From: a virus
Lineage: Duplodnaviria > Caudoviricetes
Virus record (IMG/VR): IMGVR_UViG_3300031555_010338
Length of the DNA stretch: 64,000 nucleotides
Strand: one strand, 5' to 3'
Part shown: piece by piece, positions 1 to 64,000 of the stretch
Numbering within the stretch: the stretch's first letter is position 1
Layout of the letters: each line of letters starts with the position of its first letter
Made by a program: the position numbers and the translations under genes
The notes under the pieces: model-generated
The model's database searches: none
What the model saw: the letters and a program-made list of their open reading frames with translations, nothing else
Told to the model about the DNA's origin: nothing

Positions 1-165
1 ATGACCAAATACAGAATCGACATTTATGCGGGATGGAGTGTTTATGATGGTCTAATATCCCGTGAGTACAAGTCGTTCAAATGCGTGGATGACGCAAAAA
101 TTTATGCTTACAGTAAGATCGTTGGAACCAAAAATGGTTATTCGATTTTAGAAGTACATCGATAG
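1..165 (+). CDS. Small hypothetical protein (54 aa; may extend upstream of the window)
   Basis: Own translation MTKYRIDIYAGW...EVHR*. Confidence 0.4.
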   Translation: MTKYRIDIYAGWSVYDGLISREYKSFKCVDDAKIYAYSKIVGTKNGYSILEVHR

Positions 166-175
166 GAGATTGCCT

Positions 176-328
176 ATGACTTTACTATTTTTCACCTTGC
201 TCATGTGTAAGCTGATCTGGGATGGCGTGAAGACTTTCTATGCTCAGGCAGTTGTTGATACACATAATCCCTACCGCGAGTATCGCAAAGCACTTGCGGA
301 ACAGAACAAAACGGAGGTACAAAAATGA
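176..328 (+). CDS. Small hypothetical protein with hydrophobic N-terminus (50 aa)
   Basis: AGGAG RBS; MTLLFFTLLMCKLIWD...; stop overlaps the next ATG (ATGA). Confidence 0.5.
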   Translation: MTLLFFTLLMCKLIWDGVKTFYAQAVVDTHNPYREYRKALAEQNKTEVQK

Positions 329-1224
329 GCCTTTTGGATAAATTCAACAGCGTGGAGATCACCGCTGACACCAGGATTTCCGAAGCTGACCGGAAGTTCT
401 GTCAGACGCAGAAAGAGGCATACGATCATGCCCGTACCGCTCTGAAGTTTCTGGCCGAACACAGCCAGAAATATCTTGACGAACAGACTGCCATTTTGGA
501 GCGTTGCGAGAACGAGTCTTACGGCACTTACCTTGGAGATTTTAAGCCTTCCAAATACACCGAGGAACTGCGCGAGTCTCATGACCGCTTCATCTCCAGA
601 ATTTTCTGGTACTTCCAGCATAAGTACAAAGTCACCATCGATTCTTCGGATGCGGATGATGTGTTGCTCCCCAAGAAGCCTGAAGGCGGATGGCGGTACA
701 ACGAAGAAGAGTGGAAAGCCTACAATAAAACGATGGCTGAACTGTCGTTGGACTATCAAGCCGTTCTGGATCAGATTTTCATTCAGCTTGGTGGCTTCTC
801 CTTCCAGGATAAGGCCGTGCAAGAGCTGAAGCAAAAGGCTCATGATGCGGCGTGGAACAGCTATCGCGGCAATAAGACTTACGAGCAGAAAAAGGCAGTC
901 ATTTCCTTCACCGGATATGCCTGCAGCTTTGATAGCTGGCACGAAGAATATCACAAGGGCGAACACCAGATCAAGTTGTCGGATAGCATGAAAAATGTCA
1001 TTCGCGCTCTCGTCCATTTCGAGTATAACAGCACCGACCACACTCCTTACAGTCTCAGCGTTCTCCTTGGTTATGATTGGAAGACATATGATACTGAGAT
1101 GCCGGTTGGTTTGGAAAAGATCAAGAGCATCAAGTGCTTCAAGAATGGTCGTGTGGACATTCGCTTTACCAGCGAAGCTTTTGCCCGTCAGTTTGTGGAG
1201 GATTATTTGGGGACTGCCATATGA
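325..1224 (+). CDS. Hypothetical protein, DUF4942-like C-terminus
   Basis: GGAGG RBS; C-terminal IKCFKNGRVDIRF motif. Confidence 0.55.
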   Translation: MSLLDKFNSVEITADTRISEADRKFCQTQKEAYDHARTALKFLAEHSQKYLDEQTAILERCENESYGTYLGDFKPSKYTEELRESHDRFISRIFWYFQHKYKVTIDSSDADDVLLPKKPEGGWRYNEEEWKAYNKTMAELSLDYQAVLDQIFIQLGGFSFQDKAVQELKQKAHDAAWNSYRGNKTYEQKKAVISFTGYACSFDSWHEEYHKGEHQIKLSDSMKNVIRALVHFEYNSTDHTPYSLSVLLGYDWKTYDTEMPVGLEKIKSIKCFKNGRVDIRFTSEAFARQFVEDYLGTAI

Positions 1225-1841
1225 AACAAATGATTATTGAAGACAAGGCGTATAGCCCAGAAGAAGTATTTTCTCTGATTGGCGAGGAATATCTACTGCG
1301 TAAAACAGACGCTTACAAACACACTTCTGATATGGTTGTGGATGGCTTTAATGTCCGTCCGGTGTCTCTGAGATATATGTTGTTTTATCAGAAGGGAACG
1401 ACATGTGTTTGCTGTGGCAAAACCGGAACGCATTTCAAGCTTTGTGGAGATCCAGATACTAACCGTCGTCATTTCAATCTCTTTGCGGACGATGGTTCTT
1501 TGCTGACGAAAGATCACATTGTTCCCAAGAGCAAGGGCGGAAGAGATCATGTGGACAATATGCAAACCATGTGCGAAGCCTGTAATCACAAAAAGGGGAA
1601 CTACCACGATACGATCAAGATTGATTATATCGTTGCGACCAGGGTGGATAGCGGAAAATCTACCTCTTTCCGAGACATTAACAAGGCCGCATTTCATATG
1701 GTTCAGAATTACTTGCATCCACCCAAGAAAGATTACAGCAATATCATTCAGTGTTCCATTAGTGCGGTATTGTCTATTCAGAACGCACTTAATACCGGAG
1801 TTCCTTATTGTGGATATGTCTGGACTGTTGAGAGCAGATAG
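1221..1841 (+). CDS. HNH endonuclease
   Basis: CVCCG...DHIVPKSKGG...NMQTMCEACNHKKG; ATG at 1221 overlaps the previous stop. Confidence 0.85.
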   Translation: MKQMIIEDKAYSPEEVFSLIGEEYLLRKTDAYKHTSDMVVDGFNVRPVSLRYMLFYQKGTTCVCCGKTGTHFKLCGDPDTNRRHFNLFADDGSLLTKDHIVPKSKGGRDHVDNMQTMCEACNHKKGNYHDTIKIDYIVATRVDSGKSTSFRDINKAAFHMVQNYLHPPKKDYSNIIQCSISAVLSIQNALNTGVPYCGYVWTVESR

Positions 1842-1908
1842 TAAACACCAAGAAGTTAGCTAAACAACTCGCATCGTGGGCGGTTGTGAATACAAACAGG
1901 AGGTAAAC

Positions 1909-4900
1909 ATGAAATACAAAAACATGCAGCAGGAAATCCCGCAGGAAAGTCGCCAGGGATTGAACGATAAGATTCTCTACCTGATCGACAATGACTTGGC
2001 GGAATCCTCTGGTATCACCTGCGAAGATATTTACAACGCCTACACCGGCGATGGTGGATTGCACGGTCTGAAATACAGTGACTTTGACAACTACCATGAG
2101 TATTCCAGCGCAAAGAAAGAGTTGGAGAACGGACAGTTCTTCACCCCTCATGCGGTGTGTGAGTTCATCATGGACTGCTTGGCACTGGATGATACGGACA
2201 TCGTTGCCGATCTCACTTGCGGAATGGGTACATTCTTCAACTTTGCTCCGATGGAAAGCAATGTCTATGGGTGCGAACTGGATGCCAAGGCTTACAAGGT
2301 TGCAAAGTATCTCTATCCGAAGGCAAATCTCACTTGCGGAGACATTCGTTCGTACAATCCTGGTATCAAGCTGGATTATGTGGTCGGCAATCCTCCCTTC
2401 AATCTGCGCTGGTGGGTGGATGGCGCACAGGTTCTGTCTCAGCTCTACTACTGCCAGAAGGCGGCAGAGCTTCTGAAGCCTATGGGAATTATGGCTTTGG
2501 TTGTTCCTTCCTCTTTCCTTGCAGATGATTTTTCGGACGGTGGACTGATTAAGGAAATGGAGAAACACTTCAGCTTCCTTGGTCAATTCACTCTGGATGC
2601 AAACACCTTCTCTGGCCTGGGTGTCACCGGATACCAGACGAAGGTACAGTTCTGGCAGCGTAACAGCGATATGTCTGGTTGGAAGCCTCTTCCCTACACC
2701 ACCTATGTACATGAGAATGTCGGGCTGAACGGAAGCGGCAAAGAGTATGTTCGCACTTTCTTTTTGAACGCGGCGCAGGAGCAACTTCGGAAGAATAGAT
2801 CTCACATCTTACTGGAACTCTCAAGAGATCGAGATTCGTCTGCCGACTTTACATACAAGGTGAAGAAATACCTGTATGATATCAAGTCTCATCCTCGTCT
2901 GAAAGAAAAGTATGTGAAATGCTGCGAATACATCAATCGCTACTACACACAGAAACAGCCCGAGGATATGTCCTACGAGGAATGGTGTCGTGTCCGTATC
3001 ACGGAAGCCAAGGTACTGGCGTATCTGCGAAACACGGTGCGCAAACAGCATCCCGTACAGTACAAGGACGAAATTCGGATGGTCAAGCGTGACTACTCCA
3101 TTGGGTTTAAGGCTTATAGCCCGAAAATGGCACGGCAGATGACCGGCGCAATGAAAACCGATACTCCGATCTATCAGATCGTGTCGGATGAGCTGAATGC
3201 TTCTGAGTTTGGAAGCTACGCAAGAATGATTCGCCGTCGCCAGCGTGAATATCAGATCGAACAGCAGCAGTTCTCCGATATGGAACCGAATGCTGAGATC
3301 GCTACATGGCTGGATGAATTCATGCTCTACGACTCAGAAAACGAGGAAGAAATTCGTCTGAACGACTTGCAGAAACACGATATTAACCTCGTATTGCAGA
3401 AGCGGTACACACTTCTTCAGTGGGAGCAAGGCAGTGGTAAAACGCTGGCTGGTATTGCTACAGGCTTGTATCGGATGGAACGGCAGGGTGCTTTTTGCAC
3501 CTGGGTTCTCTCCCCCGCAATTTCTATCAAGAACAACTGGAACGATGTCCTTCCGAACTACGGACTTTCTTATGTCATGGTGGAAAAGCTGTCTGATCTG
3601 GAACGCATCCAGCGTGGAGATTTTATTCTCGTCACGATGAACAAGCTTTCCAAATATCGTAAGCAAATCAAGAACTGGATCAAGCAGCACGGTCAGAAGG
3701 TTGCGTTCTGCTTCGATGAAAGCGATGAGATTACCAATCCTTCCAGCATTCGAGCAAAGGCAACACTGGATGATTTCAGACGCTGTAAGTTTAAGCTTCT
3801 CATGACCGGAACCAGCACCAGAAACAATATCAGTGAGTTTGCCCCTCAGTTGGAGCTTGCATATAACAACTCTGCGAATATGATTTCCTGGTGTAACACC
3901 ATTTACCACTACGAACGGGCAAGTAAGAAGGATGGAAAGGAAGCAGAGCTTACTTGTACAAACAATCCGTATTATGGACAGCCTATCCCCGCATACAAGG
4001 CTGGATACTCCCTCTTTTCTGCAAGCCATCTGCCTGAGCGTATCACCGTGTTTGGTGTCGGTCAGAAAACGCAGGATATTTACAATGCGGATGAGCTGAG
4101 CGATATCCTTGGTCGGTTTGTAATTACTCGTACTTTCGAGGAAATTTCTGGAAAAGACATCAAGCGCATCCATCAGGTTCCCGTTCGCTTTACGGAAGAT
4201 GAACGCGCAGTGTATCAGAAAGCGATCAACGAGTTCCACGCTATGCGGAGTCATTACTTCGCTTCCACTGGAAACTCCCGCAAGGATTCTATGATGAAGC
4301 TTATCCAGCAGATTACCTTGCTTTTGCGGATCAGCGCTGCGCCGAATACTGTTGTTGAGTATTGCGGCGATACTCCGACAAAGATCCGTACTGTCGTAGA
4401 AATGCTGCAGTCGATGGATAACAAGATCGTGGCAGTTGGTGTACGTCATAAGGTTGTTGTCAACGCATACGCCGAGGCTATTCGGAAAGCTATGCCTGAT
4501 CGTCCGCTCTTCATTGTTACCGGCTCCACCACAACGCTGGCGAAGCGCCGCGCCCTTCGGAAAACCCTGCGTGAAAGCAAGAACGGCATCTTGCTCTGTA
4601 CTCAGCAGAGCTTGCCAAGTAGTGTGAACTTTGAGTTTGTGGATAATGTCATCATTCCGGAACTACACTACAACAATTCCAGAATGAGCCAGTTCTACTT
4701 CCGCTTTATTCGCTATAACTCTGTCAATGTGAAGAATATCTACTTTGTCACCTACCTTGGAAGCATTGAATCTAATCAGATGCAGATGGTGTTGGCAAAA
4801 GAGAAGCTTAATCTTTTCATGCGCGGCCAAAATACCGATTTGGATGAAATCTACGAACGGTTTGGCGTTGATTACGATCTGCTGTCTATGTTGATGTCCC

Positions 4901-4959
4901 GCGAAGTGGATGAGAATGGCAAGTTCTACATTCGTTGGGGCGAACAAGAGATCGCATAA
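1909..4959 (+). CDS. N6-adenine DNA methyltransferase fused to an SF2/SNF2-like helicase
   Basis: GQFFTP, DLTCGMG, NPPF; Walker A QGSGKT, DESD, TGT; AGGAGG RBS before ATG 1909. Confidence 0.85.
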   Translation: MKYKNMQQEIPQESRQGLNDKILYLIDNDLAESSGITCEDIYNAYTGDGGLHGLKYSDFDNYHEYSSAKKELENGQFFTPHAVCEFIMDCLALDDTDIVADLTCGMGTFFNFAPMESNVYGCELDAKAYKVAKYLYPKANLTCGDIRSYNPGIKLDYVVGNPPFNLRWWVDGAQVLSQLYYCQKAAELLKPMGIMALVVPSSFLADDFSDGGLIKEMEKHFSFLGQFTLDANTFSGLGVTGYQTKVQFWQRNSDMSGWKPLPYTTYVHENVGLNGSGKEYVRTFFLNAAQEQLRKNRSHILLELSRDRDSSADFTYKVKKYLYDIKSHPRLKEKYVKCCEYINRYYTQKQPEDMSYEEWCRVRITEAKVLAYLRNTVRKQHPVQYKDEIRMVKRDYSIGFKAYSPKMARQMTGAMKTDTPIYQIVSDELNASEFGSYARMIRRRQREYQIEQQQFSDMEPNAEIATWLDEFMLYDSENEEEIRLNDLQKHDINLVLQKRYTLLQWEQGSGKTLAGIATGLYRMERQGAFCTWVLSPAISIKNNWNDVLPNYGLSYVMVEKLSDLERIQRGDFILVTMNKLSKYRKQIKNWIKQHGQKVAFCFDESDEITNPSSIRAKATLDDFRRCKFKLLMTGTSTRNNISEFAPQLELAYNNSANMISWCNTIYHYERASKKDGKEAELTCTNNPYYGQPIPAYKAGYSLFSASHLPERITVFGVGQKTQDIYNADELSDILGRFVITRTFEEISGKDIKRIHQVPVRFTEDERAVYQKAINEFHAMRSHYFASTGNSRKDSMMKLIQQITLLLRISAAPNTVVEYCGDTPTKIRTVVEMLQSMDNKIVAVGVRHKVVVNAYAEAIRKAMPDRPLFIVTGSTTTLAKRRALRKTLRESKNGILLCTQQSLPSSVNFEFVDNVIIPELHYNNSRMSQFYFRFIRYNSVNVKNIYFVTYLGSIESNQMQMVLAKEKLNLFMRGQNTDLDEIYERFGVDYDLLSMLMSREVDENGKFYIRWGEQEIA

Positions 4960-4978
4960 ATAGAAAGGGGTAAGATTT

Positions 4979-5305
4979 ATGACCAGAAGAATTATTGCGC
5001 TGAAAGGGCGCGACGGATACTACATTTCCCAAGAGTTTAACGGAGATCGTGACGAGGCGATGCAGCTTCGTGGGTTTGCCGTAGTTCAGGCCAACTGGAG
5101 CGATATTGTTCCTTTGTTCAATGGTGTGTCTGGTCTTAGCATGTTTTCCAGTGCTGTAAAGAAGGCGGAAAATCTTTTCGGATACGAAAATCTTCCCTTG
5201 GAAGTCGTTAGTGAGCTTCCGTCCGAAGAAGAAATTTGGATCGTAGATAGAGAAGAACTTGTGCTTTTCTCCAAATACGGAGAGGTGGTCGATCAGAATG
5301 GATGA
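4979..5305 (+). CDS. Hypothetical protein
   Basis: ORF with purine-rich RBS, in operon context. Confidence 0.6.
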   Translation: MTRRIIALKGRDGYYISQEFNGDRDEAMQLRGFAVVQANWSDIVPLFNGVSGLSMFSSAVKKAENLFGYENLPLEVVSELPSEEEIWIVDREELVLFSKYGEVVDQNG

Positions 5306-5723
5306 AGAGATCAGTTTGATTTATGAAGAGCTTTTTCTGAGCGGTTCTTGCGTGATCGGCAAACGTCGCAAGGATGGAAAGTGGGACGCAAAAACATATC
5401 GCATTCTGAATGGCCTGTGCGAGATTGCCAAGCGTTATGGACGAGTAGTGAAATTCAATAAAATCGATGGCTCTGTCGAACTGGATTACGAACTGTTCGA
5501 GGTCGATATCGACGGAAAGCATATTGTAGCTTACAAGGCAATCAACGGACGCGATTTGCTCCCTGGCGATTTGTATATCGCAAAGCGGAACACCGGATGG
5601 CATCTTGCAAAGTGTTTGTATGTTGACAAGAGCGGCGGCTGGGTAATGCCCGATCCTCCTGCATCGATTTACTCTTACGACTGTCATGAATGCTTCAAAG
5701 TAAAAGAGGTTACAAGCATATAG
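5298..5723 (+). CDS. Hypothetical protein
   Basis: GAGGTG RBS before ATG 5298. Confidence 0.6.
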   Translation: MDEEISLIYEELFLSGSCVIGKRRKDGKWDAKTYRILNGLCEIAKRYGRVVKFNKIDGSVELDYELFEVDIDGKHIVAYKAINGRDLLPGDLYIAKRNTGWHLAKCLYVDKSGGWVMPDPPASIYSYDCHECFKVKEVTSI

Positions 5724-5743
5724 TTAAACAACCGGAGGTGTGT

Positions 5744-5884
5744 ATGAACTATTCGTTTAACAATCGCGGCGGGCATATTGAAGTCCTCGATGATGCTGGA
5801 CGATTCATGTTTTCTGCGGATACTGTTAGTGAAGCATACCGTGAGCTGGCAGACATGGATCGTGAAGAAAGCAAGAGAGAATAA
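5744..5884 (+). CDS. Small hypothetical protein
   Basis: GGAGGTG RBS; MNYSFNNRGGHIEV... Confidence 0.55.
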   Translation: MNYSFNNRGGHIEVLDDAGRFMFSADTVSEAYRELADMDREESKRE

Positions 5885-5910
5885 AAAAAAGCTCCCCATA
5901 AAGGGGAGCT
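5884..5910. terminator. Intrinsic terminator-like hairpin
   Basis: A-run then AGCTCCCC-ataaa-GGGGAGCT. Confidence 0.6.
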
Positions 5911-5920
5911 AAGTTGAGAG

Positions 5921-6133
5921 GTGTTGTGGATGATTGAAAAGTTTGTGTCGTATAAGGAACGCAATGGAATTATTGAGCGAGATCGGGATGTATGGACGGT
6001 CAAGATCGCCAATGGGAAATATTATATTTCGTGCAATGGAAATCCTATCTGCTATGGCACTGCTCAGCCTGGAATGACTTGCGAGCGCGTACTCCGCAAC
6101 TGCTCTGGGAAACAGTTTATGAAAGTGAGTTGA
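5921..6133 (+). CDS. Hypothetical protein
   Basis: GAGAGG RBS; converges on immA. Confidence 0.45.
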   Translation: MLWMIEKFVSYKERNGIIERDRDVWTVKIANGKYYISCNGNPICYGTAQPGMTCERVLRNCSGKQFMKVS

Positions 6134-6755
6134 TCTGGCGGCTTTGCATCAAAACTCTTCGCATGTCATTTTCCCATGCAGTCTTTCTTCTGTACTTCTG
6201 CCACTTCAAATATTCATCCCATCGGTGGATGGAAGCTTCCGTAGAAAGGCCAAACACTTTCTTGATGTCGGACGGGGAGGCAACTCCAAGCATTTGAAAT
6301 AGCGGCATAGGGCATAACAGGGTAGCTGCAAACTGATCTGCTTCTGCCTCAAACTCTGGGGCGGTTAGATTGTTAAATCCATTTTCCGCAAGCATTGGTT
6401 CCGCCACAAGTGGAAGGTGTTTTAGGATGACATGTCCAAGCTCGTGTGCCTTAGTCCACCGTCGTCTACCCTCCACATTGTTTTCGGAGTGGTCGTCATT
6501 CCATAAGATCAGATACCGATCATTGGCAATGTCGTAGTGTGTGCAGCCAGACTTACTTTCGCAGAGCACAATCACATCTCGTATTGTACATTGGTTAATT
6601 TCTGCGAACTTGTCATATGTCAAGATCCTGCAATTAGAAAGGCTTGAAATAATATCGCCTGGTTCAATAGGAAACGTGATGCTTCCCATCTGCCTATATA
6701 GCTGCAGAACTTGGTTGTAGATATACGGGTATCGAATCACGGAATACACCTCCAT
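6117..6755 (-). CDS. ImmA/IrrE family metallopeptidase (anti-repressor)
   Basis: RRRWTKAHELGH (HExxH) and EAEADQFAATLLCP; true start may be the GTG near 6740. Confidence 0.9.
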   Translation of the reverse strand: MEVYSVIRYPYIYNQVLQLYRQMGSITFPIEPGDIISSLSNCRILTYDKFAEINQCTIRDVIVLCESKSGCTHYDIANDRYLILWNDDHSENNVEGRRRWTKAHELGHVILKHLPLVAEPMLAENGFNNLTAPEFEAEADQFAATLLCPMPLFQMLGVASPSDIKKVFGLSTEASIHRWDEYLKWQKYRRKTAWENDMRRVLMQSRQINSLS

Positions 6756-6796
6756 TCTGCTGTATTATATCAAGTTTACTGTCCAATAAAAAGGAC

Positions 6797-7153
6797 TTAT
6801 TCTCCGTTCCCCTCGTCACTGAATGCGTAGTCAAATCCCAGGCGGATCATCTTCATCATTTTCTCGCGGTCAGTCGGAGACATTTTGTTTCTTGCTCTTT
6901 GCAGCGACACAAAATCATCGTCGCTCATAAGCTTTTCTGCCGGTTCTTCCACATTGGACAGGCCAATCAAATAATCGGTAGAAACATCAAAATACTCAGC
7001 AATCAACTTGACCTTATCAATGGACGGGGAGGAAGTCTGCTTCCATTTACGGATCAAAGATGTGCCGATACCAAGATCGGTTGCCATCTTAGTAATTGTA
7101 ATGCCTCTTGCTTTGCACAAGCCAGATATTCTCTCATATAAAATCGAGTCCAT
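6797..7153 (-). CDS. XRE-family HTH repressor (ImmR-like)
   Basis: Cro/CI HTH (ITITKMATDLGIG...PSIDKVKLIAEYFDVSTDYL); paired with ImmA. Confidence 0.9.
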   Translation of the reverse strand: MDSILYERISGLCKARGITITKMATDLGIGTSLIRKWKQTSSPSIDKVKLIAEYFDVSTDYLIGLSNVEEPAEKLMSDDDFVSLQRARNKMSPTDREKMMKMIRLGFDYAFSDEGNGE

Positions 7154-7195
7154 AATATATCCTCCAGAAAAGATAAAATTTTCTCGCTTTCCCTA

Positions 7196-7224
7196 TTGAC
7201 ACCGCCACTATTTTCCGCTATACT
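7196..7224 (+). promoter_or_regulatory. Sigma-A promoter, rightward
   Basis: TTGACA-17-TATACT. Confidence 0.75.
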
Positions 7225-7260
7225 TATACCCGTCGAGAAAATAGTAGCGCTTGCTACTTA

Positions 7261-7289
7261 ATTATAAGTCAAATTTTCGCACTTGTCAA
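7261..7289 (-). promoter_or_regulatory. Sigma-A promoter, leftward (repressor)
   Basis: TTGACA-17-TATAAT, perfect consensus on the minus strand. Confidence 0.8.
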
Positions 7290-7315
7290 CACAATAATCC
7301 AACTGGAGGCGGAAC

Positions 7316-7771
7316 ATGATTTTCAAGAATGGTGTAACGAACGAGCCTGTACTGGCTGCTGACTTCGATATGGTCAGCACAGATAATAAGCGTGTTGTTC
7401 TGAAGTACAACGGAAAGCTTTGGGATGATGTTCTGTTTGAGGCAATGCGTATGGCCTGTGAGGTCATCAACAATCCTGCTATTGATATGGATAGCTTTGA
7501 AAGTGTTGTTGCTGACATCTCCATGTGTGTTGGATTCAGTATTCAGTTGGCATCTATCCGTACTTACGCAGATCTATCCGTTACAACTACATCCGGAAAA
7601 ATTGCAAAGCGTCGGTTCCTTGTCTATGGAGAAACGGAAGAGGTTGTAAATATCCTCACACGTTTCTTTTCTGAGGGTTGCCAGGGTGTCTACCCTTCTT
7701 TTGCAGATCACTTTGCGGCGTTCTTTGCCGCATGGCGATCCTCAGAAAAAAATCAAAAATTATTTTGCTAA
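7316..7771 (+). CDS. Hypothetical protein, first gene of the rightward transcript
   Basis: GGAGG RBS. Confidence 0.65.
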   Translation: MIFKNGVTNEPVLAADFDMVSTDNKRVVLKYNGKLWDDVLFEAMRMACEVINNPAIDMDSFESVVADISMCVGFSIQLASIRTYADLSVTTTSGKIAKRRFLVYGETEEVVNILTRFFSEGCQGVYPSFADHFAAFFAAWRSSEKNQKLFC

Positions 7772-7777
7772 TTCCTA

Positions 7778-7806
7778 TTGACAAATGCCCAGCAATCGTG
7801 TATAGT
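7778..7806 (+). promoter_or_regulatory. Sigma-A promoter
   Basis: TTGACA-17-TATAGT. Confidence 0.7.
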
Positions 7807-7858
7807 ATTGCTTGTAAGGAACGAACTAAACAATTCTCTTGAATATGGAGGGGTGTGC

Positions 7859-8806
7859 GTGGATAACAGTAGTTACCGTAACCTTTATATTGCAGAGCTA
7901 ACGGAAAAGAGACAGCTTTCCGAGGCTTCCGTTCAGACAATCCAGAACTTCTGGAAGCGTGTGCAGCGCTTTGAGGAAGAGAATGGAAATACTTTGGAGG
8001 ACGGATACACGAAGGAAGAGTTTGTGAAACTCATTTCCAGCTTTAATATAAGCAATGTGTCTGGCTTCTTGGGTGATAAGAGTAGACTAAGGAAATACCT
8101 TGAGTGGCTTGTTGAGACGAAAGGTTTCGATCCGAACATTGTTTCTGTTCTTACTTCCGTAGGATATGACGATATTGATGCAAGTCGGTTGTTTGAGTTG
8201 AAGTTCTTCAAAGACTTTCAGGACTTGCAGGACACGATTGCGACTACCTTGGTAGTCGCAGACAAGGTTGACGAGCGCATCTTTGCAACTCAGATTACAG
8301 CCATTTATATGGCCTGGTGTGGATTGCAGATGGAGGAAGCCTTGCAGATCAGAAAAGCCGATGTCAAAGACGATCATATCTGTGTCGGAGATCGTGTGAT
8401 TTATCCAAATGCGACAATTATGCAGTTCATCAAAGACTACCGTGATGCAACTGAGTATCAGTCTGCAGCAAGAGCAATCATCACACTAAAATATACTCCG
8501 TCCGAGATGCTATTCCGCACTGCGAGATCCGGATATGTTGACTCCCCTAAGACTATGCGCATCTTCATCCGAAACTTCGGAAAGAGCGGCGGCGAGGACA
8601 GCAACATGTTCCATTACGACAAGGTTTATTGGTCTGGCGTGTATAACAGAGCATATCTTTATGAGTGTGCGAATGGCCTAATTCGTCAGGGCGATATGGA
8701 AACCATCAGCAAACTTTTTAACGAAAACTACACCTCTATTTCCGTAGCAAATAAGCGTCTCCAGGCATATCGGAAGTTCGTGCAGTATTTCTTCCCTTCC
8801 AAATGA
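7859..8806 (+). CDS. Tyrosine-recombinase-fold protein, probable MrpR (SPbeta YopR)-like lytic repressor
   Basis: Integrase-like core-binding N-terminus (...SRLRKYLEWL), degenerate box I (WCGLQMEEALQIRKADV), no HxxR, YDKVYWSG; GGAGG RBS before GTG 7859. Confidence 0.55.
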   Translation: MDNSSYRNLYIAELTEKRQLSEASVQTIQNFWKRVQRFEEENGNTLEDGYTKEEFVKLISSFNISNVSGFLGDKSRLRKYLEWLVETKGFDPNIVSVLTSVGYDDIDASRLFELKFFKDFQDLQDTIATTLVVADKVDERIFATQITAIYMAWCGLQMEEALQIRKADVKDDHICVGDRVIYPNATIMQFIKDYRDATEYQSAARAIITLKYTPSEMLFRTARSGYVDSPKTMRIFIRNFGKSGGEDSNMFHYDKVYWSGVYNRAYLYECANGLIRQGDMETISKLFNENYTSISVANKRLQAYRKFVQYFFPSK

Positions 8807-8961
8807 AAAGCTTAAAAAGGCGAAAGCCTTTTAAGCCTCAAAAGGAATTAGCTAAACAACACTATATGTCCGAACAGTTACCGGTGGAACGCCATATGGA
8901 GAGCGGGTTCGACTCCCGAACGGATAACGATGCTAATTCAATAAGTTGGGAGGTGGTGCTA

Positions 8962-9258
8962 TTGAGTGGGTGTCATTACTGCCGCAGGCAGAGAACATTT
9001 TGGGCATCTGAGCCATCTGGAAAGCCAGATGCTTCGCAGGATCTTCAAAACGCGCATATTCTTGCCGGCACGAACATCTTTTCGGATACGGCTGGTCGTC
9101 AGATACGCTTCATGTATTGCCCCATGTGTGGTGAGCCGTTGCTGAAGCCACCCGACGATGGGGGGGGTAAAGTTGGTATTCTTGCCGCCCTATTTCCCCC
9201 GAAATTTTGCAATAGCATAACAAAATTACAAGGAGCGTGTAAATCATGGGCAAAGTGA
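8962..9258 (+). CDS. Cys-rich hypothetical protein with a G8 tract near the 3' end
   Basis: GGAGGTG RBS before TTG 8962; CHYC...YCPMCG. Confidence 0.55.
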   Translation: MSGCHYCRRQRTFWASEPSGKPDASQDLQNAHILAGTNIFSDTAGRQIRFMYCPMCGEPLLKPPDDGGGKVGILAALFPPKFCNSITKLQGACKSWAK

Positions 9259-9482
9259 AAAATGACAGCGGTTACTATTGGGTTGACAAGGCGATTACCT
9301 GTAACGGCTGCAAGTTTCTAAACTTCTACAAGTGCGGTTGCCGCAGAAACCAGCCGCCTGGAACCGTTCGTCCCCTGTCGTCCTATATCAACGGCGACAA
9401 TTATGTGGCAGTTCTCAAGCCTACCGACTGTGATTATCAGAAGGAGCAGAAAGAAGCTGTCTCCAGCACCAAGGTATCATGA
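9246..9482 (+). CDS. Small Cys-rich hypothetical protein
   Basis: AAGGAG RBS; CNGC...CGC. Confidence 0.6.
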   Translation: MGKVKNDSGYYWVDKAITCNGCKFLNFYKCGCRRNQPPGTVRPLSSYINGDNYVAVLKPTDCDYQKEQKEAVSSTKVS

Positions 9483-10222
9483 AGAAGATAGCTGGTGTTT
9501 TAGCCTTACTCCTAATTTGGCAAGTAGGATCGACGATGACAACCCCATTGTTCGTTCCCTCTCCAATGTCAGTGCTTGAAGCACTTGTAGGACTGGTTGA
9601 AACAGGACAGTTGCTTCCAGGGTTGGCTTACTCTTTCTCCAGAATCACTATCGCAGCACTACTTTCCATGTCCGTAGCCGTTCCTCTGGCTTTGTTGGTA
9701 TGTGCATTCAAGCCAATCAAGGACATGGTTCACCCTGTCGTATCTGCTATGCGATACATTCCAGTTACCGCATTTTCTCCACTGCTTATTTTGTGGTTTG
9801 GAATCGATGAGACAATGAAGATCTCCTTCCTTTTTCTGGCGACCTTTGTTTATCTGCTTCCATCAACAATTATGTGTCTGGAAGATGTGCCGCAAGACCT
9901 AATTGATACCGGCAAGTCCATCGGAATGCGTTCTCACGAAATCATTTCGGAAATCCTACTTCCCGCAGCTCTACCGTCAATTATGAACTCATTTCTCATG
10001 ATGTATGGTATTGGCTGGACGTATGTAGCAGTGATTGAAGCTGTTAATGCTAAGTTTGGCCTGGGCTTCATTATCAATGTGGGAGCTGCGAGAGGGAAAA
10101 CGGCTATCGTATTCGCCTCAATTCTGGTGATCGTCATTTTCAGCTATCTATTCGATTGCGTTGGAAAGAAACTGATCCGTCGAGCGTTTAGATGGAGGTA
10201 TTTGAATGATAACCTTGAATGA
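9479..10222 (+). CDS. ABC transporter permease (SsuC/TauC-like)
   Basis: Multiple TM helices, EAA-like loop, LPAALPSI, GLGFII. Confidence 0.9.
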   Translation: MKKIAGVLALLLIWQVGSTMTTPLFVPSPMSVLEALVGLVETGQLLPGLAYSFSRITIAALLSMSVAVPLALLVCAFKPIKDMVHPVVSAMRYIPVTAFSPLLILWFGIDETMKISFLFLATFVYLLPSTIMCLEDVPQDLIDTGKSIGMRSHEIISEILLPAALPSIMNSFLMMYGIGWTYVAVIEAVNAKFGLGFIINVGAARGKTAIVFASILVIVIFSYLFDCVGKKLIRRAFRWRYLNDNLE

Positions 10223-10790
10223 TCTTGTGGTTGGGTACGATAAGCCACTTATGAAACCCATCAACTTCACATTTGAAGACGGCAAGATATACGGAATTTT
10301 GGGCAAGTCTGGTTGTGGCAAAAGCACACTGCTGAAAACAATCGCAAAGCTGCATAAGCCGATTTCCGGTAGTGTTAAGCGCGATGGTAGTAAGCAAATC
10401 TACATGATGCACCAGCGATACACCAATTTTAATTGGCTGAATTGCTTGGATAATGTGCTGATTGCAGAACGCAACCGCCGTAAGCGCAAAGAGCTTATTC
10501 CAGTAGCAAAGACCATTTTGGAACAAGTTGGTCTTGGAGAATATCTTGACCGTTATCCCACCGAGCTTTCCGGTGGAATGCAGCAGAGATTGGCGTTAGC
10601 GCGTGTGTTATTCGTCAAGCCCTCTTGTCTGCTAATGGATGAACCATTATCAGCTCTGGATGATACGACAAGATCAAAAATGCAGAAGCTGATTATGGAT
10701 ATACACAAAGAAACCAACAGCACCATAATCATGGTCACACATAGCGAAGAAGAAGCAAAGAAAATGTGCGACCACATCTTGAAACTTTAA
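10206..10790 (+). CDS. ABC transporter ATP-binding protein (SsuB/TauB-like)
   Basis: GKSGCGKS, LSGGMQQR, LLMDEP, VTH. Confidence 0.95.
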   Translation: MITLNDLVVGYDKPLMKPINFTFEDGKIYGILGKSGCGKSTLLKTIAKLHKPISGSVKRDGSKQIYMMHQRYTNFNWLNCLDNVLIAERNRRKRKELIPVAKTILEQVGLGEYLDRYPTELSGGMQQRLALARVLFVKPSCLLMDEPLSALDDTTRSKMQKLIMDIHKETNSTIIMVTHSEEEAKKMCDHILKL

Positions 10791-10806
10791 GGGAGGTTTT
10801 TACATT

Positions 10807-11340
10807 ATGAGTTGGTTGGAAAAGATTGGCCTCGTCGAGCGTGATGCGGCTGAAACCCCGCTGGCAGTTGAAGAGCTGCCTACAGAATCCGAGATTCTGG
10901 TTGATGCGGAAATTGCGTCCACGGATAACATCGTGGATGAGATTTACGGTCAGAACGAGCTTTCTGACAAAAGCAATTCTATCTACACTGTCCAGGCATT
11001 GATTGCCACTCTCCCCGCCGAGATGACCACTGCTAAGAAGCAGGCCACCGTTGCCGGTATTCTCGCTGTGTCTGGCAAGACCATCTCCGCACTGCTGGAA
11101 GATGCAGAAAAGCGTCTGGAAGTTCTGAGTGCAGCGCAAAACAAGATCGTTGCTGAGCGCACTGCCGAGATCGAGACTGCGAATGCTGATATCGAAACGC
11201 TGAAAGGCGCTATTGAGGCTGCGAATATCAAGATTAAAGAGGGCGAGGATATTATCGCAGCAACAAAAAAGTCCGTAGAGGACGAGGCAACCGTAATTTC
11301 TGATCTGGTTGAGTTCTGTAACGGAATGGAGGGCAAGTAA
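10807..11340 (+). CDS. Coiled-coil hypothetical protein
   Basis: GGGAGG RBS; helical, Ala/Glu-rich. Confidence 0.7.
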   Translation: MSWLEKIGLVERDAAETPLAVEELPTESEILVDAEIASTDNIVDEIYGQNELSDKSNSIYTVQALIATLPAEMTTAKKQATVAGILAVSGKTISALLEDAEKRLEVLSAAQNKIVAERTAEIETANADIETLKGAIEAANIKIKEGEDIIAATKKSVEDEATVISDLVEFCNGMEGK

Positions 11341-12083
11341 TGAAGTTCGTTGTAGGTGCAATTATCGTAGTTGTTCTTCTGGCGCTCATCATTTTCCCCG
11401 AATTTCGTAAGAAGCTGAAAGTCCTGGTCGGCGGTTTTCTGAATGTCTTTGTCGAGGATGCTGCCAAGACTCCTGAGGGTGCAAACGCCGTTTTCAATCA
11501 GGCTATCGAAGAAATGCAGGACAAATACAACCGTGCCGCAAATACTCTGAATAAGCTGTCTGGTGAGCTGAAACATGCCGAAGCAGCGGTTGACAGCATT
11601 ACCAAGGAGATCAAAGAGGTGGAGGCAACCTGCGAACGACTGGTAAAGGCTGGTCAGTTGAACGATGCCGAGGTTTATGCTTCCCGCCGTGCCGAGCTTA
11701 TTACCGAGCTTGAGCAGAAGAAAGAGTGTATTGTTCGCCTGAAGCCTATGGTTGCGGATGCGACCCAGATCTATGACACTCTTGGCAAGAAGCTCCGTGA
11801 GCTGAAGCGCAACAAGAAGGAAACCGTTGAGAAGCTGAAGATGAACGGTCAGTTGAAGGATCTGCTGGGTGATCTGGATGAGCTGAAAAAGGATACCGCA
11901 ACGGCCAAGATGCTGGATGCTGTCATGGATGGCTCTAAGGATCTCCAGAAAGAGGTCGATGGCGCTCGTGTTGTTCACGAGAACCGCGCATCTACCAAGA
12001 TTGCTCGTGCGGAGCAAAAGGCCGCTCAGTTGAAGAGCGACGAATACCTTGAATCTCTCAAGAAGAAGTACGGAGGAAAGTAA
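11340..12083 (+). CDS. PspA/IM30-like coiled-coil protein with N-terminal TM
   Basis: TM helix, then long heptads with a PspA-like pattern ending LESLKKKY. Confidence 0.6.
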   Translation: MKFVVGAIIVVVLLALIIFPEFRKKLKVLVGGFLNVFVEDAAKTPEGANAVFNQAIEEMQDKYNRAANTLNKLSGELKHAEAAVDSITKEIKEVEATCERLVKAGQLNDAEVYASRRAELITELEQKKECIVRLKPMVADATQIYDTLGKKLRELKRNKKETVEKLKMNGQLKDLLGDLDELKKDTATAKMLDAVMDGSKDLQKEVDGARVVHENRASTKIARAEQKAAQLKSDEYLESLKKKYGGK

Positions 12084-12085
12084 AG

Positions 12086-13672
12086 ATGAAACTGAGACTT
12101 ACTAAGGCCGGTCGTGCCGTCCTGTTCATTGCCATTATCGTTGTGTTGGGTGTGGGTGGCTTCTTTGGCTATCAGCATTTCGCCGGTGACGGCGCAAGCC
12201 TGATCGACCAGTTCCAGAGCGATAAGCTTCCCAGCAACGATACAAATGCTGGTGTTACCGACACCGCAAAGCCCAATAATAACACCGCTCAGAATATCGA
12301 CACCAATGACACCACCATCAATCTGTCTCTGGACGAGTGGATTGGTTGGAAGCCCATTATTGATGCCAATCAGGGCTTGACTACCCAGCCTGGTTCTATC
12401 TTTGATAAGCTTGGTCTGAAGGTCAATATCAATATTATCAACGATGCAGATGCTTCCAGCAATGCTCTGATTAAGGGTGATCTGAATGCAGCCGGCTATA
12501 CGCTTAACCGTACCGCATTCCTTTCTGGTAAGTTCAGTGATGCCGGCCTGGATGTTGTGATGCCCGTGTTCACCAATTACTCTGATGGCGGCGATGGCAT
12601 TATCGCTCTGAGCAAGTACAACACCATTGAGAGCCTTGTTGATGCCAAGATCGGTGTACCCAAGTTCAGTGAGGCACAGTCCCTTGTTATCTGGTTTGTG
12701 AATAAGTCCGATCTGCCCGATGCAGATAAGCAGAAGATTATCGACAATCTGATCCTGCTGGACGATGCTGAGCAGACCGGCCAGGCATTCTTCGCAGGCA
12801 GTCTGGACGTTGCTGCAACTTGGCAGCCCTACTTGTCCAACGCAGAGAATAGCACCAATTCCCACATTCTGTTCGATACCACTTCCTCTAACAAGCTGAT
12901 TATGGACGGCATTTTGTTCCGCTCCGATTTTGCACAGGCACATCCCGACATGATTTCCGCCTTTATCGATGGCATTTTCCAGGCCGAGGATATGTACGAA
13001 ACCGAGTTTAAGTATATCCGTAAGGTAATGCCTATGTTCGCTGACTCTTCTGATGAAGACATTCTGAGCATGTGCGGTGACGCTGGCCTGATGGGTTATA
13101 CCGAGAATGTAAACGCTCTGGAAAACGACTGCCCCACCGTGTATGCAGACATGTGTGCAATCTGGGAGAGCATTGGCGAGACTGTTGACAGAACTCTTGG
13201 TGCAACTCTGTTTGACACCAGCTATGTAAAGACCCTTTCCAATAACTATTCTTCTCTGCCCCAGCAGTCTACCTTTGAGATTACCGAAGAGCAGAAGGAA
13301 AGTATCAAGGATGTTGCTGCTCTTCTGACCAAGAGCGCCACCATCAACTTTATCCCCGATACTGCGAAGTTCCTGGATAATGCAGAGGCTGATGCTGTTC
13401 TGAGCGAGTTCGTTGAGATGGCTAAGACTCTGGATGGTACTATCATCCAGATCGAGGGCAATATCAACTCCAACAGCAACACCGAGGGCGGTATGAAGCT
13501 GTCCGAGGAACGCGCAAAGACCGTTAAGAACTACTTTGTGGCAAACGGCATTGATCCCAACCGCATTATCGTAGTCGGTAACGGCAATACAAAGATGGTC
13601 GCTGATCCCAATGGCCCCAATGCGGAGCAGAACCGAAGAACCGATATCTTCTTCAAGACGATTGAAAACTAA
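12086..13672 (+). CDS. NMT1/THI5-type substrate-binding protein fused to an OmpA/MotB-like peptidoglycan-binding domain
   Basis: N-terminal TM; EWIGW, SDGGDGI, AATWQPY; LSEERAKTV...NRRTDI. Confidence 0.8.
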   Translation: MKLRLTKAGRAVLFIAIIVVLGVGGFFGYQHFAGDGASLIDQFQSDKLPSNDTNAGVTDTAKPNNNTAQNIDTNDTTINLSLDEWIGWKPIIDANQGLTTQPGSIFDKLGLKVNINIINDADASSNALIKGDLNAAGYTLNRTAFLSGKFSDAGLDVVMPVFTNYSDGGDGIIALSKYNTIESLVDAKIGVPKFSEAQSLVIWFVNKSDLPDADKQKIIDNLILLDDAEQTGQAFFAGSLDVAATWQPYLSNAENSTNSHILFDTTSSNKLIMDGILFRSDFAQAHPDMISAFIDGIFQAEDMYETEFKYIRKVMPMFADSSDEDILSMCGDAGLMGYTENVNALENDCPTVYADMCAIWESIGETVDRTLGATLFDTSYVKTLSNNYSSLPQQSTFEITEEQKESIKDVAALLTKSATINFIPDTAKFLDNAEADAVLSEFVEMAKTLDGTIIQIEGNINSNSNTEGGMKLSEERAKTVKNYFVANGIDPNRIIVVGNGNTKMVADPNGPNAEQNRRTDIFFKTIEN

Positions 13673-13697
13673 CATAGCCTAAACAGGCATGGAAGTA

Positions 13698-13758
13698 ACG
13701 GCACTTACAGCAACTTTACTACACATAATTTGGGTTTATGATCGTGAAAATGTGCCGT
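13698..13758 (+). ncRNA. ACAGCAA-motif RNA unit 1, displaying a Pro(UGG) anticodon stem-loop
   Basis: ACGGCAC/GTGCCGT closing stem; ACAGCAA 13707-13713; CATAA-TTTGGGT-TTATG. Confidence 0.55.
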
Positions 13759-13779
13759 GTTGGAATACGAAATATAATA

Positions 13780-13836
13780 AAGGCGCTAACAGCAATGTTA
13801 CAAAACATGGACTTGAAATCTATTCAAATGCGCCTT
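13780..13836 (+). ncRNA. ACAGCAA-motif RNA unit 2, displaying a Ser(UGA) anticodon stem-loop
   Basis: AAGGCGC/GCGCCTT stem; ACAGCAA 13789-13795; ATGGA-CTTGAAA-TCTAT. Confidence 0.55.
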
Positions 13837-13847
13837 GCAAAGAAAAT

Positions 13848-13940
13848 GGAGCAGTAAGCCTAACTGGTAAGATAGTCGCCTGCTAAGCGACGAGTAGCCG
13901 CGTAAGCGGTGTGCAGGTTCGAGTCCTGTCTGCTCCGCCA
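13848..13940 (+). tRNA. tRNA-Ser(GCT)
   Basis: GGAGCAG/CTGCTCC acceptor; GTCGC-CTGCTAA-GCGAC; long variable arm; GGTTCGAGTCC; G-CCA end; weak D stem. Confidence 0.85.
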
Positions 13941-13944
13941 TCAA

Positions 13945-14110
13945 GAGCAAGTAGGCAAAGAGAAAGCCTATTCATATCGACGAGCAATAACTGTAACACC
14001 TCCCTTTACTCACCATACATCCCCCTCCCTATCTCCTTTGTTCCCTGCTTCGTCGCATGAATACAAAATAGATTCGTCTATTGCATAGGAGCGTTGCCTA
14101 TGCCTTGCTC
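13945..14110 (+). ncRNA. Structured RNA with a C/U-rich loop carrying anti-Shine-Dalgarno-like sequences
   Basis: GAGCAAG/CTTGCTC closing stem with four internal helices; loop contains CACCTCCCTTT, CCCCCTCCCT and ATCTCCTTT. Confidence 0.5.
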
Positions 14111-14123
14111 GATAAAAAAATCT

Positions 14124-14210
14124 GCTGGTGTGGTGGAATTGGCAGACACATCGGACTTAAGTTCCGATGCTCGTAAGGGCGTGTGGGTTCAAGTCCCACC
14201 GCCAGCACCA
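14124..14210 (+). tRNA. tRNA-Leu(TAA)
   Basis: GCTGGTG/CGCCAGC acceptor; TCGGA-CTTAAGT-TCCGA; variable arm; A-CCA end. Confidence 0.92.
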
Positions 14211-14215
14211 AACAC

Positions 14216-14329
14216 GGGAGCGTCTGGGCGGCAGCTTTTTACAGTGTATAGGACGGCGGACACTTACAGCAACTTTACAAAAAGAGTTATGGAAAAACTT
14301 AGCTTGCGGTTCGATTCCGCAGCTCCCCA
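14216..14329 (+). ncRNA. tRNA-like unit 3 (GGA anticodon) with ACAGCAA insertion
   Basis: GGGAGC/GCTCCC acceptor; T arm TGCGG-TTCGATT-CCGCA; GAGTT-ATGGAAA-AACTT; AGTGT/ACACT hairpin + ACAGCAA 14266-14272. Confidence 0.55.
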
Positions 14330-14396
14330 AAGCCGTTAATTTTCTTCAAAGTCCGGTTAATTTTATTGGCAGTCGATGATAAGACATAATAGACAT

Positions 14397-14512
14397 GCGG
14401 AAGTAGCTCAGTCGGTAGAGCAACAGTAAAAAAAATGTGTCGTGTATATGACGCACACAGCAATTTCAAATATGGGAACTGCGTGTCGGAGGTTCGAGTC
14501 CTCCCTTCCGCG
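14397..14512 (+). ncRNA. tRNA-like unit 4 (anticodon uncertain, possibly TGG) with ACAGCAA insertion
   Basis: GCGGAAG/CTTCCGC acceptor; canonical D and T arms; TGTGTCGT/ATGACGCA hairpin + ACAGCAA 14457-14463 in the anticodon region. Confidence 0.65.
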
Positions 14513-14519
14513 CGAATAT

Positions 14520-14636
14520 GCCAGGGTAGCTCAGTTGGATAGAGCGCGTAAATAACGCGACTTGTACAAGACGCTAACAGCAATTTCTTTTGGTCTGTTA
14601 AACCCGTGGTCGTGGGTTCGAGTCCCACCCCTGGCG
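14520..14636 (+). ncRNA. tRNA-Asn(GTT)-like unit 5 with ACAGCAA insertion in the anticodon stem
   Basis: GCCAGGG/CCCTGGC acceptor; G73; CG[insert]GGT-CTGTTAA-ACCCG; ACAGCAA 14577-14583. Confidence 0.7.
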
Positions 14637-14643
14637 CATTTAT

Positions 14644-14760
14644 ACGGTGGTCGTCAAGTGGTAAGACAGCGGCCATATAAAATGTGACCGTAAGGCTCAC
14701 TAACAGCAAAGTTATGAAGCCAAGCCGCCACCGCAGGTTCGATTCCTGCCCACCGTTCCA
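14644..14760 (+). ncRNA. tRNA-Gly(GCC)-like unit 6 with ACAGCAA insertion in the anticodon loop
   Basis: ACGGTGG/CCACCGT acceptor; T73-CCA; GCGGC[insert]GCCAA-GCCGC; ACAGCAA 14703-14709. Confidence 0.7.
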
Positions 14761-14985
14761 CGGGGATAAGCTGACTTCGCCATTCAAACAGCCCCTTATT
14801 AAACTGGTAGAAATGGCCTCTGGTACAGCAGAAGTAAAGAGGTATAGCCGGCGATGAGTCGTAGTAACCGGCGAGGTTAAGAGCTGACGCATGGGAACTG
14901 TAACTCCCTGGGCATCGTGAAAAGTCATCCACGGCCACACGGATGGTACGATGTACCGCTCCTGCATAGGTGCGCATATGCAAAT

Positions 14986-15070
14986 CGAGACACTTACAGC
15001 AACATTAAAGGTTAAAGTAGTTGGTAGCATTGCCGATGCGAGAAGGTTCAAGTCCTTCACTCGTGTCTCG
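14986..15070 (+). ncRNA. ACAGCAA-motif unit 7 enclosing D-loop-like and T-arm elements
   Basis: CGAGACAC/GTGTCTCG stem; ACAGCAA 14996-15002; AGTTGGTA; GAAGG-TTCAAGT-CCTTC. Confidence 0.55.
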
Positions 15071-15082
15071 TAAACCTCCTTT

Positions 15083-15188
15083 AAGACACCTGCAGCAAAT
15101 AACAATGGGAGTCGTTTTAATTGGTAAAGACGGCTGGATACCAGTCATGCGGGTTCGAGTCCCGTCTTCTATTAAAATGGCGTGTCTT
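15083..15188 (+). ncRNA. GCAGCAA-motif unit 8 enclosing a tRNA mimic with a 3-nt anticodon loop
   Basis: AAGACAC/GTGTCTT stem; AATGGGAG/CTTCTATT acceptor-like helix; D arm; GCTGG-ATA-CCAGT; GCGGG-TTCGAGT-CCCGT. Confidence 0.6.
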
Positions 15189-15245
15189 GGGGAATCGCGT
15201 TTCTTTTATTGGAATTAGCAAAACAATTTAAGGAGGAACTAAGAA

Positions 15246-16763
15246 ATGAGCAATTTTATGTCTGCGGTCAAGAACACTCTGAACAATGAGTGTAACTACT
15301 CCATGACGGAGAATGGTGCGCTGGGCTATCGCACCACCGGCAAGGAGCTGTTGGATCTCAACTTTGCGGTTGCTTCTCTGCGCCGCGCAACTCCCAGCGA
15401 AATCGCAAACCGATTTACAAAGGCTTTCTTTGAGGACAAGATCGTTGCGATGAAGTGGCTGTTCTTCGCCCGTGATGTTCGTGGTGGCCTGGGTGAGCGC
15501 CGCCTGTTCAGAACCATCCTGTCTAATATGGCTCACACAAACCCCGAATACATCGTACCTCTGCTGGAACTCGTTCCTGAGTATGGCCGCTACGATGATC
15601 TGTGGTGTCTGCTCGATACCGAGCTGCAGAAGGATGTTCTGGATGTGATTTCCAAGCAGCTTACCGAAGACATCCAGAACTTGAAGGAAGGCAAGGGTAT
15701 TTCCCTGCTGGCAAAATGGCTTCCTTCTCCCAATGCTTCTTCTAAGACTACCAAGCGGTATGCCAAGAAGATTTACAAGCACATGGGCGTTTCTGAGCGA
15801 GACTACCGCAAGGCAATCTCTCGTCTGCGTACCAAGCTGGATGTCGTCGAGAAGAAGATGTCCGCTAAGCATTGGGGTGATATCGCATATGAGGCTGTCC
15901 CCTCTCGTGCCAACCTGATCTACAACTCCGCTTTCCTTCGTAACGACGAAGAGCGCCGCCGTAACTTCCTCTCCAAGCTGGAAAAGGGCGAAGCAAAGAT
16001 CAACGCATCCACCCTGTTCCCTCACGACATTGTACATCAGTATGGCCGAAAGAGTAGTGCTGATGCTACTTTGGAAGCTCTGTGGAAGGCTCTGCCTGAC
16101 ACCGTTCAGGGCTGCGGCAACACTATTGTTGTGGCAGACGGTAGTGGTAGCATGAGCGTCCGCGTTGGTGGAACTGATGTTTCTGCTCTGGAAGTTGCTA
16201 ATGCACTGGCAATTTACTTTGCCGAGCGTTCTTCCGGTCAGTTCAAGGATAACTACATTACCTTCTCTGAGCGTCCTAAGCTCGTCAATCTGAGCAATGG
16301 AAAGAACCTGCGTGAGAAGATCCAGATCGCTCGTCGCCATAGCGAGGTAGCAAACACCAATATCGAAGCTGTCTTCGATCTGATTTTGACTACCGCAAAG
16401 CGCGAGAATATGGCGCAGGAGGATATTCCTCAGAACATCCTTATCATCTCTGACATGGAGTTTGATGGCTGCGCGGTTTGCACTACGAACCGTCGTCCTG
16501 ATGCCCGTCTGTTCCAGGTGATTGCCAAGCGTTACGAAGACGCTGGCTATAAGCTGCCCCGCCTGGTGTTCTGGAATGTGAATAGCAGAAGTGCTACCAT
16601 TCCCGTTATCGAAAACGACATGGGTGTTGCGCTGGTAAGCGGCTTCAGCACCAATATCGTCAAGATGGTCATGAGCGGCAAGACCGATCCCTATGAGTGC
16701 TTGCTGGAAACTCTGAACACCGAGCGTTATGCACCGATTGGTGAGGCTCTGAAGAGTCTGTAA
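15246..16763 (+). CDS. DUF2828-family protein (TROVE/Ro60-like helical domain + vWA)
   Basis: TENGA, RDVRGGLGER, EYGRYDDL, LAKWLPS, vWA DGSGSM, ISDMEFD, VFWNV, LVSGFS. Confidence 0.85.
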   Translation: MSNFMSAVKNTLNNECNYSMTENGALGYRTTGKELLDLNFAVASLRRATPSEIANRFTKAFFEDKIVAMKWLFFARDVRGGLGERRLFRTILSNMAHTNPEYIVPLLELVPEYGRYDDLWCLLDTELQKDVLDVISKQLTEDIQNLKEGKGISLLAKWLPSPNASSKTTKRYAKKIYKHMGVSERDYRKAISRLRTKLDVVEKKMSAKHWGDIAYEAVPSRANLIYNSAFLRNDEERRRNFLSKLEKGEAKINASTLFPHDIVHQYGRKSSADATLEALWKALPDTVQGCGNTIVVADGSGSMSVRVGGTDVSALEVANALAIYFAERSSGQFKDNYITFSERPKLVNLSNGKNLREKIQIARRHSEVANTNIEAVFDLILTTAKRENMAQEDIPQNILIISDMEFDGCAVCTTNRRPDARLFQVIAKRYEDAGYKLPRLVFWNVNSRSATIPVIENDMGVALVSGFSTNIVKMVMSGKTDPYECLLETLNTERYAPIGEALKSL

Positions 16764-16770
16764 TCGCAAT

Positions 16771-16801
16771 GGGGCGGCGGATAGTTACCGCCGCCTCTTT
16801 T
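16771..16801 (+). terminator. Rho-independent terminator
   Basis: GGCGGCGG-atagtta-CCGCCGCC followed by TCTTTT. Confidence 0.75.
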
Positions 16802-16822
16802 CACATATTAGGAGGAAACCAC

Positions 16823-17104
16823 ATGGATCTCGTAACGAAGTACATCATGACTCATTCCACCGGAAGCAAACGTCCGATTAGCGGAGCAGAAATTGCAAGA
16901 GCGTTTTGTATATCTGGCGTTGCAGTAAGGCGGCTTATCAATGCTGCCAGAACCAATGGCGATCCTATTTGCTCAAATGGCAAGGGTTATTATATTGCCA
17001 AGGACAAAGAAGAACTTCGCCGTACCATTGAATCCATGCAAGGCAGAATTAACATGATGAGTGATGCTGTCGCTGGTATGGAAAAGTGTCTGCGAGGTGC
17101 GTAA
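16823..17104 (+). CDS. Winged-HTH DNA-binding protein
   Basis: ISGAEIARAF...VRRLINAAR...PICSNGKGYY; AGGAGG RBS. Confidence 0.75.
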   Translation: MDLVTKYIMTHSTGSKRPISGAEIARAFCISGVAVRRLINAARTNGDPICSNGKGYYIAKDKEELRRTIESMQGRINMMSDAVAGMEKCLRGA

Positions 17105-17427
17105 TGAGCAATGTGGTAATGACAAACCATAGTATCCAGCGCACAAAAGAGCGTGTTGGTTTGAGTAAGAAAATCGCAGACAAGAACGCTCAAAAGGCTT
17201 TGGAGTGCGGAATTACACATTCCGAGTGCAAGGCTGGCCTGCGCCGATACCTTGATAAACTGTACCTCTCGAATGGCAATGCGAACAATGTGCGGATATA
17301 TCACCGCTTTGTATATATGTTCCGAGATAACAAATTGCTTACGATCCTCCCGCTACCTCGTAAGTTTTATGACTTGGCTGATAAACTTCAGCAACAAAAG
17401 GCTGGTGAAAAACGTGAAGACGGCTGA
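17104..17427 (+). CDS. Hypothetical protein
   Basis: TNHSIQRTKER motif; translational coupling. Confidence 0.6.
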   Translation: MSNVVMTNHSIQRTKERVGLSKKIADKNAQKALECGITHSECKAGLRRYLDKLYLSNGNANNVRIYHRFVYMFRDNKLLTILPLPRKFYDLADKLQQQKAGEKREDG

Positions 17428-18412
17428 TGAAATCTTAAATGCAAATAAATGTGGAGACATATTTAGCTGCGCTGATAAAAAGACCGTGATATCCGAGTAT
17501 CGGCAACTGGCAAAGATTTTTCATCCCGATCATTGCTTTCTGCCAAACGCCAATGCAATCACTTCAAGACTGAATGATTTGTACGAAAAGGCGTTAGAGC
17601 TGATTGAGCGTGGAGAGTGGGAGATTAGCAATGTAATTGAACTGCGTGACATGACTGGCAAAAAGTATATCGGGCGATATTTGAAAGCTTATCATTTTGA
17701 GCTTGGCATGTTGTATGTGTCGGATTCTTCTATTACATACGTTTTTGAAAAGCAGCATGAAAAATTCTTTGAAAATGCGCTTTCACAAATCAAGTCTTTG
17801 CGGTATGCAAGCCCAGAGATGGAAAAAGAGATCTCAAGGTATATGCCGACCATTCGTTACAGCTTTAAGATGCCTGACGGTAGATGCTGTTTGATTATTT
17901 CAAAGACACCGGATGTATATTTGCTGGCAGATGTCCTCGAATTTTACGGTGGGACAATACCAGATCGGCATGTTGCCTGGATCATGAGTAGGTTGTGCAA
18001 CCTGTGTTGCTATTTTGAATATCTGGGCATTGCCCATAATGGCCTAACATTGCAGACCTGCTTTATCTCTCCGCAGTATCACACAATTCTTCCGCTTGGC
18101 GGATGGTGGTATGCACGGAACATAGGAGATCCCTTAATCGGCGTATCTCGTTCCGTTTATGATGTCATGTCTGTAAAGGCGAAGAGCGATAAAGTATCCT
18201 CTATTCGGACGGACTTAGAAGCAGCAAAGCTTATTGGCCGTCAGACAATCGATCAGAAATGTGCGCCGCAGCCGATTTTGGACTTCTTGAATGCAGGCTC
18301 TTCTTCTAAGGCAACAGAAGAGTTTGGTAAGTGGAGCAAAACACTTGATGCGGCTTATGGTAAGCGACAGTTTGTTGAAATGAAAGTCAGCAAATTGGAC
18401 ATATACAAATAA
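17414..18412 (+). CDS. J-domain (HPD) + protein-kinase-like fusion
   Basis: YRQLAKIFHPD; kinase-like HVAWIMSRL...GIAHNGL. Confidence 0.65.
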   Translation: MKTADEILNANKCGDIFSCADKKTVISEYRQLAKIFHPDHCFLPNANAITSRLNDLYEKALELIERGEWEISNVIELRDMTGKKYIGRYLKAYHFELGMLYVSDSSITYVFEKQHEKFFENALSQIKSLRYASPEMEKEISRYMPTIRYSFKMPDGRCCLIISKTPDVYLLADVLEFYGGTIPDRHVAWIMSRLCNLCCYFEYLGIAHNGLTLQTCFISPQYHTILPLGGWWYARNIGDPLIGVSRSVYDVMSVKAKSDKVSSIRTDLEAAKLIGRQTIDQKCAPQPILDFLNAGSSSKATEEFGKWSKTLDAAYGKRQFVEMKVSKLDIYK

Positions 18413-18430
18413 TTTTAGGAGGTTTTATTT

Positions 18431-19327
18431 ATGGGCGGCGGAAGTTGGACTTCTCGTGATTGGGATAGCTATTCCAAAAGTACGATCAGTGGCAAGACGG
18501 CATCTGGTATTTACACCAGTCGTTCCACAAAAGCTGAATTTGATCCGAAGAATGTAACGGTGCGTGAGAGCAGAGATGGCGTAGACCATCCAGAAAGCAA
18601 TGCAATTATCGTTGGCTTGGATGTCACCGGCTCCATGAACGACATTCTGGAAGGCGTTGCAAAGAAGCTGAATGTCTTGGTCAGCGAAATTCTGGATCGT
18701 AAACCCGTTACTGATCCTCAGATCATGTTCAATGCGATTGGAGATGCGATGTGCGACAGCTCTCCCTTCCAGGTAACGCAGTTTGAGTCCGATATTAGAA
18801 TTGCAGAGCAGCTCACTCAGCTCTATTTTGAGCGAGGCGGCGGCGGAAACAGCTTTGAGAGCTATCCCCTCGCATGGTATTTTGCTGCACGGCATACCGA
18901 TATCGACTGTTTCAACAAGCGTGGCAAGAAGGGCTTCTTGTTCACTATGGGAGATGACTGTTTCCCGAAGAAACTGACTAAACGAGAGATCAATGACATT
19001 TTTGGCGACACTGTTGAGGCAGATATCCCCGTTGAAAATATTTTGACGGAGGTAAATCGCAAGTACGAAGTGTTCCATCTGGTTCTGGATCGCTATGGTG
19101 ACAGCAGCCGCATTGGTGAGTGGCGAAACCTAATTGGCGAACGTGCCATCAAAGTAAGCGACTATACCAAAATCCCCGAAATCATTGTTTCTATTCTGGA
19201 GACTATGGGCGGCAAGGATGTTGACACTGTTGCCGCAAGCTGGGATGGCTCCACTTCTTTGGTGGTCAAAGATGCTCTGAGCGGCCTCCAGAGTGTGACT
19301 GCAAAAAGCGATCTTGTAGAGTTTTAA
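18431..19327 (+). CDS. vWA domain protein
   Basis: MIDAS DVTGSM; [10 protein letters not shown]; FTMGDD. Confidence 0.85.
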
Positions 19328-19347
19328 TATGAAAGGAATGTAGCGAC

Positions 19348-20544
19348 ATGGTAAAGCAGATCAAAGTTGTTATCGGAGCCAATTTTGGCGATGAGGGCAA
19401 AGGTCTTATGACCGATTATTTCTGCCACGAGCTTTCACAAACTGGTAGCGTTCTGAACATTCGTCATAACGGCGGCGCACAAGCTGGTCATACCGTGGTA
19501 TTACCAGACGGCAAGCGTCATGTGTTCAGTCACTTTGGGTCTGGGAGCTTCGTACCCCATGTCGCTACTTATCTTTCTCAGGATTTTATTCTCAACCCTA
19601 TGCTCTTCTGTCGTGAACTGGAGCGTCTGAAAAACAAGTTCGGCCTAATGCCAAGAGTATTCATCAACCCATATTGTAGGCTTACAACCCCATACGACAT
19701 GCTTATCAACCAGATCGCAGAGCGTAGTCGTGGTGATGCACGGCACGGTAGCTGCGGTTTAGGTATCAATGAAACTGTCGTTCGCAATGAGCGCATTCGG
19801 ACGGATATCGGTCTGTTTGCATCTAAACCAGCATTGATGAATCATCTGGTAGCAACGCTGGTTTATCTGCGTAAGGAATATGTTCCAAGCCGTTTGAAGC
19901 AGCTTGGCGTAGATAACATTTCTATCGAGGACATGAAGCTAATTGAAAGCGATATCGTCCTTGAAAACTGGATGATGCAACTGACAGAAATGCTCAACTA
20001 TTGCACCATTGCCGGCGATGAAATCCTTGATAATTACGACGGACTTGTGTTCGAGGGAGCGCAGGGGCTTCTTCTGGACAACGACTGTAAAGCGTTTGCT
20101 CCGCACCTTACCACATCTAAGACGGGATCTTTTAACCCTAAAAATATTCTTGCTCGTATGTCCATGCAGGATCGGGATATTGAGTTCTGCTATGTGACCC
20201 GCTCCTACTTCACACGGCATGGAGCTGGCAAGTTCCCTTCTGAGTGTGAGAAAAGCATTATTCTTCCTGAGGATGTTGTTGATAAGACCAATCATTTCAA
20301 CGAGTTTCAGAGAGAATTCCGCTATGGATACTTTGATGAGTATTTGTTCGAGAATGCCACTGAGAAAGATCTTCTGTATCGGCACTGCGATTTCTCAAAG
20401 GCCAAATATACCAGAGCAGTTACCCATTTGGACGAAACGGATGGTAAGCTGATCGGCCACGATGGAAAGGAACTCTCCTTCCCGTCTGGCACACGATACC
20501 GCAGCTACGGAGAGACACGAAACGATGTCCATTGTCTGCGCTAA
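19348..20544 (+). CDS. Adenylosuccinate synthetase-like (divergent PurA family)
   Basis: GANFGDEGKG, GGAQAGHTV, HGSCGLGI, FEGAQGLLLD, TRHGAG. Confidence 0.85.
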   Translation: MVKQIKVVIGANFGDEGKGLMTDYFCHELSQTGSVLNIRHNGGAQAGHTVVLPDGKRHVFSHFGSGSFVPHVATYLSQDFILNPMLFCRELERLKNKFGLMPRVFINPYCRLTTPYDMLINQIAERSRGDARHGSCGLGINETVVRNERIRTDIGLFASKPALMNHLVATLVYLRKEYVPSRLKQLGVDNISIEDMKLIESDIVLENWMMQLTEMLNYCTIAGDEILDNYDGLVFEGAQGLLLDNDCKAFAPHLTTSKTGSFNPKNILARMSMQDRDIEFCYVTRSYFTRHGAGKFPSECEKSIILPEDVVDKTNHFNEFQREFRYGYFDEYLFENATEKDLLYRHCDFSKAKYTRAVTHLDETDGKLIGHDGKELSFPSGTRYRSYGETRNDVHCLR

Positions 20545-20622
20545 TCTCTCAAAAACATACAGTAAATCTCAATAAAAAATGGCTGAAAACAGCCACAAAC
20601 AAGAAAGGGAGTATAACTTGTC

Positions 20623-21699
20623 ATGATTAAGAAAGTTGACCGCAAAAACCGTTTTGTGTCCATGTTTGACCCCAAGACTGGTTTCTATGCCAGAAGCGGA
20701 GTAATCGATGAAAACGGCAATGATACCGGCGTAGATCCTTTTATGACCGCTTATCCTGAGCTGATCGATGTCGGCGTTATGGGACATTGCGTACACGGCA
20801 GCAGTGGTCTTTGCATTAAGTCTGGTGTCCAGTGCTATCAGAACGGCCTTAAAACAAAGCATCCCAACATGACGCTTGAAAACTTCAAACGTATTGTAGA
20901 TGAGTGCAAGGGAAAAACCTTCCAGCTTGCGCTTGGTGGTCGTGGCGATGTGGATCAGCATGAAAATTTTGCTGAGATCCTTCAGTATTGTCGTGAGAAC
21001 GATATCGTCCCCAACTTCACCAGCTCTGGCCTTGGTTTCACTGACGAAATCGTACAGCTTTGTAAGCAGTATTGTGGTGCGGTTGCGATTTCCTGGTATC
21101 GTCAGTCTCATACGATCCGTGCGATTCAGATGCTTCTTGATGCTGGTGTAAAGACCAACATTCACTATGTTCTTGGAAACAATTCCATCGACGAGGCAAT
21201 CGAGCGTTTGAAGAACAATGATTTCCCAGCCGGTGTTAATGCAGTAATCTTTCTGCTTCATAAGCCCGTTGGTCTTGGTAGTGAAGAGAATGTGCTACAG
21301 AGCGACGATCCCCGTGTTGCGGAGTTTTTCAAGGTAGTGGATGCGCAGAAGTTCAATTTCAAGATTGGTTTTGACTCCTGTTCTATTCCCGCCGTACTTA
21401 ACCTTACAAGTAATATCGATCATGACAGTATCGATACCTGCGAGGGTGGCCGTTGGAGCATGTATATTACCAGCGACATGAAGGCTTTGCCCTGCTATTT
21501 CGATAATCAGGAGCTTCGCTGGGCATACGACATCAGCAACGACAGCATTCAGAACGCCTGGAACAGTCCTCAGTTTGAAGACTTCCGCAATCATTTCCGC
21601 ACGGCCTGTCCTGGATGTAGCCAGCGGTGTGCTTGCATGGGCGGCTGTCCTATTCGTCCGCAGATCGTTATTTGTAATAGGAAGGAGAAAACGGTGTAA
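20623..21699 (+). CDS. Radical SAM protein with SPASM domain
   Basis: Atypical CX7CX6C, LGGRGD, C-terminal CEGG...PC...CPGC...CMGGCP. Confidence 0.85.
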   Translation: MIKKVDRKNRFVSMFDPKTGFYARSGVIDENGNDTGVDPFMTAYPELIDVGVMGHCVHGSSGLCIKSGVQCYQNGLKTKHPNMTLENFKRIVDECKGKTFQLALGGRGDVDQHENFAEILQYCRENDIVPNFTSSGLGFTDEIVQLCKQYCGAVAISWYRQSHTIRAIQMLLDAGVKTNIHYVLGNNSIDEAIERLKNNDFPAGVNAVIFLLHKPVGLGSEENVLQSDDPRVAEFFKVVDAQKFNFKIGFDSCSIPAVLNLTSNIDHDSIDTCEGGRWSMYITSDMKALPCYFDNQELRWAYDISNDSIQNAWNSPQFEDFRNHFRTACPGCSQRCACMGGCPIRPQIVICNRKEKTV

Positions 21700-21968
21700 T
21701 GCCTAAATATCCAAAGGGTTATAAAGACGTTGAATTTTTCGCTCACAATGTTAAGCCTGGTAAAAAGCGCAGACGCTTGGCTGGATCGACAAAAGCAACA
21801 AACGACTTCCTTGTGATTATCCATGAGCAATATCCAGATAAAACAATTTCACAGTTACGGGATCTTCTTCTGGATAAAACACAGTTCATTTATCACCCTG
21901 AGGCAGTTGCCGTTCTTGATGCTTACATAAAGGCCGGCGAAGCAGACATTATTCCGTATTGGAAATAA
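21699..21968 (+). CDS. Hypothetical protein
   Basis: Coupled ORF. Confidence 0.6.
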   Translation: MPKYPKGYKDVEFFAHNVKPGKKRRRLAGSTKATNDFLVIIHEQYPDKTISQLRDLLLDKTQFIYHPEAVAVLDAYIKAGEADIIPYWK

Positions 21969-22177
21969 TGCGAGATATCAAGCGTATTAGAAAGTTTTGC
22001 AATCAGCTTGCAGACTTATGGGAAACACATTGCCCAGATATGAGGTTTGGGCAGTTGGTTCATAATGTAGTCAATAGTGGCGAGTTGGCAAAAACCGACC
22101 CGTTTTATATTGAAGACGAAGAAATGCTTCAGCATTTCAAAAACTACTTTTCAAAACAAATGGAGGTACAGTCATGA
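21968..22177 (+). CDS. Phage hypothetical protein
   Basis: MRDIKRI...PDMRFGQL...DPFYIED. Confidence 0.65.
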   Translation: MRDIKRIRKFCNQLADLWETHCPDMRFGQLVHNVVNSGELAKTDPFYIEDEEMLQHFKNYFSKQMEVQS

Positions 22178-22365
22178 AAAAGATCATTTCCGTAGACACC
22201 ACATACACATTCGACACAGCAATCATCTCTTTGCCCGATGGCACTGTTGTCAAGGGCGAAGTTGACTCGTGGACAGACTACGAAGACGGCGATCAGATTC
22301 AAGTCGTTATTGACGGCGTTACATATCTGGTTCACTCTACCAACATTGTTCTGGTTCAGGACTGA
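22174..22365 (+). CDS. Hypothetical protein
   Basis: GGAGG RBS. Confidence 0.6.
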   Translation: MKKIISVDTTYTFDTAIISLPDGTVVKGEVDSWTDYEDGDQIQVVIDGVTYLVHSTNIVLVQD

Positions 22366-22374
22366 GGTGGCAGC

Positions 22375-22725
22375 ATGAAGCTGAGAAATGGATTTGTGAC
22401 GAATAGCTCTTCCAGTAGCTATCTGTGTGTTGCGAAAATCGATTTTACCGATGAACTTCGCGCATACATGAAGGAAGAGTTTGGTAAGTATGGCGAACGT
22501 CTGTTGAAGGAACATCTGCAAACTGGCGCAAAGATCAAAGAAGACTGCGACGAGATTTGGGACTATTTCGATGATCGTGGCTGCTTGGATGATCTGGAAG
22601 ATGATGCTTACTATCTTGGCGCACGGTTTATCGAGTGGACGAACGATGGAGATACAGAGGGCGACGACGCTTTCCTCTATAACAATATCCCCGATAAATT
22701 CAAGCTGGCAACTTATGGTGAGTAA
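22375..22725 (+). CDS. NSSSSS-motif protein 1
   Basis: MKLRNGFVTNSSSSSY. Confidence 0.85.
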   Translation: MKLRNGFVTNSSSSSYLCVAKIDFTDELRAYMKEEFGKYGERLLKEHLQTGAKIKEDCDEIWDYFDDRGCLDDLEDDAYYLGARFIEWTNDGDTEGDDAFLYNNIPDKFKLATYGE

Positions 22726-23229
22726 ATGAAAGTCCGAAGCGATTTTGTCACCAATAGTTCATCGAGCAGTTTTGTTCTCGCTTTCAATAGTAAGGATGAT
22801 TTCGACGAGTTCAATTTTCGATGTGAGGATTTAGGATATAAGGCGTTTTTCAGACTTATTAAGCGGATGATGAAGCGTAGTGAATCCGTAGACAAGAACG
22901 CCGCACTTAAAATGCTCCGTAGCTTCTATCGTTTCGAGAAAATCAATGAGAATGAAATGATGGACGCATATGCAAAGGATCGTGGAAAGCGATATTGGTA
23001 TGAAGTATCTGACGAGGCAAATAACGATCCTGATTACCAAGCAGAAATCGAGCGCCGTTTAGCAGCTACCGACTATACCGAACAGAAACAGCGCATTGAA
23101 AATGCAGAAATTGTCGTTAGCGGTACAATCTGGGATAGCGACGGTGGCTTGCTTGAATGGGCAATTCGGAATGGATTCATCAAAGATGAGTTCTGGAGGT
23201 ATTGCATTTTATCGTGGAATGTAGGGTGA
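22726..23229 (+). CDS. NSSSSS-motif protein 2
   Basis: MKVRSDFVTNSSSSSF. Confidence 0.85.
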   Translation: MKVRSDFVTNSSSSSFVLAFNSKDDFDEFNFRCEDLGYKAFFRLIKRMMKRSESVDKNAALKMLRSFYRFEKINENEMMDAYAKDRGKRYWYEVSDEANNDPDYQAEIERRLAATDYTEQKQRIENAEIVVSGTIWDSDGGLLEWAIRNGFIKDEFWRYCILSWNVG

Positions 23230-23233
23230 GACA

Positions 23234-23653
23234 ATGAAGAAACGAACAGATTTTGTAACTAACAGCTCGTCAAGTAGCTTTATCTGTTGCTTTGCTCGAA
23301 TTGCAGATCAGCAGAAAGCGCAGGCCACGCTTGACAAGCATGAAAAGAAGATCGAGGTTTATACCGCAGAGGAAGTGCTTGAAGAACTGAAGCGAAACTC
23401 TTCCTGGTCTAAGTGGCTTGAATACGATTGGACTGGTATCGATGTTACTCCAAGCAAGGAGTATATCGAGCAGCACATGGATGATCGGTTTATCGTTATC
23501 ACTGACAGCGAAGATCTTTACGAGGATGAGGACGGAGATATCGACTACGATGTTGACTACTCCGATTTTGACACCGATGCGATTGACGATATCACCGAAG
23601 AGAATGGCTTTGCTGATATCGATTGTCAGTACGGAGCCGGTAGAAATGGTTGA
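23234..23653 (+). CDS. NSSSSS-motif protein 3
   Basis: MKKRTDFVTNSSSSSF. Confidence 0.85.
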   Translation: MKKRTDFVTNSSSSSFICCFARIADQQKAQATLDKHEKKIEVYTAEEVLEELKRNSSWSKWLEYDWTGIDVTPSKEYIEQHMDDRFIVITDSEDLYEDEDGDIDYDVDYSDFDTDAIDDITEENGFADIDCQYGAGRNG

Positions 23654-23665
23654 TAGGAGATTCGC

Positions 23666-23965
23666 ATGAAGATTAGAAAAGACTTCGTAACCAACAGCTC
23701 TTCTTCAAGCTTTCTGATTACCAACAAATCCGATAAGGAAATGGATGCAAGAGATGTCATACTTTCGCTTCTTGCCAGAATTTTGGAGGATGCCGAAGGA
23801 AGATTTACCTTGGAGCCTGGTCAGTCCATTCATTATGAATGCGGAGACGGAGATGACGATGGTGCTTTTGAGAACTTCATCCATAGCGGATTTAGCGGGT
23901 GGGGTATCACTGAAAGATACGGCAATGGTGATGCGGAAGTGACATTTTTGGAAAGTCATCATTAA
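23666..23965 (+). CDS. NSSSSS-motif protein 4
   Basis: MKIRKDFVTNSSSSSF. Confidence 0.85.
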   Translation: MKIRKDFVTNSSSSSFLITNKSDKEMDARDVILSLLARILEDAEGRFTLEPGQSIHYECGDGDDDGAFENFIHSGFSGWGITERYGNGDAEVTFLESHH

Positions 23966-23976
23966 GGAGGATGCCA

Positions 23977-24492
23977 ATGAAAATCAGACATGATTTTGTG
24001 ACGAACAGTAGTTCAAGCAGTTTTATTCTGGCCTTCGAGAGCAAAGAAGACGGGTATTCTAAGATCGCAGCCATGACAAAAGAATATGGTAGCAATTATG
24101 TGTGCCAGCTTTTGAAGGATTTCGAGGAAGAGCAGCCTATCCCTCGTGAAGAACTCTATGAGCGTGTGAAGAACGATCTCGAATCGCTTGCTTATTACAA
24201 GCTTTGTTATGGCGATGGTGGATGGTGGAGTTCCGAAAAGGATACATTTAGGAGCCGTTGGGAGAAGGCGCATCCTGGCGCTGGTTATTCTGACTTCTAT
24301 CGTTCAGAAGAGTTTATCACAGAAAAGGAGCGCCTGGTAAAGCAGTATTTTGATGAGTTGCTTGCCAAGATTGGTGATCGCAGCCATATCGTAGAGATTG
24401 AATATGAAGACCACTCCACTGTAGGTAGTGAGCTTGAACACAATATTCTTCCCGACTGCGATTTCACTATTCAGCGGTTTAGCCACCATTAA
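23977..24492 (+). CDS. NSSSSS-motif protein 5
   Basis: MKIRHDFVTNSSSSSF; AAGGAGG RBS. Confidence 0.85.
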   Translation: MKIRHDFVTNSSSSSFILAFESKEDGYSKIAAMTKEYGSNYVCQLLKDFEEEQPIPREELYERVKNDLESLAYYKLCYGDGGWWSSEKDTFRSRWEKAHPGAGYSDFYRSEEFITEKERLVKQYFDELLAKIGDRSHIVEIEYEDHSTVGSELEHNILPDCDFTIQRFSHH

Positions 24493-24504
24493 AGGAGGTA
24501 GCCA

Positions 24505-25059
24505 ATGAAGTTCAGAAAAGATTTTGTGACCAATTCCAGTAGCTCAAGCTATGTTTGTGAGATCTGCGGAGAAACAGCAAGCGGCTGGGATATCAGTCTT
24601 AGTGAAGCAGAGATGGTCGAGTGTGAAAACGGCCATGTGATCTGCGAAAGTGAAATGCTTCCGATTTCAAGAGAAGATCTGATTGCGATGATGGTAAAGG
24701 ATTTTGACCATATCGCAGAAGAGTTTGATGACAAGTCAGATGACGAAATTCTTAGTAGTTATCTGAGCGAAGATGATGTGCGGTATGGCGTTCCCGAATG
24801 CTTCTGCCCTATTTGCCAGTTTATCGAATATTCTCAGGGCGACCTTGCCAAGTATCTGGAAAAGAAATATAAAGTAAGCCGTGCTGAGGTGTTTGAGAAG
24901 GTCAAGCAGCTCAACAAGCGTCGCAAGAAGCTGTATGACAGCGAGTATGTGACCGAAGTATGCAGCCGCTTCAATCTGAACCCCACTGAGATTGTTGCCG
25001 GTCTGAAAGCAGAGTTTGGCAGTTATCGAAGATTCAAAAACTACATTATGATGCGGTGA
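24505..25059 (+). CDS. NSSSSS-motif protein 6 (with Zn-ribbon cysteines)
   Basis: MKFRKDFVTNSSSSSY; CEIC, CENGH, CPIC. Confidence 0.85.
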   Translation: MKFRKDFVTNSSSSSYVCEICGETASGWDISLSEAEMVECENGHVICESEMLPISREDLIAMMVKDFDHIAEEFDDKSDDEILSSYLSEDDVRYGVPECFCPICQFIEYSQGDLAKYLEKKYKVSRAEVFEKVKQLNKRRKKLYDSEYVTEVCSRFNLNPTEIVAGLKAEFGSYRRFKNYIMMR

Positions 25060-25064
25060 TCTGA

Positions 25065-25421
25065 ATGAAAGTAAGAAGTGATTTTGTAACGAATTCAAGC
25101 AGTAGCGCCTTTATCTGTCTGCGTATTGGCCGTGACTTGGAAGAAGTATTCTTTCTTGCAAATGACATGACCAGTGAGCAGATTCTTGATAAGGCATATG
25201 ACGAGGGCTTGGATGAAGTAGAGCTGAAGGGCAAGAATATGGTTGCTGCCGTTGGCGAGTGTAGCGTTGAGTATGTCGGATGGACACTTGATGAAAGCGA
25301 TCTTACCGAAAAGAATCTGGTTCAGCTCAAAGAGGAAATGGCAAAGACCATTAGAGAAACCTACGGTATTCAGCTCGAAGATAAGGATATCCAGTTTGAC
25401 TATGGAGAGATTTCACGATGA
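25065..25421 (+). CDS. NSSSSS-motif protein 7
   Basis: MKVRSDFVTNSSSSAF. Confidence 0.85.
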   Translation: MKVRSDFVTNSSSSAFICLRIGRDLEEVFFLANDMTSEQILDKAYDEGLDEVELKGKNMVAAVGECSVEYVGWTLDESDLTEKNLVQLKEEMAKTIRETYGIQLEDKDIQFDYGEISR

Positions 25422-25852
25422 AGATCAGACAGGACTTTGTAACGAATAGTAGTAGTTCCAGCTATATTATTGCGTATCAGCAGATTCCCGAAATCGACGA
25501 TGATACACTGGCAAAGTATCCGATGCTTACTTGTTTTAACAAGCTTGTGGAGACTGTAATGTTTGCTAAGAGCGACTATAACGATACTACTGCTGGCAAA
25601 AAGATTGCAACCAAAGAAGAGCTTGACGCTCATTTCAAAGATTACTACGGCTGGCGCAAAGAACAGACCTTGGAGGAAATTTTTGAAGATGAAGAGTACG
25701 CCAAGGATCAGTACGATAGGTGTGCTACGGCTCTTGACCGTGGTTGCAACATCTTGATTAAGCATGTTGACTACAGCGATGACACAATCGCTAATATGCT
25801 TAAAATGCTTGGGCAGGGCGACACTGGAATCGAAATTATTGACAGCGATTAA
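25418..25852 (+). CDS. NSSSSS-motif protein 8
   Basis: MKIRQDFVTNSSSSSY. Confidence 0.85.
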   Translation: MKIRQDFVTNSSSSSYIIAYQQIPEIDDDTLAKYPMLTCFNKLVETVMFAKSDYNDTTAGKKIATKEELDAHFKDYYGWRKEQTLEEIFEDEEYAKDQYDRCATALDRGCNILIKHVDYSDDTIANMLKMLGQGDTGIEIIDSD

Positions 25853-25906
25853 GAAATTAGCTAAACAAGGTTAATTTTTGCTGTTGGACATCATTAAGTA
25901 TAAGAG

Positions 25907-27313
25907 GTGAAGACATTGTATTCTGCATTTGTTACCAGAATTAAAAACCTGAGAAAACATACGAATGCAGATCGTCTGATGTGTGGCGAGTGTTTTGGCA
26001 ATACGGTTATCGTTGGCCTGGACACTCAGCCAGACGAGCTTGGTGTTTACTTCCCCGTAGACGGCAAGCTTGGTTTGGAGTTTGCGCAGAAGAATGATCT
26101 GCTCCGCCGCAAGGATGAAAATGGCAAACCTGCTGGCGGTTATCTCGATCCTGAGAAGAGAAACATTAAGGCTCTGAAGCTCCGTGGAGAAAAGAGCGAC
26201 GGCCTGTTTATGCCTCTTGTTTGTCTGGCAGATTACACCGATATTGCCAGTTTGAAAGAGGGTGACACCATTACAGTGTTGAATGGTGTAACGATTTGTG
26301 AGAAATATATCCCCCGCGCAAGTAGTAGGGGGGGGTGTCATTTTGATGGTAATCGCACTCGCAAGCGCAAAGATCCTGTGTCTCCCCTGTTCATGGAACA
26401 TGCAGACACGGAACAGCTTGCCTACAATCTTACATCCTTCCGTGCTGGCGACCAAATCGAGGTCACTTTGAAGATGCACGGCACTTCTCAGAGAACCGGC
26501 TATCTTCCCGTTCTGAGTGGATATAAGCGCACCATTATGGATAAGCTGCGCAAGCGTTCTGGCACACCGATTTATGATTGGGGCTATGTCTCCGGTACTC
26601 GTCGTGTAGTTCTGGACGATTATGAAGGCGGCTACTATGGGAGCAACGCCTTCCGTGAGCAGCACAGCAAGATCTTTGAAGGCAAACTTCATAAGGGCGA
26701 GACGGTATATTATGAGGTTGTTGGTTTTACTCAGGACGGTACGCCTATCATGGCTTCTTGTGATAACAAGAAAGTAGGCGATAAGGAATTTACTAAACAA
26801 TACGGAGATGTTACGACATTCTCTTATGGCTGCAAGCCTGGACATTTGGGCGGACTTATCAAAGATAAGGAAATTGTGGATAACGAAGCTGTTGTGTATC
26901 CGCAGTCTGACATCTATGTGTACCGTATGACCATGACCAATGAGGACGGCGATGTAGTTGAGTACACGCCCGATTTTATGCGTTACCGTTGTGAGCAGAT
27001 GGGCGTTAAGTGTGTTCCCGTATTTTACAAGGGCTACATTCCCGAATACTTCATCCTGCCCGATGATGTTGGAAGTCCCGCCGCAATCGATGCTGGTGCA
27101 TATGTAAAGAAGCTGGCTGAGGATTTCTACGACGGCGCTGATCCTGTTGGTAAATCCCATATCCGTGAGGGTGTTGTAGTTCGGATCATCAACCGTCCTA
27201 AGTTCACCGCTTACAAGCATAAGAACTTTGCGTTTAAGGTGCTGGAGGGCATTATCAAGGATGTTGCTACCGCACCTGACATGGAAGAGGCTCAGGAACA
27301 GGAGGCTGCATAA
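25907..27313 (+). CDS. RNA ligase (DRB0094/Rnl2-like, N-terminal OB-fold)
   Basis: HTNADRL, LRGEKSDG, motif I KMHGTS, motif IV REGVV, motif V KHK. Confidence 0.8.
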   Translation: MKTLYSAFVTRIKNLRKHTNADRLMCGECFGNTVIVGLDTQPDELGVYFPVDGKLGLEFAQKNDLLRRKDENGKPAGGYLDPEKRNIKALKLRGEKSDGLFMPLVCLADYTDIASLKEGDTITVLNGVTICEKYIPRASSRGGCHFDGNRTRKRKDPVSPLFMEHADTEQLAYNLTSFRAGDQIEVTLKMHGTSQRTGYLPVLSGYKRTIMDKLRKRSGTPIYDWGYVSGTRRVVLDDYEGGYYGSNAFREQHSKIFEGKLHKGETVYYEVVGFTQDGTPIMASCDNKKVGDKEFTKQYGDVTTFSYGCKPGHLGGLIKDKEIVDNEAVVYPQSDIYVYRMTMTNEDGDVVEYTPDFMRYRCEQMGVKCVPVFYKGYIPEYFILPDDVGSPAAIDAGAYVKKLAEDFYDGADPVGKSHIREGVVVRIINRPKFTAYKHKNFAFKVLEGIIKDVATAPDMEEAQEQEAA

Positions 27314-27477
27314 TGGGACTTCCGCAAATCATTTTTGTTGGGCTTTATGCTCTGTCGCTTGGTTGCATTCTGGCTAAGCACGGCGAAGCAAGAACGGGGA
27401 AGTATAATTTCTTCACTTCTCTGTTTACTGTCTCCTTAGAGATGATGCTGCTTTGGTGGGGCGGCTTCTTTGGATAA
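27313..27477 (+). CDS. Small membrane protein (54 aa)
   Basis: Own translation MGLPQIIFVGLY...LLWWGGFFG*. Confidence 0.55.
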   Translation: MGLPQIIFVGLYALSLGCILAKHGEARTGKYNFFTSLFTVSLEMMLLWWGGFFG

Positions 27478-27784
27478 ACAAACCATCATCGACTTCATCC
27501 GCCACTTCAAAGATGCGCAAAAGACATTTCTTGACGGGTGCTGCTACTGGTTCTGCTATATTTTGAGCGCCAGATTTGGAGGCTCAACATTTTATGAGCC
27601 AGTTGAAGGACACTTTGTACAAAAAATTGGCGATTCGTTCTTTGATGTGCGCGGTGATGTCACTGAACTGTATAAGGACTGTCGGTATATGGTGTGTTGG
27701 GATACATACAAGCTTGTAGACCCAACACATTACCGGCATGTTGTAAGAGACTGTGTATTGAAAGAGAGGTATGAAGATGATTGA
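27470..27784 (+). CDS. Hypothetical protein
   Basis: GCCYWF...HFV...FFDVRG (Cys-His-Asp pattern). Confidence 0.6.
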   Translation: MDKQTIIDFIRHFKDAQKTFLDGCCYWFCYILSARFGGSTFYEPVEGHFVQKIGDSFFDVRGDVTELYKDCRYMVCWDTYKLVDPTHYRHVVRDCVLKERYEDD

Positions 27785-28589
27785 TGCACTTGAGCGTGAC
27801 CAGAAAATCATGCGTCGGCTTGCTGAACATCTTGATTCGGTGAAGGATAAACATCCAGAATGGGTCGGTATCTTTCTCCAAGGCTCTCAGAATTACAACC
27901 TGGACTATGAGGGGAGCGACATTGATTCAAAGCTGATTGTCCTCCCCTCTTTCGAGGATTTTGTACTTAACAGAAAGCCTTATAGCTACACGCACATCAT
28001 GGAAAACGATGAGCATGTGGATGTAAAGGATATTCGCTTGATGTTTGAGTGCTTCCGTAAGCAAAATATCAACTTTGTTGAGATCCTTTTTACAAAGTAT
28101 CGCATTATGAACCCTAAATACGAGGTGTTGTTCAAGCCCGTTTTGGATGCTCGTGAACTCGTTGGACGATACAACAACTATGCCGCTATGAACTGTATGG
28201 TTGGTGCGGCGATGGAGAAGCGCAAGGCTTTGTGCCATCCTTATCCCGCCACTATGGAGAAGATCGAAAAGTTTGGCTACGATCCGAAGCAACTTCATCA
28301 TATCCTGCGCTTTGATGAATTTAATGAGCGTTGGCTTGCCGGTGTTCTGTATGAACACTGCTTGATTTCTGAGCAGCGTGACTATTTTCGATCTGTAAAG
28401 TTTGGTTGTCACACTTTAGAAGAAGCAATCGAAATTGCAGACGAAACGATTGAGCGTATGAAACGACGTAAAGACGAGTACATGGCTGCTACCCCCCCCA
28501 TTATCAATCGTGATGTGGAGCAAATCTTGAACTCAGCTCTTATCGAGCTGTTCAAATACAATTTTCAGTGTGAGATTGGAGGTGTGTAA
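27771..28589 (+). CDS. Nucleotidyltransferase (Pol-beta superfamily)
   Basis: GSQNYNLDYEGSDIDSK. Confidence 0.8.
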   Translation: MKMIDALERDQKIMRRLAEHLDSVKDKHPEWVGIFLQGSQNYNLDYEGSDIDSKLIVLPSFEDFVLNRKPYSYTHIMENDEHVDVKDIRLMFECFRKQNINFVEILFTKYRIMNPKYEVLFKPVLDARELVGRYNNYAAMNCMVGAAMEKRKALCHPYPATMEKIEKFGYDPKQLHHILRFDEFNERWLAGVLYEHCLISEQRDYFRSVKFGCHTLEEAIEIADETIERMKRRKDEYMAATPPIINRDVEQILNSALIELFKYNFQCEIGGV

Positions 28590-28590
28590 C

Positions 28591-29520
28591 ATGGAAAATA
28601 AGCAACCTATCTTTTTCATGCTTGTTGGTCTTCCGTACAGTGGAAAATCTGTCCAGGCCGAAAAGCTGAAAGAACAGTATGGAGCTGTTATCCATTCCAG
28701 TGATGCCATCAGAGCGGAAGTCCTTGGCGATGTTCAGGATCAGAATAATAATGGAAAAGTGTTTGAAGTTCTTCACCGCCGCGTCTTTGATGATCTGTCT
28801 GCCGGCAAGAATGTCGTGTACGATGCTACCAACATCAGTTATAAGCGCCGCATGGATGCTTTGCAGCGTATCAACAAAATCGATTGTCAGAAGGTCTGCC
28901 TTTTCATGGCAACTCCCTTTGATGTCTGTATTGAGCGCAGCAAGAACCGTGAGCGCGTTGTTCCTTATGAGGTTGTCGAGCGCATGTATAAAACGATCTG
29001 GATTCCCAATGTGTATGAGGGTTGGGATCATGTTGAGTTGATTTATCCCGAAGGTTTTAAGCCTTACAATCTTCGTGACCTGTTCAACGGAGAGAATGGT
29101 TTGAACTACATCAATCAGGACAATCCTCATCACGCTCTGACTGTCGGACATCATTGCATTACTGCATATGGCCTTGTCCACAACGAGTCTCCTGAATTGC
29201 AGGAAGCAGCTCTTCTGCATGATATCGGTAAGCCTTTTACGAAGTCTTTCGTAAATAGCAAGGGTGAAACTACTGAGGTTGCCCATTATTACGACCATCA
29301 TCATGTTTCCGCATATGACAGTTTGTTTTATGGTGATTTCAGTCTGGATCGTCTTTACATCGCCGCTATCATCCAGTGGCATATGAGGCCGTTTGAACTT
29401 GAGCGTCTTGGTGACTCCAGACGTGCAAAAGAAAAGTTCAGAGATCTTGTTGGATATAAGCTGTACCGCGACATTGAGCGTCTGCATGTGGCAGATATCG
29501 AAGCGAAAGGCTTGAAGTAA
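28591..29520 (+). CDS. Polynucleotide kinase (AAA_33) + HD phosphohydrolase
   Basis: GLPYSGKS, SSDAIR, DATN; HHALTVGHH, LHDIGK. Confidence 0.85.
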   Translation: MENKQPIFFMLVGLPYSGKSVQAEKLKEQYGAVIHSSDAIRAEVLGDVQDQNNNGKVFEVLHRRVFDDLSAGKNVVYDATNISYKRRMDALQRINKIDCQKVCLFMATPFDVCIERSKNRERVVPYEVVERMYKTIWIPNVYEGWDHVELIYPEGFKPYNLRDLFNGENGLNYINQDNPHHALTVGHHCITAYGLVHNESPELQEAALLHDIGKPFTKSFVNSKGETTEVAHYYDHHHVSAYDSLFYGDFSLDRLYIAAIIQWHMRPFELERLGDSRRAKEKFRDLVGYKLYRDIERLHVADIEAKGLK

Positions 29521-29579
29521 GACATAATCATTAGCGCAAAGTAGGTGTTTCTATATATAGCAAAGAAGATTTGGAGGTA

Positions 29580-30487
29580 ATGCAGTCTTGGGATTTGCAG
29601 CGCAAGATCCAAGTTACCACGACACGCATTATCGAATGGTATGAGCATTACAACGGCAATGTCTATGTAGCGTTCTCTGGTGGCAAAGATTCTACTGTTT
29701 TGCTGGATATTGTACGGCGTATTTATCCCGATGTGCCGGCTGTTTTCTGCGATACTGGTTTGGAGTTTCCCGAAATCAGAGAGTTTGTTAAAAAGCAAGC
29801 TAATGTTGTCATTCTTCGGCCTGAGATGAATTTCCGAAAGGTCATTGAGGTGTATGGCTACCCCGTCGTTTCCAAGCGCGTCGCTGACACGGTAGAGTAC
29901 GGCCATAAGCCTGGTTCTTTCCGTTGGAAGGAGCTGCACGGAGAAATCATGCGTAGCAATGGCACTCCTTCTGAGTTCAACTGCGAGAAGTGGTGCTATC
30001 TGCTGGATGCGCCTTTCAAGGTATCTTCCCGTTGCTGCAACATCATGAAGAAGCGGCCAATGAAAAAGTATGCTAAGCAGACTGGCCGAGTTCCCATTAT
30101 TGCTACTATGACAGACGAAAGCCGTTCCCGCCGATCCGTATGGATGAAGCAGGGTTGTAATGCCTTTAATAAGAAAGATCCATCTTCTCAGCCTATGTCT
30201 TTCTGGACTGAAAACGATGTCCTTGAATATCTCTACACCTACAATATCCCCTATGCACCGGTTTATGGTGAAATCATGCGTTGCGGGGGGGGTGGACGAC
30301 GACAGGTGAAAAGCGCACCGGATGCGTATTTTGTGCATTTGGCGCTCATCTGGAGAAGTCCCCTAACCGCTTCCAGCGTCTGAAGGTTTCTCATCCTAAG
30401 CTGTGGGATTATTGTATGAGATCGTGGGATGAACATGGCTTAGGCATGAGAGAAGTTTTGGAGTACATCGGTATCCAATGTGAATAG
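29580..30487 (+). pseudogene. PAPS-reductase-family protein, frameshifted at G8 (30285-30292)
   Basis: FSGGKDS, DTGLEFPE, CC..MKK; the conserved C-terminal RTGCVFC lies in another frame; G9 restores the frame. Confidence 0.85.
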
Positions 30488-30490
30488 GAG

Positions 30491-31105
30491 TTGAAGAAAA
30501 TAGAAGACCGTAAGTATCTGAGCGGTACGAGTCTGGCTGGCAAGTCTCCTACGAGATCTCGTGCTGAGAACGATTTCTACGCAACTCCGTTTGAAACGAC
30601 TGCAGCAATTCTTGATCGTGTCCCGCTCGTTGGATCTATCTTGGAACCAGCAGCAGGCCAAGGTCATATCAGCAAGCTTCTGATGGAGCGTTATCCTAAT
30701 AGCGAGATTGTTTCTACGGATTTAGTAGAGCGTGAAGATAAGTTCGCCTGCGGTGTCCAGGGAGGGGTAGATTTCCTTACCTATGACTTCGGGCGGAAGT
30801 TTGACAATGTGATTACTAACCCGCCGTTCTCTCTGGCAAAAGAGTTTATCGAAAAAGCTCTTGAAGTATCAAATGATAAGGTAATCATGTTTGCAAAAAT
30901 TCAGCTTCTCGAAGGTGAGAAGCGTCGTCCTCTGTTTGACACACATCCGCCAAAGTATGTGTATGTGTTTACCAAGCGCCAAAGCCCTTTGAACAATGGC
31001 AGTGCTGTTGATGAAAATGGAAAGCCTTGGGCAACTACAATGTGTTTTGCTTGGTTTGTGTGGGAACATGGTTTTGTCGGTGAGCCGACAATTCGTTGGA
31101 TTTAA
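30491..31105 (+). CDS. Amino (N6-adenine-type) DNA methyltransferase
   Basis: DFYATP, LEPAAGQG, TNPPF, FAWFVW. Confidence 0.8.
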   Translation: MKKIEDRKYLSGTSLAGKSPTRSRAENDFYATPFETTAAILDRVPLVGSILEPAAGQGHISKLLMERYPNSEIVSTDLVEREDKFACGVQGGVDFLTYDFGRKFDNVITNPPFSLAKEFIEKALEVSNDKVIMFAKIQLLEGEKRRPLFDTHPPKYVYVFTKRQSPLNNGSAVDENGKPWATTMCFAWFVWEHGFVGEPTIRWI

Positions 31106-31136
31106 GAAATTAGCTAAACAACACAAGGAGAGTAAT

Positions 31137-31824
31137 ATGTTTGAGGTAAACAAGATTTTTGTAGGGGATTGTATTTCAGGTATGCAATCGTGGGGGGGGG
31201 CAAGCCGACCTTGTGCTTACAGACCCTCCTTATAACATCAGCGTTGATAACAATTTCCATACGATGCGTGGTCGCCACGGAATTGATTTTGGAGATTGGG
31301 ATAAAGGGTTCGACTTGACGGGTTGGATACCAGAGGCGGTATCCAGGCTTAAACCAGGCGGAAATATTATCATTTTTAATGCTTGGCGAAATATGGGTGA
31401 AATTGCTACTGCTCTGGAAGGGTGTGGATGCCTTGTAAAAGAGATGATCCAGTGGCAAAAGACCAATCCAATGCCAAGAAACAGAGATCGCCTATATGTA
31501 ACTGCTTGTGAATTTGCAATTTGGGCGACTAAAGGCAAAGGATGGACGTTCAACCGACAAAGAGAAACCTACGAAAACACAATTTTCAAATATCCAATCG
31601 TGTCTGCAAAACGGCGCATTCATACGACGCAAAAACCGATTGAACTTATTCGTGATTTAATTCTCATCCATAGTAACCCGAACGATATAGTTCTCGATCC
31701 GTTTATGGGCAGTGGTACAACTGCTATTGCCGCCATTGAAACGGGACGAAAGTTTGTTGGGTTCGAGATTGACGAAAATTATTACTCTGCTGCGTGTCAG
31801 CGAATTACAGAAAGAATTGCTTAA
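31137..31824 (+). pseudogene. Beta-class N4/N6 DNA methyltransferase, frameshifted at G9 (31192-31200)
   Basis: MFEVNKIFVGDC in one frame; DLVLTDPPY...HTTQKP...DPFMGSGT in the next; G8 restores the frame. Confidence 0.85.
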
Positions 31825-31841
31825 CGGCGAGTGTGATTTAC

Positions 31842-32582
31842 ATGAAGCATATTGCAAGTGTCAGCTTTGGCAAGGATAGCCTTGCTATGCTGTTATGTCT
31901 TATCGAAAAGAAATACCCGCTCGATATTGTCCTCTTCTATAACACTGGTATGGAGTTTGAGGCAATTTACCGAATCCGAGACAAGATTGTTCCTGTGCTT
32001 GAAGAACTTGGAATCGATTATGTTGAGCTTCATCCATCAGAACCCTTTCTATACACGATGCTTGAGCGTCCTGTTAATAGCATGAGGGGGGGGCAGAAGT
32101 ACGGATACGGCTGGTGCGGTGGTCTTTGCCGTTGGGGAACGTCAGAAAAACTCAGAGCAATAAAGAAGTTTAAGCGCTCACTGAATGATGTGGTCATTGA
32201 TTATGTCGGCATCGCTTCTGACGAACAATCCCGTTTTGAAAAGGCAAAAAGCGACGGCAAAAGATTACCACTGGTTGAGTGGGATATGACAGAAAAGGAT
32301 TGTTTGGAGTATTGCCATGCAAAAGGTTGGTATTGGTACGAAACAACAGAATCCGGAACTGTTGAACTGTATTCAATTTTAGATCGTGTTTCTTGTTGGT
32401 GTTGTTGTAACAAGAACCTAAAAGAACTGAAAAACATCTATCTACATCTCCCAGAATATTGGGAGAAGTTAAAAGCGCTTCAATCTCAAATGAGTAGGCC
32501 AATCAAAGGTTTTTACAAAAATCATCCAAAGGGAATTTTTGAGCTTGAAGATAGATTTTCTAAGGAGATAAACAAATCATGA
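31842..32582 (+). CDS. PAPS-reductase-family protein (in-frame G8 at 32086-32093)
   Basis: SFGKDS, TGMEF, WCGGLCRWG, RVSCWCC. Confidence 0.8.
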   Translation: MKHIASVSFGKDSLAMLLCLIEKKYPLDIVLFYNTGMEFEAIYRIRDKIVPVLEELGIDYVELHPSEPFLYTMLERPVNSMRGGQKYGYGWCGGLCRWGTSEKLRAIKKFKRSLNDVVIDYVGIASDEQSRFEKAKSDGKRLPLVEWDMTEKDCLEYCHAKGWYWYETTESGTVELYSILDRVSCWCCCNKNLKELKNIYLHLPEYWEKLKALQSQMSRPIKGFYKNHPKGIFELEDRFSKEINKS

Positions 32583-33466
32583 AATACAATACTGCCCTTT
32601 TCTGCGAGTTCGACAAGTACGCCGCAGAAAGCTATTGCGCAGTTCATGGTGTGGATCATTCTCTGAACATTGGCGATATCACCCAGGCCGACGAAAAAGC
32701 TGTGCCTGACTTCAATGTAATGTTCGGGGGTAGTCCGTGCCAGGACTTCTCAATCGCCGGCAAACAGGGGGGGGTAGCGTGGAAATGTAAATCCTGCGAC
32801 CATACATATAACCCTCTGGAAGCCCACTATACCGTTCGCTACCAGTGTCCGAAGTGCGGATCAACCGACATTGATAAGACCCGCTCTTCCCTTCTTGTAG
32901 AGTGGCTGCGCTTTCTCCGTGAGAAGAAGCCTCGCTTTGCAATCTATGAAAATGTCAAAAACATTGTCGGTACTCGTTTCAAAGAAACCTTTGATTTGTT
33001 TGTAAAGGAACTTGAAGAGTACGGCTACAATGTGTACTGGCAGGTTTTGAATGCAAAGAATTATGGCATTCCTCAGAACAGAGAGCGTGTCTACTGCGTT
33101 ATCATTCGTAAAGATTTGGATAACGGTCAATTCAAATTCCCAGAACCAATTCCTCTGAAATCATCTTTGAGTGATCTGCTGGAGGACGAAGTAGATGAGC
33201 ATTACTATCTCAGCGACGAGAAAGTAGCTCAGATGATCGCCCCCCCCCACTCCGTAATATCAGCAACACCGTCCGATCAAGCGGACGCGGATCAACTGAC
33301 AGACACACATGGGACTTGCTGCCATGCGAAGAGAGGCGCAAAGCTGAGTAACAAAGGGAGCCATTTTGATGGCTACAGCGATGTCGCCTTAACCTTATTG
33401 GCACGAGACTATAAAGGTTTTGGAAATCAGCAAATGACAGGAGTTATTGAGTCGAATGAACGATAA
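32579..33466 (+). CDS. C5-cytosine methyltransferase subunit alpha (motifs II-VIII + TRD)
   Basis: CEFDKYA, GDI, GGSPCQDFS, YENV, PQNRERV; lacks motif I; CxxC...CxxC insert. Confidence 0.9.
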   Translation: MKYNTALFCEFDKYAAESYCAVHGVDHSLNIGDITQADEKAVPDFNVMFGGSPCQDFSIAGKQGGVAWKCKSCDHTYNPLEAHYTVRYQCPKCGSTDIDKTRSSLLVEWLRFLREKKPRFAIYENVKNIVGTRFKETFDLFVKELEEYGYNVYWQVLNAKNYGIPQNRERVYCVIIRKDLDNGQFKFPEPIPLKSSLSDLLEDEVDEHYYLSDEKVAQMIAPPHSVISATPSDQADADQLTDTHGTCCHAKRGAKLSNKGSHFDGYSDVALTLLARDYKGFGNQQMTGVIESNER

Positions 33467-34334
33467 ATTAAACCCTGACAGTCTGTTTACCCCCCCCGTA
33501 TCATATTGCATAGACGCAAATTACTATAAGGGGACAACAATAGAACAGTACGTCAAAAAGAAGCGGAGGCAACTTGTAGTGGATACTTTTGATAAACATA
33601 AAACAAAGAACGATATTACGATGCTTGGCGGGTTGCAAGCTCATCAACATCCGTGCAGTGATGGGATTTGCCCCTGTGTGAATAGTGCGGCTGGAATGGG
33701 TGGTGGACAAACACCTATTGCAATTCGACCTGGATTTCGTGTGAGAAAACTTACACCAAAAGAGTGTTGGAGACTTATGGGATTTGAAGACCAAGATTTT
33801 GAGAATGCCAAGAACGGCATGAATCAGAATATCTACAATGGAAATGATCGTTCCAGCTCTCAGCTCTATAAGCAGGCTGGCAACAGTATTGTTGTCGATG
33901 TGCTGCTTCACATCATGGAAAACCTGTACGAAGCTATGCCGTATTTGTTTGAAGACATCCAAATCGGCTCTTTCTTCAGCGGTATTGGCGCATTTGAAAA
34001 GGCTCTTGATCGACTTGAGCCTAACAATACTCACTCAGCCGAATTAGCGACGGACAACCCTGAGTTGCATCAACTTGGTTATATCAACGGAAATAATGGT
34101 GTAGCCAATCGCGTATATGATAACAACCTGGCTCGTACCTTAGCTGCCGAGGCGGGGGGGGGCGGAGCTAAGACCGGCTGGTATCGAATTACCCCCCCCC
34201 GCAATCCAGTGATTCTGGATGTAAAGCAGCAACATCGGGAGGGGAAGCCGAGAATGTACCAGACAGGTATTGTCCCGACCCTTGCAGCACGGGATTACAA
34301 AGACCCGTTGCGAGTTGTTGTGAAGAAAGGGTAA
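33456..34334 (+). CDS. C5-cytosine methyltransferase subunit beta (TRDs, motifs IX-X-I, TRDs)
   Basis: RKLTPKECWRLMGF, YKQAGNSIVV, then FFSGIGAFE. Confidence 0.85.
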   Translation: MNDKLNPDSLFTPPVSYCIDANYYKGTTIEQYVKKKRRQLVVDTFDKHKTKNDITMLGGLQAHQHPCSDGICPCVNSAAGMGGGQTPIAIRPGFRVRKLTPKECWRLMGFEDQDFENAKNGMNQNIYNGNDRSSSQLYKQAGNSIVVDVLLHIMENLYEAMPYLFEDIQIGSFFSGIGAFEKALDRLEPNNTHSAELATDNPELHQLGYINGNNGVANRVYDNNLARTLAAEAGGGGAKTGWYRITPPRNPVILDVKQQHREGKPRMYQTGIVPTLAARDYKDPLRVVVKKG

Positions 34335-34570
34335 TTTTAGATGATACTATGGGCTTTGAACAAACGCCTCGCATTTACAAAGAGTTTTGTCCAAGTTTGA
34401 GAGCGAGTAGAAATGGTTTGAAAACTGTTACTGCTTCCAATCTTGGGATTATTGATCCGCAAGGCCGCACAAAGAAAAAGCTCTATATCAAAAAGATCTG
34501 TCCAACGCTCCGCGCACAAATCCACGGAAATCCGCCATGTGCGGTGTATGAGGTAAAACAAAATGAGTGA
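34202..34570 (+). other. Alternative TRD cassette, reachable by +1 C at 34192-34200 (or translated from ATG 34349)
   Basis: Frame open from the C tract to 34570; encodes CPSLRASRNGLK and CPTLRAQIHGNPP. Confidence 0.65.
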
Positions 34571-34797
34571 GACGATCAGAATCAAACAGGCCACAAAGCA
34601 AGGCTTCATTGAGTGTGTCGTGGGGGGGGGCTGTCGATCTCTCCTACCCAAACTCTAAAACCCGTCGTGGCCGTGTGCAAGAAGGCGGAATGATTTGCCC
34701 GACGATTACAGCCCAGACAACGGGAATTTGTATCGTAGAAAAAGCAAGGAATTCCACCAAACCTATTGACAAATCCGAAAAACCTGATATACTATAA
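34563..34797 (+). pseudogene. Stand-alone TRD gene, frameshifted at G9 (34622-34630)
   Basis: MSETIRIKQATKQGFIEC joins AVDLSYPNSKTRRGRV...CPTITA when the tract is G8. Confidence 0.75.
34766..34793 (+). promoter_or_regulatory. Sigma-A promoter for the replication module
   Basis: TTGACA-16-TATACT with extended -10 TG. Confidence 0.65.
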
Positions 34798-34898
34798 AAG
34801 GAGTTAGTTAAACAATTTCGCAGAGCAGCATGTAGCCGCCGCGAATGTTTCAATATCCAAGGAATTAACAAAACAATCTTATCAAAAGGAGAATCGTT

Positions 34899-35462
34899 AT
34901 GAACCCTCATGATGCAAAAGCACTGAATGATCTGCTCCCCGTTTTTCTTCCTTCTGTTGCTGAGCTTACCAAGTATGTTCCTAAGGAAGACAGTTCCTGC
35001 GCTTGTGCGAGTGCGGCATCTGCGGCTGCAGTCCCCGCAACTCGTCCTATTGCTCCCAAGGCAATCTCTCTGGTTCCTCAGCAGGTGATTTTCAATCCTC
35101 CCGCTACCATTGTGTACTGGAAGGACGGCGACAAGACCGTTGTTCGCTGTGACAACGATGAGTTCTCTGAGGAATTTGGCTTTGCTATGGCCTGCATGAG
35201 AAAGATCTACGGCACTCGTGCCAATTTCAAGGCTCAGTTCAAGGATGCCTATCGTCCTCAGGCAAAGAAGGCGACTGCCAAGCTGAAGGAAGCTAACGTA
35301 GAAGTTGGCGCTCCCGCTCCCAATGCCGCAAAGATGAACAATCCTATTCGGATCATCAAGAAGAGCGGCAACGGTGTTCCTTCTCTGGATCAGTTGCTCA
35401 AGGAGCTGGCCGGCGACGACAGCATCGGCGTTGAGATCGAGTTCCGCGTAAAGAATGCCTGA
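34899..35462 (+). CDS. Conserved phage hypothetical protein
   Basis: VIFNPPATIVYWKDGDKTVVRC. Confidence 0.7.
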   Translation: MNPHDAKALNDLLPVFLPSVAELTKYVPKEDSSCACASAASAAAVPATRPIAPKAISLVPQQVIFNPPATIVYWKDGDKTVVRCDNDEFSEEFGFAMACMRKIYGTRANFKAQFKDAYRPQAKKATAKLKEANVEVGAPAPNAAKMNNPIRIIKKSGNGVPSLDQLLKELAGDDSIGVEIEFRVKNA

Positions 35463-35712
35463 TAAGTTTGTATGTGTTGAGTGTGGCTGTGTCTTTCATG
35501 ATCCAAAGCGATATACGGAAAGACATGGCCTTGACACTCCCCCATACGAGCATTTTACTGGTTGTCCGAAATGCGGTGGCGCTTATGTAGATGCAAGAGC
35601 TTGTGAATACTGCGGTGAAGATATCACTGGTGAATATGTATTAACCGCAGACGGGAAGAGCTATTGCGAAGAGTGCTATACCCGTAGGGATATTTCAGAT
35701 GACCTTAGTTAA
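35455..35712 (+). CDS. Zn-finger hypothetical protein
   Basis: Four CxxC pairs. Confidence 0.7.
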   Translation: MPDKFVCVECGCVFHDPKRYTERHGLDTPPYEHFTGCPKCGGAYVDARACEYCGEDITGEYVLTADGKSYCEECYTRRDISDDLS

Positions 35713-35727
35713 TGGAGGCTATGTCGT

Positions 35728-36318
35728 TTGCAAAACATCGATTTGAAAGCAAAGTTTCTCACAATCTGTCGTGAGAAAATCAATCGTGATGGCCTGGACT
35801 CTCTGCTTGACTGGCTGGAGAACGAGAGTGATTTCTTTGTCGCTCCCGCCAGCACAAGATTTCATGGCAACCACAAGTATGGCCTGTTAGAGCATTCTCT
35901 GAATGTCTATAATGCTCTCAACGAATTAGTTAAACAATTTCCGCATTTGAATATTTCCGAAGAAACCATTGCAATCGCAGCTCTTTTCCATGATTTGTGC
36001 AAGGCTAACTACTATGTTGTCAGCACAAAGAATGTGAAGGACGAAACGACTGGTGTATGGCGTAAGGAACCGTTCTATAAGGCAGATGACCAGTACCCCG
36101 TAGGCCACGGAGAAAAGTCTGTCATTATCCTAATGAAGCACATGCAGCTTACCGACGATGAGATCTACGCAATTCGTTGGCATATGTCTGGCTATGATTC
36201 CGCTGTCAAGGGTGGAGATTACGGTTGTGGGAAAGCATATGAGATTTGCCCATTTGCCGTGTTGCTCCACTTAGCAGATATGACAGCAAGTTATTTGATG
36301 GAGGAACACAGTGTCTGA
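35728..36318 (+). CDS. HD-domain hydrolase
   Basis: APASTRFH, GLLEHS, FHDLCK, GHGEKS, AIRWHM, LAD. Confidence 0.9.
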   Translation: MQNIDLKAKFLTICREKINRDGLDSLLDWLENESDFFVAPASTRFHGNHKYGLLEHSLNVYNALNELVKQFPHLNISEETIAIAALFHDLCKANYYVVSTKNVKDETTGVWRKEPFYKADDQYPVGHGEKSVIILMKHMQLTDDEIYAIRWHMSGYDSAVKGGDYGCGKAYEICPFAVLLHLADMTASYLMEEHSV

Positions 36319-37039
36319 AGAGAAAGCTTTGAACTTAGTACAGAAGCTTGCCAAGATCCGTGAAATGGTCGAGGTTCTTCGCAAGAATAAGTCTGGCTTT
36401 AACTATAAGTATGTCACTGAGGATGAAATCTTGGCTCGTGTTGCCGCCGGCATGAAGAAGTACGGCGTGTCTCTCAAGCCAAGCGTTGTCCCTGGCACAC
36501 TGGTTACAAGCCCTATTCACTATCAGAAAACAAAGAAATCCAAGTCCGGAGATCCTATTATTGAGGACATTTACGAGACTTTGGTGCAGGCCGATCTCGT
36601 TTTTACATGGATCGACTGCGACAATCAGGATGACAAGATGGAAGTCACATGGGCTTTGATCGGTCAGCAGGGAGACGCAGCCCAGGCATTTGGCAGCGCT
36701 CTTACATATGCGAACCGTTACTTTATGCTGAAGTTCTTCCAGATTGCAACTCCCGACGACGATCCTGACAACTGGCGTAGCAAGAAGGAAGAGGCCGAGG
36801 CAGAAGCCGAGCTTGCTGTTACTCGTCAGCTTATCGCCAAGATCGACGCTCATGTGCATACCTATCTGGATGCAAACAACAACAGCGACGAGGCTCGTAA
36901 GAAGCTGACCGAGGTTGTTAAGAAGTATGTCCGCAATGGCAATAAGCCTTCCGCAGACTACATGAATTATCTGACTGACCCCTCTGTGGCCGCTAAGCTG
37001 CTGGAAGAGCTTGGTCGTCAGTTCTCAATTACAGAATAA
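36311..37039 (+). CDS. ERF-family single-strand annealing protein
   Basis: YKY; QAFGSALTYANRY; DDPD. Confidence 0.85.
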   Translation: MSEEKALNLVQKLAKIREMVEVLRKNKSGFNYKYVTEDEILARVAAGMKKYGVSLKPSVVPGTLVTSPIHYQKTKKSKSGDPIIEDIYETLVQADLVFTWIDCDNQDDKMEVTWALIGQQGDAAQAFGSALTYANRYFMLKFFQIATPDDDPDNWRSKKEEAEAEAELAVTRQLIAKIDAHVHTYLDANNNSDEARKKLTEVVKKYVRNGNKPSADYMNYLTDPSVAAKLLEELGRQFSITE

Positions 37040-37053
37040 GGAGGAAGTAAGAT

Positions 37054-37500
37054 ATGGGTTTTCGTGAAGGCGCATTCGCTACTGTTTGGGAAATTACCAA
37101 CCAGGGCGATAGTTTTGCAAAAATCAGAATGTCCACCAGCCGCAAGGACAAGAAGACAGACGAGTATGTGACTGACTTCAGCGGCTTCGTCAGCCTGATC
37201 GGTGAGGCTAATAAGAAGATTGGCCTGATTGAAAAGGGTCTGGAAAACGGTGATCGTTACCGTATCAAGATGGGTGCTTGCGATGTATCCAATCGCTACG
37301 ACAAGGAAGCAGGCCGTGAGTTCACCAATTTCACGCTGTTCGATTTTGAGCCGGCAGATGGCGCTTCTACTGACAGCGACAGTGGTAGCTCTAAGACTTC
37401 CAGCAAGAAGGCAAGCGGCGGAGCAAAGAAGCAAAAGGCAGCTCCTTCCCCTCTGGCAGATGACGGGGACGACGGAGAAGACGGCGATCTGCCCTTCTAA
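37054..37500 (+). CDS. ssb: Single-stranded DNA-binding protein
   Basis: OB-like core; acidic tail ending DGDLPF; follows ERF. Confidence 0.7.
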   Translation: MGFREGAFATVWEITNQGDSFAKIRMSTSRKDKKTDEYVTDFSGFVSLIGEANKKIGLIEKGLENGDRYRIKMGACDVSNRYDKEAGREFTNFTLFDFEPADGASTDSDSGSSKTSSKKASGGAKKQKAAPSPLADDGDDGEDGDLPF

Positions 37501-37552
37501 GCAGTTTTAACGGCGGTGATACTCTATTCGTTATGATTTAGTCATCGGTGAC

Positions 37553-38308
37553 ATGACTTGGAGCTATTCACGCTTAACTTCTTTTTCGGATTGTCCATAC
37601 AAGTGGTTTCTGACCTATCTGTATCGTGACGAATATGGAAAGCCGTTAAAAAAGCAAAGTGGATTTTTTGCGGAGTTTGGTAGCTACATACACCTGATAA
37701 TGCAGATGTATCTTTCGGGTGAGTTGGCAAGAAAAGACCTTTCTACTTACTATGTAGCCCACTTCGCAGAAAATGTCCGTGCCAAAGCTCCAAATCGAAA
37801 AATTCACCACAATTATTTCGAGCAGGGTTTTTATTATCTGGACAATATCAGTTTTCCAAAACGCAAAATCATCAGTGTAGAAGAAAAAATGGAATTTATC
37901 TTCGCTGATCGACCTTGGACTGGATTTATTGATGTGGTTAGCGATGACGGCCAGCTTATCATCACTGACCACAAATCCAGAACCTTAAAGCCACGCTCTA
38001 AGAGATCCAAACCAACAAAGTCAGACGCGGAATTGGATGACTACCTACGGCAGCTCTATGTATATTCCGCAGCAGTAAAAGACAAGTATGGTCGCTTTCC
38101 TGACATATTGGAATTCAACTGTTTCCGCTCACAAATCATGATCCAAGAGCCGTTTCAAATCAAGCGGTTCCACGAAGTTGAAAAGTGGGCAGGAAGTGAA
38201 ATCGATTCAATCACACGCAACGACAGTTGGCAACCACAACCGGAATACTGGCGGTGCAACTATCTATGCGATGTGTGTAAGGAGTGCGAGTTTAGCAAAA
38301 TGTTCTGA
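37553..38308 (+). CDS. PD-(D/E)XK nuclease (AddB/Cas4-like)
   Basis: WSYSRL...CP, GFID, DHKS, QLYVY, C-terminal Cys cluster. Confidence 0.85.
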   Translation: MTWSYSRLTSFSDCPYKWFLTYLYRDEYGKPLKKQSGFFAEFGSYIHLIMQMYLSGELARKDLSTYYVAHFAENVRAKAPNRKIHHNYFEQGFYYLDNISFPKRKIISVEEKMEFIFADRPWTGFIDVVSDDGQLIITDHKSRTLKPRSKRSKPTKSDAELDDYLRQLYVYSAAVKDKYGRFPDILEFNCFRSQIMIQEPFQIKRFHEVEKWAGSEIDSITRNDSWQPQPEYWRCNYLCDVCKECEFSKMF

Positions 38309-38313
38309 AAGGG

Positions 38314-40290
38314 GTGACTTTACTGCAAATTGATCGTGACGTTATTCTTGAGGCGAAAGAAAAGCTTGGCGACGAAAACGCGCTTATCATTGCCCAGGAA
38401 TTAGATATCCATGACTTTGACGAACAGAACCTTCGATGTTGTTGCCCCTTCCACCAAGAAGATCACGCATCATTCATCTACAACAAAAAGACGTTCTCCT
38501 TCCATTGCTTTGGAGCGTGTGCAAGGAACTACGATATTTTGGATGTGTTCATTTACAAAGGCATGACTTATCTTCAGGCTTGCCAAAAGCTATTTGAATT
38601 AGCTGGTATCAAATATAGCTTCGGTGAGCTTGGAGTAAAAACCAAGCATCAGTATAAATACCCCAAGGAAGTACCATTAGGCGATAAATCGAAAGTCTAC
38701 TCCTACTTCAAGAAGCGCTGCATCAGCGAAAAGACGCTGGACTATGCAGATGTACGGCAGGATGAAGAAGGAAATATCGTCTGGAACTATTACGACACCA
38801 ACGATGTGCTGACAATGGTAAAGTACAGACCTTCGCGCAAGGTTCGCAAGGGCGAAAATAAATGTTGGTGTCAGAAAAATGCAGATACAAGCAATTTGCT
38901 GTTCAATATGAACCGCATCAATGTAAACTCTCCTCTGTTGATCTGCGAGGGCGAACCCGATTGTCTGTCTGCTATTGAGGCTGGCTACACAAACACCGTC
39001 TCTGTACCTCTTGGAAGTAGCAACTTCCATTGGATCGAAGAGAATTGGGATTGGCTGGAGCAGTTCGATTCCATCATCATCTGCTCCGACAACGATGAGG
39101 CCGGTATTAAGATGCAGAAAGAAGTTGTTTATCGCCTTGGCAGTTGGAGAACAAAGGTCGTTGAAATCCCATCTATTGTGGAAATGCCAGACGGCAAGAA
39201 GCTTCCCGTCAACGACTTAAACGAAGCTCTTTACTATTTTGGTAAGGAGAAAGTGCTTGAATTCATCCTTAACGCAAAGGATAGCCCCGTACCAGGCGTT
39301 GTGGATTTTTCAGATATCCAAGATGTTGACTTAGACCAGATCGACGGTGTAACCACGGGTATTAAACCTCTGGACAGATACCTCATGAAGCTGTTTCAGG
39401 GTACGCTCAACATCATCACTGGTATTAACGGCGCAGGTAAAAGCTCTTTCATTAACCAGCTCATTTGCCAGTCTCTTGAGCAAGACAAGAATGTTTTTCT
39501 GTTTTCCGGTGAGCTGCCGAACTTCCAGACAAAGAACTGGTTGAATTCGGTACTTGCAGGCCAGCGCCATATTGAAGAGCGACATTTTGAAGATTCCGTA
39601 TATTACAAGGTTCGTCCTGATGCAAAGCGAGAAATCGAAGAGCATTATCGCGGCAGACTGTACATCTACGAAGACGGAAGATCCAACCGTATGACAGATC
39701 TGCTGAAAACGATGGAAGACTCTGTTCGCAAGTACGGAACGAAACTGCTCATTCTGGATAACCTGACCGCAATCAATCTGGAATGCAGCGACGACAATAA
39801 GTACAACAAGCAGAGTGAGCTTATCATGCAGCTTATCTCTTTTGCGGTCAAATTCAATGTCATTGTTATTTTGGTAGTTCATCCCCACAAGATCGACACA
39901 ATGCGCCGTCTGAACAAGATGGATGTGCAGGGTATCTCCGCAATCATTGACCTTGCACACCGTATCATCAGTCTCTACCGCGTATCTGAAAAGGATAAGC
40001 AAGGTGAACCGAAGCTTAATGGCAACGGATGGAGAGTAAAACCGATTAAGGACGATGTTCTGATCGATATCCTCAAAGACCGTATGCTTGGCTTTGAAGG
40101 TAGAAGTGTTGGCGTGTTTTACGATCAGCCGTCTCGCCGTTTCTTCACAAACGAAGTAGATCTTGATCGTCGTTACTCTTGGGATAAGCACAAGCACACT
40201 GGCGGACTACCATTCCCTCCGGAACAACTCAATGACGAAGAGGATGAGGTATTTGGCTCTATCCAGGATGGAGGTGGTTACGGTGGATGA
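38314..40290 (+). CDS. Primase-helicase (CHC2 Zn finger + TOPRIM + DnaB-like helicase)
   Basis: CPFH...HCFGAC, CEGEPD, DNDEAG, GINGAGKS, LDNL. Confidence 0.9.
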   Translation: MTLLQIDRDVILEAKEKLGDENALIIAQELDIHDFDEQNLRCCCPFHQEDHASFIYNKKTFSFHCFGACARNYDILDVFIYKGMTYLQACQKLFELAGIKYSFGELGVKTKHQYKYPKEVPLGDKSKVYSYFKKRCISEKTLDYADVRQDEEGNIVWNYYDTNDVLTMVKYRPSRKVRKGENKCWCQKNADTSNLLFNMNRINVNSPLLICEGEPDCLSAIEAGYTNTVSVPLGSSNFHWIEENWDWLEQFDSIIICSDNDEAGIKMQKEVVYRLGSWRTKVVEIPSIVEMPDGKKLPVNDLNEALYYFGKEKVLEFILNAKDSPVPGVVDFSDIQDVDLDQIDGVTTGIKPLDRYLMKLFQGTLNIITGINGAGKSSFINQLICQSLEQDKNVFLFSGELPNFQTKNWLNSVLAGQRHIEERHFEDSVYYKVRPDAKREIEEHYRGRLYIYEDGRSNRMTDLLKTMEDSVRKYGTKLLILDNLTAINLECSDDNKYNKQSELIMQLISFAVKFNVIVILVVHPHKIDTMRRLNKMDVQGISAIIDLAHRIISLYRVSEKDKQGEPKLNGNGWRVKPIKDDVLIDILKDRMLGFEGRSVGVFYDQPSRRFFTNEVDLDRRYSWDKHKHTGGLPFPPEQLNDEEDEVFGSIQDGGGYGG

Positions 40291-43200
40291 AAACTATGTT
40301 GTATATCATCTCCACTCTGATTTGTCCTTGCTGGACAGCGCAACAAAGTTTGAAGACTATGTAAATCGTGCTGTTGAGCTTGGGCAGAAAGCCATTGCAT
40401 TTACCGAGCATGGCAACATTTATCAGTGGGTGGCTAAAAAGATGTGCTGCGACAAAGCAGGCATCAAGTATTTGCACGGTGTCGAGTGTTATCTGACAGA
40501 GAAATTCATCTGGACAGATCCTCGCACCGGCGAAGAAAGCAGACTGAGAGACAATTATCATACGATCTTGATTGCAAAAAACCAGGCTGGTTTGCAAGAG
40601 CTGAATGATTTGGTCAGCGCCTCAACACGAGACGACCATTTCTATTATAAGCCTCGCATCTCGTTCAATGAGTTCTTGGGTATCTCCAAGAATGTAATCA
40701 AGATTAGCGCTTGTCTTGCCTCCCCTCTAAACAAAATGAAGGTAAACCATCCGTTGTACGAGCGCTTGTTAAAGCACTACGACTACTTAGAAATTCAACC
40801 GCACAATCACCCAGAGCAGATTTCTTATAACTGTCATCTGGCAGAAATGTCTAAGAAGTACGGTATTCCTTTGATTGCCGGCACTGATACGCATAGCTTG
40901 AACAGTTATAAGGCAGAGTGCAGAAGTGTAATGCAGCTTGCAAAGCACATCGAGTTTGCAGACGAGGATAGTTTCGACCTTAGCTACAAGTCCTATGAAG
41001 AACTGGTCGAAATGTTCAGACTGCAAAATGCGCTTCCAGAAAGCATCTTTCTTGATGCTATCGAAAACACAAATCGTATGGCCGATTCCGTAGAGGCGTT
41101 TGAGCTGGATGTCAGCTTTAAGTACCCGAAGCTTTACGGAGCGAGAGATAAGGAAGTTTTTGAACAGACGATCAAAGATAACCTTCTTGCAAAAATCAAA
41201 GAAGGAGCTATCACCCAAGACCAGATCAGCAATTTTGCCTCTGCAATCCAAGAAGAGTGCCGCGTATTCGACAAAATCGAGATGTCTGGTTTTATGCTTT
41301 TCATGTCAGAGCTGGTAACTTGGTGCAAGTCCAACGGCATTCCTATTGGTTTCAACCGTGGTTCTTGTGGTGGTTCCCGTGTGGCCTACGTCACTAACAC
41401 AACAGACCTTAATCCTGAGACTTGGCATACCGTGTTTAGCCGTTTCTGTAACGAAGACCGTAAAGAGATTGGCGATATTGATATCGATGTGTCGCCGTCT
41501 GATCGAGATAAGGTTTACGAATATATCATTAACCGCTTTGGTCAGGAAAACACTGCTTTTATCCTTGCCATTGGCACAATCAAATCCAAAGGCTGCATTG
41601 ATGAGATATGCCGTGCGCTTGGCGTTCGCTGGAACAAAGAGCATCAACACGATCTGGGAGACTTGAAGAGCCTTCTGAAAGCTCTGAAAGATATGGATGT
41701 TGAGGTAACATTTGGTGATTCACGAGATGGATTCGGCACTTACTATTGGGACAGAAAAACAAATAAGCTTATCTTCCCAGAGAAAATGGGCGGTACTCCA
41801 CGAGCAGAGCTTATCAAGGCGTATTCGAGAGAGTATGAGCGGCTGAAGGCTGAAAACGAAAAGATCTTTGAGAAAAACCCTTGGGTTGGCAAGATCAACA
41901 ACACGATCAAGCAGGACTTTGAAGCAAATCCTGAGGAAGCCCGTAAGAAATACCCAGATGTGTTTTATTACTATGACGGGCTGCTTGATGTGGCGATCTC
42001 TCAGTCTATGCACCCAGCAGGTATCGTCGCAAGTCCGCTCACTCTCCGCGATAACTACGGAACCTTTATGTCGGAAGGCAAGGAGATTTTGCAGATCGAC
42101 ATGGAGTGCGTACATGAAGCTGGATTGGTTAAGTATGACATTCTTGGCCTGAAAAACATCGAAATCATCAAGGATACATACGCGCTGATCGGAAAGCCAT
42201 ATCCTAAGTCTCATGAAATCGACTGGAACGACGACGCGGTATGGAAAGACATGCTCCGTTCACCTATCGGAATTTTCCAGTTTGAATCTGCTTTCGCGTT
42301 CGACAGTCTGAAGAAGTTCAAAACACATAGCATTTACGATATGTCTCTGGTTACTGCGTGTATCCGTCCTTCCGGTGCTTCTTACCGAGATGAGTTGCTG
42401 CAGAGAAAACCACACAAGAACCCTTCGCCAATCATCGACGAGCTTTTGAAAGACAACCTTGGCTATCTGATTTATCAGGAGGATACGATCAAGTTTCTGC
42501 AAGAAATTTGCGGCCTAAGCGGAAGCGAAGCTGATAATGTCCGCCGAGCAATCGGACGAAAGCAGAAAGATCGCCTGGATAAAGCTCTTCCATCCATTCT
42601 GGAAGGATATTGTTCCAAGTCTTCTCAACCAAGAGATGTTGCAGAGCAGGAAGCAAAAGAGTTCATCCAGATCATTGAAGACAGTGCGAGTTATCAGTTT
42701 GGCTATAACCATTCCATTGGTTACTGCATGATTGGTTATCTCTGTGCTTATCTTCGCTACTATCACCCATACGAGTTCATCACGGCGTATCTGAACAACG
42801 CAAATAACGAAGAAGATATTAAGAACGGCAGCGCTCTTGCTGAGTTGTATGGTATCCAAATCGTGCCGCCACGCTACGGACTTTCTAAGGACAAATATAT
42901 ATTTGATGCCGAAAAGGGCGTTATCGCTAAGGGTATCGAGTCTATTAAGTACATGAATAGTGCCGTTGCAAATGAACTGTATGAAATCTCAAAGAAACAT
43001 CAACCGCAAACATTTATGGAGCTTCTAAAGCTCATGACGGAAGAAAGCTCTCTTGATACCAGACAACGTGAAATTCTGATTAAGATTGACTTCTTCCAGG
43101 ACTTCGGCAATATACCGGAGCTTACACGAATCGTTACCTTTTACTCGTTCTTCAAAAATGGCACTGCAAAGAAAATCCCAAAAGCAAAATTGGAAGGCCA

Positions 43201-43651
43201 GATTTATGATTTGGTCGCGCAGTACGCCACCGATAGGAACAAAGACGGCTCAGAGGCAAAGTCTTTTAGCATTACGGATATGGACGGCCTGCTTGCTGCT
43301 TGCGAAGGAGCGATCAAATCCCTTAATCTGCCCGATATCGATCTGAAGTGCAAAATCCAATCTCAGCTTGAACTCATGGGCTATATCGACCTTACCACAA
43401 AGCGTCCTGAGGACAGAAGAAAGCTTCTCGTCAGCGATGTTTATCCAATGGTTAGTCGTGAAAAGGGAACTGTTTGGGGCTATGCCCTACAAACCAGATC
43501 AATCGGTAGCGGTAAAACTGCTCGTCTTACCGTCCGTGCTTATACATTCACCAAAAATCCAATCAAGCGATTCGATATCATACAGGCAAAAGAGTTAGAG
43601 AAAAACAAGAGTGGATATTGGTATTTGCTCGATTACGAACTAATTGCCTAA
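40283..43651 (+). CDS. dnaE: DNA polymerase III alpha subunit
   Basis: PHP HLHS, TEHG, GTDTH; RGSCGGS, FSRF, DIDID, HPAG, KYDILGL, YQE; GGAGG RBS before GTG 40283. Confidence 0.95.
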   Translation: MDENYVVYHLHSDLSLLDSATKFEDYVNRAVELGQKAIAFTEHGNIYQWVAKKMCCDKAGIKYLHGVECYLTEKFIWTDPRTGEESRLRDNYHTILIAKNQAGLQELNDLVSASTRDDHFYYKPRISFNEFLGISKNVIKISACLASPLNKMKVNHPLYERLLKHYDYLEIQPHNHPEQISYNCHLAEMSKKYGIPLIAGTDTHSLNSYKAECRSVMQLAKHIEFADEDSFDLSYKSYEELVEMFRLQNALPESIFLDAIENTNRMADSVEAFELDVSFKYPKLYGARDKEVFEQTIKDNLLAKIKEGAITQDQISNFASAIQEECRVFDKIEMSGFMLFMSELVTWCKSNGIPIGFNRGSCGGSRVAYVTNTTDLNPETWHTVFSRFCNEDRKEIGDIDIDVSPSDRDKVYEYIINRFGQENTAFILAIGTIKSKGCIDEICRALGVRWNKEHQHDLGDLKSLLKALKDMDVEVTFGDSRDGFGTYYWDRKTNKLIFPEKMGGTPRAELIKAYSREYERLKAENEKIFEKNPWVGKINNTIKQDFEANPEEARKKYPDVFYYYDGLLDVAISQSMHPAGIVASPLTLRDNYGTFMSEGKEILQIDMECVHEAGLVKYDILGLKNIEIIKDTYALIGKPYPKSHEIDWNDDAVWKDMLRSPIGIFQFESAFAFDSLKKFKTHSIYDMSLVTACIRPSGASYRDELLQRKPHKNPSPIIDELLKDNLGYLIYQEDTIKFLQEICGLSGSEADNVRRAIGRKQKDRLDKALPSILEGYCSKSSQPRDVAEQEAKEFIQIIEDSASYQFGYNHSIGYCMIGYLCAYLRYYHPYEFITAYLNNANNEEDIKNGSALAELYGIQIVPPRYGLSKDKYIFDAEKGVIAKGIESIKYMNSAVANELYEISKKHQPQTFMELLKLMTEESSLDTRQREILIKIDFFQDFGNIPELTRIVTFYSFFKNGTAKKIPKAKLEGQIYDLVAQYATDRNKDGSEAKSFSITDMDGLLAACEGAIKSLNLPDIDLKCKIQSQLELMGYIDLTTKRPEDRRKLLVSDVYPMVSREKGTVWGYALQTRSIGSGKTARLTVRAYTFTKNPIKRFDIIQAKELEKNKSGYWYLLDYELIA

Positions 43652-43673
43652 AACAAGAAAGGACGTAACGAAC

Positions 43674-44306
43674 ATGAGTCGTAAACGCAATTCTGCCGGC
43701 AAGATTGTCACTGTCATATGTGGCGCATGTCTGGCAACACTTCTGATGGGTTCCATGTGCTACCCCGCCGCGAGATCGTGTGATATGGACACCCCCCCCG
43801 AAAATACAGCTACTACTTCTTATTTGGTACATACTTCTGAGCCGGTCATGTTGGTACTGCCAGAGGTTGTGGAACCAATCGAAACAACTAAGGTTGAACC
43901 AGTTGTTCCAGAGGAAGATCCTCCCGCAATTCCCTATACAGAAGAAGACCTTGATTTGTTTGCAAGACTTCTTACCGCTGAGATGGGTGGCTCTTGGATT
44001 CCCGATGAGATTCAGCTTTATGTTGGTAGTGTTGTCATTAACCGTATGGGACATGAACTGTATCCCGATACGCTGTACGATGTTATTTATCAACCTGGTC
44101 AGTATTCTCCTACTTGGAGCGGCGCAATCAACAACACGCCAGATGAACGTACCATTGAAAATGCACGGCAGCTTCTTGAGGAAGGGAGTATCCTCCCCGC
44201 AAATGTGGTATTCCAGGCTAACTTTAAGCAGGGCGACGGCGTTTACTATGAATACTACGACGAAATTCTTGGAACAACAACTTATTTTTGCTATCTATCG
44301 AATTAA
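43674..44306 (+). CDS. SleB/CwlJ-like cell wall hydrolase
   Basis: N-terminal TM; LFARLLTAE, VGSVVINR, YPDTLYDVIYQPGQY. Confidence 0.85.
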   Translation: MSRKRNSAGKIVTVICGACLATLLMGSMCYPAARSCDMDTPPENTATTSYLVHTSEPVMLVLPEVVEPIETTKVEPVVPEEDPPAIPYTEEDLDLFARLLTAEMGGSWIPDEIQLYVGSVVINRMGHELYPDTLYDVIYQPGQYSPTWSGAINNTPDERTIENARQLLEEGSILPANVVFQANFKQGDGVYYEYYDEILGTTTYFCYLSN

Positions 44307-44330
44307 CTAAACAATTTCGGAGGTTATGCA

Positions 44331-44990
44331 ATGAGAATTATCAAACCGAGTTTTGAAATTATCACACCTATCGATCCTGAGCAGATTCTGAAAACAGTGG
44401 AGGCAGTTGGCCGCACCTGTTACAAGAGCGAGGACAAGATCACTGATGAGTCTTGTCGCACCTTTGTTGCTGGCCTTATCAAGCGTGGTCACGAGGCAGT
44501 GATTGAACATTACAACATCACCGTCCGACTCACTGTTGATCGCGGTGTTACTCATGAGGTGGTTCGTCACCGTATCGCAAGCTACGCTCAGGAAAGCACT
44601 CGTTACTGCAACTATTCTCAGGATAAGTTTGGTAACGAAGTAACCTATATCGATCTGAAGGGTGGCATGGAGCTTGATCCTAAGGTTTCTAAGCTGGACG
44701 CTGAAACCGCCGCAGCTATTTACGCAGAGTGGATTGCGGCCTGTGAAGATGCTGAGCGCCACTATAACAGAATGATTGAGTTGGGCGCTTCTCCCCAAAT
44801 TGCCCGTTCTGTTTTGAACAACTCTACCAAGACCGAGATCTGCATCACCATGAATATGCGTGAGTGGAGACATTTCTTCAAGCTGCGTACTCCCATTGCG
44901 GCTCATCCCCAGATGCGTGAAGGCGCAACGCCCCTGCTGATGGAGTTCAAAGAGAAGATTCCCGTTTTCTTTGATGATATCGAGTGCTAA
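44331..44990 (+). CDS. thyX: FAD-dependent thymidylate synthase
   Basis: GHEAVIEH, RHRIASYAQESTRY, NMREWRHF, AHPQMR. Confidence 0.95.
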   Translation: MRIIKPSFEIITPIDPEQILKTVEAVGRTCYKSEDKITDESCRTFVAGLIKRGHEAVIEHYNITVRLTVDRGVTHEVVRHRIASYAQESTRYCNYSQDKFGNEVTYIDLKGGMELDPKVSKLDAETAAAIYAEWIAACEDAERHYNRMIELGASPQIARSVLNNSTKTEICITMNMREWRHFFKLRTPIAAHPQMREGATPLLMEFKEKIPVFFDDIEC

Positions 44991-45003
44991 ACGGAGGCGG
45001 AAT

Positions 45004-45549
45004 ATGAAGGTAATTTGTATTTCCGGTAAGGCTCAGCATGGTAAGGATACTACTGCTGGCATTTTGAAAGAGGTGCTTGAGTCCGATGGCAACTCTGTAC
45101 TGGTCGCCCACTATGGAGATTTGGTTAAGTATGTCTGTCGTACATTCTTTGCTTGGAATGGCGAAAAGGACGAATATGGCAGAAGCCTCTTGCAGCGCGT
45201 CGGTACTGACATTGTAAGAAACCAGCGCCCAGATTATTGGGTCAACTTTATTACTGATATGTTGGAGTTGTTCCCCGATGAATGGGACTACGTTCTCATT
45301 CCAGATAGTCGCTTTCCCAACGAAATTGACCATCTGAAGAATGCCGGCTTTGATGTCGTTCATGTCAGAGTTCGCAGAGATAATTTCATCAGTCCTCTTA
45401 CACCAGAACAGCAGCAGCATCCGTCTGAGACTGCGCTGGATATGGTTGAGCCAGACAACTTCATTCTGAACGACGGTACTTTGAAGGATTTGAAAAAGGA
45501 AATCGAAGGAATGATCGATGGCTGGAGAAACGCGGGGATGGTCGCATGA
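45004..45549 (+). CDS. Deoxynucleoside monophosphate kinase-like protein
   Basis: ISGKAQHGKDT, LQRVGT, DSRFPNE, HPSE. Confidence 0.8.
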   Translation: MKVICISGKAQHGKDTTAGILKEVLESDGNSVLVAHYGDLVKYVCRTFFAWNGEKDEYGRSLLQRVGTDIVRNQRPDYWVNFITDMLELFPDEWDYVLIPDSRFPNEIDHLKNAGFDVVHVRVRRDNFISPLTPEQQQHPSETALDMVEPDNFILNDGTLKDLKKEIEGMIDGWRNAGMVA

Positions 45550-46106
45550 AAAAATTGACCATTCTCATTGACATGGATGATGTGTTGGAGGAACTGACAG
45601 CAGCGTGGGTTGCCGAGCTTAACCGTGTATATGGCACTTCTGTTCGTCCAGAAGATATTGTCTCATGGGAAATCGCAGACTTCTTTCCCACTCTGACTAC
45701 GGAGCAGGTTTTCAGCCCATTACACTGTCCTGAGTTTTGGTCAACACTCGTTCCAACACAAGACGCACCAGACATTGTAAAGCGGCTGTTAGATGACGGA
45801 CACACTATCCGAATTGTAACCGCTTCACATTACAACACCGTAGCCCCAAAAATCGCTTGGTTGCTTAATGCGTATCCATATTTGAAATGGGAAGATGTTA
45901 TTATTGCCAGCGACAAGTCTGTTGTTCACGGAGATGTGATGATTGATGACGGCGTACACAATTTGGAAACCACCTCCTGTATCAAGCTGCTGTTTGATCG
46001 TTACCACAACCGCGCATACAACGCAGAAGCTAACGACATGATCCGCGTAAAAGCATGGAACGAGATTTATCGTATCATTTTCAATTTGGCAGGAGGAACC
46101 GAATGA
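45546..46106 (+). CDS. 5'(3')-deoxyribonucleotidase (HAD, NT5C)
   Basis: IDMDDVL, IVTA, MIDD. Confidence 0.85.
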   Translation: MKKLTILIDMDDVLEELTAAWVAELNRVYGTSVRPEDIVSWEIADFFPTLTTEQVFSPLHCPEFWSTLVPTQDAPDIVKRLLDDGHTIRIVTASHYNTVAPKIAWLLNAYPYLKWEDVIIASDKSVVHGDVMIDDGVHNLETTSCIKLLFDRYHNRAYNAEANDMIRVKAWNEIYRIIFNLAGGTE

Positions 46107-48409
46107 TTACAGAAATCAGAAAACGAGACGGCAGAGTTGAGCCGTTTGATGCTGGCAAGATCGTTAGTGCCATTACAAAAGCAATGGTACAGGCCGGCGA
46201 GGTTGATGAGGATGTCGCTCTTCGCATTGCAAGCAAGATCGCAAACTCCAACCAGCTCTCCGGTACAGTAGATGTAGAGCAGATTCAAGATATGGTTGAA
46301 GACGGTCTGATGGGTAGCCGCTGTAAGAAGACAGCAAAGGCTTATATCAAATACCGTGAGAGCCGAAACCAGGAGCGTCAGAAAAACAACGATCTCAACA
46401 AGCAGATCGAGGACATTCTGCTCTGCAACAATGTCCAGAATCAGAATGCCAATGTTGATGAGCATTCTTTTGGCGGAAGAAAGTTTGAAAGTGCGAATGT
46501 GCTGCATAAAAACATCGCTTTGAATGTATTCATTCGCCCTGAGGTAGCACAGGCACACAGAGAGTCCCGCATCTATCTGCATGACCTTTCCGAATATGAT
46601 ATCGGATCTCACAACTGTCTTTTTGCAGACCTTCAGCGTCTGCTTAACAATGGTTTTGCTACCAGAAACGGCGATGTCCGCCCAGCTAACAGCTTCTCTA
46701 CTGCATGTCAGTTGATTGCTGTTATCTTCCAGATTCAGAGTCAGGTTCAGTATGGTGGCGTTGCTTCTTGTCATCTGGACTATGACCTCGCATCCTTTGT
46801 CACAAAGACCTTCTTCAAGAAGTATGTTATGGCATTGGTGAAGTCCAGCCAGGATTTCGCGGACACCGATTTCTCCGCTATGACAGATGAAGAGATCGAC
46901 GCATTTATTGATAAGGTTAAGCCAGATGTTCTGGCTAAGGCCGGTTTAACCGAAAAGGACATTCATCTTGACAACAAGAGCAGCCTTGATAGTGTCATGT
47001 ACAATCAAGCATACTTTGACATGATGTGTGAGGGTAAGCAGGCCGCACAAAGCCTTTACCACAATCTGAATACTCTGGAGAGTCGTGCCGGTTCTCAGAT
47101 TCCATTTACATCCATCAATTTCGGTACGGATACTTCTACCAGTGGTCGCTTGGTGTCTCGCTGGCTCATGTCCGCAAGTCTTGATGGCATCGGCCAGTAT
47201 CATTTGACTCCCATCTTCCCCATCAGTATTTTCAAGTATAAGAAGGGTGTTAATGCTCGTCCTGGCGATCCGAACTACGACATCAAGAAGTTGGCGATCA
47301 AGTCTCTGTGTAAGCGCATTTATCCCAATATTGTAAATTGCGACTTCTCTCAGAACATCGAAGATCCCAATAATCCCGATACCGAGATGGCGACAATGGG
47401 TTGTCGTACCATGATGGGATACGACAGAAATGGCCTTGGCTATTCCAAGCTTGGCCGTGGTAACGTCTGCCCTACTACTATCAACCTGCCGAAGATCGGT
47501 ATCAAACACGGTATTTGTTTGGGTGAGCGCAGCAAGCCCGATCTGGATGGTTTCTGGAAAGAGCTTGATGAAGTTCTGTACCTTACAGAAATGTCCTTGG
47601 TTGATCGCTTCTACCATGTATGCAAGCAGTCTGTTGCCTCTGCAAAGTTTATGTATGGCAACGGAACTATCGCTGACTTCGATCAGGCTTCTTTCAAGGG
47701 TATCTATGAGGCTATGAAGCACGGAACCCTGGCTGTTGGCTATATTGGCATTGCGGAAATGTGTCAGGCACTCTTTGGCAAAGACCACTCTGAGGACGAT
47801 GAGGTTTGGAAGTTTGCTCTGAGTGTTGTTGAGCATATCTACAAGTATTGCCAGAGTGCAAGCGAAAAGCACAACCTGAACTTCTCTTGTTATGCGACAC
47901 CCGCTGAAAACCTTTGCAAGACATATGCGATGGCTCTGAAAAAGGAGTTTGGCGAAATCCCACGGGTTACTGATCGTGAATACATTACCAACTCCCACCA
48001 TGTTCCCGTATGGCAGAAGGTTTCCATTTACCGCAAGTTGGAGCTGGAAGCTCCCTTCTGCAAGTATCCTACTGGCGGCTGCATTACCTACATTGAGCTG
48101 GAAAGCTCTGTCATGAAGAACGAAAAGGCCGTTGAGGACATCATTGACTATGCAATGTCTCTTGATATTCCTTACCTGGCTTTTAACTTCCCCATCGACT
48201 CTTGCTTGAAGTGTGGCTATCAGGGAGAAATCAACTACAACTGCCCCAAGTGTGGTAATACTGAGATCCAGCGCCTCCGCCGCGTAACAGGATATCTGAC
48301 AACAGACTATCGCAATTTCAACGCCGGCAAGATCAAAGAGTGTCTGGATCGTGTAAAACATAGCAACTATACCGACTTCTTGCCCACGAATGGAGACGAC
48401 GCAGAGTGA
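46103..48409 (+). CDS. nrdD: Anaerobic ribonucleoside-triphosphate reductase
   Basis: ATP cone KRDG, MGCR, TPAE, CxxC...CxxC, RRVTGY. Confidence 0.97.
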   Translation: MITEIRKRDGRVEPFDAGKIVSAITKAMVQAGEVDEDVALRIASKIANSNQLSGTVDVEQIQDMVEDGLMGSRCKKTAKAYIKYRESRNQERQKNNDLNKQIEDILLCNNVQNQNANVDEHSFGGRKFESANVLHKNIALNVFIRPEVAQAHRESRIYLHDLSEYDIGSHNCLFADLQRLLNNGFATRNGDVRPANSFSTACQLIAVIFQIQSQVQYGGVASCHLDYDLASFVTKTFFKKYVMALVKSSQDFADTDFSAMTDEEIDAFIDKVKPDVLAKAGLTEKDIHLDNKSSLDSVMYNQAYFDMMCEGKQAAQSLYHNLNTLESRAGSQIPFTSINFGTDTSTSGRLVSRWLMSASLDGIGQYHLTPIFPISIFKYKKGVNARPGDPNYDIKKLAIKSLCKRIYPNIVNCDFSQNIEDPNNPDTEMATMGCRTMMGYDRNGLGYSKLGRGNVCPTTINLPKIGIKHGICLGERSKPDLDGFWKELDEVLYLTEMSLVDRFYHVCKQSVASAKFMYGNGTIADFDQASFKGIYEAMKHGTLAVGYIGIAEMCQALFGKDHSEDDEVWKFALSVVEHIYKYCQSASEKHNLNFSCYATPAENLCKTYAMALKKEFGEIPRVTDREYITNSHHVPVWQKVSIYRKLELEAPFCKYPTGGCITYIELESSVMKNEKAVEDIIDYAMSLDIPYLAFNFPIDSCLKCGYQGEINYNCPKCGNTEIQRLRRVTGYLTTDYRNFNAGKIKECLDRVKHSNYTDFLPTNGDDAE

Positions 48410-48915
48410 ATGTAGCCGGTATCAACTTCGAGTCCGTTGTTGATGGCGAAGGGGTGCGGGTTGTGGTGTTCGTAAGCGGTTGTTTACACAACTGCAAGGG
48501 ATGCCACAATCCAGCTTCCCACTCATTCACCGCAGGCCAACCATTCACGCAAGAACTTCAAGACGAGATTATTGCTTATATCAAAAAGACACCTTTTATT
48601 TCTGGCCTTACTTTAAGCGGCGGAGATCCAATGTATAGCGCAAAGGAAATAACGCCGTTTATCGAACGGCTTCGCAAGGATGTAAAAGATATCTCCGTCT
48701 GGATTTATTCAGGTTTTCGATTTGAAGAAATACTGGAAAACAGTGAGATGTTTGACTTACTGAAGCTTTGTGATGTGTTGGTTGACGGGGAATTCGTTCT
48801 TGAGCAACGAGACATAACCCTTTCCTATAAAGGAAGCAAAAACCAACGGATTATTGATGTTCAGAGATCAATATCTACAGAACAAGTTGTAACAAAGGAG
48901 TTTGATAACCAATGA
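48406..48915 (+). CDS. nrdG: Anaerobic RNR activating protein
   Basis: DGEGVR, CLHNCKGCHN, GGDP, GSKNQR. Confidence 0.95.
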   Translation: MNVAGINFESVVDGEGVRVVVFVSGCLHNCKGCHNPASHSFTAGQPFTQELQDEIIAYIKKTPFISGLTLSGGDPMYSAKEITPFIERLRKDVKDISVWIYSGFRFEEILENSEMFDLLKLCDVLVDGEFVLEQRDITLSYKGSKNQRIIDVQRSISTEQVVTKEFDNQ

Positions 48916-49478
48916 ATCGAATTGGCGAATTTTCAAAGGTAAGCTATGAGCAGTTCTATGAAGCAATGAAGGACTGTTTCTACGAGGATAATCCACCTGA
49001 GAATGAAATTCGGGAGCTATATGACAATATCAAGCTCCCAGAACGAGCAACCGCTGGCTCTGCTGGCTACGATTTCAAGTCCCCCATCCACTTTGTCATT
49101 GCTCCTGGTGTGAGTATTAAGATTCCAACCGGCATTCGTGTACGGATTGAAAACGGCTGGTGGCTTGGCTGTCTGCCTCGTAGCGGCCTGGGCTTCAAGT
49201 ACAGACTGCAGCTTAATAATACGATGGGTGTAATCGACAGCGATTACTACAATTCCGACAACGAAGGCCATATCTTCGCAAAGATCACCAACGATTCCAA
49301 CGAGAATAAGGTTCTCGAAGTCAAGGCCGGCGATGGTTTTATGCAGGGTATCTTCCTTCCCTATGGAATTACATACGATGATGCAGCCGCAGGTGTTCGC
49401 AACGGCGGTTTTGGCTCCACAAGTGTACCTAAGGTAATCGAATTCGGTCAGGCAAATACTGAGATGCGGGTTGCTTGA
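48912..49478 (+). CDS. dut: dUTPase (trimeric)
   Basis: SAGYD, RSGLG, GVIDSDY, RNGGFGST. Confidence 0.95.
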   Translation: MNRIGEFSKVSYEQFYEAMKDCFYEDNPPENEIRELYDNIKLPERATAGSAGYDFKSPIHFVIAPGVSIKIPTGIRVRIENGWWLGCLPRSGLGFKYRLQLNNTMGVIDSDYYNSDNEGHIFAKITNDSNENKVLEVKAGDGFMQGIFLPYGITYDDAAAGVRNGGFGSTSVPKVIEFGQANTEMRVA

Positions 49479-50251
49479 TGGAATTAGACAAGGTTTACAA
49501 TATCGACTGTCTCATTGGTATGCGGGAGATTGCAGATGAGTCCGTAGATTTGATTCTCTGCGATCTCCCCTACGGGGTAACAAAGAACAAGTGGGACGCA
49601 GTAATTCCACCTGAGAAACTTTGGGAACAGTACGAACGAATTATCAAGCCTAACGGAGCAATCATTCTCTTTGGACAGGATAAGTTTACCGCCAAAATGA
49701 TGCTTTCCAACGAAAAGCTCCATCGGTACAACATCATCTGGGATAAGGTTTTGAAAAGCGGTTTCTTAAATGCAAACCGAATGCCAATGCGAGAGCATGA
49801 GGACATTATGGTTTTCTATAAGAAACAGCCGGTTTATAACCCTCAGATGGTAAAGGGTGTTCCAAGCCATAGCAAAGGAAAAGCAAAAGGTGAGAACGCC
49901 GAAGATGTTCTGAATAACCGTATTTACGGATCATATAAAGTCGTTGAAAACCGAAGTGATATGAAGCATCCGTCTTCTATTTGGGTGTTTCAGAAGCCCC
50001 ATCCTTCTGTGGCAATTAGCTCCACGGAAAAACCAGTTGATTTGTGTAGATATATCATTCGTACATACACCAATCAGGGCGATGTAGTTCTGGATAACTG
50101 CTGCGGTAGTGGTTCTATTCTGGTAGCTGCAAAGCTGGAAGGAAGACACTACATCGGTATGGACAACGGCTCTTGCGATAATAAAAAGAGTAAATATTTT
50201 GGTATGCCCTGGGCGGAGGTCGCTACTAAAAGATTGGAGGAAGCCGCATGA
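49478..50251 (+). CDS. Beta-class N4/N6 DNA methyltransferase
   Basis: DLILCDLPY, TEKPV, LDNCCGSGS. Confidence 0.85.
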   Translation: MELDKVYNIDCLIGMREIADESVDLILCDLPYGVTKNKWDAVIPPEKLWEQYERIIKPNGAIILFGQDKFTAKMMLSNEKLHRYNIIWDKVLKSGFLNANRMPMREHEDIMVFYKKQPVYNPQMVKGVPSHSKGKAKGENAEDVLNNRIYGSYKVVENRSDMKHPSSIWVFQKPHPSVAISSTEKPVDLCRYIIRTYTNQGDVVLDNCCGSGSILVAAKLEGRHYIGMDNGSCDNKKSKYFGMPWAEVATKRLEEAA

Positions 50252-50574
50252 GCAAACTGACAGAAAATGAGGCGTTGGATCTTTGGAAAAGCTTGAAAGC
50301 GCCTCCTGCATGGGTACAGTTCATTCTTGCTCTGTTCACTACGTTTATTGCTGGATTTACAATTAAGGTACTCTGGGGCTGGTATATCGTACCTCTTGGA
50401 ATTCCCGCGATTACGCTTGTACACGCAATCGGCATTGATGCACTGATTACCTTTGTAGTAACCACCAGCGCACCACACCCAAGCACAGGCTTGTATTGGT
50501 ATCGATTTACACACGCAGTTTTGATTACGATTTCTACACTGCTTATCGGCTGGGTGTTCCACTTCTTCATGTAA
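50248..50574 (+). CDS. Membrane protein
   Basis: Three hydrophobic segments; GGAGG RBS. Confidence 0.7.
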   Translation: MSKLTENEALDLWKSLKAPPAWVQFILALFTTFIAGFTIKVLWGWYIVPLGIPAITLVHAIGIDALITFVVTTSAPHPSTGLYWYRFTHAVLITISTLLIGWVFHFFM

Positions 50575-50587
50575 CAAGGAGGGCAAC

Positions 50588-50770
50588 ATGACAGGATATG
50601 CTTATCACGGCGCTTGCGGCGCATACATAGATGAGAGCTGGCAGGGCGACACACAATTTTTGCAATGTTCGAGAGGTCGTGGAATGCAGTGTGAAGGTGG
50701 CTGTTGTCCAGAAGAACTCTGCGATGCGTGTGAGATGGCTTTAGAAAATGTGGAAGTTGGTGAATGGTAA
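50588..50770 (+). CDS. Small Cys-rich protein
   Basis: AGGAGG RBS. Confidence 0.55.
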   Translation: MTGYAYHGACGAYIDESWQGDTQFLQCSRGRGMQCEGGCCPEELCDACEMALENVEVGEW

Positions 50771-51021
50771 TGGCTGATAAATTAAACCTTGTTTCAGCTA
50801 TTCGTGAAATCGAAAGCCAGATCAGAAAAATGGAATCTGAGTTTCAAGCAAAGATTTCTCCATATAAAAGAAGTCTCGAAGAGCTTCGCAAGATCAATAC
50901 GGCCTGTGAAAAGTGTGCTGGCACAGGCAAAGTATTCAGAAGATCTTGTGCCGAAGACGAGGGCGATTATTACCGATGCGAAGAGTGCTACGGCACGGGT
51001 GAGAAAGAATGTTTCGTGTGA
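50770..51021 (+). CDS. Coiled-coil + CxxCxGxG zinc-finger protein
   Basis: CEKCAGTG, CEECYGTG. Confidence 0.65.
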   Translation: MADKLNLVSAIREIESQIRKMESEFQAKISPYKRSLEELRKINTACEKCAGTGKVFRRSCAEDEGDYYRCEECYGTGEKECFV

Positions 51022-51389
51022 TCGTTGCTGGCGGTAGGGATTTCAACAACTACAACGGCCTTGCCGCCAGTCTCGATTATTTGTTGAAGAACATCAATGA
51101 CGAAATTCAGATTGTTTGCGGCATGGCTCGTGGCGCAGATAGGCTTGGGGAGCGCTATGCAAAAGAGCGCGGTTACAAGGTAATCTATTTTCCAGCCGAT
51201 TGGGATATAGACGGACGCTCAGCCGGTTTCAAGCGAAATGTGAAGATGGCAGAGTACGCAGATGCTCTGGTTGCGTTTTGGGATGGAAAGTCTTCTGGTA
51301 CTAAGCACATGATTGAAACGGCGCAAGGCAAAGGCTTAGATGTCCGTGTGAAGAGATACCAAATGAAACGGAGGCAACCCGGTGAATAG
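51009..51389 (+). CDS. SLOG/YspA (DUF2493)-like protein
   Basis: VIVAGGRDF, GMARGAD, AGFKRN, FWDGKSSGT. Confidence 0.85.
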   Translation: MFRVIVAGGRDFNNYNGLAASLDYLLKNINDEIQIVCGMARGADRLGERYAKERGYKVIYFPADWDIDGRSAGFKRNVKMAEYADALVAFWDGKSSGTKHMIETAQGKGLDVRVKRYQMKRRQPGE

Positions 51390-51981
51390 ATATATCAGCG
51401 ATTTACATTTTGGTCATGCAAATGTCATCAAGTTTGACGACAGGCCGTTCAGCAATATTGCCGCAATGGAAGATGCGTTGATCCAGAACTGGAATAGCGT
51501 GACCGATCCAAATGACACCGTTTATATCCTTGGCGATTTCTGCTGGGGAAAAGAAGACGAATGGAAGCGGATTTTACCGCAGCTCAAAGGAAATAAGGTG
51601 TTGATTCGCGGCAATCATGACATCAAAGAAATGTCCTCTGGGCTTAAAAAGATGTTTCAGGATGTTAAGGAGTACAAGGAAATTACGGATACTGGAAGAC
51701 ATGTTATCATGTGTCACTATCCTATCCTTCTCTATAAAGCCTCTTATAATCCTGATTGCTATATGCTTTGTGGTCATGTACATGTCACAAGAGAAAATGA
51801 CTTTTTGAATCAGTGGAGAGACGAGCTGAGACGCACACGATCTTCTCGTACTCATAACTGTGGCAATATATTCAATGTTGGCTGCATGATGCCATATATG
51901 GGATATACACCTCGAACCCTTGATGAGATTATTGACGGTGTTTCTCATAGCATTTATAAACAACACAAAGGAGTGAAACGC
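51382..51981 (+). CDS. Calcineurin-like metallophosphoesterase (no stop; runs in frame into the next gene)
   Basis: SDLHFGH, LGDF, RGNHD, CHYP, GHVH. Confidence 0.8.
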
Positions 51982-52426
51982 ATGAACCTTAATGTCATGT
52001 TTTCATCGAAGTCTATGGAGTGGGCAACTCCGCAAGATTTCTTTGACCGACTGAATGATGAGTTTCACTTCACCCTCGACCCCTGCGCTGACGACCATAA
52101 CCATAAGTGTGACACATATTACACTGAGAAGGAAAATGGACTTGAGCAGTGCTGGGGGGGGGCAGACCGTATTCTGCAATCCACCATACGGAAAAGCAAT
52201 AAAAGATTGGGTGAAGAAATGCTCAGACGAATCCAAAAAGCCTGGTACAACCGTTGTCATGTTAATACCGGCTCGAACGGATACAAGCTACTTCCACGAC
52301 TATATCTATCAAAAGCAAGATGTTGAGGTTAGGTTTATTCGTGGCAGATTGAAGTTTGGAGACGGAAAGAACTCTGCTCCGTTCCCAAGTATGGTGGTCA
52401 TTTTTCATTCACCAAAGGAGTTTTAA
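51982..52426 (+). pseudogene. Phage N6-adenine methyltransferase (Dam-like), frameshifted at G9 (52154-52162)
   Basis: EWATPQ...FTLDPCA in one frame; VFCNPPY...LIPARTDT...GRLKF in the next; G8 restores the frame. Confidence 0.85.
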
Positions 52427-52430
52427 CCAA

Positions 52431-52973
52431 ATGGCAACAAAGAAAAATGTAGATATTTTCATCTGCGAAACATGCGGAAAAATGTATCTGAATGAACGGG
52501 CTGCTGAGAATTGTTGTGCGCCGTATCATTGCAGTGTTTGCGGAAAAGAAACACCAAGATACATTTTGAAGTGTGATGCGTGTAGATCAAAAGAAAAGTA
52601 CGAAGCTGCCCGTAAGCTTACTCTTGAAGAATACGAGAAGGAATTTCCTGGCTGTATGCTTTACGACGGCAATGACTATTTTGCCGATATGGAAGAGTTG
52701 ATCGACCACTATCAGTATAACGACAGCCCTATTCCAAGCTATGTGTATGGAACATTCCGTGTGTATGGCAAAATTGATCCTAACGAAGTTCTTGAAGGTA
52801 TTGAACAGGAGTTAGATTGCGAAGATCTTTCTTTCGACAAAGAAGCATACGAAGAGTTCCGAGCTTTCGCAAAACAGTGGAATGAGAAACACCAAATCTA
52901 CTGCTACTACTCTGACGAAAAGGTTGTGGTTCTTATCCCGCCCGACATTCTGGAGGAAAACAAGCATGATTAA
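52431..52973 (+). CDS. Zn-finger hypothetical protein
   Basis: Several CxxC; AAGGAG RBS. Confidence 0.65.
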   Translation: MATKKNVDIFICETCGKMYLNERAAENCCAPYHCSVCGKETPRYILKCDACRSKEKYEAARKLTLEEYEKEFPGCMLYDGNDYFADMEELIDHYQYNDSPIPSYVYGTFRVYGKIDPNEVLEGIEQELDCEDLSFDKEAYEEFRAFAKQWNEKHQIYCYYSDEKVVVLIPPDILEENKHD

Positions 52974-53445
52974 AACAGTGATTGGCGACATTCTGGATGC
53001 GCCTGAGGATATCATTTGTCACCAGGTTAATTGTCAGAACGCTATGGGTTCCGGTGTTGCAAAGGTACTGTTTACACGCTGGCCTGAAATCAAGAAGTCA
53101 TACCATCGGTACTGCCGCCGCTTTTCAAGTCCGGAAAAGTTGCTTGGTCAGGTTCAGCTTGTAGAGGTCGCACCAAATAAGCAAGTTGCTAATATCTTTG
53201 GTCAGCTTGAATTTGGTCGTGACAAGTACAGAAAGTACACCGACTATACAGCGCTCACAAAAGCGTTCAATAAAATCAGAAACCAGTGTGCAGACAAATC
53301 CTTAGCCTTCCCTTATGGCTTTGGTTGCGGTCTTGCTAACGGCGATTGGAAAATCGTCTACAACATGATTGAGATTTATTTCAAGGACATGGATGTGACG
53401 ATTTACAGACTTCCTACAAGTCAAGAAATCGAGGTGGCCGCATGA
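52966..53445 (+). CDS. Macro-domain protein (Poa1p/DarG-like)
   Basis: GDIL, HQVNC...MGSGVA, PYGFGCGLANGDW. Confidence 0.85.
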   Translation: MIKTVIGDILDAPEDIICHQVNCQNAMGSGVAKVLFTRWPEIKKSYHRYCRRFSSPEKLLGQVQLVEVAPNKQVANIFGQLEFGRDKYRKYTDYTALTKAFNKIRNQCADKSLAFPYGFGCGLANGDWKIVYNMIEIYFKDMDVTIYRLPTSQEIEVAA

Positions 53446-53720
53446 TCCTCTATTTCAAAGACAGTCGCGGTAAAATGCGAAAAATCGCAACGATCAGCGA
53501 CAAGCTGACAGCAGAGGAAGCAAGAGCCGAAGCTGTAAAACATATGAACAAGTTTTGCGAAGAGCGAAACTTCAAAATCTACTACATTCGCGTGTGGAAT
53601 ACAGAATATGATGGCAAGCCAATGACAAAGTTTGATGTTGGCAGTCATACAGAATTCTTCTATACAGATCGAATTGTGTACTTCCCAGACAAAAACGACA
53701 CAAAGGAGGCAAGCGAATGA
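53442..53720 (+). CDS. Hypothetical protein
   Basis: GAGGTG RBS. Confidence 0.65.
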   Translation: MILYFKDSRGKMRKIATISDKLTAEEARAEAVKHMNKFCEERNFKIYYIRVWNTEYDGKPMTKFDVGSHTEFFYTDRIVYFPDKNDTKEASE

Positions 53721-54007
53721 TTATCGTTCCAAACACAAATGGCTGCACCTTTATTACAGATGATGGATTTACTGTTGTTGATGGGCATCCAGCAGAAATT
53801 GTTCATGGTCTTTTTGTAAAAGAGGTCGTTATCAATCCTAAAATGAGCGTGATTATGCCGACGATCAAGGAAGTATCCGTTTTTGATAACGGCGATATAC
53901 TTGCCGACATGTACTGCGAACTGCTGGAATCGCAGAATATCAAGGTAAAGCGCATCCAATATATTAAGCCTAACAAGATTTTCACGGAGGTAAAATGGGT
54001 CGTTTAA
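53717..54007 (+). CDS. Hypothetical protein
   Basis: AGGAGG RBS. Confidence 0.6.
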   Translation: MIIVPNTNGCTFITDDGFTVVDGHPAEIVHGLFVKEVVINPKMSVIMPTIKEVSVFDNGDILADMYCELLESQNIKVKRIQYIKPNKIFTEVKWVV

Positions 54008-54660
54008 TTGCAATCGGTGATATCCACGGCTGTTTTAACACCTTGAAAAATCTGTTAAACAAAGTCTCATACAGTAGCGCTACCGATACCTTGGTATTTG
54101 TAGGTGACTACATTGATCGTGGATATTATAGCTGCGAAGTAGTGTCTATGCTCCGCAAGCTCCAGCAACAAGTAGGCAAAGACAAAGTTGTTTGTCTGCG
54201 TGGAAACCACGAGCAGATGGCGATTGATGCTTATAAAAAGCACGATGAGCGGCTTTGGTACTATAATGGCGGTGCAGAAACTGACTACAGCTTTGAGAGA
54301 AACAGCGAAGACATTTCTTCTGCTCTGGCCTGGTTCAAAACACTCCCGCTCGTGTACGACACGCCTAAAATTATCTTCTGCCATGCAGGACTTACATATC
54401 CATATTTGGAAGACAACTCTGAGCATGATTTGCTTTGGGGACGAGATTGGATTAAGACAGACACTGAGGCGCGAGAAAAGCAGGTTGTTTTCGGCCACAC
54501 ACCAAACAGAGCCGGTCTTGCTTATGTCGTTGACACTGGTGATATCTGCATCGATGCAGCTTGTGTTTATGGCGGCGCTCTTTGCGCCCTTGTAATCCAG
54601 GAAGATGGCACAAGTGAATGCTTCTATGCTGAGAAAGCAGAAGAAGATGAGTATGTCTAA
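53995..54660 (+). CDS. Ser/Thr protein phosphatase (lambda NinI/PrpA-like)
   Basis: GDIHG, GDYIDRG, RGNHE, HAG, FGHTP. Confidence 0.9.
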   Translation: MGRLIAIGDIHGCFNTLKNLLNKVSYSSATDTLVFVGDYIDRGYYSCEVVSMLRKLQQQVGKDKVVCLRGNHEQMAIDAYKKHDERLWYYNGGAETDYSFERNSEDISSALAWFKTLPLVYDTPKIIFCHAGLTYPYLEDNSEHDLLWGRDWIKTDTEAREKQVVFGHTPNRAGLAYVVDTGDICIDAACVYGGALCALVIQEDGTSECFYAEKAEEDEYV

Positions 54661-54816
54661 AATACAGTAAATTTTCTTCTCAAATACCGTTGTAAAAACT
54701 ACTGGACAAACTACTTGGAGCAGTCTCAAAGATTTATTCTCGCTAAAATTTCTTTGAGAAATCCAGTATAAAAACAACAAAGGAATTAGCAAAACAAACT
54801 TATCTTTGCAGGACGG

Positions 54817-55137
54817 GTGGTGTTTACCATAAGATTCAAAATTTTGGTGTTTTTCAAAGACGAAGAAGCTTTGGATCAGTATATCAAACTGTACTACGGC
54901 ATTGCTGAGGAACAGTTTCTAAAAATGAGAAGTCAGCGAGAACGTATTTACGACAATGGGCATACAGAGCTTCGATGTGTAAGAGGACTTTCTGAAAATG
55001 CCCGTAGTAACAAAGCGCACATTATCGCTGTTCAGGAAGATCTTACGTGGCGGGATAATTGGCATGAAATCAGACGGTGTATTCTTGAACCATGCCGTAT
55101 GTCTCCTATTCCCGTGCAAGTATTTGATGGCGTATGA
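54817..55137 (+). CDS. Hypothetical protein
   Basis: ORF coupled to the next gene. Confidence 0.5.
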   Translation: MVFTIRFKILVFFKDEEALDQYIKLYYGIAEEQFLKMRSQRERIYDNGHTELRCVRGLSENARSNKAHIIAVQEDLTWRDNWHEIRRCILEPCRMSPIPVQVFDGV

Positions 55138-55340
55138 GAACAACAAGAAGGTTTCAAGATGCCGCATCTACTCAGCCTAAGATTGCAGTCACAACCGAAG
55201 AGCTGCAGTGTTTGTTGAGTTGCGGCAGAGATAGTGCAGTCCAGGTTGGCGAGTCTGCGGAAGCTCGTATTCAGATTGGCCGGCGTGTTTTATGGAATGT
55301 CGAAAAGATCAAAGAGTATGTCAACTTGATTTCATATTGA
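55134..55340 (+). CDS. Small DNA-binding, excisionase-like protein (DUF6462-like)
   Basis: LSCGRDSAVQVGESAEARIQIGRRVLWNVEKIKEY. Confidence 0.65.
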   Translation: MRTTRRFQDAASTQPKIAVTTEELQCLLSCGRDSAVQVGESAEARIQIGRRVLWNVEKIKEYVNLISY

Positions 55341-55806
55341 AGGAACATGTCATGGACTATAAAGAATTGATTGCGGAGCTTCGTTTTGTTAGCCAATACG
55401 AAATGAAACGGGAATATAACGAAATTTGCGTTGGAGAGCTGTTACTTCGCGCCGCAGATGCGATAGAAGCTCTCCAGCAGAAAGGATCGTCCAAATGAAT
55501 ACATACTTGACTATTATGGTTACAGTTCTGGTTCTGACGCAGATCATTCGTATTACTCAGAATGCTATTCAGCTTCATCGGCAGAACAAGCTTTTTGAGG
55601 CTGAGCTATATCAGATAAAGGATCTGAATATTACCAAGACGGACTACAACATGCAGCGCAAAGCTTATCGCCTAATCGTTGAGCATTTTGAGCGCGATGA
55701 AGAATGACACATGGAAAGTTATCTTCTTTTGCATTAAACGGAAACATCCGGAATGGAGCAATAAGAGAGTTACGGCATGTACCAGATATGCTTATAGGAG
55801 GGCAAG

Positions 55807-56076
55807 ATGATTTTGAATATTGTTATCGGCACTCCCCTTGTCAGTCCAGAAAGTTTGCTGGCCTATGATATGGATGACTGGCTCAAAATCGAAAAAGATC
55901 AAACGATGTTTACAGAGCAGCGATTTCTCCCAGCTATCTTAAAAGACATTGGCGTAGTTCCATCCATCAACGAAGTACGAAGGAACCGTGCCGATTTGAT
56001 GATTACACTGGACAAACCTGACTGCTTCTGGGTGAAGTGGGGTAAGAAAAAGCTCTATGTTATCGTTGGAGAATAA
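55807..56076 (+). CDS. Hypothetical protein
   Basis: AGGAGG RBS. Confidence 0.6.
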   Translation: MILNIVIGTPLVSPESLLAYDMDDWLKIEKDQTMFTEQRFLPAILKDIGVVPSINEVRRNRADLMITLDKPDCFWVKWGKKKLYVIVGE

Positions 56077-56106
56077 GCGATGGGATTGATTATGAAAGGT
56101 TGATCT

Positions 56107-56628
56107 ATGATGACGAACAATGTGAAGTTATTTGATACATACGGGGTTCTATATATCGGATCAAGCGAGTTTCTATTCGATATCGAAGACCTCTGTATCA
56201 TTCAAAGCCGGAGCTGGTATGTAGACAAAGGCGGCTATCTCACCAGCAGTTACTACTACGCTGGCTCCCTTCGCATTGTTCGTTTTCATCGTATTATCAT
56301 GCAGGCCAAACCAAATCAGTATGTCGATCACCAAAACCGCAAGCGGTATGATAATCGCAAGGAAAATCTCAGATGCTGTAGTTATGCCGAAAACGACAGA
56401 AACCGTGGATTGTATTCTACCAACAAATCTGGCGTGGCCGGCGTTTCCTTTGACCAGAAACGCAAAAAGTGGACTGCCAGTATTACATACAACAGCAGAA
56501 AAATTTTCATTGGTCGCTTTGAAGAGAAGGACGATGCAATTTTAGCCCGTCTAAAAGTAGAGCTGGAACTATTCAAGGAATTTGCACCTCAAAGATCCTT
56601 GATGGAAAAATATTTGCTCTGCGGTTAA
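56107..56628 (+). CDS. HNH endonuclease with AP2 domain
   Basis: HRIIM, VDHQNR...DNRKENLR, NKSGVAGV...KWTASI...IGRF. Confidence 0.85.
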   Translation: MMTNNVKLFDTYGVLYIGSSEFLFDIEDLCIIQSRSWYVDKGGYLTSSYYYAGSLRIVRFHRIIMQAKPNQYVDHQNRKRYDNRKENLRCCSYAENDRNRGLYSTNKSGVAGVSFDQKRKKWTASITYNSRKIFIGRFEEKDDAILARLKVELELFKEFAPQRSLMEKYLLCG

Positions 56629-56671
56629 TTTTCGACGATTCAGATGATTAGTTGTAATAGGAGTTGAAGTC

Positions 56672-57157
56672 ATGCCTAAAAAGTATAAAAAGAAGCCCGT
56701 TGTAATTGAGGCAATGCAATACAACGGGACAAACAAGGTCAAAATTCAGCGTTTCATGGGGAAATACCTTGATGAATGTCCAAACGGTTTGAAAATACCC
56801 ACGCTTGAAGGAAATATGTTCGCATCAGTTGGTGATTACATCATTAAAGGCGTAAAAGGTGAGTTTTACCCTTGCAAGCCTGATATTTTCCACCAGACAT
56901 ACGACCAGGTATCAGATGACGATCTGAACAGCGACACGCCCCTTACTATTGAAGAGCTGCGTCAGATGAACGGTAAGCCTGTATGGTGTGCCGATCTCAA
57001 CGAATGGGGCATCGTCAAAATCGAAACTATTGGTCGATGGGCAAACGACATATTCCTGGTCGGTCACTACGGCAACAATGAAGTCCGTACTAACTTCGAG
57101 GTAGATATTGTACGGCGTGGTTACAAGTGTTACCCAAAACCACTGAAAGGTGGTTAA
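56672..57157 (+). CDS. Phage hypothetical protein
   Basis: KKPVVIEA...TLEG...[20 protein letters not shown]. Confidence 0.75.
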
Positions 57158-57160
57158 TGT

Positions 57161-57541
57161 ATGATATACACTACTTATTTTGCACAGCTCCGTAATCTAC
57201 CAGAAAATATCGTCCCTGTAAGCATTTGTGGCAAAGCACCAGACTGGTATAAAGGACTCCAATATAAAAAATTTGCTCCTAAATACGGCTTCTTTATGGA
57301 GTGGAAGAGGAATCACGACAACGATTATTATATCAAGTGTTTCAATGAGCAGGTGTTAGGTGACTTAAATGCTGTTGATGTTGTTCTGGACTTGTCGAGA
57401 ATGATATACAGCTTCAATATTGGAGAAAGCGATATCGCTTTAGTCTGCTATGAAAAGCCAGGTGATTTTTGTCATAGACACTTGGTTGCACAATGGTTTT
57501 GTGCCAATGGATTCCAATGCGCCGAATGGATAAAAGGTTAA
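57161..57541 (+). CDS. DUF488-like protein
   Basis: IYTTYF, LVCYEKPGDFCHRHLV. Confidence 0.7.
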   Translation: MIYTTYFAQLRNLPENIVPVSICGKAPDWYKGLQYKKFAPKYGFFMEWKRNHDNDYYIKCFNEQVLGDLNAVDVVLDLSRMIYSFNIGESDIALVCYEKPGDFCHRHLVAQWFCANGFQCAEWIKG

Positions 57542-57566
57542 TTTCATAGTAAAGCAGGAGAAACTT

Positions 57567-57770
57567 ATGGTATTCATCAATATGAAAATGCCTGATGCTT
57601 GTTGCGAATGTCCCGTCAACTTCTGGAACAGTTGTGGCATTTTAGAGCATACGAAAGGCAAGACACTTGGGCGTATCGAACACCCAAGCACAGAGAGACT
57701 TCCAGATTGTCCTTTGATCCCGCTTAACGAATTAGTTGCAGATTTACGGATGGTAGACAGAAGCCAATAG
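57567..57770 (+). CDS. Small Cys-rich protein
   Basis: MPDACCECP...PDCPL. Confidence 0.6.
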   Translation: MVFINMKMPDACCECPVNFWNSCGILEHTKGKTLGRIEHPSTERLPDCPLIPLNELVADLRMVDRSQ

Positions 57771-57786
57771 AAGGAGTGAAAAATTC

Positions 57787-58029
57787 ATGATGACCGCTAC
57801 ATACAAAGCGCCGAAAAACTGTCAGTCATGTCTTGATCTGGGCTGGCTTCCAGATGACGGTTCGGCCTGCATCGAATGCGACAAACTCAACACGCACAAG
57901 GTTAATATTTTAGAGCTTGGAGTTGGCTTCCTTGGCAATCGAGCGGTTGTCCAGGATCTTAAAAGTAATAAACTCTTTACGGTCTATATTTCTGAACTGA
58001 AAAATGTTCAAGAAGAGGTTAATTTATAA
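57787..58029 (+). CDS. Hypothetical protein
   Basis: AAGGAG RBS. Confidence 0.55.
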   Translation: MMTATYKAPKNCQSCLDLGWLPDDGSACIECDKLNTHKVNILELGVGFLGNRAVVQDLKSNKLFTVYISELKNVQEEVNL

Positions 58030-58204
58030 TGCGCTGGCTGATAAATTATATCAAATCCTGCTTTTGCAAGCATGAGTGGGAATTGATTTTTGATACCTTC
58101 GTACATGGCGATTGGAAGTCTTTTAGCTGCAAGACATACCGATGCAAAAAGTGTGGATACAGCAAAAGATACACCAGTCATTAAAAATGCAAGGAGTGCA
58201 ATGT

Positions 58205-58552
58205 ATGTCGAACAAGCTAACAACAACGGCAAAAGAATTGCTTATGATTGAAAGCGATCTACCGTTTAGGTTCAATTATAATGAAGCGCAGCGTCCAACT
58301 ATTGACGATTTTGAGATGTACACATTTGAACAGATATGGGGTAGCACCGCACTTGGGTTCGGAGGCATTGGCGGTCAGGCCATGACATCCGCCAGAACAT
58401 ATGTATTTGTTCCCGTGTCGTGCAATCAGAAATGCTTCGTCTATTTCGCTGGTCGCTTCGCATATGCGGTAGATTACAGTAGAAAATTCATGAATGATGT
58501 GATGGCTGGTAAAGTAGAGCCTGTTTATCACGCCGGCAAATACACGGCGTAA
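58205..58552 (+). CDS. Hypothetical protein
   Basis: AAGGAG RBS; QIWGSTALGFGGIGGQAMT. Confidence 0.65.
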   Translation: MSNKLTTTAKELLMIESDLPFRFNYNEAQRPTIDDFEMYTFEQIWGSTALGFGGIGGQAMTSARTYVFVPVSCNQKCFVYFAGRFAYAVDYSRKFMNDVMAGKVEPVYHAGKYTA

Positions 58553-58583
58553 AAAAAAGAGCGTAGGATCAAACCTACGCTCT
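58551..58583. terminator. Terminator hairpin between convergent genes
   Basis: A-run then AGAGCGTAGG-atcaaa-CCTACGCTCT. Confidence 0.75.
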
Positions 58584-58597
58584 CTGCGCTTTAGCCA

Positions 58598-58807
58598 TTA
58601 TATCTCTTCTCCGGTATCGTTCCGAACAAAACGACCCTCAAAAGAACAATCCAGCGCCGCCGCAATCTCCTGTAGTTCTTTTTCGCTGAAATTGTCACGC
58701 TTAAATTTTCCGCTGAGGTTTTGTGATGTACAGCCAAGACGAGACGCAAGATCCTTGACTGATACATTCTTTTTTATCATCAGGATACGAATCTTCTCTG
58801 TCATCAT
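58598..58807 (-). CDS. XRE-family HTH protein
   Basis: VKDLASRLGCTSQNLSGK...ELQEIAAALDC. Confidence 0.85.
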   Translation of the reverse strand: MMTEKIRILMIKKNVSVKDLASRLGCTSQNLSGKFKRDNFSEKELQEIAAALDCSFEGRFVRNDTGEEI

Positions 58808-58907
58808 AGCTCAACACCCCATACATATCTTCACCCTAATTATAAAGCCAAAACAGAAGAAAATCAATGCTCACTTTACAATGTAACTAAAAAGCGAATT
58901 TACCCCA

Positions 58908-58936
58908 TTGACGAAAATCGTTTTATAGTTTATCAT
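58908..58936 (+). promoter_or_regulatory. Integrase promoter
   Basis: TTGACG-17-TATCAT; AAAGGAGG RBS downstream. Confidence 0.6.
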
Positions 58937-58987
58937 GTAATTGTAAGATTACATTCTTCTTTTCCAACTTACGAAAGGAGGTTAGTA

Positions 58988-60262
58988 ATGGCTGGAACTA
59001 AACGCACCGATAACAAAGGTCGTATCTTAAAAGACGGCGAAACCCAAAGGAAAGACGGCACTTATCGTTACACTTATACCGATGCAGATGGCATTCGGCG
59101 CGATGTTTACAGTAAGCGCCTTGTTCCAACTGACCGACTTCCGCCTGGGTGTAAAGACGATCTTTGCCTCAGAGAAAAGATACGAAAGATCGTTCGTGAT
59201 CTGGAAGATGGCATCAAAGCGCCGGTAGAAAACAGAGCCACGCTCAATGATTTGTTTGAACTCTATATGGCAAACAAGCCTGAATTGAAAGAGTCCACAC
59301 GCGCCAACTATCTGTATATGTATAACAAATATGTGCGGGAAGATATTGGCAAGAGAAAGATTGCTGAAATCAAATATTCCACTGTAAAAGCCTATTACAA
59401 CAAGCTCATTCGTGAACTTGGGTTTAAGCCAAACAGTATGGAAATCATTCACACGATTATTCACCCTGTTTTCACCCTTGCGGTGAGAGACGGATATATC
59501 CGCATCAATCCCGCTGCTGGAGCAATGGCAGAAATCAAGAAAAGCCATAATTGGGAAAAGCCCAAACGTCACGCTCTGTCAGTCCAGGAACAAGCTGCAT
59601 TTATCAACTATATGTCTACGCACAAGATATATAATCACTGGCTCCCGCTGTTTACTGTCCTTCTTGGAACTGGTGGTCGTGTTGGTGAGATCACCGGCCT
59701 GCGCTGGGAAGACTGCGATTTTGAGGACAATGTTATCAGCATCAATCATAACATGGTTTATCGAAAATTTGAAGGTGATGAAAAAGCGGCCTTCCATATC
59801 GTAACTCCTAAAACAAGCGCCGGCATTCGCATTATCCCAATGCTGTCTAAGGTAAAAGAAGCCTTGCAAACAGAATGGGAGCGTCAGAGCATCTTGGGCT
59901 TTAATGAGTCAATCGTTGATGGATACACGGGGTTTATCTTCCAAAACCGATACGGCGATCCACTCTCCGCCCACAATGTCAATCGGGCAATCGAACGGAT
60001 TTACAGGGACTACAATGAGGACGAAACGGTTTTAGCTGACAAGGAAGGTCGTGAGCCACTGTTGATCCGTCATTTCTCTGTTCACAACCTCCGCCACACA
60101 TTCTGCACACGCTTTTGCGAAAACGAAAGTAACATCAAGGTCATACAGGAGATCATGGGACACGCCGATATCGAAACGACCATGAATATCTACGCTGAAG
60201 CAACCAAGGAGAAGAAAAAGGAAAGCTTTGCAAATCTGGAAGGCAAAATCAAAATATCTTAA
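58988..60262 (+). CDS. int: Tyrosine integrase (Tn916-type N-terminal arm-binding domain)
   Basis: QRKDGTYRY, TGGRVGE, HNLRHTF, MGHADI, IY. Confidence 0.95.
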   Translation: MAGTKRTDNKGRILKDGETQRKDGTYRYTYTDADGIRRDVYSKRLVPTDRLPPGCKDDLCLREKIRKIVRDLEDGIKAPVENRATLNDLFELYMANKPELKESTRANYLYMYNKYVREDIGKRKIAEIKYSTVKAYYNKLIRELGFKPNSMEIIHTIIHPVFTLAVRDGYIRINPAAGAMAEIKKSHNWEKPKRHALSVQEQAAFINYMSTHKIYNHWLPLFTVLLGTGGRVGEITGLRWEDCDFEDNVISINHNMVYRKFEGDEKAAFHIVTPKTSAGIRIIPMLSKVKEALQTEWERQSILGFNESIVDGYTGFIFQNRYGDPLSAHNVNRAIERIYRDYNEDETVLADKEGREPLLIRHFSVHNLRHTFCTRFCENESNIKVIQEIMGHADIETTMNIYAEATKEKKKESFANLEGKIKIS

Positions 60263-60373
60263 TCCTTGCCTTTTAACGCCTGTCAGAGCGCTCGAAATAT
60301 TTATGGGTGATTACCCTCGGAAAACTTTATCAAAGCTCCTGCGGCATCCAGCGCCGCCACGAGCGAAAAAATT

Positions 60374-60409
60374 AGGGTACAGAAATAAATCTGTACCCTT
60401 TCTTTGTTT
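60374..60409 (+). terminator. Rho-independent terminator after int
   Basis: AGGGTACAGA/TCTGTACCCT followed by a T-rich tail. Confidence 0.75.
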
Positions 60410-60598
60410 CAGCATATTCCGCTATTCCACCAAATCGGTGAAACGATGAAACTTGTGTATAACATATGAGAGAAACAAGTTGTAAAAAAAATAGGGAGCC
60501 AGCACTAAGCCAGCTCCCTTGTTTGCTGTTACGCTAATCCGCCACATTTCCGCTTTCCAACCCGCCTGATTTTTATCGCAGAAACCCGTGGTATTTTT

Positions 60599-60874
60599 GG
60601 CAAATGTGGTAACGGTGTGGTAAAATAGAAATGCGACTTTTCAAAACCACAATATATAGTGTCTAACAGGCGTATATCAACGCTATATTGTGTGATTTTG
60701 TGGTTTTAGTTCTCCAGCGGCTTCATGGTGGGGATTATTCTTAGTGAGTTTTGTCATACTCTATCTTGTCCTGTCTCATGTGGTTTCACCCCAAATCCAG
60801 AACTTTTTCACTCTGTCTCGTTCTGTCTGCTTCGGTCTATTGAGGGGCAAATGTGGTAAGATTTGTGGTAAAAT
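60599..60874. other. attP-like site: paired arm repeats flanking a lysS-3'-end core
   Basis: GGCAAATGTGGTAA-N3/4-TGTGGTAAAAT at 60599-60626 and 60846-60874; core 60706-60734 reads PTMKPLEN* on the minus strand. Confidence 0.75.
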
Positions 60875-61038
60875 CACATTTTATCATTGTCGGTAAACCC
60901 TACCTCAAATATTATGCTTAGTAATAATATACTACTAAATGTATCTTTGTCAAACCTCTTTTTCCTCATCCACCGCTCATCCGCTGTTTGACCAAAATAA
61001 ACGCCGCCTTCCTGTCTCGGAAAAGCGGCGGTAGTGTA

Positions 61039-61323
61039 TCATCGATTTTTGAGAACTTTAACCATGCTGCATACAACAGAAGCTTCCTCATCGGTAAGTT
61101 CCGAAATATCCAAAAAACGCTTATCCTCCCGGCACAACAAATAGTCTACAGTCACTCCAAACAGGTCTGCAATGCGCACCATCACTTCAAAGGAAGGTAG
61201 GCGAATATCAGTCTCATAGCTCGACACCATAGACGCAGTGACACCCACACGTTCTGCCACTTGAGCTTGCGTGAGATGCTTATCGTTTCTTAACTGTTTT
61301 AGTCTTTGAGAAAAATCAACCAT
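61039..61323 (-). CDS. XRE-family HTH regulator
   Basis: LTQAQVAERVGV...YETDIRLPS...VTVDYLL; AGGAGG RBS. Confidence 0.9.
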   Translation of the reverse strand: MVDFSQRLKQLRNDKHLTQAQVAERVGVTASMVSSYETDIRLPSFEVMVRIADLFGVTVDYLLCREDKRFLDISELTDEEASVVCSMVKVLKNR

Positions 61324-61474
61324 AAGCCATACTCCTCCTTGCTTATAGTGTACACAGTCCATGTTTTCTCAAAGAAATATTTTATATATAATATAGTTGA
61401 GTTTTCGGTGTTCCAATGTTAAAATAACTCTAACAATGATTTTGTAAGCTTCTATTGATTGGAGGATCTCGGAT

Positions 61475-62224
61475 ATGGACGCTGTTGTAACTCTGTTACT
61501 TGTTTTTGCCTTCGTAATTGCTGGTTCTCTGCTTTTAATTTTTGTAAGCGGAACTTCCATAAAACGCTCTCAAAGCAAATTAGAGTCGTATAGAAAAGAA
61601 ATTGATACTTTTAATACTCAACGAGAATTGCAGTACGTAAAAACAATTGAGCCAATCTTGGCACAAGCCTATCAAACTCTTTGCCAGAATTTTCAACAGC
61701 CAGATCATTTCTTAACGGTGGATATATTGAACGTAACCAGCGAAAAAGAATTACAGTTTCTTCAGCAACAGCTTCCGGAACAATGGTGCGCATGGCCTGT
61801 GACCTGCTCTTGCTGGGTCAACAGTAGCACTCTCTATATTCTTGAAACTTTTGACTCATGTGTATCAAAGGCCAAACTTTCTCCAGATTTATATGCTACT
61901 TTGGAAATGGCACAAGATCAAATTAAACATATCTCCATTCCTCTGGATGCCATCCATTATTACAAAGCAAAAGGCGACATTATTCGCTCTCAAAGAACAG
62001 CAGTCCACGAAAACACTTCTTACAGTGGAATCTCCGTTAATGGTATCAGCTTTGGAGAAGTGAAGACCACTCCTGCACTTATATTACCAAAAATCCTCGA
62101 CACACGGTATATTGTACTGTACTATCAAACACACGGCGAAGATGAATTGCAAGCATTATACTTTGGATACGATTCTTTGGATGCCCTTATCCGCATAATT
62201 CCACAACATGAACGACATCCCTGA
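61475..62224 (+). CDS. Membrane-anchored hypothetical protein
   Basis: N-terminal TM; GGAGG RBS. Confidence 0.7.
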   Translation: MDAVVTLLLVFAFVIAGSLLLIFVSGTSIKRSQSKLESYRKEIDTFNTQRELQYVKTIEPILAQAYQTLCQNFQQPDHFLTVDILNVTSEKELQFLQQQLPEQWCAWPVTCSCWVNSSTLYILETFDSCVSKAKLSPDLYATLEMAQDQIKHISIPLDAIHYYKAKGDIIRSQRTAVHENTSYSGISVNGISFGEVKTTPALILPKILDTRYIVLYYQTHGEDELQALYFGYDSLDALIRIIPQHERHP

Positions 62225-62296
62225 ACTTATAAAAATTGAATCTCTCATTTGCGCATAACTCTTGACGGTACCCGCATTTTTCATTACAGAACCATA

Positions 62297-62342
62297 AATG
62301 GCACCCCTTCTAAGTACCATGTACTCAAGAAGAGGTGCCATT
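62297..62342. terminator. Hairpin between convergent genes
   Basis: AATGGCACC...GGTGCCATT with an inner AGTAC/GTACT. Confidence 0.6.
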
Positions 62343-62353
62343 ATCAAGCTTGA

Positions 62354-64000
62354 TTATACCACATTCCAGTGCTTCGAAATGTACATCATGATTTCTTCTG
62401 CCGGATTTTTACCTTTTGCTTCCAGTTGTTTTATATTCTTTTTGGATGTATAGAAGAAATAATATCCATTCTTTTCGTCATCCTCAGGCTTTACACCCTT
62501 GATCGTTAGTGCTGTTCTAAGGGGGATAACCCGATTAGGTGCAAAGCTAATGTAAATATCAGCATTTTCCAGTTTCACATAATTGCTCTCATAATGGTTA
62601 TCCATATAGATAAACGCAAACTCAAAATCCAAGTTTTCCTCAGCCTTGAATTGCTCAAACAGATGAAAAATTTTCAGAACTCGATTTTGGGCACTTAAAG
62701 CACTCTGAGCCACTTCTTTAATTTGAGGATTTTCAGATCTGCAAGCTTCTTCCTGCACCTCTTTTTCCTTCTCCGCTGCCTCCAGCGTTTCCTGATTTAT
62801 AAAGAAGACATTATCCTTTATGGCTTTTAATTCATTCTTAAATGAACGCCGAACCCCTTTGCCAATCAGTTCGCTTTCCAAATGGCGGAATTCAGTCTCA
62901 CTTTTCCAAAGGGGTTTAAGCCTCGAAGAACGATCAAAAAATTGTTCTCCAATTTCCCGGCTGTCTGGATTATTCTTTAAGAAACAAATGATATCATCAT
63001 CACACAGCAATCTCAAAGGAATACCCTTTTCTTTATATCCCTCTGGGGATAATGCTGTTCTCGTAAAAATACTGCGCTCTGCTCCTAATTGTGCGCTATA
63101 TTGGTCCACCATACACTTATTATACATTTCAATGGCATTTTGAACCAACTTTACATCATACCAGATTGTCGGATTGTTCTGAATCCAATGCCGCTCCAAA
63201 TCGTTGGCAAATGTAACATTTTCGATGACACTCAAAGAACCCTTTTTATAGGCCGCAACATTTCTCGAATTAGACGATGCATCGGTATACTTCACAATTG
63301 TATATCCCGCAAACAAGCGATCTACATCCAGTGCCATAGTATTAAAGCCTGTTACATATGCATCACGCAGCAAATAATCAAGCTTATCAACATCAATCAA
63401 GGATCCATTCAGCATCCCAATAATAGTATTCTCTATCAGTCTGTCGTTATTTTGATCCTTATAAGCAACTCCAATTATGGAACGCACAAACAGTTCTTCG
63501 TCAACATCAGAAATACTCTCTTCCCTTATCATGTCCAAACCGACTAATGCACTCATTGCCTCATGTGGCTTCCCAGTCCCACTCTTTTTAATATCTGAAT
63601 GGAGACTGATACTGTTAGGAAGAGTTTTTTCAAATTCGCTAACAAAATTTGTACTTTTACTGTAATATCCCTCTCCTGTATGAGAGAAAGGAGAGTGGCC
63701 AACATCGTGAAGCAAACACGCAAGAAGAAAAGACCGTTCCATCTTATTCCAGTTAACATGCGCGTACTCCGGGAACTTCGCCTTCTCAACATTTTCTTTA
63801 AAACAAGTAAATGCTTTTATTCCCAGATGAAAAACGCCAATTGAGTGGACAAACCTATTATGCAACGCAGACGGATATAACGCCTGGTATCCAGTCTGCC
63901 TAATATTTCTCAATCTCTGAAATTCCGCAGTATCAATCAAAGGAAGAAATATTTCATCAATGTCAATGTATCCATAAAGAGGATCCTTAAATTGCTTCAC
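62354..64000 (-). CDS. HD-domain dNTP triphosphohydrolase (SAMHD1/YdhJ-like)
   Basis: DPLYG, FQRLRNIRQ, HNRFVHSIG, LLHDVGH, DVDKLDYLLRD. Confidence 0.9.
   Translation of the reverse strand: MKQFKDPLYGYIDIDEIFLPLIDTAEFQRLRNIRQTGYQALYPSALHNRFVHSIGVFHLGIKAFTCFKENVEKAKFPEYAHVNWNKMERSFLLACLLHDVGHSPFSHTGEGYYSKSTNFVSEFEKTLPNSISLHSDIKKSGTGKPHEAMSALVGLDMIREESISDVDEELFVRSIIGVAYKDQNNDRLIENTIIGMLNGSLIDVDKLDYLLRDAYVTGFNTMALDVDRLFAGYTIVKYTDASSNSRNVAAYKKGSLSVIENVTFANDLERHWIQNNPTIWYDVKLVQNAIEMYNKCMVDQYSAQLGAERSIFTRTALSPEGYKEKGIPLRLLCDDDIICFLKNNPDSREIGEQFFDRSSRLKPLWKSETEFRHLESELIGKGVRRSFKNELKAIKDNVFFINQETLEAAEKEKEVQEEACRSENPQIKEVAQSALSAQNRVLKIFHLFEQFKAEENLDFEFAFIYMDNHYESNYVKLENADIYISFAPNRVIPLRTALTIKGVKPEDDEKNGYYFFYTSKKNIKQLEAKGKNPAEEIMMYISKHWNVV

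What the first reader, a model, noticed from the sequence alone, without database searches (positions are those of the whole stretch)
13724..13823. Isolated anticodon stem-loops (Pro-UGG and Ser-UGA) displayed without a tRNA body
Units 1 and 2 each hold a 5-bp stem with a 7-nt loop: CATAA-TT TGG GT-TTATG and ATGGA-CT TGA AA-TCTAT. Both have pyrimidine 32, U33 and purine 37, and the Pro loop has the G37 seen in real tRNA-Pro. Neither has D, T or acceptor arms, so neither can be aminoacylated. Inference: they are anticodon decoys for anticodon nucleases (PrrC/RloC, VapC-type, PARIS AriB) or for tRNA-modifying enzymes. Unit 8 is the complement, a tRNA elbow with only a 3-nt anticodon loop.
Basis: partly seen in the sequence, partly recalled or inferred. 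Interest (0 to 1): 0.8.

Follow-up and report, generated by a model that had tools for sequence, protein, structure and literature searches.

The report
Anticodon-loop mimics on Ro60-partner handle RNAs
The two bare anticodon hairpins are real and conserved, but each is the cargo of a ~60-nt small RNA closed by a conserved "handle" that travels with a Ro60-like ring-protein gene just downstream, so they look like an undescribed Y-RNA-like tRNA mimic of gut phages; a decoy role is untested.

Summary
Observation confirmed. CATAA-TTTGGGT-TTATG (13724-13740) and ATGGA-CTTGAAA-TCTAT (13807-13823) exist as described and lack D, T and acceptor arms.

They are not free hairpins. Each sits 10-11 nt after the motif WW-ACAGCAA, inside a 57-61-nt RNA closed by a covarying 7-bp helix (13698-13758 and 13780-13836).

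Eight such "handle" RNAs fill 13698-15188. They lie directly upstream of a DUF2828/DUF7788 gene (15246-16763) whose model folds like Ro60/TROVE.

Handle and gene co-occur in 23 viral and about 70 bacterial-genome loci. The link also holds in the reverse direction, starting from the RNA motif.

Orthologous units keep the same 7-nt loops while their stems covary. For unit 2, 72/72 cells pair and 4 of 5 ASL pairs change on both sides. Across loci the anticodon varies (UGA, UUU, UUG, UGG, CAU and others). One lineage has lost the canonical unit-1 loop.

The handle matches the motif and architecture published for Dictyostelium Class I RNAs.

Most likely these are Y-RNA-like tRNA mimics bound by the Ro60-like protein. 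A decoy role for anticodon nucleases is plausible but untested.

This scan has already found the same system on other DNA (at least 56 genomes). I found no paper describing it.

The parts
13698..13758 (+). Handle RNA unit 1 (61 nt). Helix 13698-13704 / 13752-13758 (ACGGCAC/GUGCCGU), linker UU, motif ACAGCAA 13707-13713, 10-nt spacer, anticodon-arm mimic 13724-13740 (loop UUUGGGU, Pro-UGG type), then AAAAU before the 3' strand and a G after it.
   Evidence: Orthologues L076 and L077 keep the loop on a compensated stem.
13780..13836 (+). Handle RNA unit 2 (57 nt). Helix 13780-13786 / 13830-13836 (AAGGCGC/GCGCCUU), linker UA, motif 13789-13795, 11-nt spacer, anticodon-arm mimic 13807-13823 (loop CUUGAAA, Ser-UGA type), then AAAU before the 3' strand and a G after it.
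   Evidence: Alignment A2: 72/72 cells paired, 5 pairs with changes on both sides. Loop identical to the phage tRNA-Ser(UGA) loop.
13848..13940 (+). Ordinary tRNA-Ser(GCU), directly after unit 2. The order unit 1, unit 2, tRNA-Ser is kept in relatives.
14124..14210 (+). Ordinary tRNA-Leu(UAA).
14216..14328 (+). Handle RNA unit 3. tRNA-like, with acceptor stem, T arm and anticodon arm (GAGUU-AUGGAAA-AACUU, GGA). The handle hairpin plus ACAGCAA (14266-14272) occupies the D-arm position. Orthologues show GGA, GCA or UGA.
14397..14512 (+). tRNA body (Rfam 49.8 bits) carrying a permuted handle (hairpin then ACAGCAA, 14457-14463) on the 5' side of the anticodon loop; xGG (Pro-like).
14520..14636 (+). 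tRNA body (45.2 bits) with the permuted handle inserted between positions 28 and 29 of the anticodon stem. Without the insert the arm reads CGGGU-CUGUUAA-ACCCG (Asn GUU). Orthologues show GUU, UGU or UUU.
14644..14757 (+). tRNA body (44.8 bits) with the permuted handle in the anticodon loop; loop remnant AAGCCAA (GCC). Most orthologues have A rather than U at position 33.
14986..15070 (+). Handle RNA unit 7. An 8-bp closing helix and ACAGCAA (14996-15002) enclose a D-loop-like segment, a small hairpin and a perfect T arm. Orthologues carry a CAU anticodon arm here.
15083..15188 (+). Handle RNA unit 8. Closing helix AAGACAC/GUGUCUU and variant motif GCAGCAA (15092-15098) enclose a cloverleaf-like body with a 3-nt loop in the anticodon position.
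15246..16763 (+). DUF2828 + DUF7788 protein (505 aa). It has a Ro60/TROVE-like ring fold with a vWA domain and an intact MIDAS motif (D298, S300, S302). Probable protein partner of the handle.
   Evidence: Pfam. AF2 model, pLDDT 77.8. The 13 matches with Foldseek E <= 0.001 are all Ro60/TROVE chains, E 5.5e-9 to 3.2e-5. Invariant residues.

Best explanation
Units 1 and 2 are two small RNAs (61 and 57 nt) of a family that shares one handle. The handle is a 7-bp helix joining the two ends, followed on the 5' strand by two A/U letters and the single-stranded motif ACAGCAA. The 3' strand is preceded by AAU and followed by G.

The handle is most likely the binding site of the Ro60-like ring protein (DUF2828/DUF7788) encoded 1.4 kb downstream, as the conserved stem of a Y RNA is for Ro60.

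The rest of each RNA is cargo. In units 1 and 2 the cargo is a copy of a tRNA anticodon arm (Pro-UGG and Ser-UGA loops), placed 10-11 nt after the motif. Other units carry whole or partial tRNA bodies.

The particle would therefore present tRNA look-alike parts, here the anticodon loop alone, to factors that read anticodon loops. A bait or decoy role in the phage-host conflict over tRNAs is the leading but unproven candidate.

Shown here: the RNA structure, the conservation of the anticodon-arm cargo, the genomic link to the gene, and the Ro60-like fold. Inferred: binding of the RNA to the protein, expression and ends of the RNAs, and the biological role.
For: Handle is real.
- 58 of 84 distinct motif copies have a perfect 7/7 partner for the heptamer that ends 2 nt before ACAGCAA. 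Control offsets give 6-15 of 84.
- 136 distinct helices (95 closed, 41 hairpin) give the consensus AAGRCRC-WW-ACAGCAA ... AAU-GYGYCUU-G.
- The same module occurs in two topologies, closing the RNA or as a capped hairpin inside tRNA bodies.

Link to the protein gene.
- The motif occurs 99 times on the gene's strand against 12 on the other in the 2.5 kb upstream, in 23 viral loci.
- It occurs 134 against 11 times in 70 bacterial-genome loci, peaking in the last 250 nt before the gene.
- A 42%-identical homologue in an unrelated 85-kb phage has the same array.
- Reverse test from the RNA: of 112 IMG/VR matches to AAGGCGCWWACAGCAA, 59 have the closing strand. 27 of those have a DUF2828 homologue in the few kb held, against 0 of 53 matches without the closing strand.

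Protein.
- Pfam DUF2828 (1.8e-34) and DUF7788 (1.5e-45), plus a weak Ro60-vWA match.
- The 13 matches with Foldseek E <= 0.001 are all Ro60/TROVE chains (Xenopus, human, Deinococcus Rsr, Thermus phage phiLo), TM about 0.5 over about 500 columns.
- The MIDAS residues are invariant.

Cargo is selected: under the observation check.

Precedent.
- Ro60 genes of bacteria and phages have Y RNAs with tRNA-like domains next to them (PMC4201824).
- Phage phiLo has two Y-like RNAs upstream of its Ro60 gene (PMC12135203).

Context.
- The phage carries 29 tRNAs.
- It carries an AAA_33 kinase + HD gene (28570-29520) and an RNA-ligase-like gene (25907-27313, below Pfam threshold).
Against: - No expression, end-mapping or binding data exist.
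- The anticodon-arm stems are AU-rich and barely stable on their own. In unit 2 a competing hairpin is predicted to be slightly better.
- One lineage (L066/L068/L081) has a non-canonical 12-14-nt loop in unit 1.
- About 77% of short handle RNAs have no canonical anticodon hairpin, so the anticodon arm is not essential to the family.
- Five or six further handle RNAs sit about 50 kb from the gene, in the main tRNA array, so adjacency is not absolute.
- The handle differs from the Ro60-binding stem of known Y RNAs, and the protein does not match Pfam TROVE by sequence. The analogy to Ro60-Y RNA therefore rests on fold and gene order.
- The orthologues used are related sequences, so the counts are not independent events.
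Confidence: 0.55

Rival explanations
1. Free decoys. The two hairpins act on their own as competitive substrates or inhibitors of host anticodon nucleases (PrrC/RloC, VapC, AriB) or tRNA-modifying enzymes, with no protein partner.
For: - The loops are canonical and equal real tRNA loops.
- The anticodon varies between loci while the loop shape is kept.
- The phage shows tRNA-conflict hallmarks: 29 tRNAs and kinase+HD and ligase-like genes.
- In the handle-bearing tRNA at 14520, orthologues show GUU, UGU and UUU. These are the three tRNAs reported as AriB targets (PMC12409363). The three anticodons differ from each other by only one or two letters, so this may be coincidence.
Against: - The hairpins never occur bare. 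They always sit at a fixed distance inside the conserved handle, which is tied to the Ro60-like gene.
- Many anticodon nucleases need more of the tRNA than the anticodon arm (general knowledge, not tested here).
- The isolated stems are very weak.
Confidence: 0.1
2. Relic cargo. The handle is the functional part, as protein binding site or autoregulatory element of the DUF2828 operon. The anticodon arms are leftovers of tRNA genes into which the handle was once grafted, with no function of their own.
For: - Most short handle RNAs have no anticodon arm.
- Minimal 36-37-nt handle RNAs with a 14-nt cargo sit right before the gene in relatives.
- The unit-1 loop has degenerated in one lineage.
- The handle is found in all stages, from full tRNA bodies to fragments.
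Against: - Changes on both sides of the pair keep the anticodon stems while the 7-nt loops stay identical.
- The loop CUUGAAA recurs on five different stems.
- The spacing from the motif is fixed at 9-12 nt.
- The excess over shuffled cargo is 28 against 1.7.
Confidence: 0.15
3. Intron or split-tRNA pieces. The handle is a new tRNA intron or processing signal, and units 1 and 2 are halves that are spliced or joined to other pieces to make working tRNAs.
For: - In the tRNA at 14520 (and in a tRNA-Ile of L024), removing the insert restores a perfect anticodon arm.
- The phage has a ligase-like gene and a kinase+HD gene.
Against: - Units 1 and 2 have no acceptor, D or T parts, and no matching partner halves were seen.
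- In the tRNAs at 14397 and 14644 and most of their orthologues, no single excision yields a 7-nt loop with U33.
- The same handle closes RNAs with no tRNA-like cargo at all.
- No RtcB was found in the phage.
Confidence: 0.03
4. Chance hairpins in a non-coding spacer.
For: - Such hairpins arise about 0.5-0.7 per kb per strand by chance.
- Folding z-scores of the isolated stems are near zero.
Against: Conservation with covariation, enrichment over shuffles and fixed geometry.
Confidence: 0.02

Closest known systems
Ro60 (Rsr) with Y RNAs: bacterial and phage YrlA (Rfam RF02553; PMC4201824) and Thermus phage phiLo Ro60 with Yrl1/Yrl2 (PMC12135203)
   Same: - A ring protein of Ro60/TROVE + vWA fold.
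- Small RNA genes sit directly upstream on the same strand.
- The RNAs combine a conserved stem, the presumed protein site, with a tRNA-mimicking module.
   Different: - The protein is DUF2828/DUF7788, not Pfam TROVE, and has no sequence match to any PDB chain.
- The RNA handle is a helix plus ACAGCAA, not the bulged helix / CGAA stem of Y RNAs.
- Rfam YrlA scores 27.9 bits against a gathering score of 69, and only across two neighbouring tRNAs, not at units 1-2.
- There are 8 RNAs in the array plus 5-6 elsewhere, rather than 1-2.
- YrlA mimics the T/D/acceptor part of tRNA. Units 1-2 mimic only the anticodon arm, which YrlA does not mimic.
Class I RNAs of dictyostelid social amoebae (PMC7919456; search pattern GTTGRCCTTACAGCAA ... 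GTCAACTG in PMC5054030)
   Same: - 42-65-nt RNAs with a short stem joining the 5' and 3' ends.
- A conserved motif ending in UUACAGCAA directly after the 5' strand, then a variable remainder.
- Start AAG and a short UG-containing tail after the stem.
- Units 1 and 2 are 61 and 57 nt. They match 10/11 and 9/11 of the motif, and unit 2 starts AAG and ends CUU-G.
   Different: - Class I RNAs are eukaryotic, have their own DUSE promoter, and were reported as unique to Dictyostelia.
- Their known binding protein is the RRM protein Rnp1A, not a Ro60-like protein.
- Anticodon-arm cargo has not been described for them.
- Whether dictyostelids encode DUF2828 was not tested here.
tRNA and phage tRNA arrays that counter anticodon nucleases (e.g. 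T5 tRNAs versus PARIS AriB; PMC12409363)
   Same: The 7-nt loops equal real anticodon loops. The units lie inside a phage tRNA cluster.
   Different: There are no acceptor, D or T arms, so the units cannot be charged or decode. They cannot replace a cleaved tRNA.

Membership tests
Handle RNAs linked to DUF2828 (no published name) | About 7-bp helix whose sequence varies while pairing is kept | tested here: met
   Unit 1 ACGGCAC/GUGCCGU and unit 2 AAGGCGC/GCGCCUU. 58/84 motif copies have a 7/7 partner against 6-15/84 at control offsets. 136 distinct helices.
Handle RNAs linked to DUF2828 (no published name) | WW-ACAGCAA directly 3' of the 5' strand; AAU before and G after the 3' strand | tested here: met
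   Unit 1: UU-ACAGCAA, AAAAU, G. Unit 2: UA-ACAGCAA, AAAU, G.
Handle RNAs linked to DUF2828 (no published name) | Encoded near, and on the strand of, a DUF2828/DUF7788 gene | tested here: met
   Gene at 15246-16763, 1.4-1.5 kb downstream on the same strand. General association shown.
Handle RNAs linked to DUF2828 (no published name) | Physical binding of the handle to the protein | not testable with these tools
   No RNA-protein prediction or experimental data available.
Dictyostelid Class I RNA | 42-65 nt, with a short stem joining the 5' and 3' ends | tested here: met
   61 and 57 nt with a terminal 7-bp helix; definition in PMC7919456.
Dictyostelid Class I RNA | 11-nt motif CCUUACAGCAA next to the 5' strand of the stem | tested here: met
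   Unit 1 ACUUACAGCAA (10/11) and unit 2 GCUAACAGCAA (9/11); motif taken from PMC5054030.
Dictyostelid Class I RNA | Conserved start AAG and end CUGU; DUSE promoter about 60 nt upstream; dictyostelid host | tested here: not met
   Unit 2 starts AAG and ends CUU-G; unit 1 starts ACG. There is no eukaryotic promoter context. The host is a phage of gut Clostridia, going by relatives in Oscillospiraceae genomes. The true RNA ends are unknown.
Y RNA / YrlA (Rfam RF02553) | Score at or above the Rfam gathering threshold | tested here: not met
   The only hit is 27.9 bits against 69, at 14484-14545, spanning a T arm and the next D arm. Nothing at 13698-13836.
Y RNA / YrlA (Rfam RF02553) | Encoded next to a Ro60 orthologue | tested here: inconclusive
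   The neighbour has a Ro60-like fold but belongs to Pfam DUF2828/DUF7788, not TROVE.
Y RNA / YrlA (Rfam RF02553) | tRNA-like domain with T and D arms | tested here: not met
   Units 1-2 have only an anticodon arm. Other units of the array do have T arms.
tRNA | Cloverleaf with acceptor, D, anticodon and T arms | tested here: not met
   No ARAGORN or Rfam tRNA at 13698-13836.
Ro60/TROVE proteins (for the neighbouring gene) | HEAT-repeat ring plus vWA domain with MIDAS | tested here: met
   The 13 matches with Foldseek E <= 0.001 are all Ro60/TROVE chains. DxSxS, T and D are invariant. Caveat: this is a predicted model, pLDDT 77.8.

The most novel reading that the evidence does not exclude
Phages of gut anaerobes use a Ro60-like ring protein loaded with interchangeable handle RNAs that display single tRNA parts. 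Units 1-2 display the anticodon loop alone, acting as programmable baits that capture or blunt host enzymes that read or cut anticodon loops. The same handle in Dictyostelium Class I RNAs would mean these 20-year-old orphan RNAs belong to one ancient RNP family spanning phages and eukaryotes.
Probability: 0.2. Interest if true: 0.9.

Novelty: new variant of a known kind. Interest (0 to 1): 0.75.

Why it matters
If the handle RNAs bind the DUF2828 protein, this is a second, widespread branch of the Ro60/Y-RNA world. More than 567 homologous stretches were found in bacterial genomes alone, and the atlas protein clusters are mostly viral.

Its RNAs are modular: one constant handle with swappable tRNA-derived cargo.

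Units 1-2 are the simplest case, an anticodon loop with nothing else. That makes them a clean probe for what the particle recognises.

It would add a new kind of player to the phage-host conflict over tRNAs. It would also give a testable protein partner and function to the Class I RNAs of social amoebae, whose role is unknown.

Tried and rejected
- Exact 16-mer CTTACAGCAACTTTAC in IMG/VR: 55 hits, essentially all chance matches in coding DNA. The exception was L024, which turned out to be a second phage with the same system.
- blastn of the array against GenBank phages: only tRNA-Leu similarity, no related array.
- Profile search of the protein against PDB sequences: no meaningful hit. The Ro60 likeness is visible only by fold.
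Replaced by a 14-base pattern.
- The Burroughs and Aravind 2016 RNA-repair paper is not held. The ROT/TROVE repair-platform idea is cited only through PMC7824862.
- RtcB and CCA-adding enzyme families: no match in the phage.
- Sigma-70 promoter and terminator scan of the array: not above the shuffle expectation.
- Intron reading of the handle: rejected for units 1-2, and weak for the tRNAs at 14397 and 14644, where no excision gives a U33 loop.
- A DNA-level reading (IS200/IS605-type end, or a promoter) was considered. It was dropped because the helix covaries and occurs in two RNA topologies.

Full report
**1. What is in the sequence**

The window is the 3' part of a 143.8-kb IMG/VR virus record.

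Between an OmpA-domain gene that ends at 13672 and a gene that starts at 15246 lies a 1.5-kb non-coding stretch. ARAGORN finds two ordinary tRNAs there, Ser-GCU at 13848-13940 and Leu-UAA at 14124-14210. Rfam adds three tRNA bodies with inserts of about 50 nt in the anticodon arm, at 14397, 14520 and 14644.

- CATAA-UUUGGGU-UUAUG at 13724-13740.
- AUGGA-CUUGAAA-UCUAU at 13807-13823.
- Both have Y32, U33 and R37, and no tRNA is called over them.

**2. They are not isolated**

Eight places in the stretch share the motif ACAGCAA; one is the variant GCAGCAA.

In units 1 and 2, the seven bases that end two letters before the motif are complementary to seven bases 50-55 nt downstream: ACGGCAC/GUGCCGU and AAGGCGC/GCGCCUU. 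Each hairpin therefore lies inside a closed RNA of 61 or 57 nt, at 13698-13758 and 13780-13836.

The same module closes units 7 and 8 around tRNA fragments. In a permuted form, a capped hairpin followed by ACAGCAA, it sits inside the three tRNA bodies and inside the tRNA-like unit 3.

Five or six more closed copies lie in the phage's main tRNA array of 27 genes, about 50 kb away and outside the window.

**3. The handle is a conserved RNA structure**

- Of 84 distinct motif copies from this phage and 24 related loci, 58 have a perfect 7/7 partner for that heptamer. Heptamers at control offsets give 6-15 of 84.
- Over all loci, 136 different helix sequences give the consensus AAGRCRC-WW-ACAGCAA ... 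AAU-GYGYCUU-G.
- Rfam 15 holds no matching family at E <= 1.

**4. The handle travels with a Ro60-like gene**

The gene at 15246-16763 is Pfam DUF2828 + DUF7788, with a faint Ro60-vWA match.

An AlphaFold model built on 14 homologues has pLDDT 77.8. The 13 matches with Foldseek E <= 0.001 in the PDB are all Ro60/TROVE chains: Xenopus and human Ro60, Deinococcus Rsr, and Thermus phage phiLo Ro60. Their E-values run from 5.5e-9 to 3.2e-5, and most have a TM-score near 0.5 over about 500 columns. The MIDAS residues of the vWA domain are invariant.

Association from protein to RNA:
- In 23 viral loci found with the protein, the motif occurs 99 times on the gene's strand in the 2.5 kb upstream, against 12 on the other strand.
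- In 70 bacterial-genome loci the figures are 134 against 11, peaking in the last 250 nt before the gene. These are mostly gut Clostridia, and also Treponema.
- An unrelated 85-kb phage whose protein is only 42% identical has the same array in front of its gene.

Association from RNA to protein:
- 112 IMG/VR matches to AAGGCGCWWACAGCAA split into 59 with the closing strand and 53 without.
- A DUF2828 homologue lies in the few kb held for 27 of the 59 and for 0 of the 53.

**5. The anticodon arms are selected cargo**

- Unit 2. Orthologues carry UUGAA-CUUGAAA-UUCAA, or UCAGA/UCAAA-CUUUGAC-UUUGA. On alignment A2 all 72 cells pair, and four of the five anticodon-stem pairs show changes on both sides. 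Slid controls pair at 11-52%.
- Unit 1. L076 and L077 keep UUUGGGU on the stem UAUGU/ACAUA, which differs from the window's stem at three of five pairs.
- All loci. Over 104 loci, 28 of 120 distinct short handle RNAs hold a canonical non-T-loop anticodon hairpin, against 1.7 +/- 1.2 in shuffled cargo. CUUGAAA recurs on five different stems and CUUUUAA on three. The hairpin starts 9-12 nt after the motif in 20 of the 28.
- Anticodons seen: UGA, UUU, UUG, UGG, CAU, GGA and others.
- Match to real tRNAs. Unit 2 equals the loop of the phage's own tRNA-Ser(UGA). Unit 1 differs from its tRNA-Pro(UGG) loop only at position 38. The CUUUGAC and CUCAUAA loops of relatives equal the phage's tRNA-Gln and tRNA-Met loops.

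**6. Caveats**

- The stems are AU-rich and weak: -1.7 kcal/mol and z about 0 for unit 1 alone.
- In unit 2, RNAfold prefers a competing hairpin.
- Canonical-looking hairpins are common by chance, about 0.5-0.7 per kb per strand.
- In the L066/L068/L081 lineage the unit-1 loop is 12-14 nt.
- Three quarters of short handle RNAs have other cargo or none.
- The orthologues compared are related sequences, so the counts are not independent events.

**7. How it most likely works**

By analogy with Ro60 and its Y RNAs, the handle is the protein-binding site and the cargo is what the particle presents. Y RNA genes lie beside Ro60 genes in bacteria and phages and carry a tRNA-like domain (PMC4201824; PMC12135203).

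Units 1-2 present only the anticodon loop. Possible readers of such a loop:
- anticodon nucleases;
- anticodon-loop modification enzymes;
- anticodon-binding domains of synthetases;
- T-box leaders of the Firmicute host;
- the ribosomal decoding site.

The context points to the conflict over tRNAs.
- The phage has 29 tRNAs.
- It has an AAA_33 kinase + HD gene and an RNA-ligase-like gene 10-14 kb downstream.
- TROVE proteins have been described as RNA-repair platforms with a tRNA-like partner (PMC7824862).

Binding, expression and function are all inferred.

**8. Comparison with what is known**

- The units are not tRNAs.
- They are not YrlA: 27.9 bits against a gathering score of 69, and the hit lies elsewhere in the array.
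- The handle differs from the Ro60-binding stem of Y RNAs.
- The handle does match the Class I RNAs of dictyostelids. Those are 42-65 nt, have a terminal short stem, carry the motif CCUUACAGCAA after the 5' strand, start with AAG and end with CUGU (PMC7919456; PMC5054030). They were reported as unique to Dictyostelia and have no known function.
- I found no paper on DUF2828 in phages or on its RNAs.

**9. Earlier notes of this scan**

Other agents have reported the same handle-plus-DUF2828 system in at least 56 other genomes, with similar conclusions. I took from them two leads, the Ro60-like partner and the Class I RNAs, and checked both here.

**10. Verdict**

- This is a new variant of the Ro60/Y-RNA kind of system.

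Noticed in passing
window 14397-14757: Three tandem tRNA bodies (Pro-like, Asn GUU, Gly GCC) each carry the permuted handle in the anticodon arm. Only the Asn one regains a perfect arm if the insert is removed (insert between positions 28 and 29). In the other two, most orthologues have A rather than U at position 33, which argues against a simple intron. Orthologues of the Asn unit show GUU, UGU or UUU, the three tRNAs reported as AriB (PARIS) targets (PMC12409363). This may be coincidence.
   Followed up: partly
window 25907-27313 and 28570-29520: Possible RNA healing-and-sealing pair. One is a 468-aa protein with a sub-threshold RNA_ligase match (PF09414, 24.1 bits against a cut-off of 27) plus a PHA02142 OB fold. 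The other is a 316-aa AAA_33 kinase + HD phosphohydrolase protein. No RtcB or CCA-adding enzyme was found in the phage.
   Followed up: partly
window 12026-13675(-) versus 12086-13672(+); 15228-16769(-) versus 15246-16763(+): Long mirror ORFs lie on the opposite strand of real genes. Cause: many genes have no TTA, CTA or TCA codons at all (0 of 506 codons in the DUF2828 gene; 14, 19 and 17 of 6078 codons overall). The codon-aligned antisense frame therefore has no stops. This is a codon-bias artefact, not overlapping genes.
   Followed up: yes
genome G000:C1:42600-49600, minus strand (outside the window): The main tRNA array of 27 genes holds 5-6 further closed handle RNAs, with motifs at about 46999, 46932, 46123, 44635 and 42863. 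The one at 46123 shows a Lys-UUU-type loop CUUUUAA closed by an A-C mismatch. tRNA-Ile(UAU) and tRNA-Gln(UUG) are unusually long, 92 and 91 nt.
   Followed up: partly
window 14758-14816: About 60 nt right after the third handle-bearing tRNA are conserved at 76-84% in a dozen related loci and can form a GGGG...CCCC hairpin. There is no Rfam match. The remainder up to 14985 is not conserved.
   Followed up: partly
window 13941-14123: The C/U-rich spacer between the two ordinary tRNAs is partly conserved in L087 and L089. Another first-stage note suggested an anti-Shine-Dalgarno RNA here; this was not examined.
   Followed up: no
L110, L112, L116, L117, L123, L137 (Lachnospiraceae-type loci), 80-310 nt upstream of the gene: In distant homologues (45-52% identity) the array is reduced to one or two tRNA bodies with a permuted handle whose hairpin is nearly constant (GUCUUG..AAAGACUU). 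A few loci use ACAGCAG instead of ACAGCAA.
   Followed up: no

What the first reader, a model, noticed from the sequence alone, without database searches (positions are those of the whole stretch)
29580..34797. Phase-variable DNA-modification island: G/C homopolymers in nearly every gene
I count 14 G/C runs of 8-9 nt in the window. Nine lie within 30285-34630 (starting at 30285, 31192, 32086, 32767, 33240, 33490, 34154, 34192 and 34622), and a tenth is in the distant Dam-like gene (52154). A simple random-base model at roughly 45% GC predicts about one or fewer in 64 kb. Four genes are frameshifted exactly at a tract, and a 1-nt change restores their conserved motifs (PAPS-reductase-like needs +1; the beta-MTase, TRD gene and Dam-like gene need -1). 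Inference: these are contingency loci that randomise the phage epigenome against host restriction. Caveat: individual ON/OFF states could be homopolymer sequencing errors, but the clustering of tracts cannot.
Basis: partly seen in the sequence, partly recalled or inferred. Interest (0 to 1): 0.8.

Follow-up and report, generated by a model that had tools for sequence, protein, structure and literature searches.

The report
Slippery G/C runs switch phage methylases
A large prophage of gut Clostridia (Oscillospiraceae) has slippage-prone runs of 8-9 G or C in almost all its DNA-modification genes; the run lengths differ between otherwise near-identical phages, so the phage probably switches its DNA marks on and off at random to hedge against host restriction systems.

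Summary

**In the window**
- There are exactly 14 G/C runs of 8-9 nt and none of 6-7 nt; base shuffles give about 0.6.
- Nine runs lie in 30285-34630, and a tenth lies in the distant Dam-like gene.
- All four claimed frameshifts are real. The first PAPS-reductase-like gene needs +1. The beta-class methylase, the small recognition-module ORF and the Dam-like gene each need -1.

**In relatives**
- The runs sit at the same codons in about 45 related phages, including prophages in cultured isolates and one complete chromosome.
- Their lengths range from 7 to 11.
- In near-identical pairs, every indel falls in a run.
- Flanking synonymous sites vary while the runs persist. Run-free homologues encode other residues at those positions.

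**The poly-C run at 33240**
- It selects among two conserved alternative C-terminal tails, encoded in overlapping frames, or a stop.

**Best reading (about 0.72)**
- These are hypermutable contingency loci that randomise the phage's DNA-modification state.
- The slippage mechanism, the switching rate and the anti-restriction purpose are inferred, not shown.

**Novelty**
- The principle is known from bacterial phasevarions, Campylobacter phage poly-G tracts and a poly-G run noted in a Bordetella phage methylase.
- I found no paper describing a multi-switch phage modification island.
- This scan has already noted the same phenomenon in at least 53 other genomes.
- I class it as a new variant of a known kind.

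The parts
29580..30487 (+). First PAPS-reductase-family (PP-loop) gene, broken at its G8 tract (30285-30292). It is OFF here and G9 restores the frame.
   Evidence: Pfam PAPS_reduct E = 6.5e-21. An intact relative, L015 (G9), aligns to window frame 0 up to 30341 and to frame 2 from 30287. In relatives this site is G8 x13, G9 x7 and G10 x2.
30491..31105 (+). Methyltransferase-like gene with an NPPF motif and no tract in this genome.
   Evidence: Weak Pfam hits to EcoRI_methylase and MTS. The homologue in L003 carries a G8 tract just before its NPPF motif.
31137..31824 (+). Beta-class N6/N4 DNA methyltransferase, broken at its G9 tract (31192-31200), 19 codons from the start. It is OFF here and G8 restores the frame.
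   Evidence: Pfam N6_N4_Mtase E = 1e-41; NCBIfam CcrM-like. Frames read. Orthologous tracts occur in L091 (G9) and L126 (G7). The closest relatives by protein search, at 78% identity, lack the tract at this site but have tracts in neighbouring genes.
31842..32582 (+). Second PAPS-reductase-family gene, with a G8 tract (32086-32093) that is in frame (ON).
   Evidence: Pfam PAPS_reduct E = 1.5e-6; frames.
32579..33466 (+). C5 cytosine methyltransferase ORF-A: motifs II-VIII with a zinc-ribbon insert and no motif I. Its G8 tract (32767-32774), just after motif IV, is in frame. Its C9 tract (33240-33248) lies at the start of the target-recognition region.
   Evidence: Aligns to M.HhaI residues 40-92 and 95-210. 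The G tract in relatives is G7 x3, G8 x37 and G9 x5; only G8 is in frame.
33250..33351 (+). Alternative tail b of ORF-A, read when the poly-C tract is C10 or C7. It contains a conserved peptide, ISNTVR.SGRGSTDRH.WDLL, followed by a stop. With C9 the ribosome reads tail a, which ends ..ALTLLARDYKGFGNQQMTGV (to 33466). With C8 or C11 translation stops at once.
   Evidence: Both frames are open and conserved in 30 unique relatives. Codon-position entropy marks frame b as the constrained frame in the first 72 nt and frame a further on. Called proteins in the frame-b state exist in public assemblies (P0121-P0124). Tract lengths are C7 x1, C8 x11, C9 x25, C10 x2 and C11 x1.
33456..34334 (+). C5 methyltransferase ORF-B: recognition modules, motifs IX and X, then motif I, then further recognition-like modules. 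It has a C8 tract (33490-33497) at codon 12, which is ON, and G9 (34154-34162) and C9 (34192-34200) tracts in the C-terminal extension.
   Evidence: Matches M.HhaI residues 270-321 for motifs IX-X. There are weak matches to residues 16 onward (motif I) and 217-267 (recognition domain). tblastn of the single-chain homologues P0080, P0060 and P0073 supports the same layout. The 34154 site in relatives is G7 x6, G8 x12, G9 x15 and G10 x1.
34349..34570 (+). Small ORF encoding two recognition-module-like motifs (CPSLRAS, CPTLRAQ), with no tract. A +1 change at the 34192 tract would fuse it to ORF-B.
   Evidence: Three-frame reading. No Pfam family.
34563..34797 (+). Small ORF encoding one complete recognition module, broken at its G9 tract (34622-34630). 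It is OFF here and G8 restores the frame.
   Evidence: The in-frame version in L086 (77 aa) matches an internal segment of 543 longer proteins (136-2000 aa searched). The 120 listed are 138-957 aa and all carry the C5 methyltransferase domain PF00145. tblastn shows frame 0 up to the tract and frame 1 after it. In relatives the site is G7 x5, G8 x20 and G9 x16.
51982..52426 (+). Dam-like (PF05869) N6-adenine methyltransferase, broken at its G9 tract (52154-52162) at the W-G-G just before FCNPPY. It is OFF here and G8 restores the frame.
   Evidence: Pfam Dam hits lie on both sides of the tract in different frames. The intact relative L243 aligns to frame 1 and then frame 2. Of 78 relatives, 53 have a run of 6 or more G here (7 x6, 8 x18, 9 x24, 10 x3).
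26328..26335 (+). G8 tract in frame inside an RNA ligase gene (25907-27313), outside the modification island.
   Evidence: PHROG RNA ligase E = 3e-63. It is G8 in all 6 relatives that carry it.
28492..28499 (+). C8 tract in frame near the 3' end of a nucleotidyltransferase gene (27771-28589).
9160..9167 (+). G8 tract in frame in an ORF of unknown function (8803-9258).
43792..43799 (+). C8 tract in frame in a SleB-like cell-wall hydrolase gene (43644-44306). A second frame also stays open for about 170 codons after it.

Best explanation
The G/C runs are hypermutable simple-sequence tracts, that is, contingency loci, kept by selection inside the DNA-modification genes of this roughly 140-kb temperate Oscillospiraceae phage. 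Polymerase slippage during replication adds or removes one G:C pair. Each change shifts the reading frame and so heritably and reversibly switches a gene on or off. Affected genes are the two PAPS-reductase-like genes, the beta-class N6/N4 methylase, the Dam-like methylase, both halves of a split C5 methylase and a separate recognition-module ORF. At 33240 the change instead selects between two alternative C-terminal tails or a stop. At 34154 and 34192 it adds or removes recognition-like modules behind the catalytic core. With ten switches, a phage or lysogen population becomes a mixture of many modification genotypes. The likely benefit is bet-hedging: a given methylation protects against classical restriction-modification systems but exposes the DNA to modification-dependent (Type IV) nucleases and may cost the lysogen. 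What is shown: the tracts, their excess and clustering, their conservation at orthologous codons, nucleotide-level selection, length polymorphism between near-identical genomes, the frame consequences, and the dual coding after 33240. What is inferred: slippage as the mutational process, the switching rate within a population, the methylation specificities, and the anti-restriction purpose.
For: Excess and bimodality: 14 runs of 8-9 nt against 0.61 expected, and none of 6-7 nt.

Clustering: 10 of 15 tracts of the 143.8-kb record lie in modification genes. In five whole relatives, 31 of 50 tracts lie in a modification island of at most 8 kb. In the complete host chromosome of L086, 6 of 22 tracts lie in 4.2 kb of 3.6 Mb (P = 2e-13).

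Conservation with variable length: the pooled G/C run histogram of the 80 viral-contig loci is 5:189, 6:31, 7:58, 8:133, 9:84, 10:12, while A/T runs decay steadily. Cultured isolates and a complete genome carry the tracts.

Mutation rate: L022 and L123 differ by 4 substitutions and 3 indels in 12.9 kb, and all 3 indels are in tracts (3 of 4 shared tracts differ). L017 and L034 differ by 24 substitutions and 5 indels, all in tracts (5 of 7 differ).

Nucleotide-level selection: CAG GGG GGG G is held in about 44 relatives while flanking third positions vary. Tract-less homologues read KQKGS or KQAGS at that point. GGG is the rarest Gly codon (6-7%), yet 7 of 76 Gly-Gly pairs are GGG-GGG against 0.41 expected.

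Reversibility: OFF alleles are frequent (for example 14 of 22 for the first PAPS-reductase-like gene and 35 of 55 for the Dam-like gene). Even so, the reading frame after the tract stays open and conserved, at 85% amino-acid identity for the first PAPS-reductase-like gene.

Recurrent gain: tracts sit in Dam, D12, N6_N4, EcoRI-like and C5 methylases and in PAPS-reductase-like genes of relatives.

Dual coding after 33240.
Against: No reads were available, so within-population heterogeneity and switching rates were not observed. Some length differences between assemblies could be consensus or homopolymer errors.

At several sites the commonest length is out of frame (Dam-like G9 x24 against G8 x18; the ORF-B site of relatives G8 x13 against G9 x2). 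This could also mean that expression relies on transcriptional or translational slippage.

Five tracts lie in genes unrelated to DNA modification: RNA ligase, nucleotidyltransferase, ClpP-like, hydrolase and one unknown. The RNA ligase tract shows no length variation in 6 relatives.

No methylation specificity, restriction target or fitness effect was tested. The function of the PAPS-reductase-like genes in phages is unknown.
Confidence: 0.72

Rival explanations
1. Programmed recoding. The tracts are sites of RNA-polymerase slippage or ribosomal frameshifting, so out-of-frame alleles still yield some full-length enzyme and one allele yields two products. On this view the tracts set expression level or product ratio rather than acting as heritable switches.
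For: Out-of-frame lengths are the commonest state at some sites, such as G9 in the Dam-like gene and G8 at the ORF-B site of relatives. Downstream frames stay intact in those alleles. Both tails after 33240 are conserved, although the frame-b state is rare in consensus genomes, at 3 of 40.
Against: A recoding signal should have a fixed length and a conserved context. Here the lengths run from 7 to 11 and differ between genomes that are otherwise more than 99.8% identical. In-frame lengths are also common (G8 x37 of 45 in the C5 core, G8 x18 in the Dam-like gene). No conserved stimulatory element was looked for or seen. Slippage on G/C runs is generally held to be less efficient than on A/T runs; that is background knowledge, not tested here. 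The two mechanisms are not mutually exclusive.
Confidence: 0.12
2. Host-side phasevarion. The switches chiefly serve the lysogen. Variable methylation of the bacterial chromosome by prophage methylases changes host gene expression or blocks superinfection, rather than protecting phage DNA.
For: The element is an integrated prophage in isolates and in a complete chromosome. The methylases are orphans, with no restriction nuclease nearby. Phase-variable methylases that control regulons are well established in bacteria (review PMC12707154).
Against: The island sits among replication and recombination genes (ERF, PD-(D/E)XK nuclease, primase-helicase, polymerase), which suggests lytic-cycle expression. 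Relatives with direct terminal repeats, which are presumably packaged genomes, carry the same tracts. Multi-enzyme, multi-module methylation fits protection against many restriction systems better than regulation. Expression in lysogens was not tested.
Confidence: 0.1
3. Artefact or decay. The tracts and frameshifts are homopolymer sequencing or assembly errors, or mutational hotspots in decaying, functionless prophage genes.
For: The four broken genes in this single record cannot be told apart from consensus errors without reads. Homopolymers are known error sites.
Against: Tract positions are conserved across dozens of independent metagenomes, cultured isolates and a complete genome. There are no runs of 6-7 nt. 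Synonymous sites inside the tracts are fixed while neighbouring ones vary. The frames on both sides of the tracts stay open and conserved. Complete relatives with terminal repeats carry the tracts.
Confidence: 0.04

Closest known systems
Hypermutable poly-G tracts of Campylobacter phages (Sorensen et al. 2021, Cell Rep 35:109214; cited in PMC12823448 and in preprint 10.1101/2025.10.21.683753)
   Same: Both are phage-borne G homopolymers of about 7-11 nt inside coding genes, where length changes shift the frame and create phenotypic subpopulations.
   Different: In Campylobacter phages the tracts lie in receptor-binding protein genes of lytic phages and change host recognition. Here they are concentrated in DNA-modification genes of a temperate Clostridia phage, with up to ten per genome, and one selects between alternative protein tails.
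Phasevarions and other SSR-switched bacterial methyltransferases: Type III mod, Type I hsdM/hsdS, and Type II/IIG enzymes of Helicobacter and Campylobacter (PMC12707154, PMC4889913)
   Same: Slipped-strand mispairing in a repeat inside a methyltransferase gene switches methylation on or off, heritably and reversibly.
   Different: Those enzymes are chromosomal, mostly part of R-M systems of host-adapted Gram-negative pathogens, with one repeat per gene, and their studied role is gene regulation. Here the methylases are orphans on a phage of gut Firmicutes, many are switched together, and PAPS-reductase-like genes are included.
Poly-G tract noted in a methylase gene of Bordetella phage BPP-1 (Liu et al. 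2004, as cited in preprint 10.1101/2025.10.21.683753), and contingency loci of T2/T4 (same preprint)
   Same: A homopolymer lies in a phage methylase gene, and that preprint puts forward the general idea of phage contingency loci as bet-hedging.
   Different: According to the preprint, the BPP-1 tract was noted but not studied further, and I could not read the original paper. The T-even loci are short A/T-type repeats scattered over many gene classes, not an island of G/C tracts in modification genes.
Multispecific C5 methyltransferases of Bacillus phages SPR, phi3T and rho11s (Trautner et al. 1996, cited in PMC12707154), and the split enzyme M.AquI (from my own knowledge)
   Same: One catalytic core is combined with several tandem target-recognition modules. 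As in M.AquI, the enzyme is split within the recognition region.
   Different: Here the family is circularly permuted, with motif I after motif X. The enzyme is split into two ORFs, extra modules follow motif I or stand as small ORFs, and homopolymer tracts lie at or in the modules.

Membership tests
Simple-sequence-repeat contingency locus (phase-variable gene) | A homopolymer or short repeat, long enough to slip (7 nt or more), lies inside the ORF or promoter and is over-represented relative to base composition. | tested here: met
   There are 14 runs of 8-9 nt against 0.61 expected, and none of 6-7 nt. All 14 lie inside ORFs.
Simple-sequence-repeat contingency locus (phase-variable gene) | Repeat length is polymorphic among closely related genomes at the same site, far above the background indel rate. 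| tested here: met
   Site spectra span 7-11 nt. In pairs with no more than 0.2% substitutions, all indels lie in tracts and 3 of 4 and 5 of 7 shared tracts differ.
Simple-sequence-repeat contingency locus (phase-variable gene) | Length changes toggle the reading frame, while both flanks stay intact so that the switch is reversible. | tested here: met
   OFF alleles keep open, conserved downstream frames.
Simple-sequence-repeat contingency locus (phase-variable gene) | Length heterogeneity within a clonal population, and a measured switching rate. | not testable with these tools
   No reads or cultures were available.
Phasevarion (phase-variable regulon) | The switched methyltransferase belongs to an R-M system (mod or hsd genes). 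| tested here: not met
   The island holds orphan Dam-like, N6_N4 and C5 methylases. No restriction nuclease domain was found in or next to it.
Phasevarion (phase-variable regulon) | Switching changes expression of a set of host genes. | not testable with these tools
   This needs transcriptomes of tract variants.
Multispecific phage C5 methyltransferase (SPR/phi3T type) | A single polypeptide with motifs I-X in canonical order and several recognition modules between motifs VIII and IX. | tested here: not met
   ORF-A holds motifs II-VIII only. ORF-B holds recognition modules, IX, X and then motif I. Single-chain relatives are permuted too.
Multispecific phage C5 methyltransferase (SPR/phi3T type) | Several independent recognition modules, each conferring its own target sequence. 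| tested here: inconclusive
   Module homology to internal segments of multi-module enzymes is shown for 34563-34797 and 34278-34328. The other modules rest on short motifs. Specificities were not tested.
Programmed frameshift or transcriptional slippage site | A slippery sequence of fixed length and conserved context, with the shifted product required. | tested here: not met
   Length is not fixed: it runs from 7 to 11, and in-frame alleles are common. Production of shifted products from one allele was not testable.

The most novel reading that the evidence does not exclude
The C5 system is a combinatorial specificity switch, not just a set of ON/OFF genes. A split, circularly permuted catalytic core (ORF-A plus ORF-B) would be combined with alternative recognition pieces. 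These pieces are chosen by homopolymer length: tail a or tail b at 33240, C-terminal modules at 34154 and 34192, and free-standing recognition-module proteins such as 34563-34797 acting like exchangeable specificity subunits. A single phage lineage would then cycle through many cytosine-methylation target sets.
Probability: 0.15. Interest if true: 0.85.

Novelty: new variant of a known kind. Interest (0 to 1): 0.62.

Why it matters
Phage methylases are usually treated as fixed anti-restriction equipment. Here a whole modification gene set is placed under stochastic, heritable switches, in a phage family that is widespread in gut Oscillospiraceae. At the Dam-like site the same switch also appears in many other gut phage contigs.

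If the switches work as inferred, a single phage lineage is an epigenetically mixed population. That would affect:
- host range;
- the balance between classical and modification-dependent restriction;
- how 'broken' methylase genes in viromes are annotated, since many are switches rather than pseudogenes;
- methylation-based phage-host linking in metagenomes.

The overlapping-frame tail selector and the permuted, split, multi-module C5 enzyme are also natural material for studying how recognition modules are combined with a methyltransferase core.

Tried and rejected
- A megablast of the island against the GenBank phage collection found nothing.
- Markov-chain simulations for the expected number of runs timed out. 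I used shuffles and the run-length table instead.
- Sequencing artefact was rejected because the tract positions are conserved in independent assemblies and isolates.
- I checked whether ORF-A and ORF-B could be fused by any tract length. They cannot: the ORF-A stop (33464-33466) and the ORF-B start (33456) overlap upstream of the 33490 tract, and relatives keep the same boundary. The split is therefore real.
- I looked for the tail-b peptide inside single-chain methylases. The only hits were ORF-A-like proteins in the frame-b state, plus a weak 12-residue resemblance. Calling tail b a recognition module therefore rests on motif resemblance only.
- The closest relatives of the beta-class methylase by protein search (78% identity) lack the tract at that site, so that tract is younger or less widespread than the others.
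- The original BPP-1 paper could not be read.
- Four literature searches for phase-variable methylase islands in phages of gut Clostridia found no description. The library is incomplete, so this is weak evidence of absence.
- I considered whether the tracts serve as recombination junctions for shuffling recognition modules. I did not pursue it: several tracts lie inside modules or catalytic regions, and the idea does not explain tracts in the Dam-like, N6_N4 and PAPS-reductase-like genes.

Full report
**Observation**

The run-length distribution has a gap. G runs number 45 of length 4, 2 of length 5, none of length 6 or 7, then 5 of length 8 and 4 of length 9. C runs behave the same way. One hundred shuffles give 0.61 such runs on average, so P is about 6e-15. 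Nine of the 14 runs lie in 30285-34630 (P = 4e-8).

The window is bases 79789-143788 of a 143,788-bp IMG/VR record classed as a provirus. The rest of the record adds only one further run, in a ClpP-like gene. Ten of 15 runs therefore lie in DNA-modification genes that make up about 4% of the genome (P = 2e-11).

**Genes of the island**

- A PAPS-reductase-family gene, 29580-30487.
- A methyltransferase-like gene, 30491-31105, with no tract.
- A beta-class N6/N4 methylase, 31137-31824.
- A second PAPS-reductase-family gene, 31842-32582.
- A C5 cytosine methylase in two ORFs, 32579-33466 and 33456-34334.
- Two small ORFs, 34349-34570 and 34563-34797.
- A Dam-like methylase at 51982-52426, which carries the tenth tract.

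Comparison with intact relatives confirms all four claimed frameshifts:
- the first PAPS-reductase-like gene needs +1 at 30285;
- the Dam-like gene needs -1 at 52154;
- the small ORF needs -1 at 34622;
- the beta-class methylase needs -1 at 31192.

The remaining tracts in the island are in frame in this record.

**What the phage is**

It encodes a PolIII-alpha-like polymerase, NrdD, a primase-helicase, ERF, an RNA ligase, a polynucleotide kinase, PhoH and a ClpP-like protease. Relatives are 117-141 kb, and two of them have direct terminal repeats. Related prophages sit in Oscillospiraceae isolates and in the complete chromosome of Clostridiales bacterium CCNA10. The named isolates are Dysosmobacter segnis BX15, Hominicoprocola fusiformis and Oscillospiraceae bacterium 50-58.

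**Relatives carry the tracts at the same places, with different lengths**

A search with ORF-A found 316 related loci in viral contigs and 68 in genomes. About 45 of the closest loci have tracts at orthologous positions. The pooled G/C run histogram of the 80 viral-contig loci is 5:189, 6:31, 7:58, 8:133, 9:84, 10:12, whereas A/T runs fall off steadily.

I clustered tracts by their flanks. The length spectra per site are:

| Window site | Length spectrum in relatives |
|---|---|
| 32767 | G7 x3, G8 x37, G9 x5 |
| 33240 | C7 x1, C8 x11, C9 x25, C10 x2, C11 x1 |
| 34154 | G7 x6, G8 x12, G9 x15, G10 x1 |
| 34622 | G7 x5, G8 x20, G9 x16 |
| 30285 | G8 x13, G9 x7, G10 x2 |

The Dam-like site has a G run of 6 or more in 53 of 78 relatives drawn from many kinds of contig, with lengths 7 x6, 8 x18, 9 x24 and 10 x3. 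Lachnospiraceae homologues at about 65% identity have no tracts.

**The tracts mutate far faster than the rest of the sequence**

- L022 (a metagenome contig) and L123 (an isolate) differ by 4 substitutions in 12,873 bp and by 3 indels. All 3 indels are in tracts, and 3 of the 4 shared tracts differ.
- L017 and L034 differ by 24 substitutions and 5 indels. All 5 are in tracts, and 5 of 7 shared tracts differ.
- L085 and L089, two named isolates, differ by 139 substitutions and 3 indels, all in tracts.

**The tracts are selected as DNA, not as protein**

At the 32767 site the codons CAG GGG GGG G are held in about 44 relatives while the third positions of neighbouring codons vary freely. One relative has the run interrupted (GGA). 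Tract-less homologues encode KQKGS, KQAGS or NRKGA at that position. GGG is the rarest glycine codon of this phage (6-7%), yet 7 of 76 Gly-Gly pairs are GGG-GGG where 0.41 is expected.

**Clustering is a trait of the phage family, not of the host**

In five whole relatives, 31 of 50 tracts of 8 nt or more lie in a modification island of at most 8 kb. In the 3.6-Mb chromosome of the L086 host there are 22 tracts, and 6 lie within 4.2 kb of the prophage island (P = 2e-13).

In relatives the tract-bearing genes include Dam, D12, N6_N4 and EcoRI-like methylases and PAPS-reductase-like genes. In the D12-type gene of L014, and in a gene of L039 that shows D12/Dam-like motifs by eye but has no Pfam match, the tract lies in the glycine-rich motif I. 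The closest beta-methylase relatives lack the tract at that site but have tracts in neighbouring genes. Tracts have therefore been gained repeatedly.

**ON and OFF states**

| Site | In frame | Basis |
|---|---|---|
| C5 core (32767) | about 80% of relatives | |
| First PAPS-reductase-like gene | 8 of 22 | |
| NPPY methylase upstream of ORF-A in relatives | 6 of 19 | |
| Small recognition-module ORF (34622) | 18 of 41 | |
| Dam-like gene | 20 of 55 | |

These fractions are close to the one-in-three expected if length drifts freely. Even so, the frames downstream of the tracts stay open and conserved in OFF alleles, at 85% amino-acid identity for the post-tract segment of the first PAPS-reductase-like gene. 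That fits short-lived, reversible OFF states and does not fit pseudogene decay.

**A three-way selector at 33240**

In 30 unique relatives, two frames are open after the poly-C run. Frame b encodes a conserved peptide, ISNTVR.SGRGSTDRH.WDLL, and stops after 31-40 codons. Frame a runs through a poorly conserved stretch and then encodes the conserved ..ALTLLARDYKGFGNQQMTGV.

Codon-position entropy shows that frame b is the constrained frame in the first 72 nt (third position 1.16, against 0.78 and 0.50). Frame a is the constrained frame further downstream (1.20, against 0.37 and 0.20).

In this genome C9 reads tail a, C10 or C7 reads tail b, and C8 or C11 stops at once. Called proteins in the frame-b state exist in public assemblies. 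An earlier first-stage note of this scan suggested this reading, and I tested it here.

**Architecture of the C5 enzyme**

ORF-A aligns to M.HhaI motifs II-VIII, with a zinc-ribbon insert after motif IV, and has no motif I. ORF-B carries motifs IX and X, then motif I, then an HhaI-like recognition segment.

Single-chain homologues in Lachnospiraceae (for example P0080, 576 aa) have the order II-VIII, then four to six recognition modules, then IX, X and I. The family is therefore circularly permuted, and in this lineage it is also split.

The 77-aa small ORF, taken in-frame from L086, matches an internal module of 543 longer proteins. The 120 listed all carry the C5 methyltransferase domain. 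In the window that module is read in frame 0 before the G9 run and in frame 1 after it.

Tracts 34154 and 34192 lie after the catalytic motifs, so they would change the C-terminal modules rather than abolish the enzyme. Why recognition modules lie behind motif I and in free-standing ORFs is unexplained.

**Mechanism and rivals**

The best reading is slipped-strand hypermutation that gives heritable, reversible switching of the phage's modification genes. This acts as bet-hedging between protection from R-M systems and exposure to modification-dependent nucleases or costs to the lysogen. My confidence is about 0.72 for the switch itself and lower for the purpose.

The rivals are:
- Recoding by transcriptional or translational slippage (0.12). 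It is favoured by out-of-frame modal lengths at some sites but contradicted by the variable lengths.
- A host-side phasevarion role (0.10).
- Artefact or decay (0.04).

**Comparison with what is known**

Phage poly-G switching is known for receptor-binding proteins of Campylobacter phages. A 2025 preprint on T2 and T4 proposes phage contingency loci and mentions a poly-G run in a BPP-1 methylase gene. SSR-switched methylases are classic in bacteria.

I found no paper describing a multi-switch modification island in phages of gut Clostridia. Notes from this scan report the same phenomenon in at least 53 other genomes, including a 133-kb mouse-gut Clostridia phage and a split poly-G C5 methylase. 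Those notes agree with this report but are not independent evidence.

**Verdict**

I class it as a new variant of a known kind.

Noticed in passing
window 32579-34334; proteins P0080, P0060, P0073: The C5 methyltransferase family is circularly permuted. Single-chain Lachnospiraceae homologues run motifs II-VIII, several tandem recognition modules, IX, X and then motif I at the C-terminus. In this lineage the enzyme is additionally split into two translationally coupled ORFs.
   Followed up: partly
protein P0074 (929 aa): One homologue has a Hint/intein-type insert of about 340 residues inside the catalytic PCQ motif of the permuted C5 methylase.
   Followed up: no
window 43747-44310: After the C8 tract in the SleB-like hydrolase gene, two overlapping frames both stay open for about 170 codons. 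Only one of them has a family match. This may be chance or a second product.
   Followed up: no
window 52154; loci L231-L310: The G tract at the W-G-G just before FCNPPY of the Dam-like (PF05869) methylase is present in 53 of 78 relatives from many unrelated-looking phage contigs of 5-140 kb. This single switch is therefore far more widespread than this phage family.
   Followed up: partly
L006:1784, L021:2068, L026:2420: A small protein family of unknown function (..NGWNAA..ATIVYW[DE]DG.KTVVKC) carries a C8-C9 tract near its 5' end in relatives. An untracted copy follows the island in L086 (8333-8800).
   Followed up: no
window 25907-29520: An RNA-repair-type cluster (RNA ligase, nucleotidyltransferase, kinase-HD fusion) lies just upstream of the island and holds two in-frame tracts. 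The RNA ligase tract is G8 in all six relatives that have it, so it shows no length variation.
   Followed up: partly
window 5883, 14428, 58551, 60484, and the whole record: A and T runs show a small bump at exactly 8 nt in the whole record (A: 7 x3, 8 x9; T: 7 x0, 8 x4). In the window they mostly lie at gene ends or between genes.
   Followed up: no
window 49475-50251: A further N6_N4-type methyltransferase-like gene, 35% identical to the island enzyme over 72 residues, has no tract.
   Followed up: no

Follow-up and report, generated by a model that had tools for sequence, protein, structure and literature searches.

Bacteria defend themselves most commonly by restriction-modification, and methyltransferases carried by phages are a main counter-measure. 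The locus described here lies on the plus strand of a 64,000-nucleotide stretch of DNA from a large uncultivated Caudoviricetes phage (hereafter, the window) and raises the question of whether the length of a homopolymeric run can decide which recognition module a phage methyltransferase carries, beyond deciding whether the enzyme is made at all. That it can was the original prediction, and translation of each tract length reproduced all of the tracts, frames, stops and coordinates on which it was built. With a probability of roughly 65%, we read the locus as a phage anti-restriction C5-methyltransferase that is both split and permuted, and in which run-length switches choose among modules to give phasotypes. 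The genetic logic of the prediction holds, as seen in the reading frames, in selection on a silent module, in the three states found among relatives and in the indels that separate close relatives, while an effect on methylation specificity is what this logic would imply.

The locus consists of two main open reading frames (ORFs) and two small ones, and nine module types were identified in it, all of which match in-line modules of intact relatives. In these tract-less relatives the same modules follow one another within a single ORF of 480–733 aa; in the window they are spread over three frames, with consecutive modules in different frames, G or C runs of 8–9 bases between them, and the tracts falling at module boundaries. 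A blastn search of GenBank phages returned no match to the locus. Across the 143.8 kb phage genome the lengths of G/C runs are bimodal: runs of 1–5 are present, runs of 6–7 are absent, and there are 15 of 8–9. Six of these 15 fall within the 2.2 kb methyltransferase locus (1.5% of the genome), a concentration that exceeds chance expectation (binomial probability about 6e-8, calculated by hand), and all six lie in coding sequence where, by predicted translation, a one-base change alters the product. Runs of A8 and T8 are likewise over-represented in the genome. An 8.5 kb DNA-modification island holds 10 of the 15 long G/C runs; two further N6-methyltransferases in the island are OFF at G9 and ON at G8.

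ORF A (32579–33466; 295 aa at G8/C9) is the N-side chain of the methyltransferase. It carries, in order, motif II (FCEFDKYA), motif IV (GGSPCQDFS), a zinc-ribbon insertion, motif VI (YENVKN), motif VIII (QNRERV) and a tail of modules, and so has the catalytic signatures of motifs IV (the PCQ cysteine), VI (ENV) and VIII (QxRxR), but no motif I. It matches the PF00145 profile with 170 bits against a cut-off of 22. ORF A is alignable to the phi3T methyltransferase over residues 27–273 (35% identity, E 7e-50 by tblastn) and both have the zinc ribbon, so the homology to this Bacillus phage enzyme, whose family the original prediction had named, is real; the counterpart of ORF A in a relative aligns with residues 35–211 of M.HhaI. 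Directly 3' of motif IV lies a G8 tract (32767–32774) that the original prediction had missed. This tract is a master ON/OFF switch of the catalytic chain: G7 or G9 leaves a product of 65–70 aa, and relatives have G7, G8 or G9 at this position, with the ORF broken to match.

The remaining motifs are found on ORF B (33456–34334; 292 aa, with an alternative start at TTG 33447), which overlaps ORF A by 11–20 nt; the chain is broken between modules T7 and T4. ORF B encodes modules T4 and Tc, motifs IX and X, motif I, and modules T2 and T1, in that order. It matches the C-terminal part of PF00145 (E 1e-10) and the phi3T enzyme, both in IX–X (E 3e-15) and in motif I. The motif block (33738–33998) is circularly permuted: motif IX (RVRKLTPKECWRLMGF; RKLTPKECWRLMGF) starts at 33738, motif X (QAGNSIVVDV) occupies 33873–33902, and the AdoMet-binding motif I (FFSGIGAFE, an FxGxG sequence) follows at 33972–33998. 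The canonical order from I to X on a single chain is absent, since motif I comes after X, and ORF A and ORF B each carry only part of the motif set. The same placement of motif I after X is seen in 20 of 22 intact relatives; one, L062, instead has an N-terminal motif I. Both the split and the permutation had escaped the earlier reading of the sequence.

Two of the tracts act on ORF B before its end is reached. A C8 tract (33490–33497) lies 11 codons into the ORF, at the boundary before T4, and a change of one base in either direction leaves only 18–24 aa. It is followed by modules T4 (VSYCIDANYYKGTTIEQYVKKKRRQLVV) and Tc (MLGGLQAHQHPCSDGICPCVNSAAGMGGGQTPIAI) at 33498–33725; T4 and adjoining sequence match in-line modules of the intact L070 (E 2e-47) and of L072 (E 1e-13). 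We considered whether a tract change might join ORF A to ORF B and rejected this candidate, because stops at 33464 and 33473 precede the C8 tract and the two ORFs are therefore not joinable in this way. Beyond motif I lies module T2 (ANRVYDNNLARTLAAEAGGGGAKTGWY; 34074–34184), and T2-type modules also occur in frame after motif I in the intact L055. Within T2, a G9 tract (34154–34162) codes for GGGG, and the homologous tracts of relatives are G7–G9. Gain or loss of one base here truncates ORF B after motif I, and length changes act jointly with the C tract 30 nt downstream.

Structure prediction places the two chains together. The cores of ORF A and ORF B were predicted as a complex with a score of 0.90, against 0.01 for the best control, although resemblance to solved single-chain C5-methyltransferases may account for this pass; 58 of 80 solved complexes came up to the mark, as did 2 of 110 mismatched pairs. 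In the predicted complex the partner pLDDT is at least 92, contacts agree to at least 97% between runs, and the motif I strand lies between the motif II and motif IV strands of ORF A, as in single-chain enzymes. ORF B is thus predicted to dock on the ORF A core.

The first of the two selector sites, switch 1, is a C9 tract at 33240–33248, which selects module T7, module T3 or truncation. At C9, ORF A terminates in ...LTLLARDYKGFGNQQMTGVIESNER (295 aa) and T7 is made. At C10 or C7 it terminates in ...APPPLRNISNTVRSSGRGSTDRHTWDLLPCEERRKAE at the stop 33349–33351 (257 aa) and T3 is made, whereas at C8 it halts after APPTP (225 aa), and C11 likewise gives truncation without a module. Both the T3 and the T7 product are without motifs IX, X and I, so either one needs ORF B. 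Module T3 (LRNISNTVRSSGRGSTDRHTWDLL...; 33250–33351) is in frame 0, has its own stop and is silent at C9, when its DNA is translated in frame 1 as a polar 31-aa linker leading into T7 (LSNKGSHFDGYSDVALTLLARDYKGFGNQQMTGVIE; 33341–33466, frame 1). T7 matches in-line modules of intact relatives (e.g. L048, E 4e-11; L077, E 5e-9). The alternative domains had been described as overlapping on one stretch of DNA in two frames; we find instead that the modules stand in series in different frames, and that only the ORFs overlap, since the upstream module, translated in another frame, serves as a spacer. The alternative-frame peptides are nevertheless real modules, as had been proposed: about 50 related loci preserve the T3 peptide ISNTVRSSGRGSTDRHTWDLL (E down to 2e-12), and in L062, which is intact and has the canonical motif order, T3 is in frame between motifs VIII and IX.

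The frames at switch 1 also stay open in homologues. In all 32 clade-1 sequences T7 lies one frame after T3, and the layout beyond the tract is the same: T3 with its stop in one frame, an open reading into T7 in the +1 frame, and a stop within 2–5 codons in the +2 frame. The openness of the linker frame at this switch is no sign of selection, since chance suffices to explain it (P = 0.76). The tract itself is C7, C8, C9 or C10 in clade 1, and all three predicted states are present among related contigs. Among 37 clade-1 loci, 22 would make T7 (19 at C9, two at C7 in a shifted context and one without a tract), 13 are truncated, and the T3-ON state is rare (2 of 37). In a second clade the choice between T3, T7 and truncation is made by a G run of 5–7 inside T3.

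Given that T3 is seldom in frame, its codons are informative. Across 19 distinct relatives, codon differences in the T3 frame are 1199 synonymous to 737 nonsynonymous, compared with 350:1660 and 168:1883 in the other two frames, and mean amino-acid identity is 79.5% in its own frame and 51.5% and 44.9% in the others. Judged by these substitution patterns, the T3 frame alone is under purifying selection, though it is out of frame here and in most relatives.

Switch 2, a C9 tract at 34192–34200, offers a comparable choice at the end of ORF B among T1, T8a/T8b and a stop. At C9, ORF B (292 aa) terminates in ...PTLAARDYKDPLRVVVKKG, which is module T1 (...YQTGIVPTLAARDYKDPLRVV; 34200–34334, frame 2), and T1 matches in-line modules of L052 (E 5e-9), L055 and L072. 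At C10 the ORF extends to 34570 by way of CPSLRASRNGL and CPTLRAQIHGNPP (371 aa); at C10 or C7, T1 becomes an out-of-frame linker into T8a (RIYKEFCPSLRASRNGLK) and T8b (IDPQGR...CPTLRAQIHGNPP), which occupy 34337–34570 in frame 1; at C8 there is an immediate stop. With the T1 protein held fixed, the probability under synonymous recoding that the linker frame would be open across T1 is 0.018. T8b has conserved counterparts in 16 loci (E down to 3e-18); a T8a-type module occurs in L041, immediately followed by motif IX, and in the intact L042, downstream of motif I. The T8a/T8b region can also be called as a 73-aa ORF from the ATG at 34349. L010, L023 and L025 have a similar C tract at the switch 2 junction. 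The T1-to-T8 arrangement itself was absent from every other contig scanned: a scan of viral contigs with the alternative frame and one of metagenome contigs guided by the ORF B protein found no relative, and the paired G9/C9 tracts with their exact flanks had no match among metagenome contigs, though the contigs scanned may not have included near-identical records.

The last module, T5 (34563–34797), has a small ORF of its own, which starts at an ATG overlapping the T8 stop and is split by a G9 tract (34622–34630). One half lies in frame 2 and the other in frame 0, and both match the T5 that intact relatives carry in line (E 1e-17). The ORF is OFF at G9, giving 31 aa, and ON at G8, giving the full 77-aa module; among relatives that have the tract, ten loci are at the in-frame G8 and ten at the out-of-frame G7 or G9, and L082, otherwise 99.9% identical, has G10. 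We know of no characterised C5-methyltransferase with a recognition domain after motif I or in a stand-alone small ORF. Because stand-alone module ORFs occur in tract-less relatives as well (L075), some modules may not rely on frameshifting. A more far-reaching version of our reading, which we regard as possible though on the unlikely side, is that the locus is a frame-coded combinatorial library in which six independent slippage bits would yield dozens of heritable phasotypes from 2.2 kb without recombination, with modules acting from positions new to C5-methyltransferases, after motif I or in trans (T5 and T8, ~75 aa). If so, it would entail a new docking mode for target domains and a whole modification island run as a phage 'phasome'.

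A plainer account of the switches is that the runs only turn the enzyme ON or OFF, or mark its decay, the other modules being relics or a cassette bank for recombination. Truncated states are common, as the 13 of 37 at switch 1 illustrate, and G7 or G9 at gene position +188 breaks the catalytic half. The related loci are mosaics with varied module orders, which points to recombination; the stand-alone modules of tract-less relatives fit as well, and there is an established precedent in Mycoplasma agalactiae, where a poly(G) run turns a C5-methyltransferase ON or OFF (PMC9465063). Relics, however, would not be expected to show the synonymous excess of T3 in its own frame, nor would decay be expected to keep a three-frame layout in 32 sequences and in a second clade that uses a different tract. 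The open frame across T1, at odds of 0.018, and the non-random position of the tracts at module boundaries argue against it further, and we consider this account unlikely.

How the tracts vary among near-identical phages bears on where slippage would occur. In five collinear pairs of near-identical contigs, all 18 indels lie in G/C runs of at least 7, and 18 of 35 tract comparisons differ. L016 and L033, for instance, are separated by 22 substitutions over 10.9 kb, and all five of their methyltransferase tracts differ. The tracts at gene positions +188 and +661 are kept in place in relatives with 71–74% DNA identity. In the phage's own lineage, represented by seven 100%-identical contigs from independent assemblies, tract lengths were unchanged in 22 of 23 observations, which implies low assembly noise. 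Invariant tracts had been named beforehand as evidence that would count against switching; the five pairs speak for variation and the phage's own lineage does not.

These stable consensus lengths, from different samples, would suit a mechanism in which the runs act at the level of expression. RNA polymerase slippage or ribosomal frameshifting would then yield all isoforms from one genotype, the progeny of every virion would receive mixed combinations of modules, and DNA length differences would be incidental. Constant low-level recoding would also explain why T3 is selected despite the rarity of the T3-ON genotype, and a defined product is kept in each frame at both selector sites. On the other hand, tracts that are the sole indels between near-identical phages, with about half of them differing, are the signature of DNA slippage, and A/T runs, as a matter of general knowledge, are the best-documented substrate of transcriptional slippage. 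We find this mechanism doubtful. That the tract lengths are sequencing or assembly errors in one continuous ORF is highly improbable, error-prone as homopolymers are and over-represented as A8 and T8 runs are too, and we rejected it because lengths are identical across the seven independent assemblies, ORF A stops 24 nt before the next tract, the T5 ATG overlaps the T8 stop with no intervening tract, and the architecture is common to dozens of contigs from many samples.

Under the split, run-switched reading that we prefer, the enzyme is encoded as two chains, ORF A carrying motifs II–VIII and ORF B motifs IX–X–I, with motif I behind X. About nine short target-recognition modules are carried on the tails of both chains and in the two small downstream ORFs. 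Replication slippage would alter a run by one base at high frequency and so act as a heritable, reversible switch. The G8 at 32767 and the C8 at 33490 would turn their respective chains ON or OFF; the C9 tracts at 33240 and 34192 would be three-way selectors, giving one module, the same module as linker to the next, or truncation; and the G9 tracts at 34154 and 34622 would add or remove single modules. With each run a heritable reversible switch, numerous phasotypes would coexist in a population, each methylating its own set of sites, and the population would thereby be hedged against the diversity of restriction systems among its hosts. A phage population can probably vary in this manner the DNA sites protected from host restriction enzymes.

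If this is true, single-base slippage would re-deal the protected sequences and create standing variation against many restriction systems without the cost of making every module constantly, and part of the reason why host ranges of large gut phages are broad or shift might lie here. For enzymology, the family offers natural examples of a C5-methyltransferase whose permutation falls between motifs I and II, of an enzyme in two pieces, and of recognition modules that may act from unusual positions; such a permuted, split and modular family could be useful for engineering methyltransferases of programmable specificity. It also suggests caution in metagenomics, since frameshifted 'pseudogene' methylases of phage contigs may be live switches.

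The direct sequence homologues of the locus are the multispecific C5-methyltransferases of Bacillus phages (M.Phi3TI, M.SPRI and relatives). The phi3T enzyme is 35–40% identical in the catalytic half, has near-identical motifs I, IX and X, and shares the zinc-ribbon insertion after motif IV. Both the Bacillus phage enzymes and the locus have several short recognition modules in series, and both are phage-borne orphan methylases with a presumed anti-restriction role. The Bacillus phage enzymes, however, are single chains with motifs I–X in order and all modules between VIII and IX, co-expressed, whereas the locus has motif I after X, two or more ORFs, modules after motif I or separate, and modules in different frames behind hypermutable runs. 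The locus modules had no significant match in the phi3T variable region, and for that reason we propose no target specificity.

Control of specificity by a homopolymer has a bacterial precedent in NgoAV, a Type I system of Neisseria gonorrhoeae with a polyG tract in hsdS1, in which losing one G fuses hsdS1 with hsdS2 and moves the site from GCAN8TGC to GCAN7STCA (PMC9577141). The likeness is that homopolymer length alters specificity, beyond ON/OFF, which at the locus is predicted from sequence. NgoAV methylates adenine, and a single tract in its specificity subunit allows two states; the locus, in contrast, encodes a C5 enzyme of a phage, has six tracts and three-way selectors, and can bypass a module by out-of-frame translation. 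The CpG C5-methyltransferase of M. agalactiae has a mid-gene poly(G) of 6–11 that acts as an ON/OFF switch by truncation, and its length varies within and between strains (PMC9465063). Unlike the locus, the phase-variable C5-methyltransferases of mycoplasmas are chromosomal, with one tract, ON/OFF control only and a single specificity.

The split has its counterpart in M.AquI, a natural two-subunit C5-methyltransferase whose overlapping ORFs are broken in the variable region, and enzymes cut in the variable region, naturally or artificially, complement well (PMC5944983). The locus likewise has two overlapping ORFs and a variable-region break, but M.AquI is unpermuted, with one recognition domain and no tracts. 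Motif X precedes motif I, as at the locus, in the circularly permuted M.BssHII, M.Alw26I, M2.Eco31I, M.Esp3I and M2.BsaI. In Type H (the M.BssHII group) the new N-terminus is in the variable region, with IX–X before I–VIII (compare PMC5944983); the locus has its N-terminus between motifs I and II, motif I being the only one to have moved, and in the canonically ordered L062 this motif I segment stands at the N-terminus.

Hypermutable homopolymers of phages have been described as bet-hedging in Sorensen et al., 2021, and again in a study that also mentions a polyG tract in a Bordetella phage methylase gene (bioRxiv 10.1101/2025.10.21.683753). The phage switches described there turn receptor-binding or other genes ON or OFF, and none selects methyltransferase recognition modules; in the literature we found no paper describing a split, permuted and tract-switched methyltransferase family. 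The locus combines two known kinds, contingency loci and multispecific methyltransferases.

Products computed for each tract length confirmed the tracts, frames, peptides, and stops described in the original prediction, and its genetic logic, in which the length of a G or C tract would select the module that is translated from the C5 methyltransferase locus, appears largely right. The window makes up the final 64 kb of one phage contig of 143,788 bp, with essentially all of its genes on the plus strand. Its primase-helicase is 50% identical to the counterpart in an uncultivated human faecal phage of 176 kb, and this comparison yielded no close cultured phage. The C5 locus sits in a DNA-modification island (~26–35 kb) alongside an RNA-ligase-like gene, a kinase/HD gene, two PAPS-reductase-like genes, and two N6-adenine methyltransferases.

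G/C runs in the whole genome range from 1 to 5 nucleotides, with none at 6 or 7 and then 15 at 8 or 9. Thirteen of these 15 long runs are in the window, ten of them at 26.3–34.7 kb and six in the 2.2 kb C5 locus. By our own arithmetic, the clustering of 6 of 15 tracts in 1.5% of the genome has a binomial P of ~6e-8; the tracts are real and beyond chance. Five of the six had been listed previously and all were reproduced, while the sixth, a G8 at 32767–32774 immediately 3′ of catalytic motif IV, had been missed. Among A/T runs there is an odd excess genome-wide at exactly 8 (13 A8/T8 versus 3 A7/T7); four of these are in the window (5883, 14428, 58551, and 60484), mostly at ORF boundaries.

The enzyme proved to be both split and circularly permuted, two features absent from the original prediction, whose account of it was therefore incomplete. 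The first of the two chains, ORF A (32579–33466), matches PF00145 with 170 bits and contains motifs II, IV, VI, and VIII, with a zinc ribbon after motif IV and without motif I. ORF B (33456–34334, or from a TTG at 33447) contains motifs IX and X, followed by motif I (FFSGIGAFE). Bacillus phage phi3T encodes the prototype multispecific methyltransferase, to which the catalytic half is 35–40% identical (E 7e-50); the zinc ribbon is common to both enzymes, and the motif I of the window matches the N-terminal motif I of phi3T. When 80 related loci from IMG/VR were compared, 22 were found to encode a single intact ORF of 476–733 aa without long tracts. Of these 22, 20 share the order of the window (II to VIII, modules, IX, X, I), and one relative (L062, 506–1933) is canonical in motif order, carrying the same segment (FSGIGAFEKAL) at its N-terminus and module T3 in line. 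The permutation is therefore an evolutionary event within the family, after which the protein starts between motif I and motif II. A 2018 survey of REBASE found 27 C5 enzymes that are naturally permuted, all of them in the variable region, and the topology seen here is unlike theirs. In the same paper, engineered C5 permutants of ten topological types were active (PMC5944983).

No tract change can fuse the two chains, because two stops (33464 and 33473) close ORF A ahead of the next tract. The predicted assembly of the ORF A and ORF B cores scored 0.90, versus 0.01 for the best control, a mark that 58 of 80 solved complexes also attained, as did 2 of 110 mismatched pairs; since solved single-chain C5 enzymes share this fold, the score indicates likeness and not binding. 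In the predicted complex the motif I strand lies between the motif II and motif IV strands of ORF A, with a partner pLDDT of at least 92 and at least 97% of contacts agreeing between runs.

Intact relatives carry 2–7 short modules in line between motifs VIII and IX, and in some (L042 and L055) modules also follow motif I. Using the in-line modules as a dictionary, we identified nine putative recognition modules in the window: T3 (33250–33348, frame 0), T7 (33341–33463, frame 1), T4 and Tc (33498–33725, frame 2), T2 (34074–34184, frame 2, 3′ of motif I), T1 (34200–34331, frame 2), T8a and T8b (34337–34567, frame 1), and T5 (34563–34797, split across frames 2 and 0). The proposal of overlapping reading frames holds for the ORFs but not for the modules, which are serial and do not overlap one another. 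That the alternative-frame peptides are genuine modules was borne out by matches in relatives. T3 matches ~50 loci (E down to 2e-12) and lies in frame straight after motif VIII in the intact L062; T8b matches 16 loci (E down to 3e-18), a T8a-type module lies immediately 5′ of motif IX in another relative (L041), and the halves of T5 match in-line T5 modules (E 1e-17). T5 and T8 can be produced only as small separate proteins, T8 also by frameshift fusion. Separate small ORFs encoding TRD-like modules also follow an intact permuted relative without tracts (L075, 6440–6900), and stand-alone modules are therefore not limited to tract-bearing phages.

At switch 1 (33240–33248), the C9 of the window passes through T3 in another frame, where it encodes a polar 31-aa linker, and continues into T7 (295 aa). 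With C10 or C7, translation ends after T3 (256–257 aa), and C8 or C11 stops after two codons (225–226 aa). Switch 2 (C9 at 34192) works in the same way: C9 ends translation after T1, C10 or C7 passes through T1 in another frame and continues into T8a and T8b (370–371 aa), and C8 stops immediately. The open linker frame is expected by chance at switch 1 (P = 0.76) and not at switch 2 (P = 0.018). The G8 at 32767 and C8 at 33490 are predicted on/off switches for the two chains. A one-base change in the G9 at 34154 removes everything beyond motif I or, if combined with the C tract 30 nt downstream, skips T2, and T5 is off at the G9 of 34622 and on at G8.

Comparison among relatives suggests that this switch arrangement is used. 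Tract positions are kept in contigs only 71–74% identical in DNA to the window. In 32 of 32 clade-1 sequences the frames 3′ of the +661 tract (switch 1) have one arrangement: the T3 frame runs to a stop, the next is open into T7, and the third closes within 2–5 codons. Switch 1 is in the T7 state in 22 loci, truncated in 13, and in the T3 state in two (L014 at C10, L030 at C7). T3, although silent in most genomes, is under purifying selection, because across a 63-nt core (19 distinct sequences, mean DNA identity 74%) mean amino-acid identity is 79.5% in its own frame versus 51.5% and 44.9% in the other two, and synonymous to nonsynonymous codon differences are 1199:737 versus 350:1660 and 168:1883. 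A second clade (55–65% identical) makes the same choice through a different tract, a G run within T3, where G6 gives complete T3 and a stop and G7 yields half of T3 followed by T7; truncation is seen in two contigs. The T5 tract is in frame (G8) in 10 loci and out of frame (G7/G9) in 10. Further scans of metagenome and viral contigs returned no closer relatives.

The tracts also appear hypermutable. In five collinear contig pairs, 18 of 18 indels fall within G/C runs of at least 7, and 18 of 35 compared tracts differ, while the remaining ~54 kb contains 611 substitutions and zero indels. In one IMG/VR pair (L016 and L033; 99.8% identical, 22 substitutions in 10.9 kb), all five methyltransferase tracts differ, whereas neither of two tracts outside the C5 methyltransferase does. 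As a control for assembly error, we examined seven contigs from seven samples, 99.9–100% identical to the window. Tract lengths were unchanged in 22 of 23 observations, the exception being a G10 at the T5 tract (L082), and so the majority phasotype (set of tract lengths) is stable in the phage's own lineage, which is the main caveat.

Tracts elsewhere in the window also interrupt or enter genes. An N6/N4 adenine methyltransferase (PF01555; 30996–31824) is split by G9 31192–31200 into 79 aa and a 203-aa ORF from GTG 31213, and G8 would restore a 275-aa protein. A gene that joins a Dam-like methyltransferase (PF05869) to a calcineurin-like phosphoesterase domain (51382–52426) is put out of frame by G9 52154–52162; G8 would give 347 aa with the whole Dam domain. 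The G9 tracts at 31192, 34622, and 52154, all in methylase genes, are each one G too long. In a cell-wall hydrolase gene (PF07486; 43644–44307), C8 43792–43799 follows the first 49 codons, and 3′ of the tract two frames are open for 168 codons, that of the hydrolase and a second one from GTG 43780 to 44310 (P = 0.003 under synonymous recoding). The second-frame peptide is Leu-rich and hydrophobic and could be the product of an overlapping gene gated by the tract, such as one encoding a membrane protein. Further in-frame G8/C8 tracts at 26328, 28492, 30285, 32086, and 9160 lie in the RNA-ligase-like gene, the gene 5′ of the kinase/HD gene, both PAPS-reductase-like genes, and a 151-aa ORF; the homologue of the 30285 tract is polymorphic in relatives (G8 in L006, G9 in L051).

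A full-text literature search found no paper describing a phage C5 methyltransferase whose recognition modules are selected by tracts. Polymerase-slippage contingency loci in phages are reported for receptor-binding and other genes, and a preprint briefly mentions that a methylase gene of a Bordetella phage carries a polyG tract (bioRxiv 10.1101/2025.10.21.683753). In mycoplasmas, a C5 enzyme is known to be switched ON/OFF by a poly(G) tract (PMC9465063), and NgoAV is an established Type I case in which a homopolymer changes specificity (PMC9577141).
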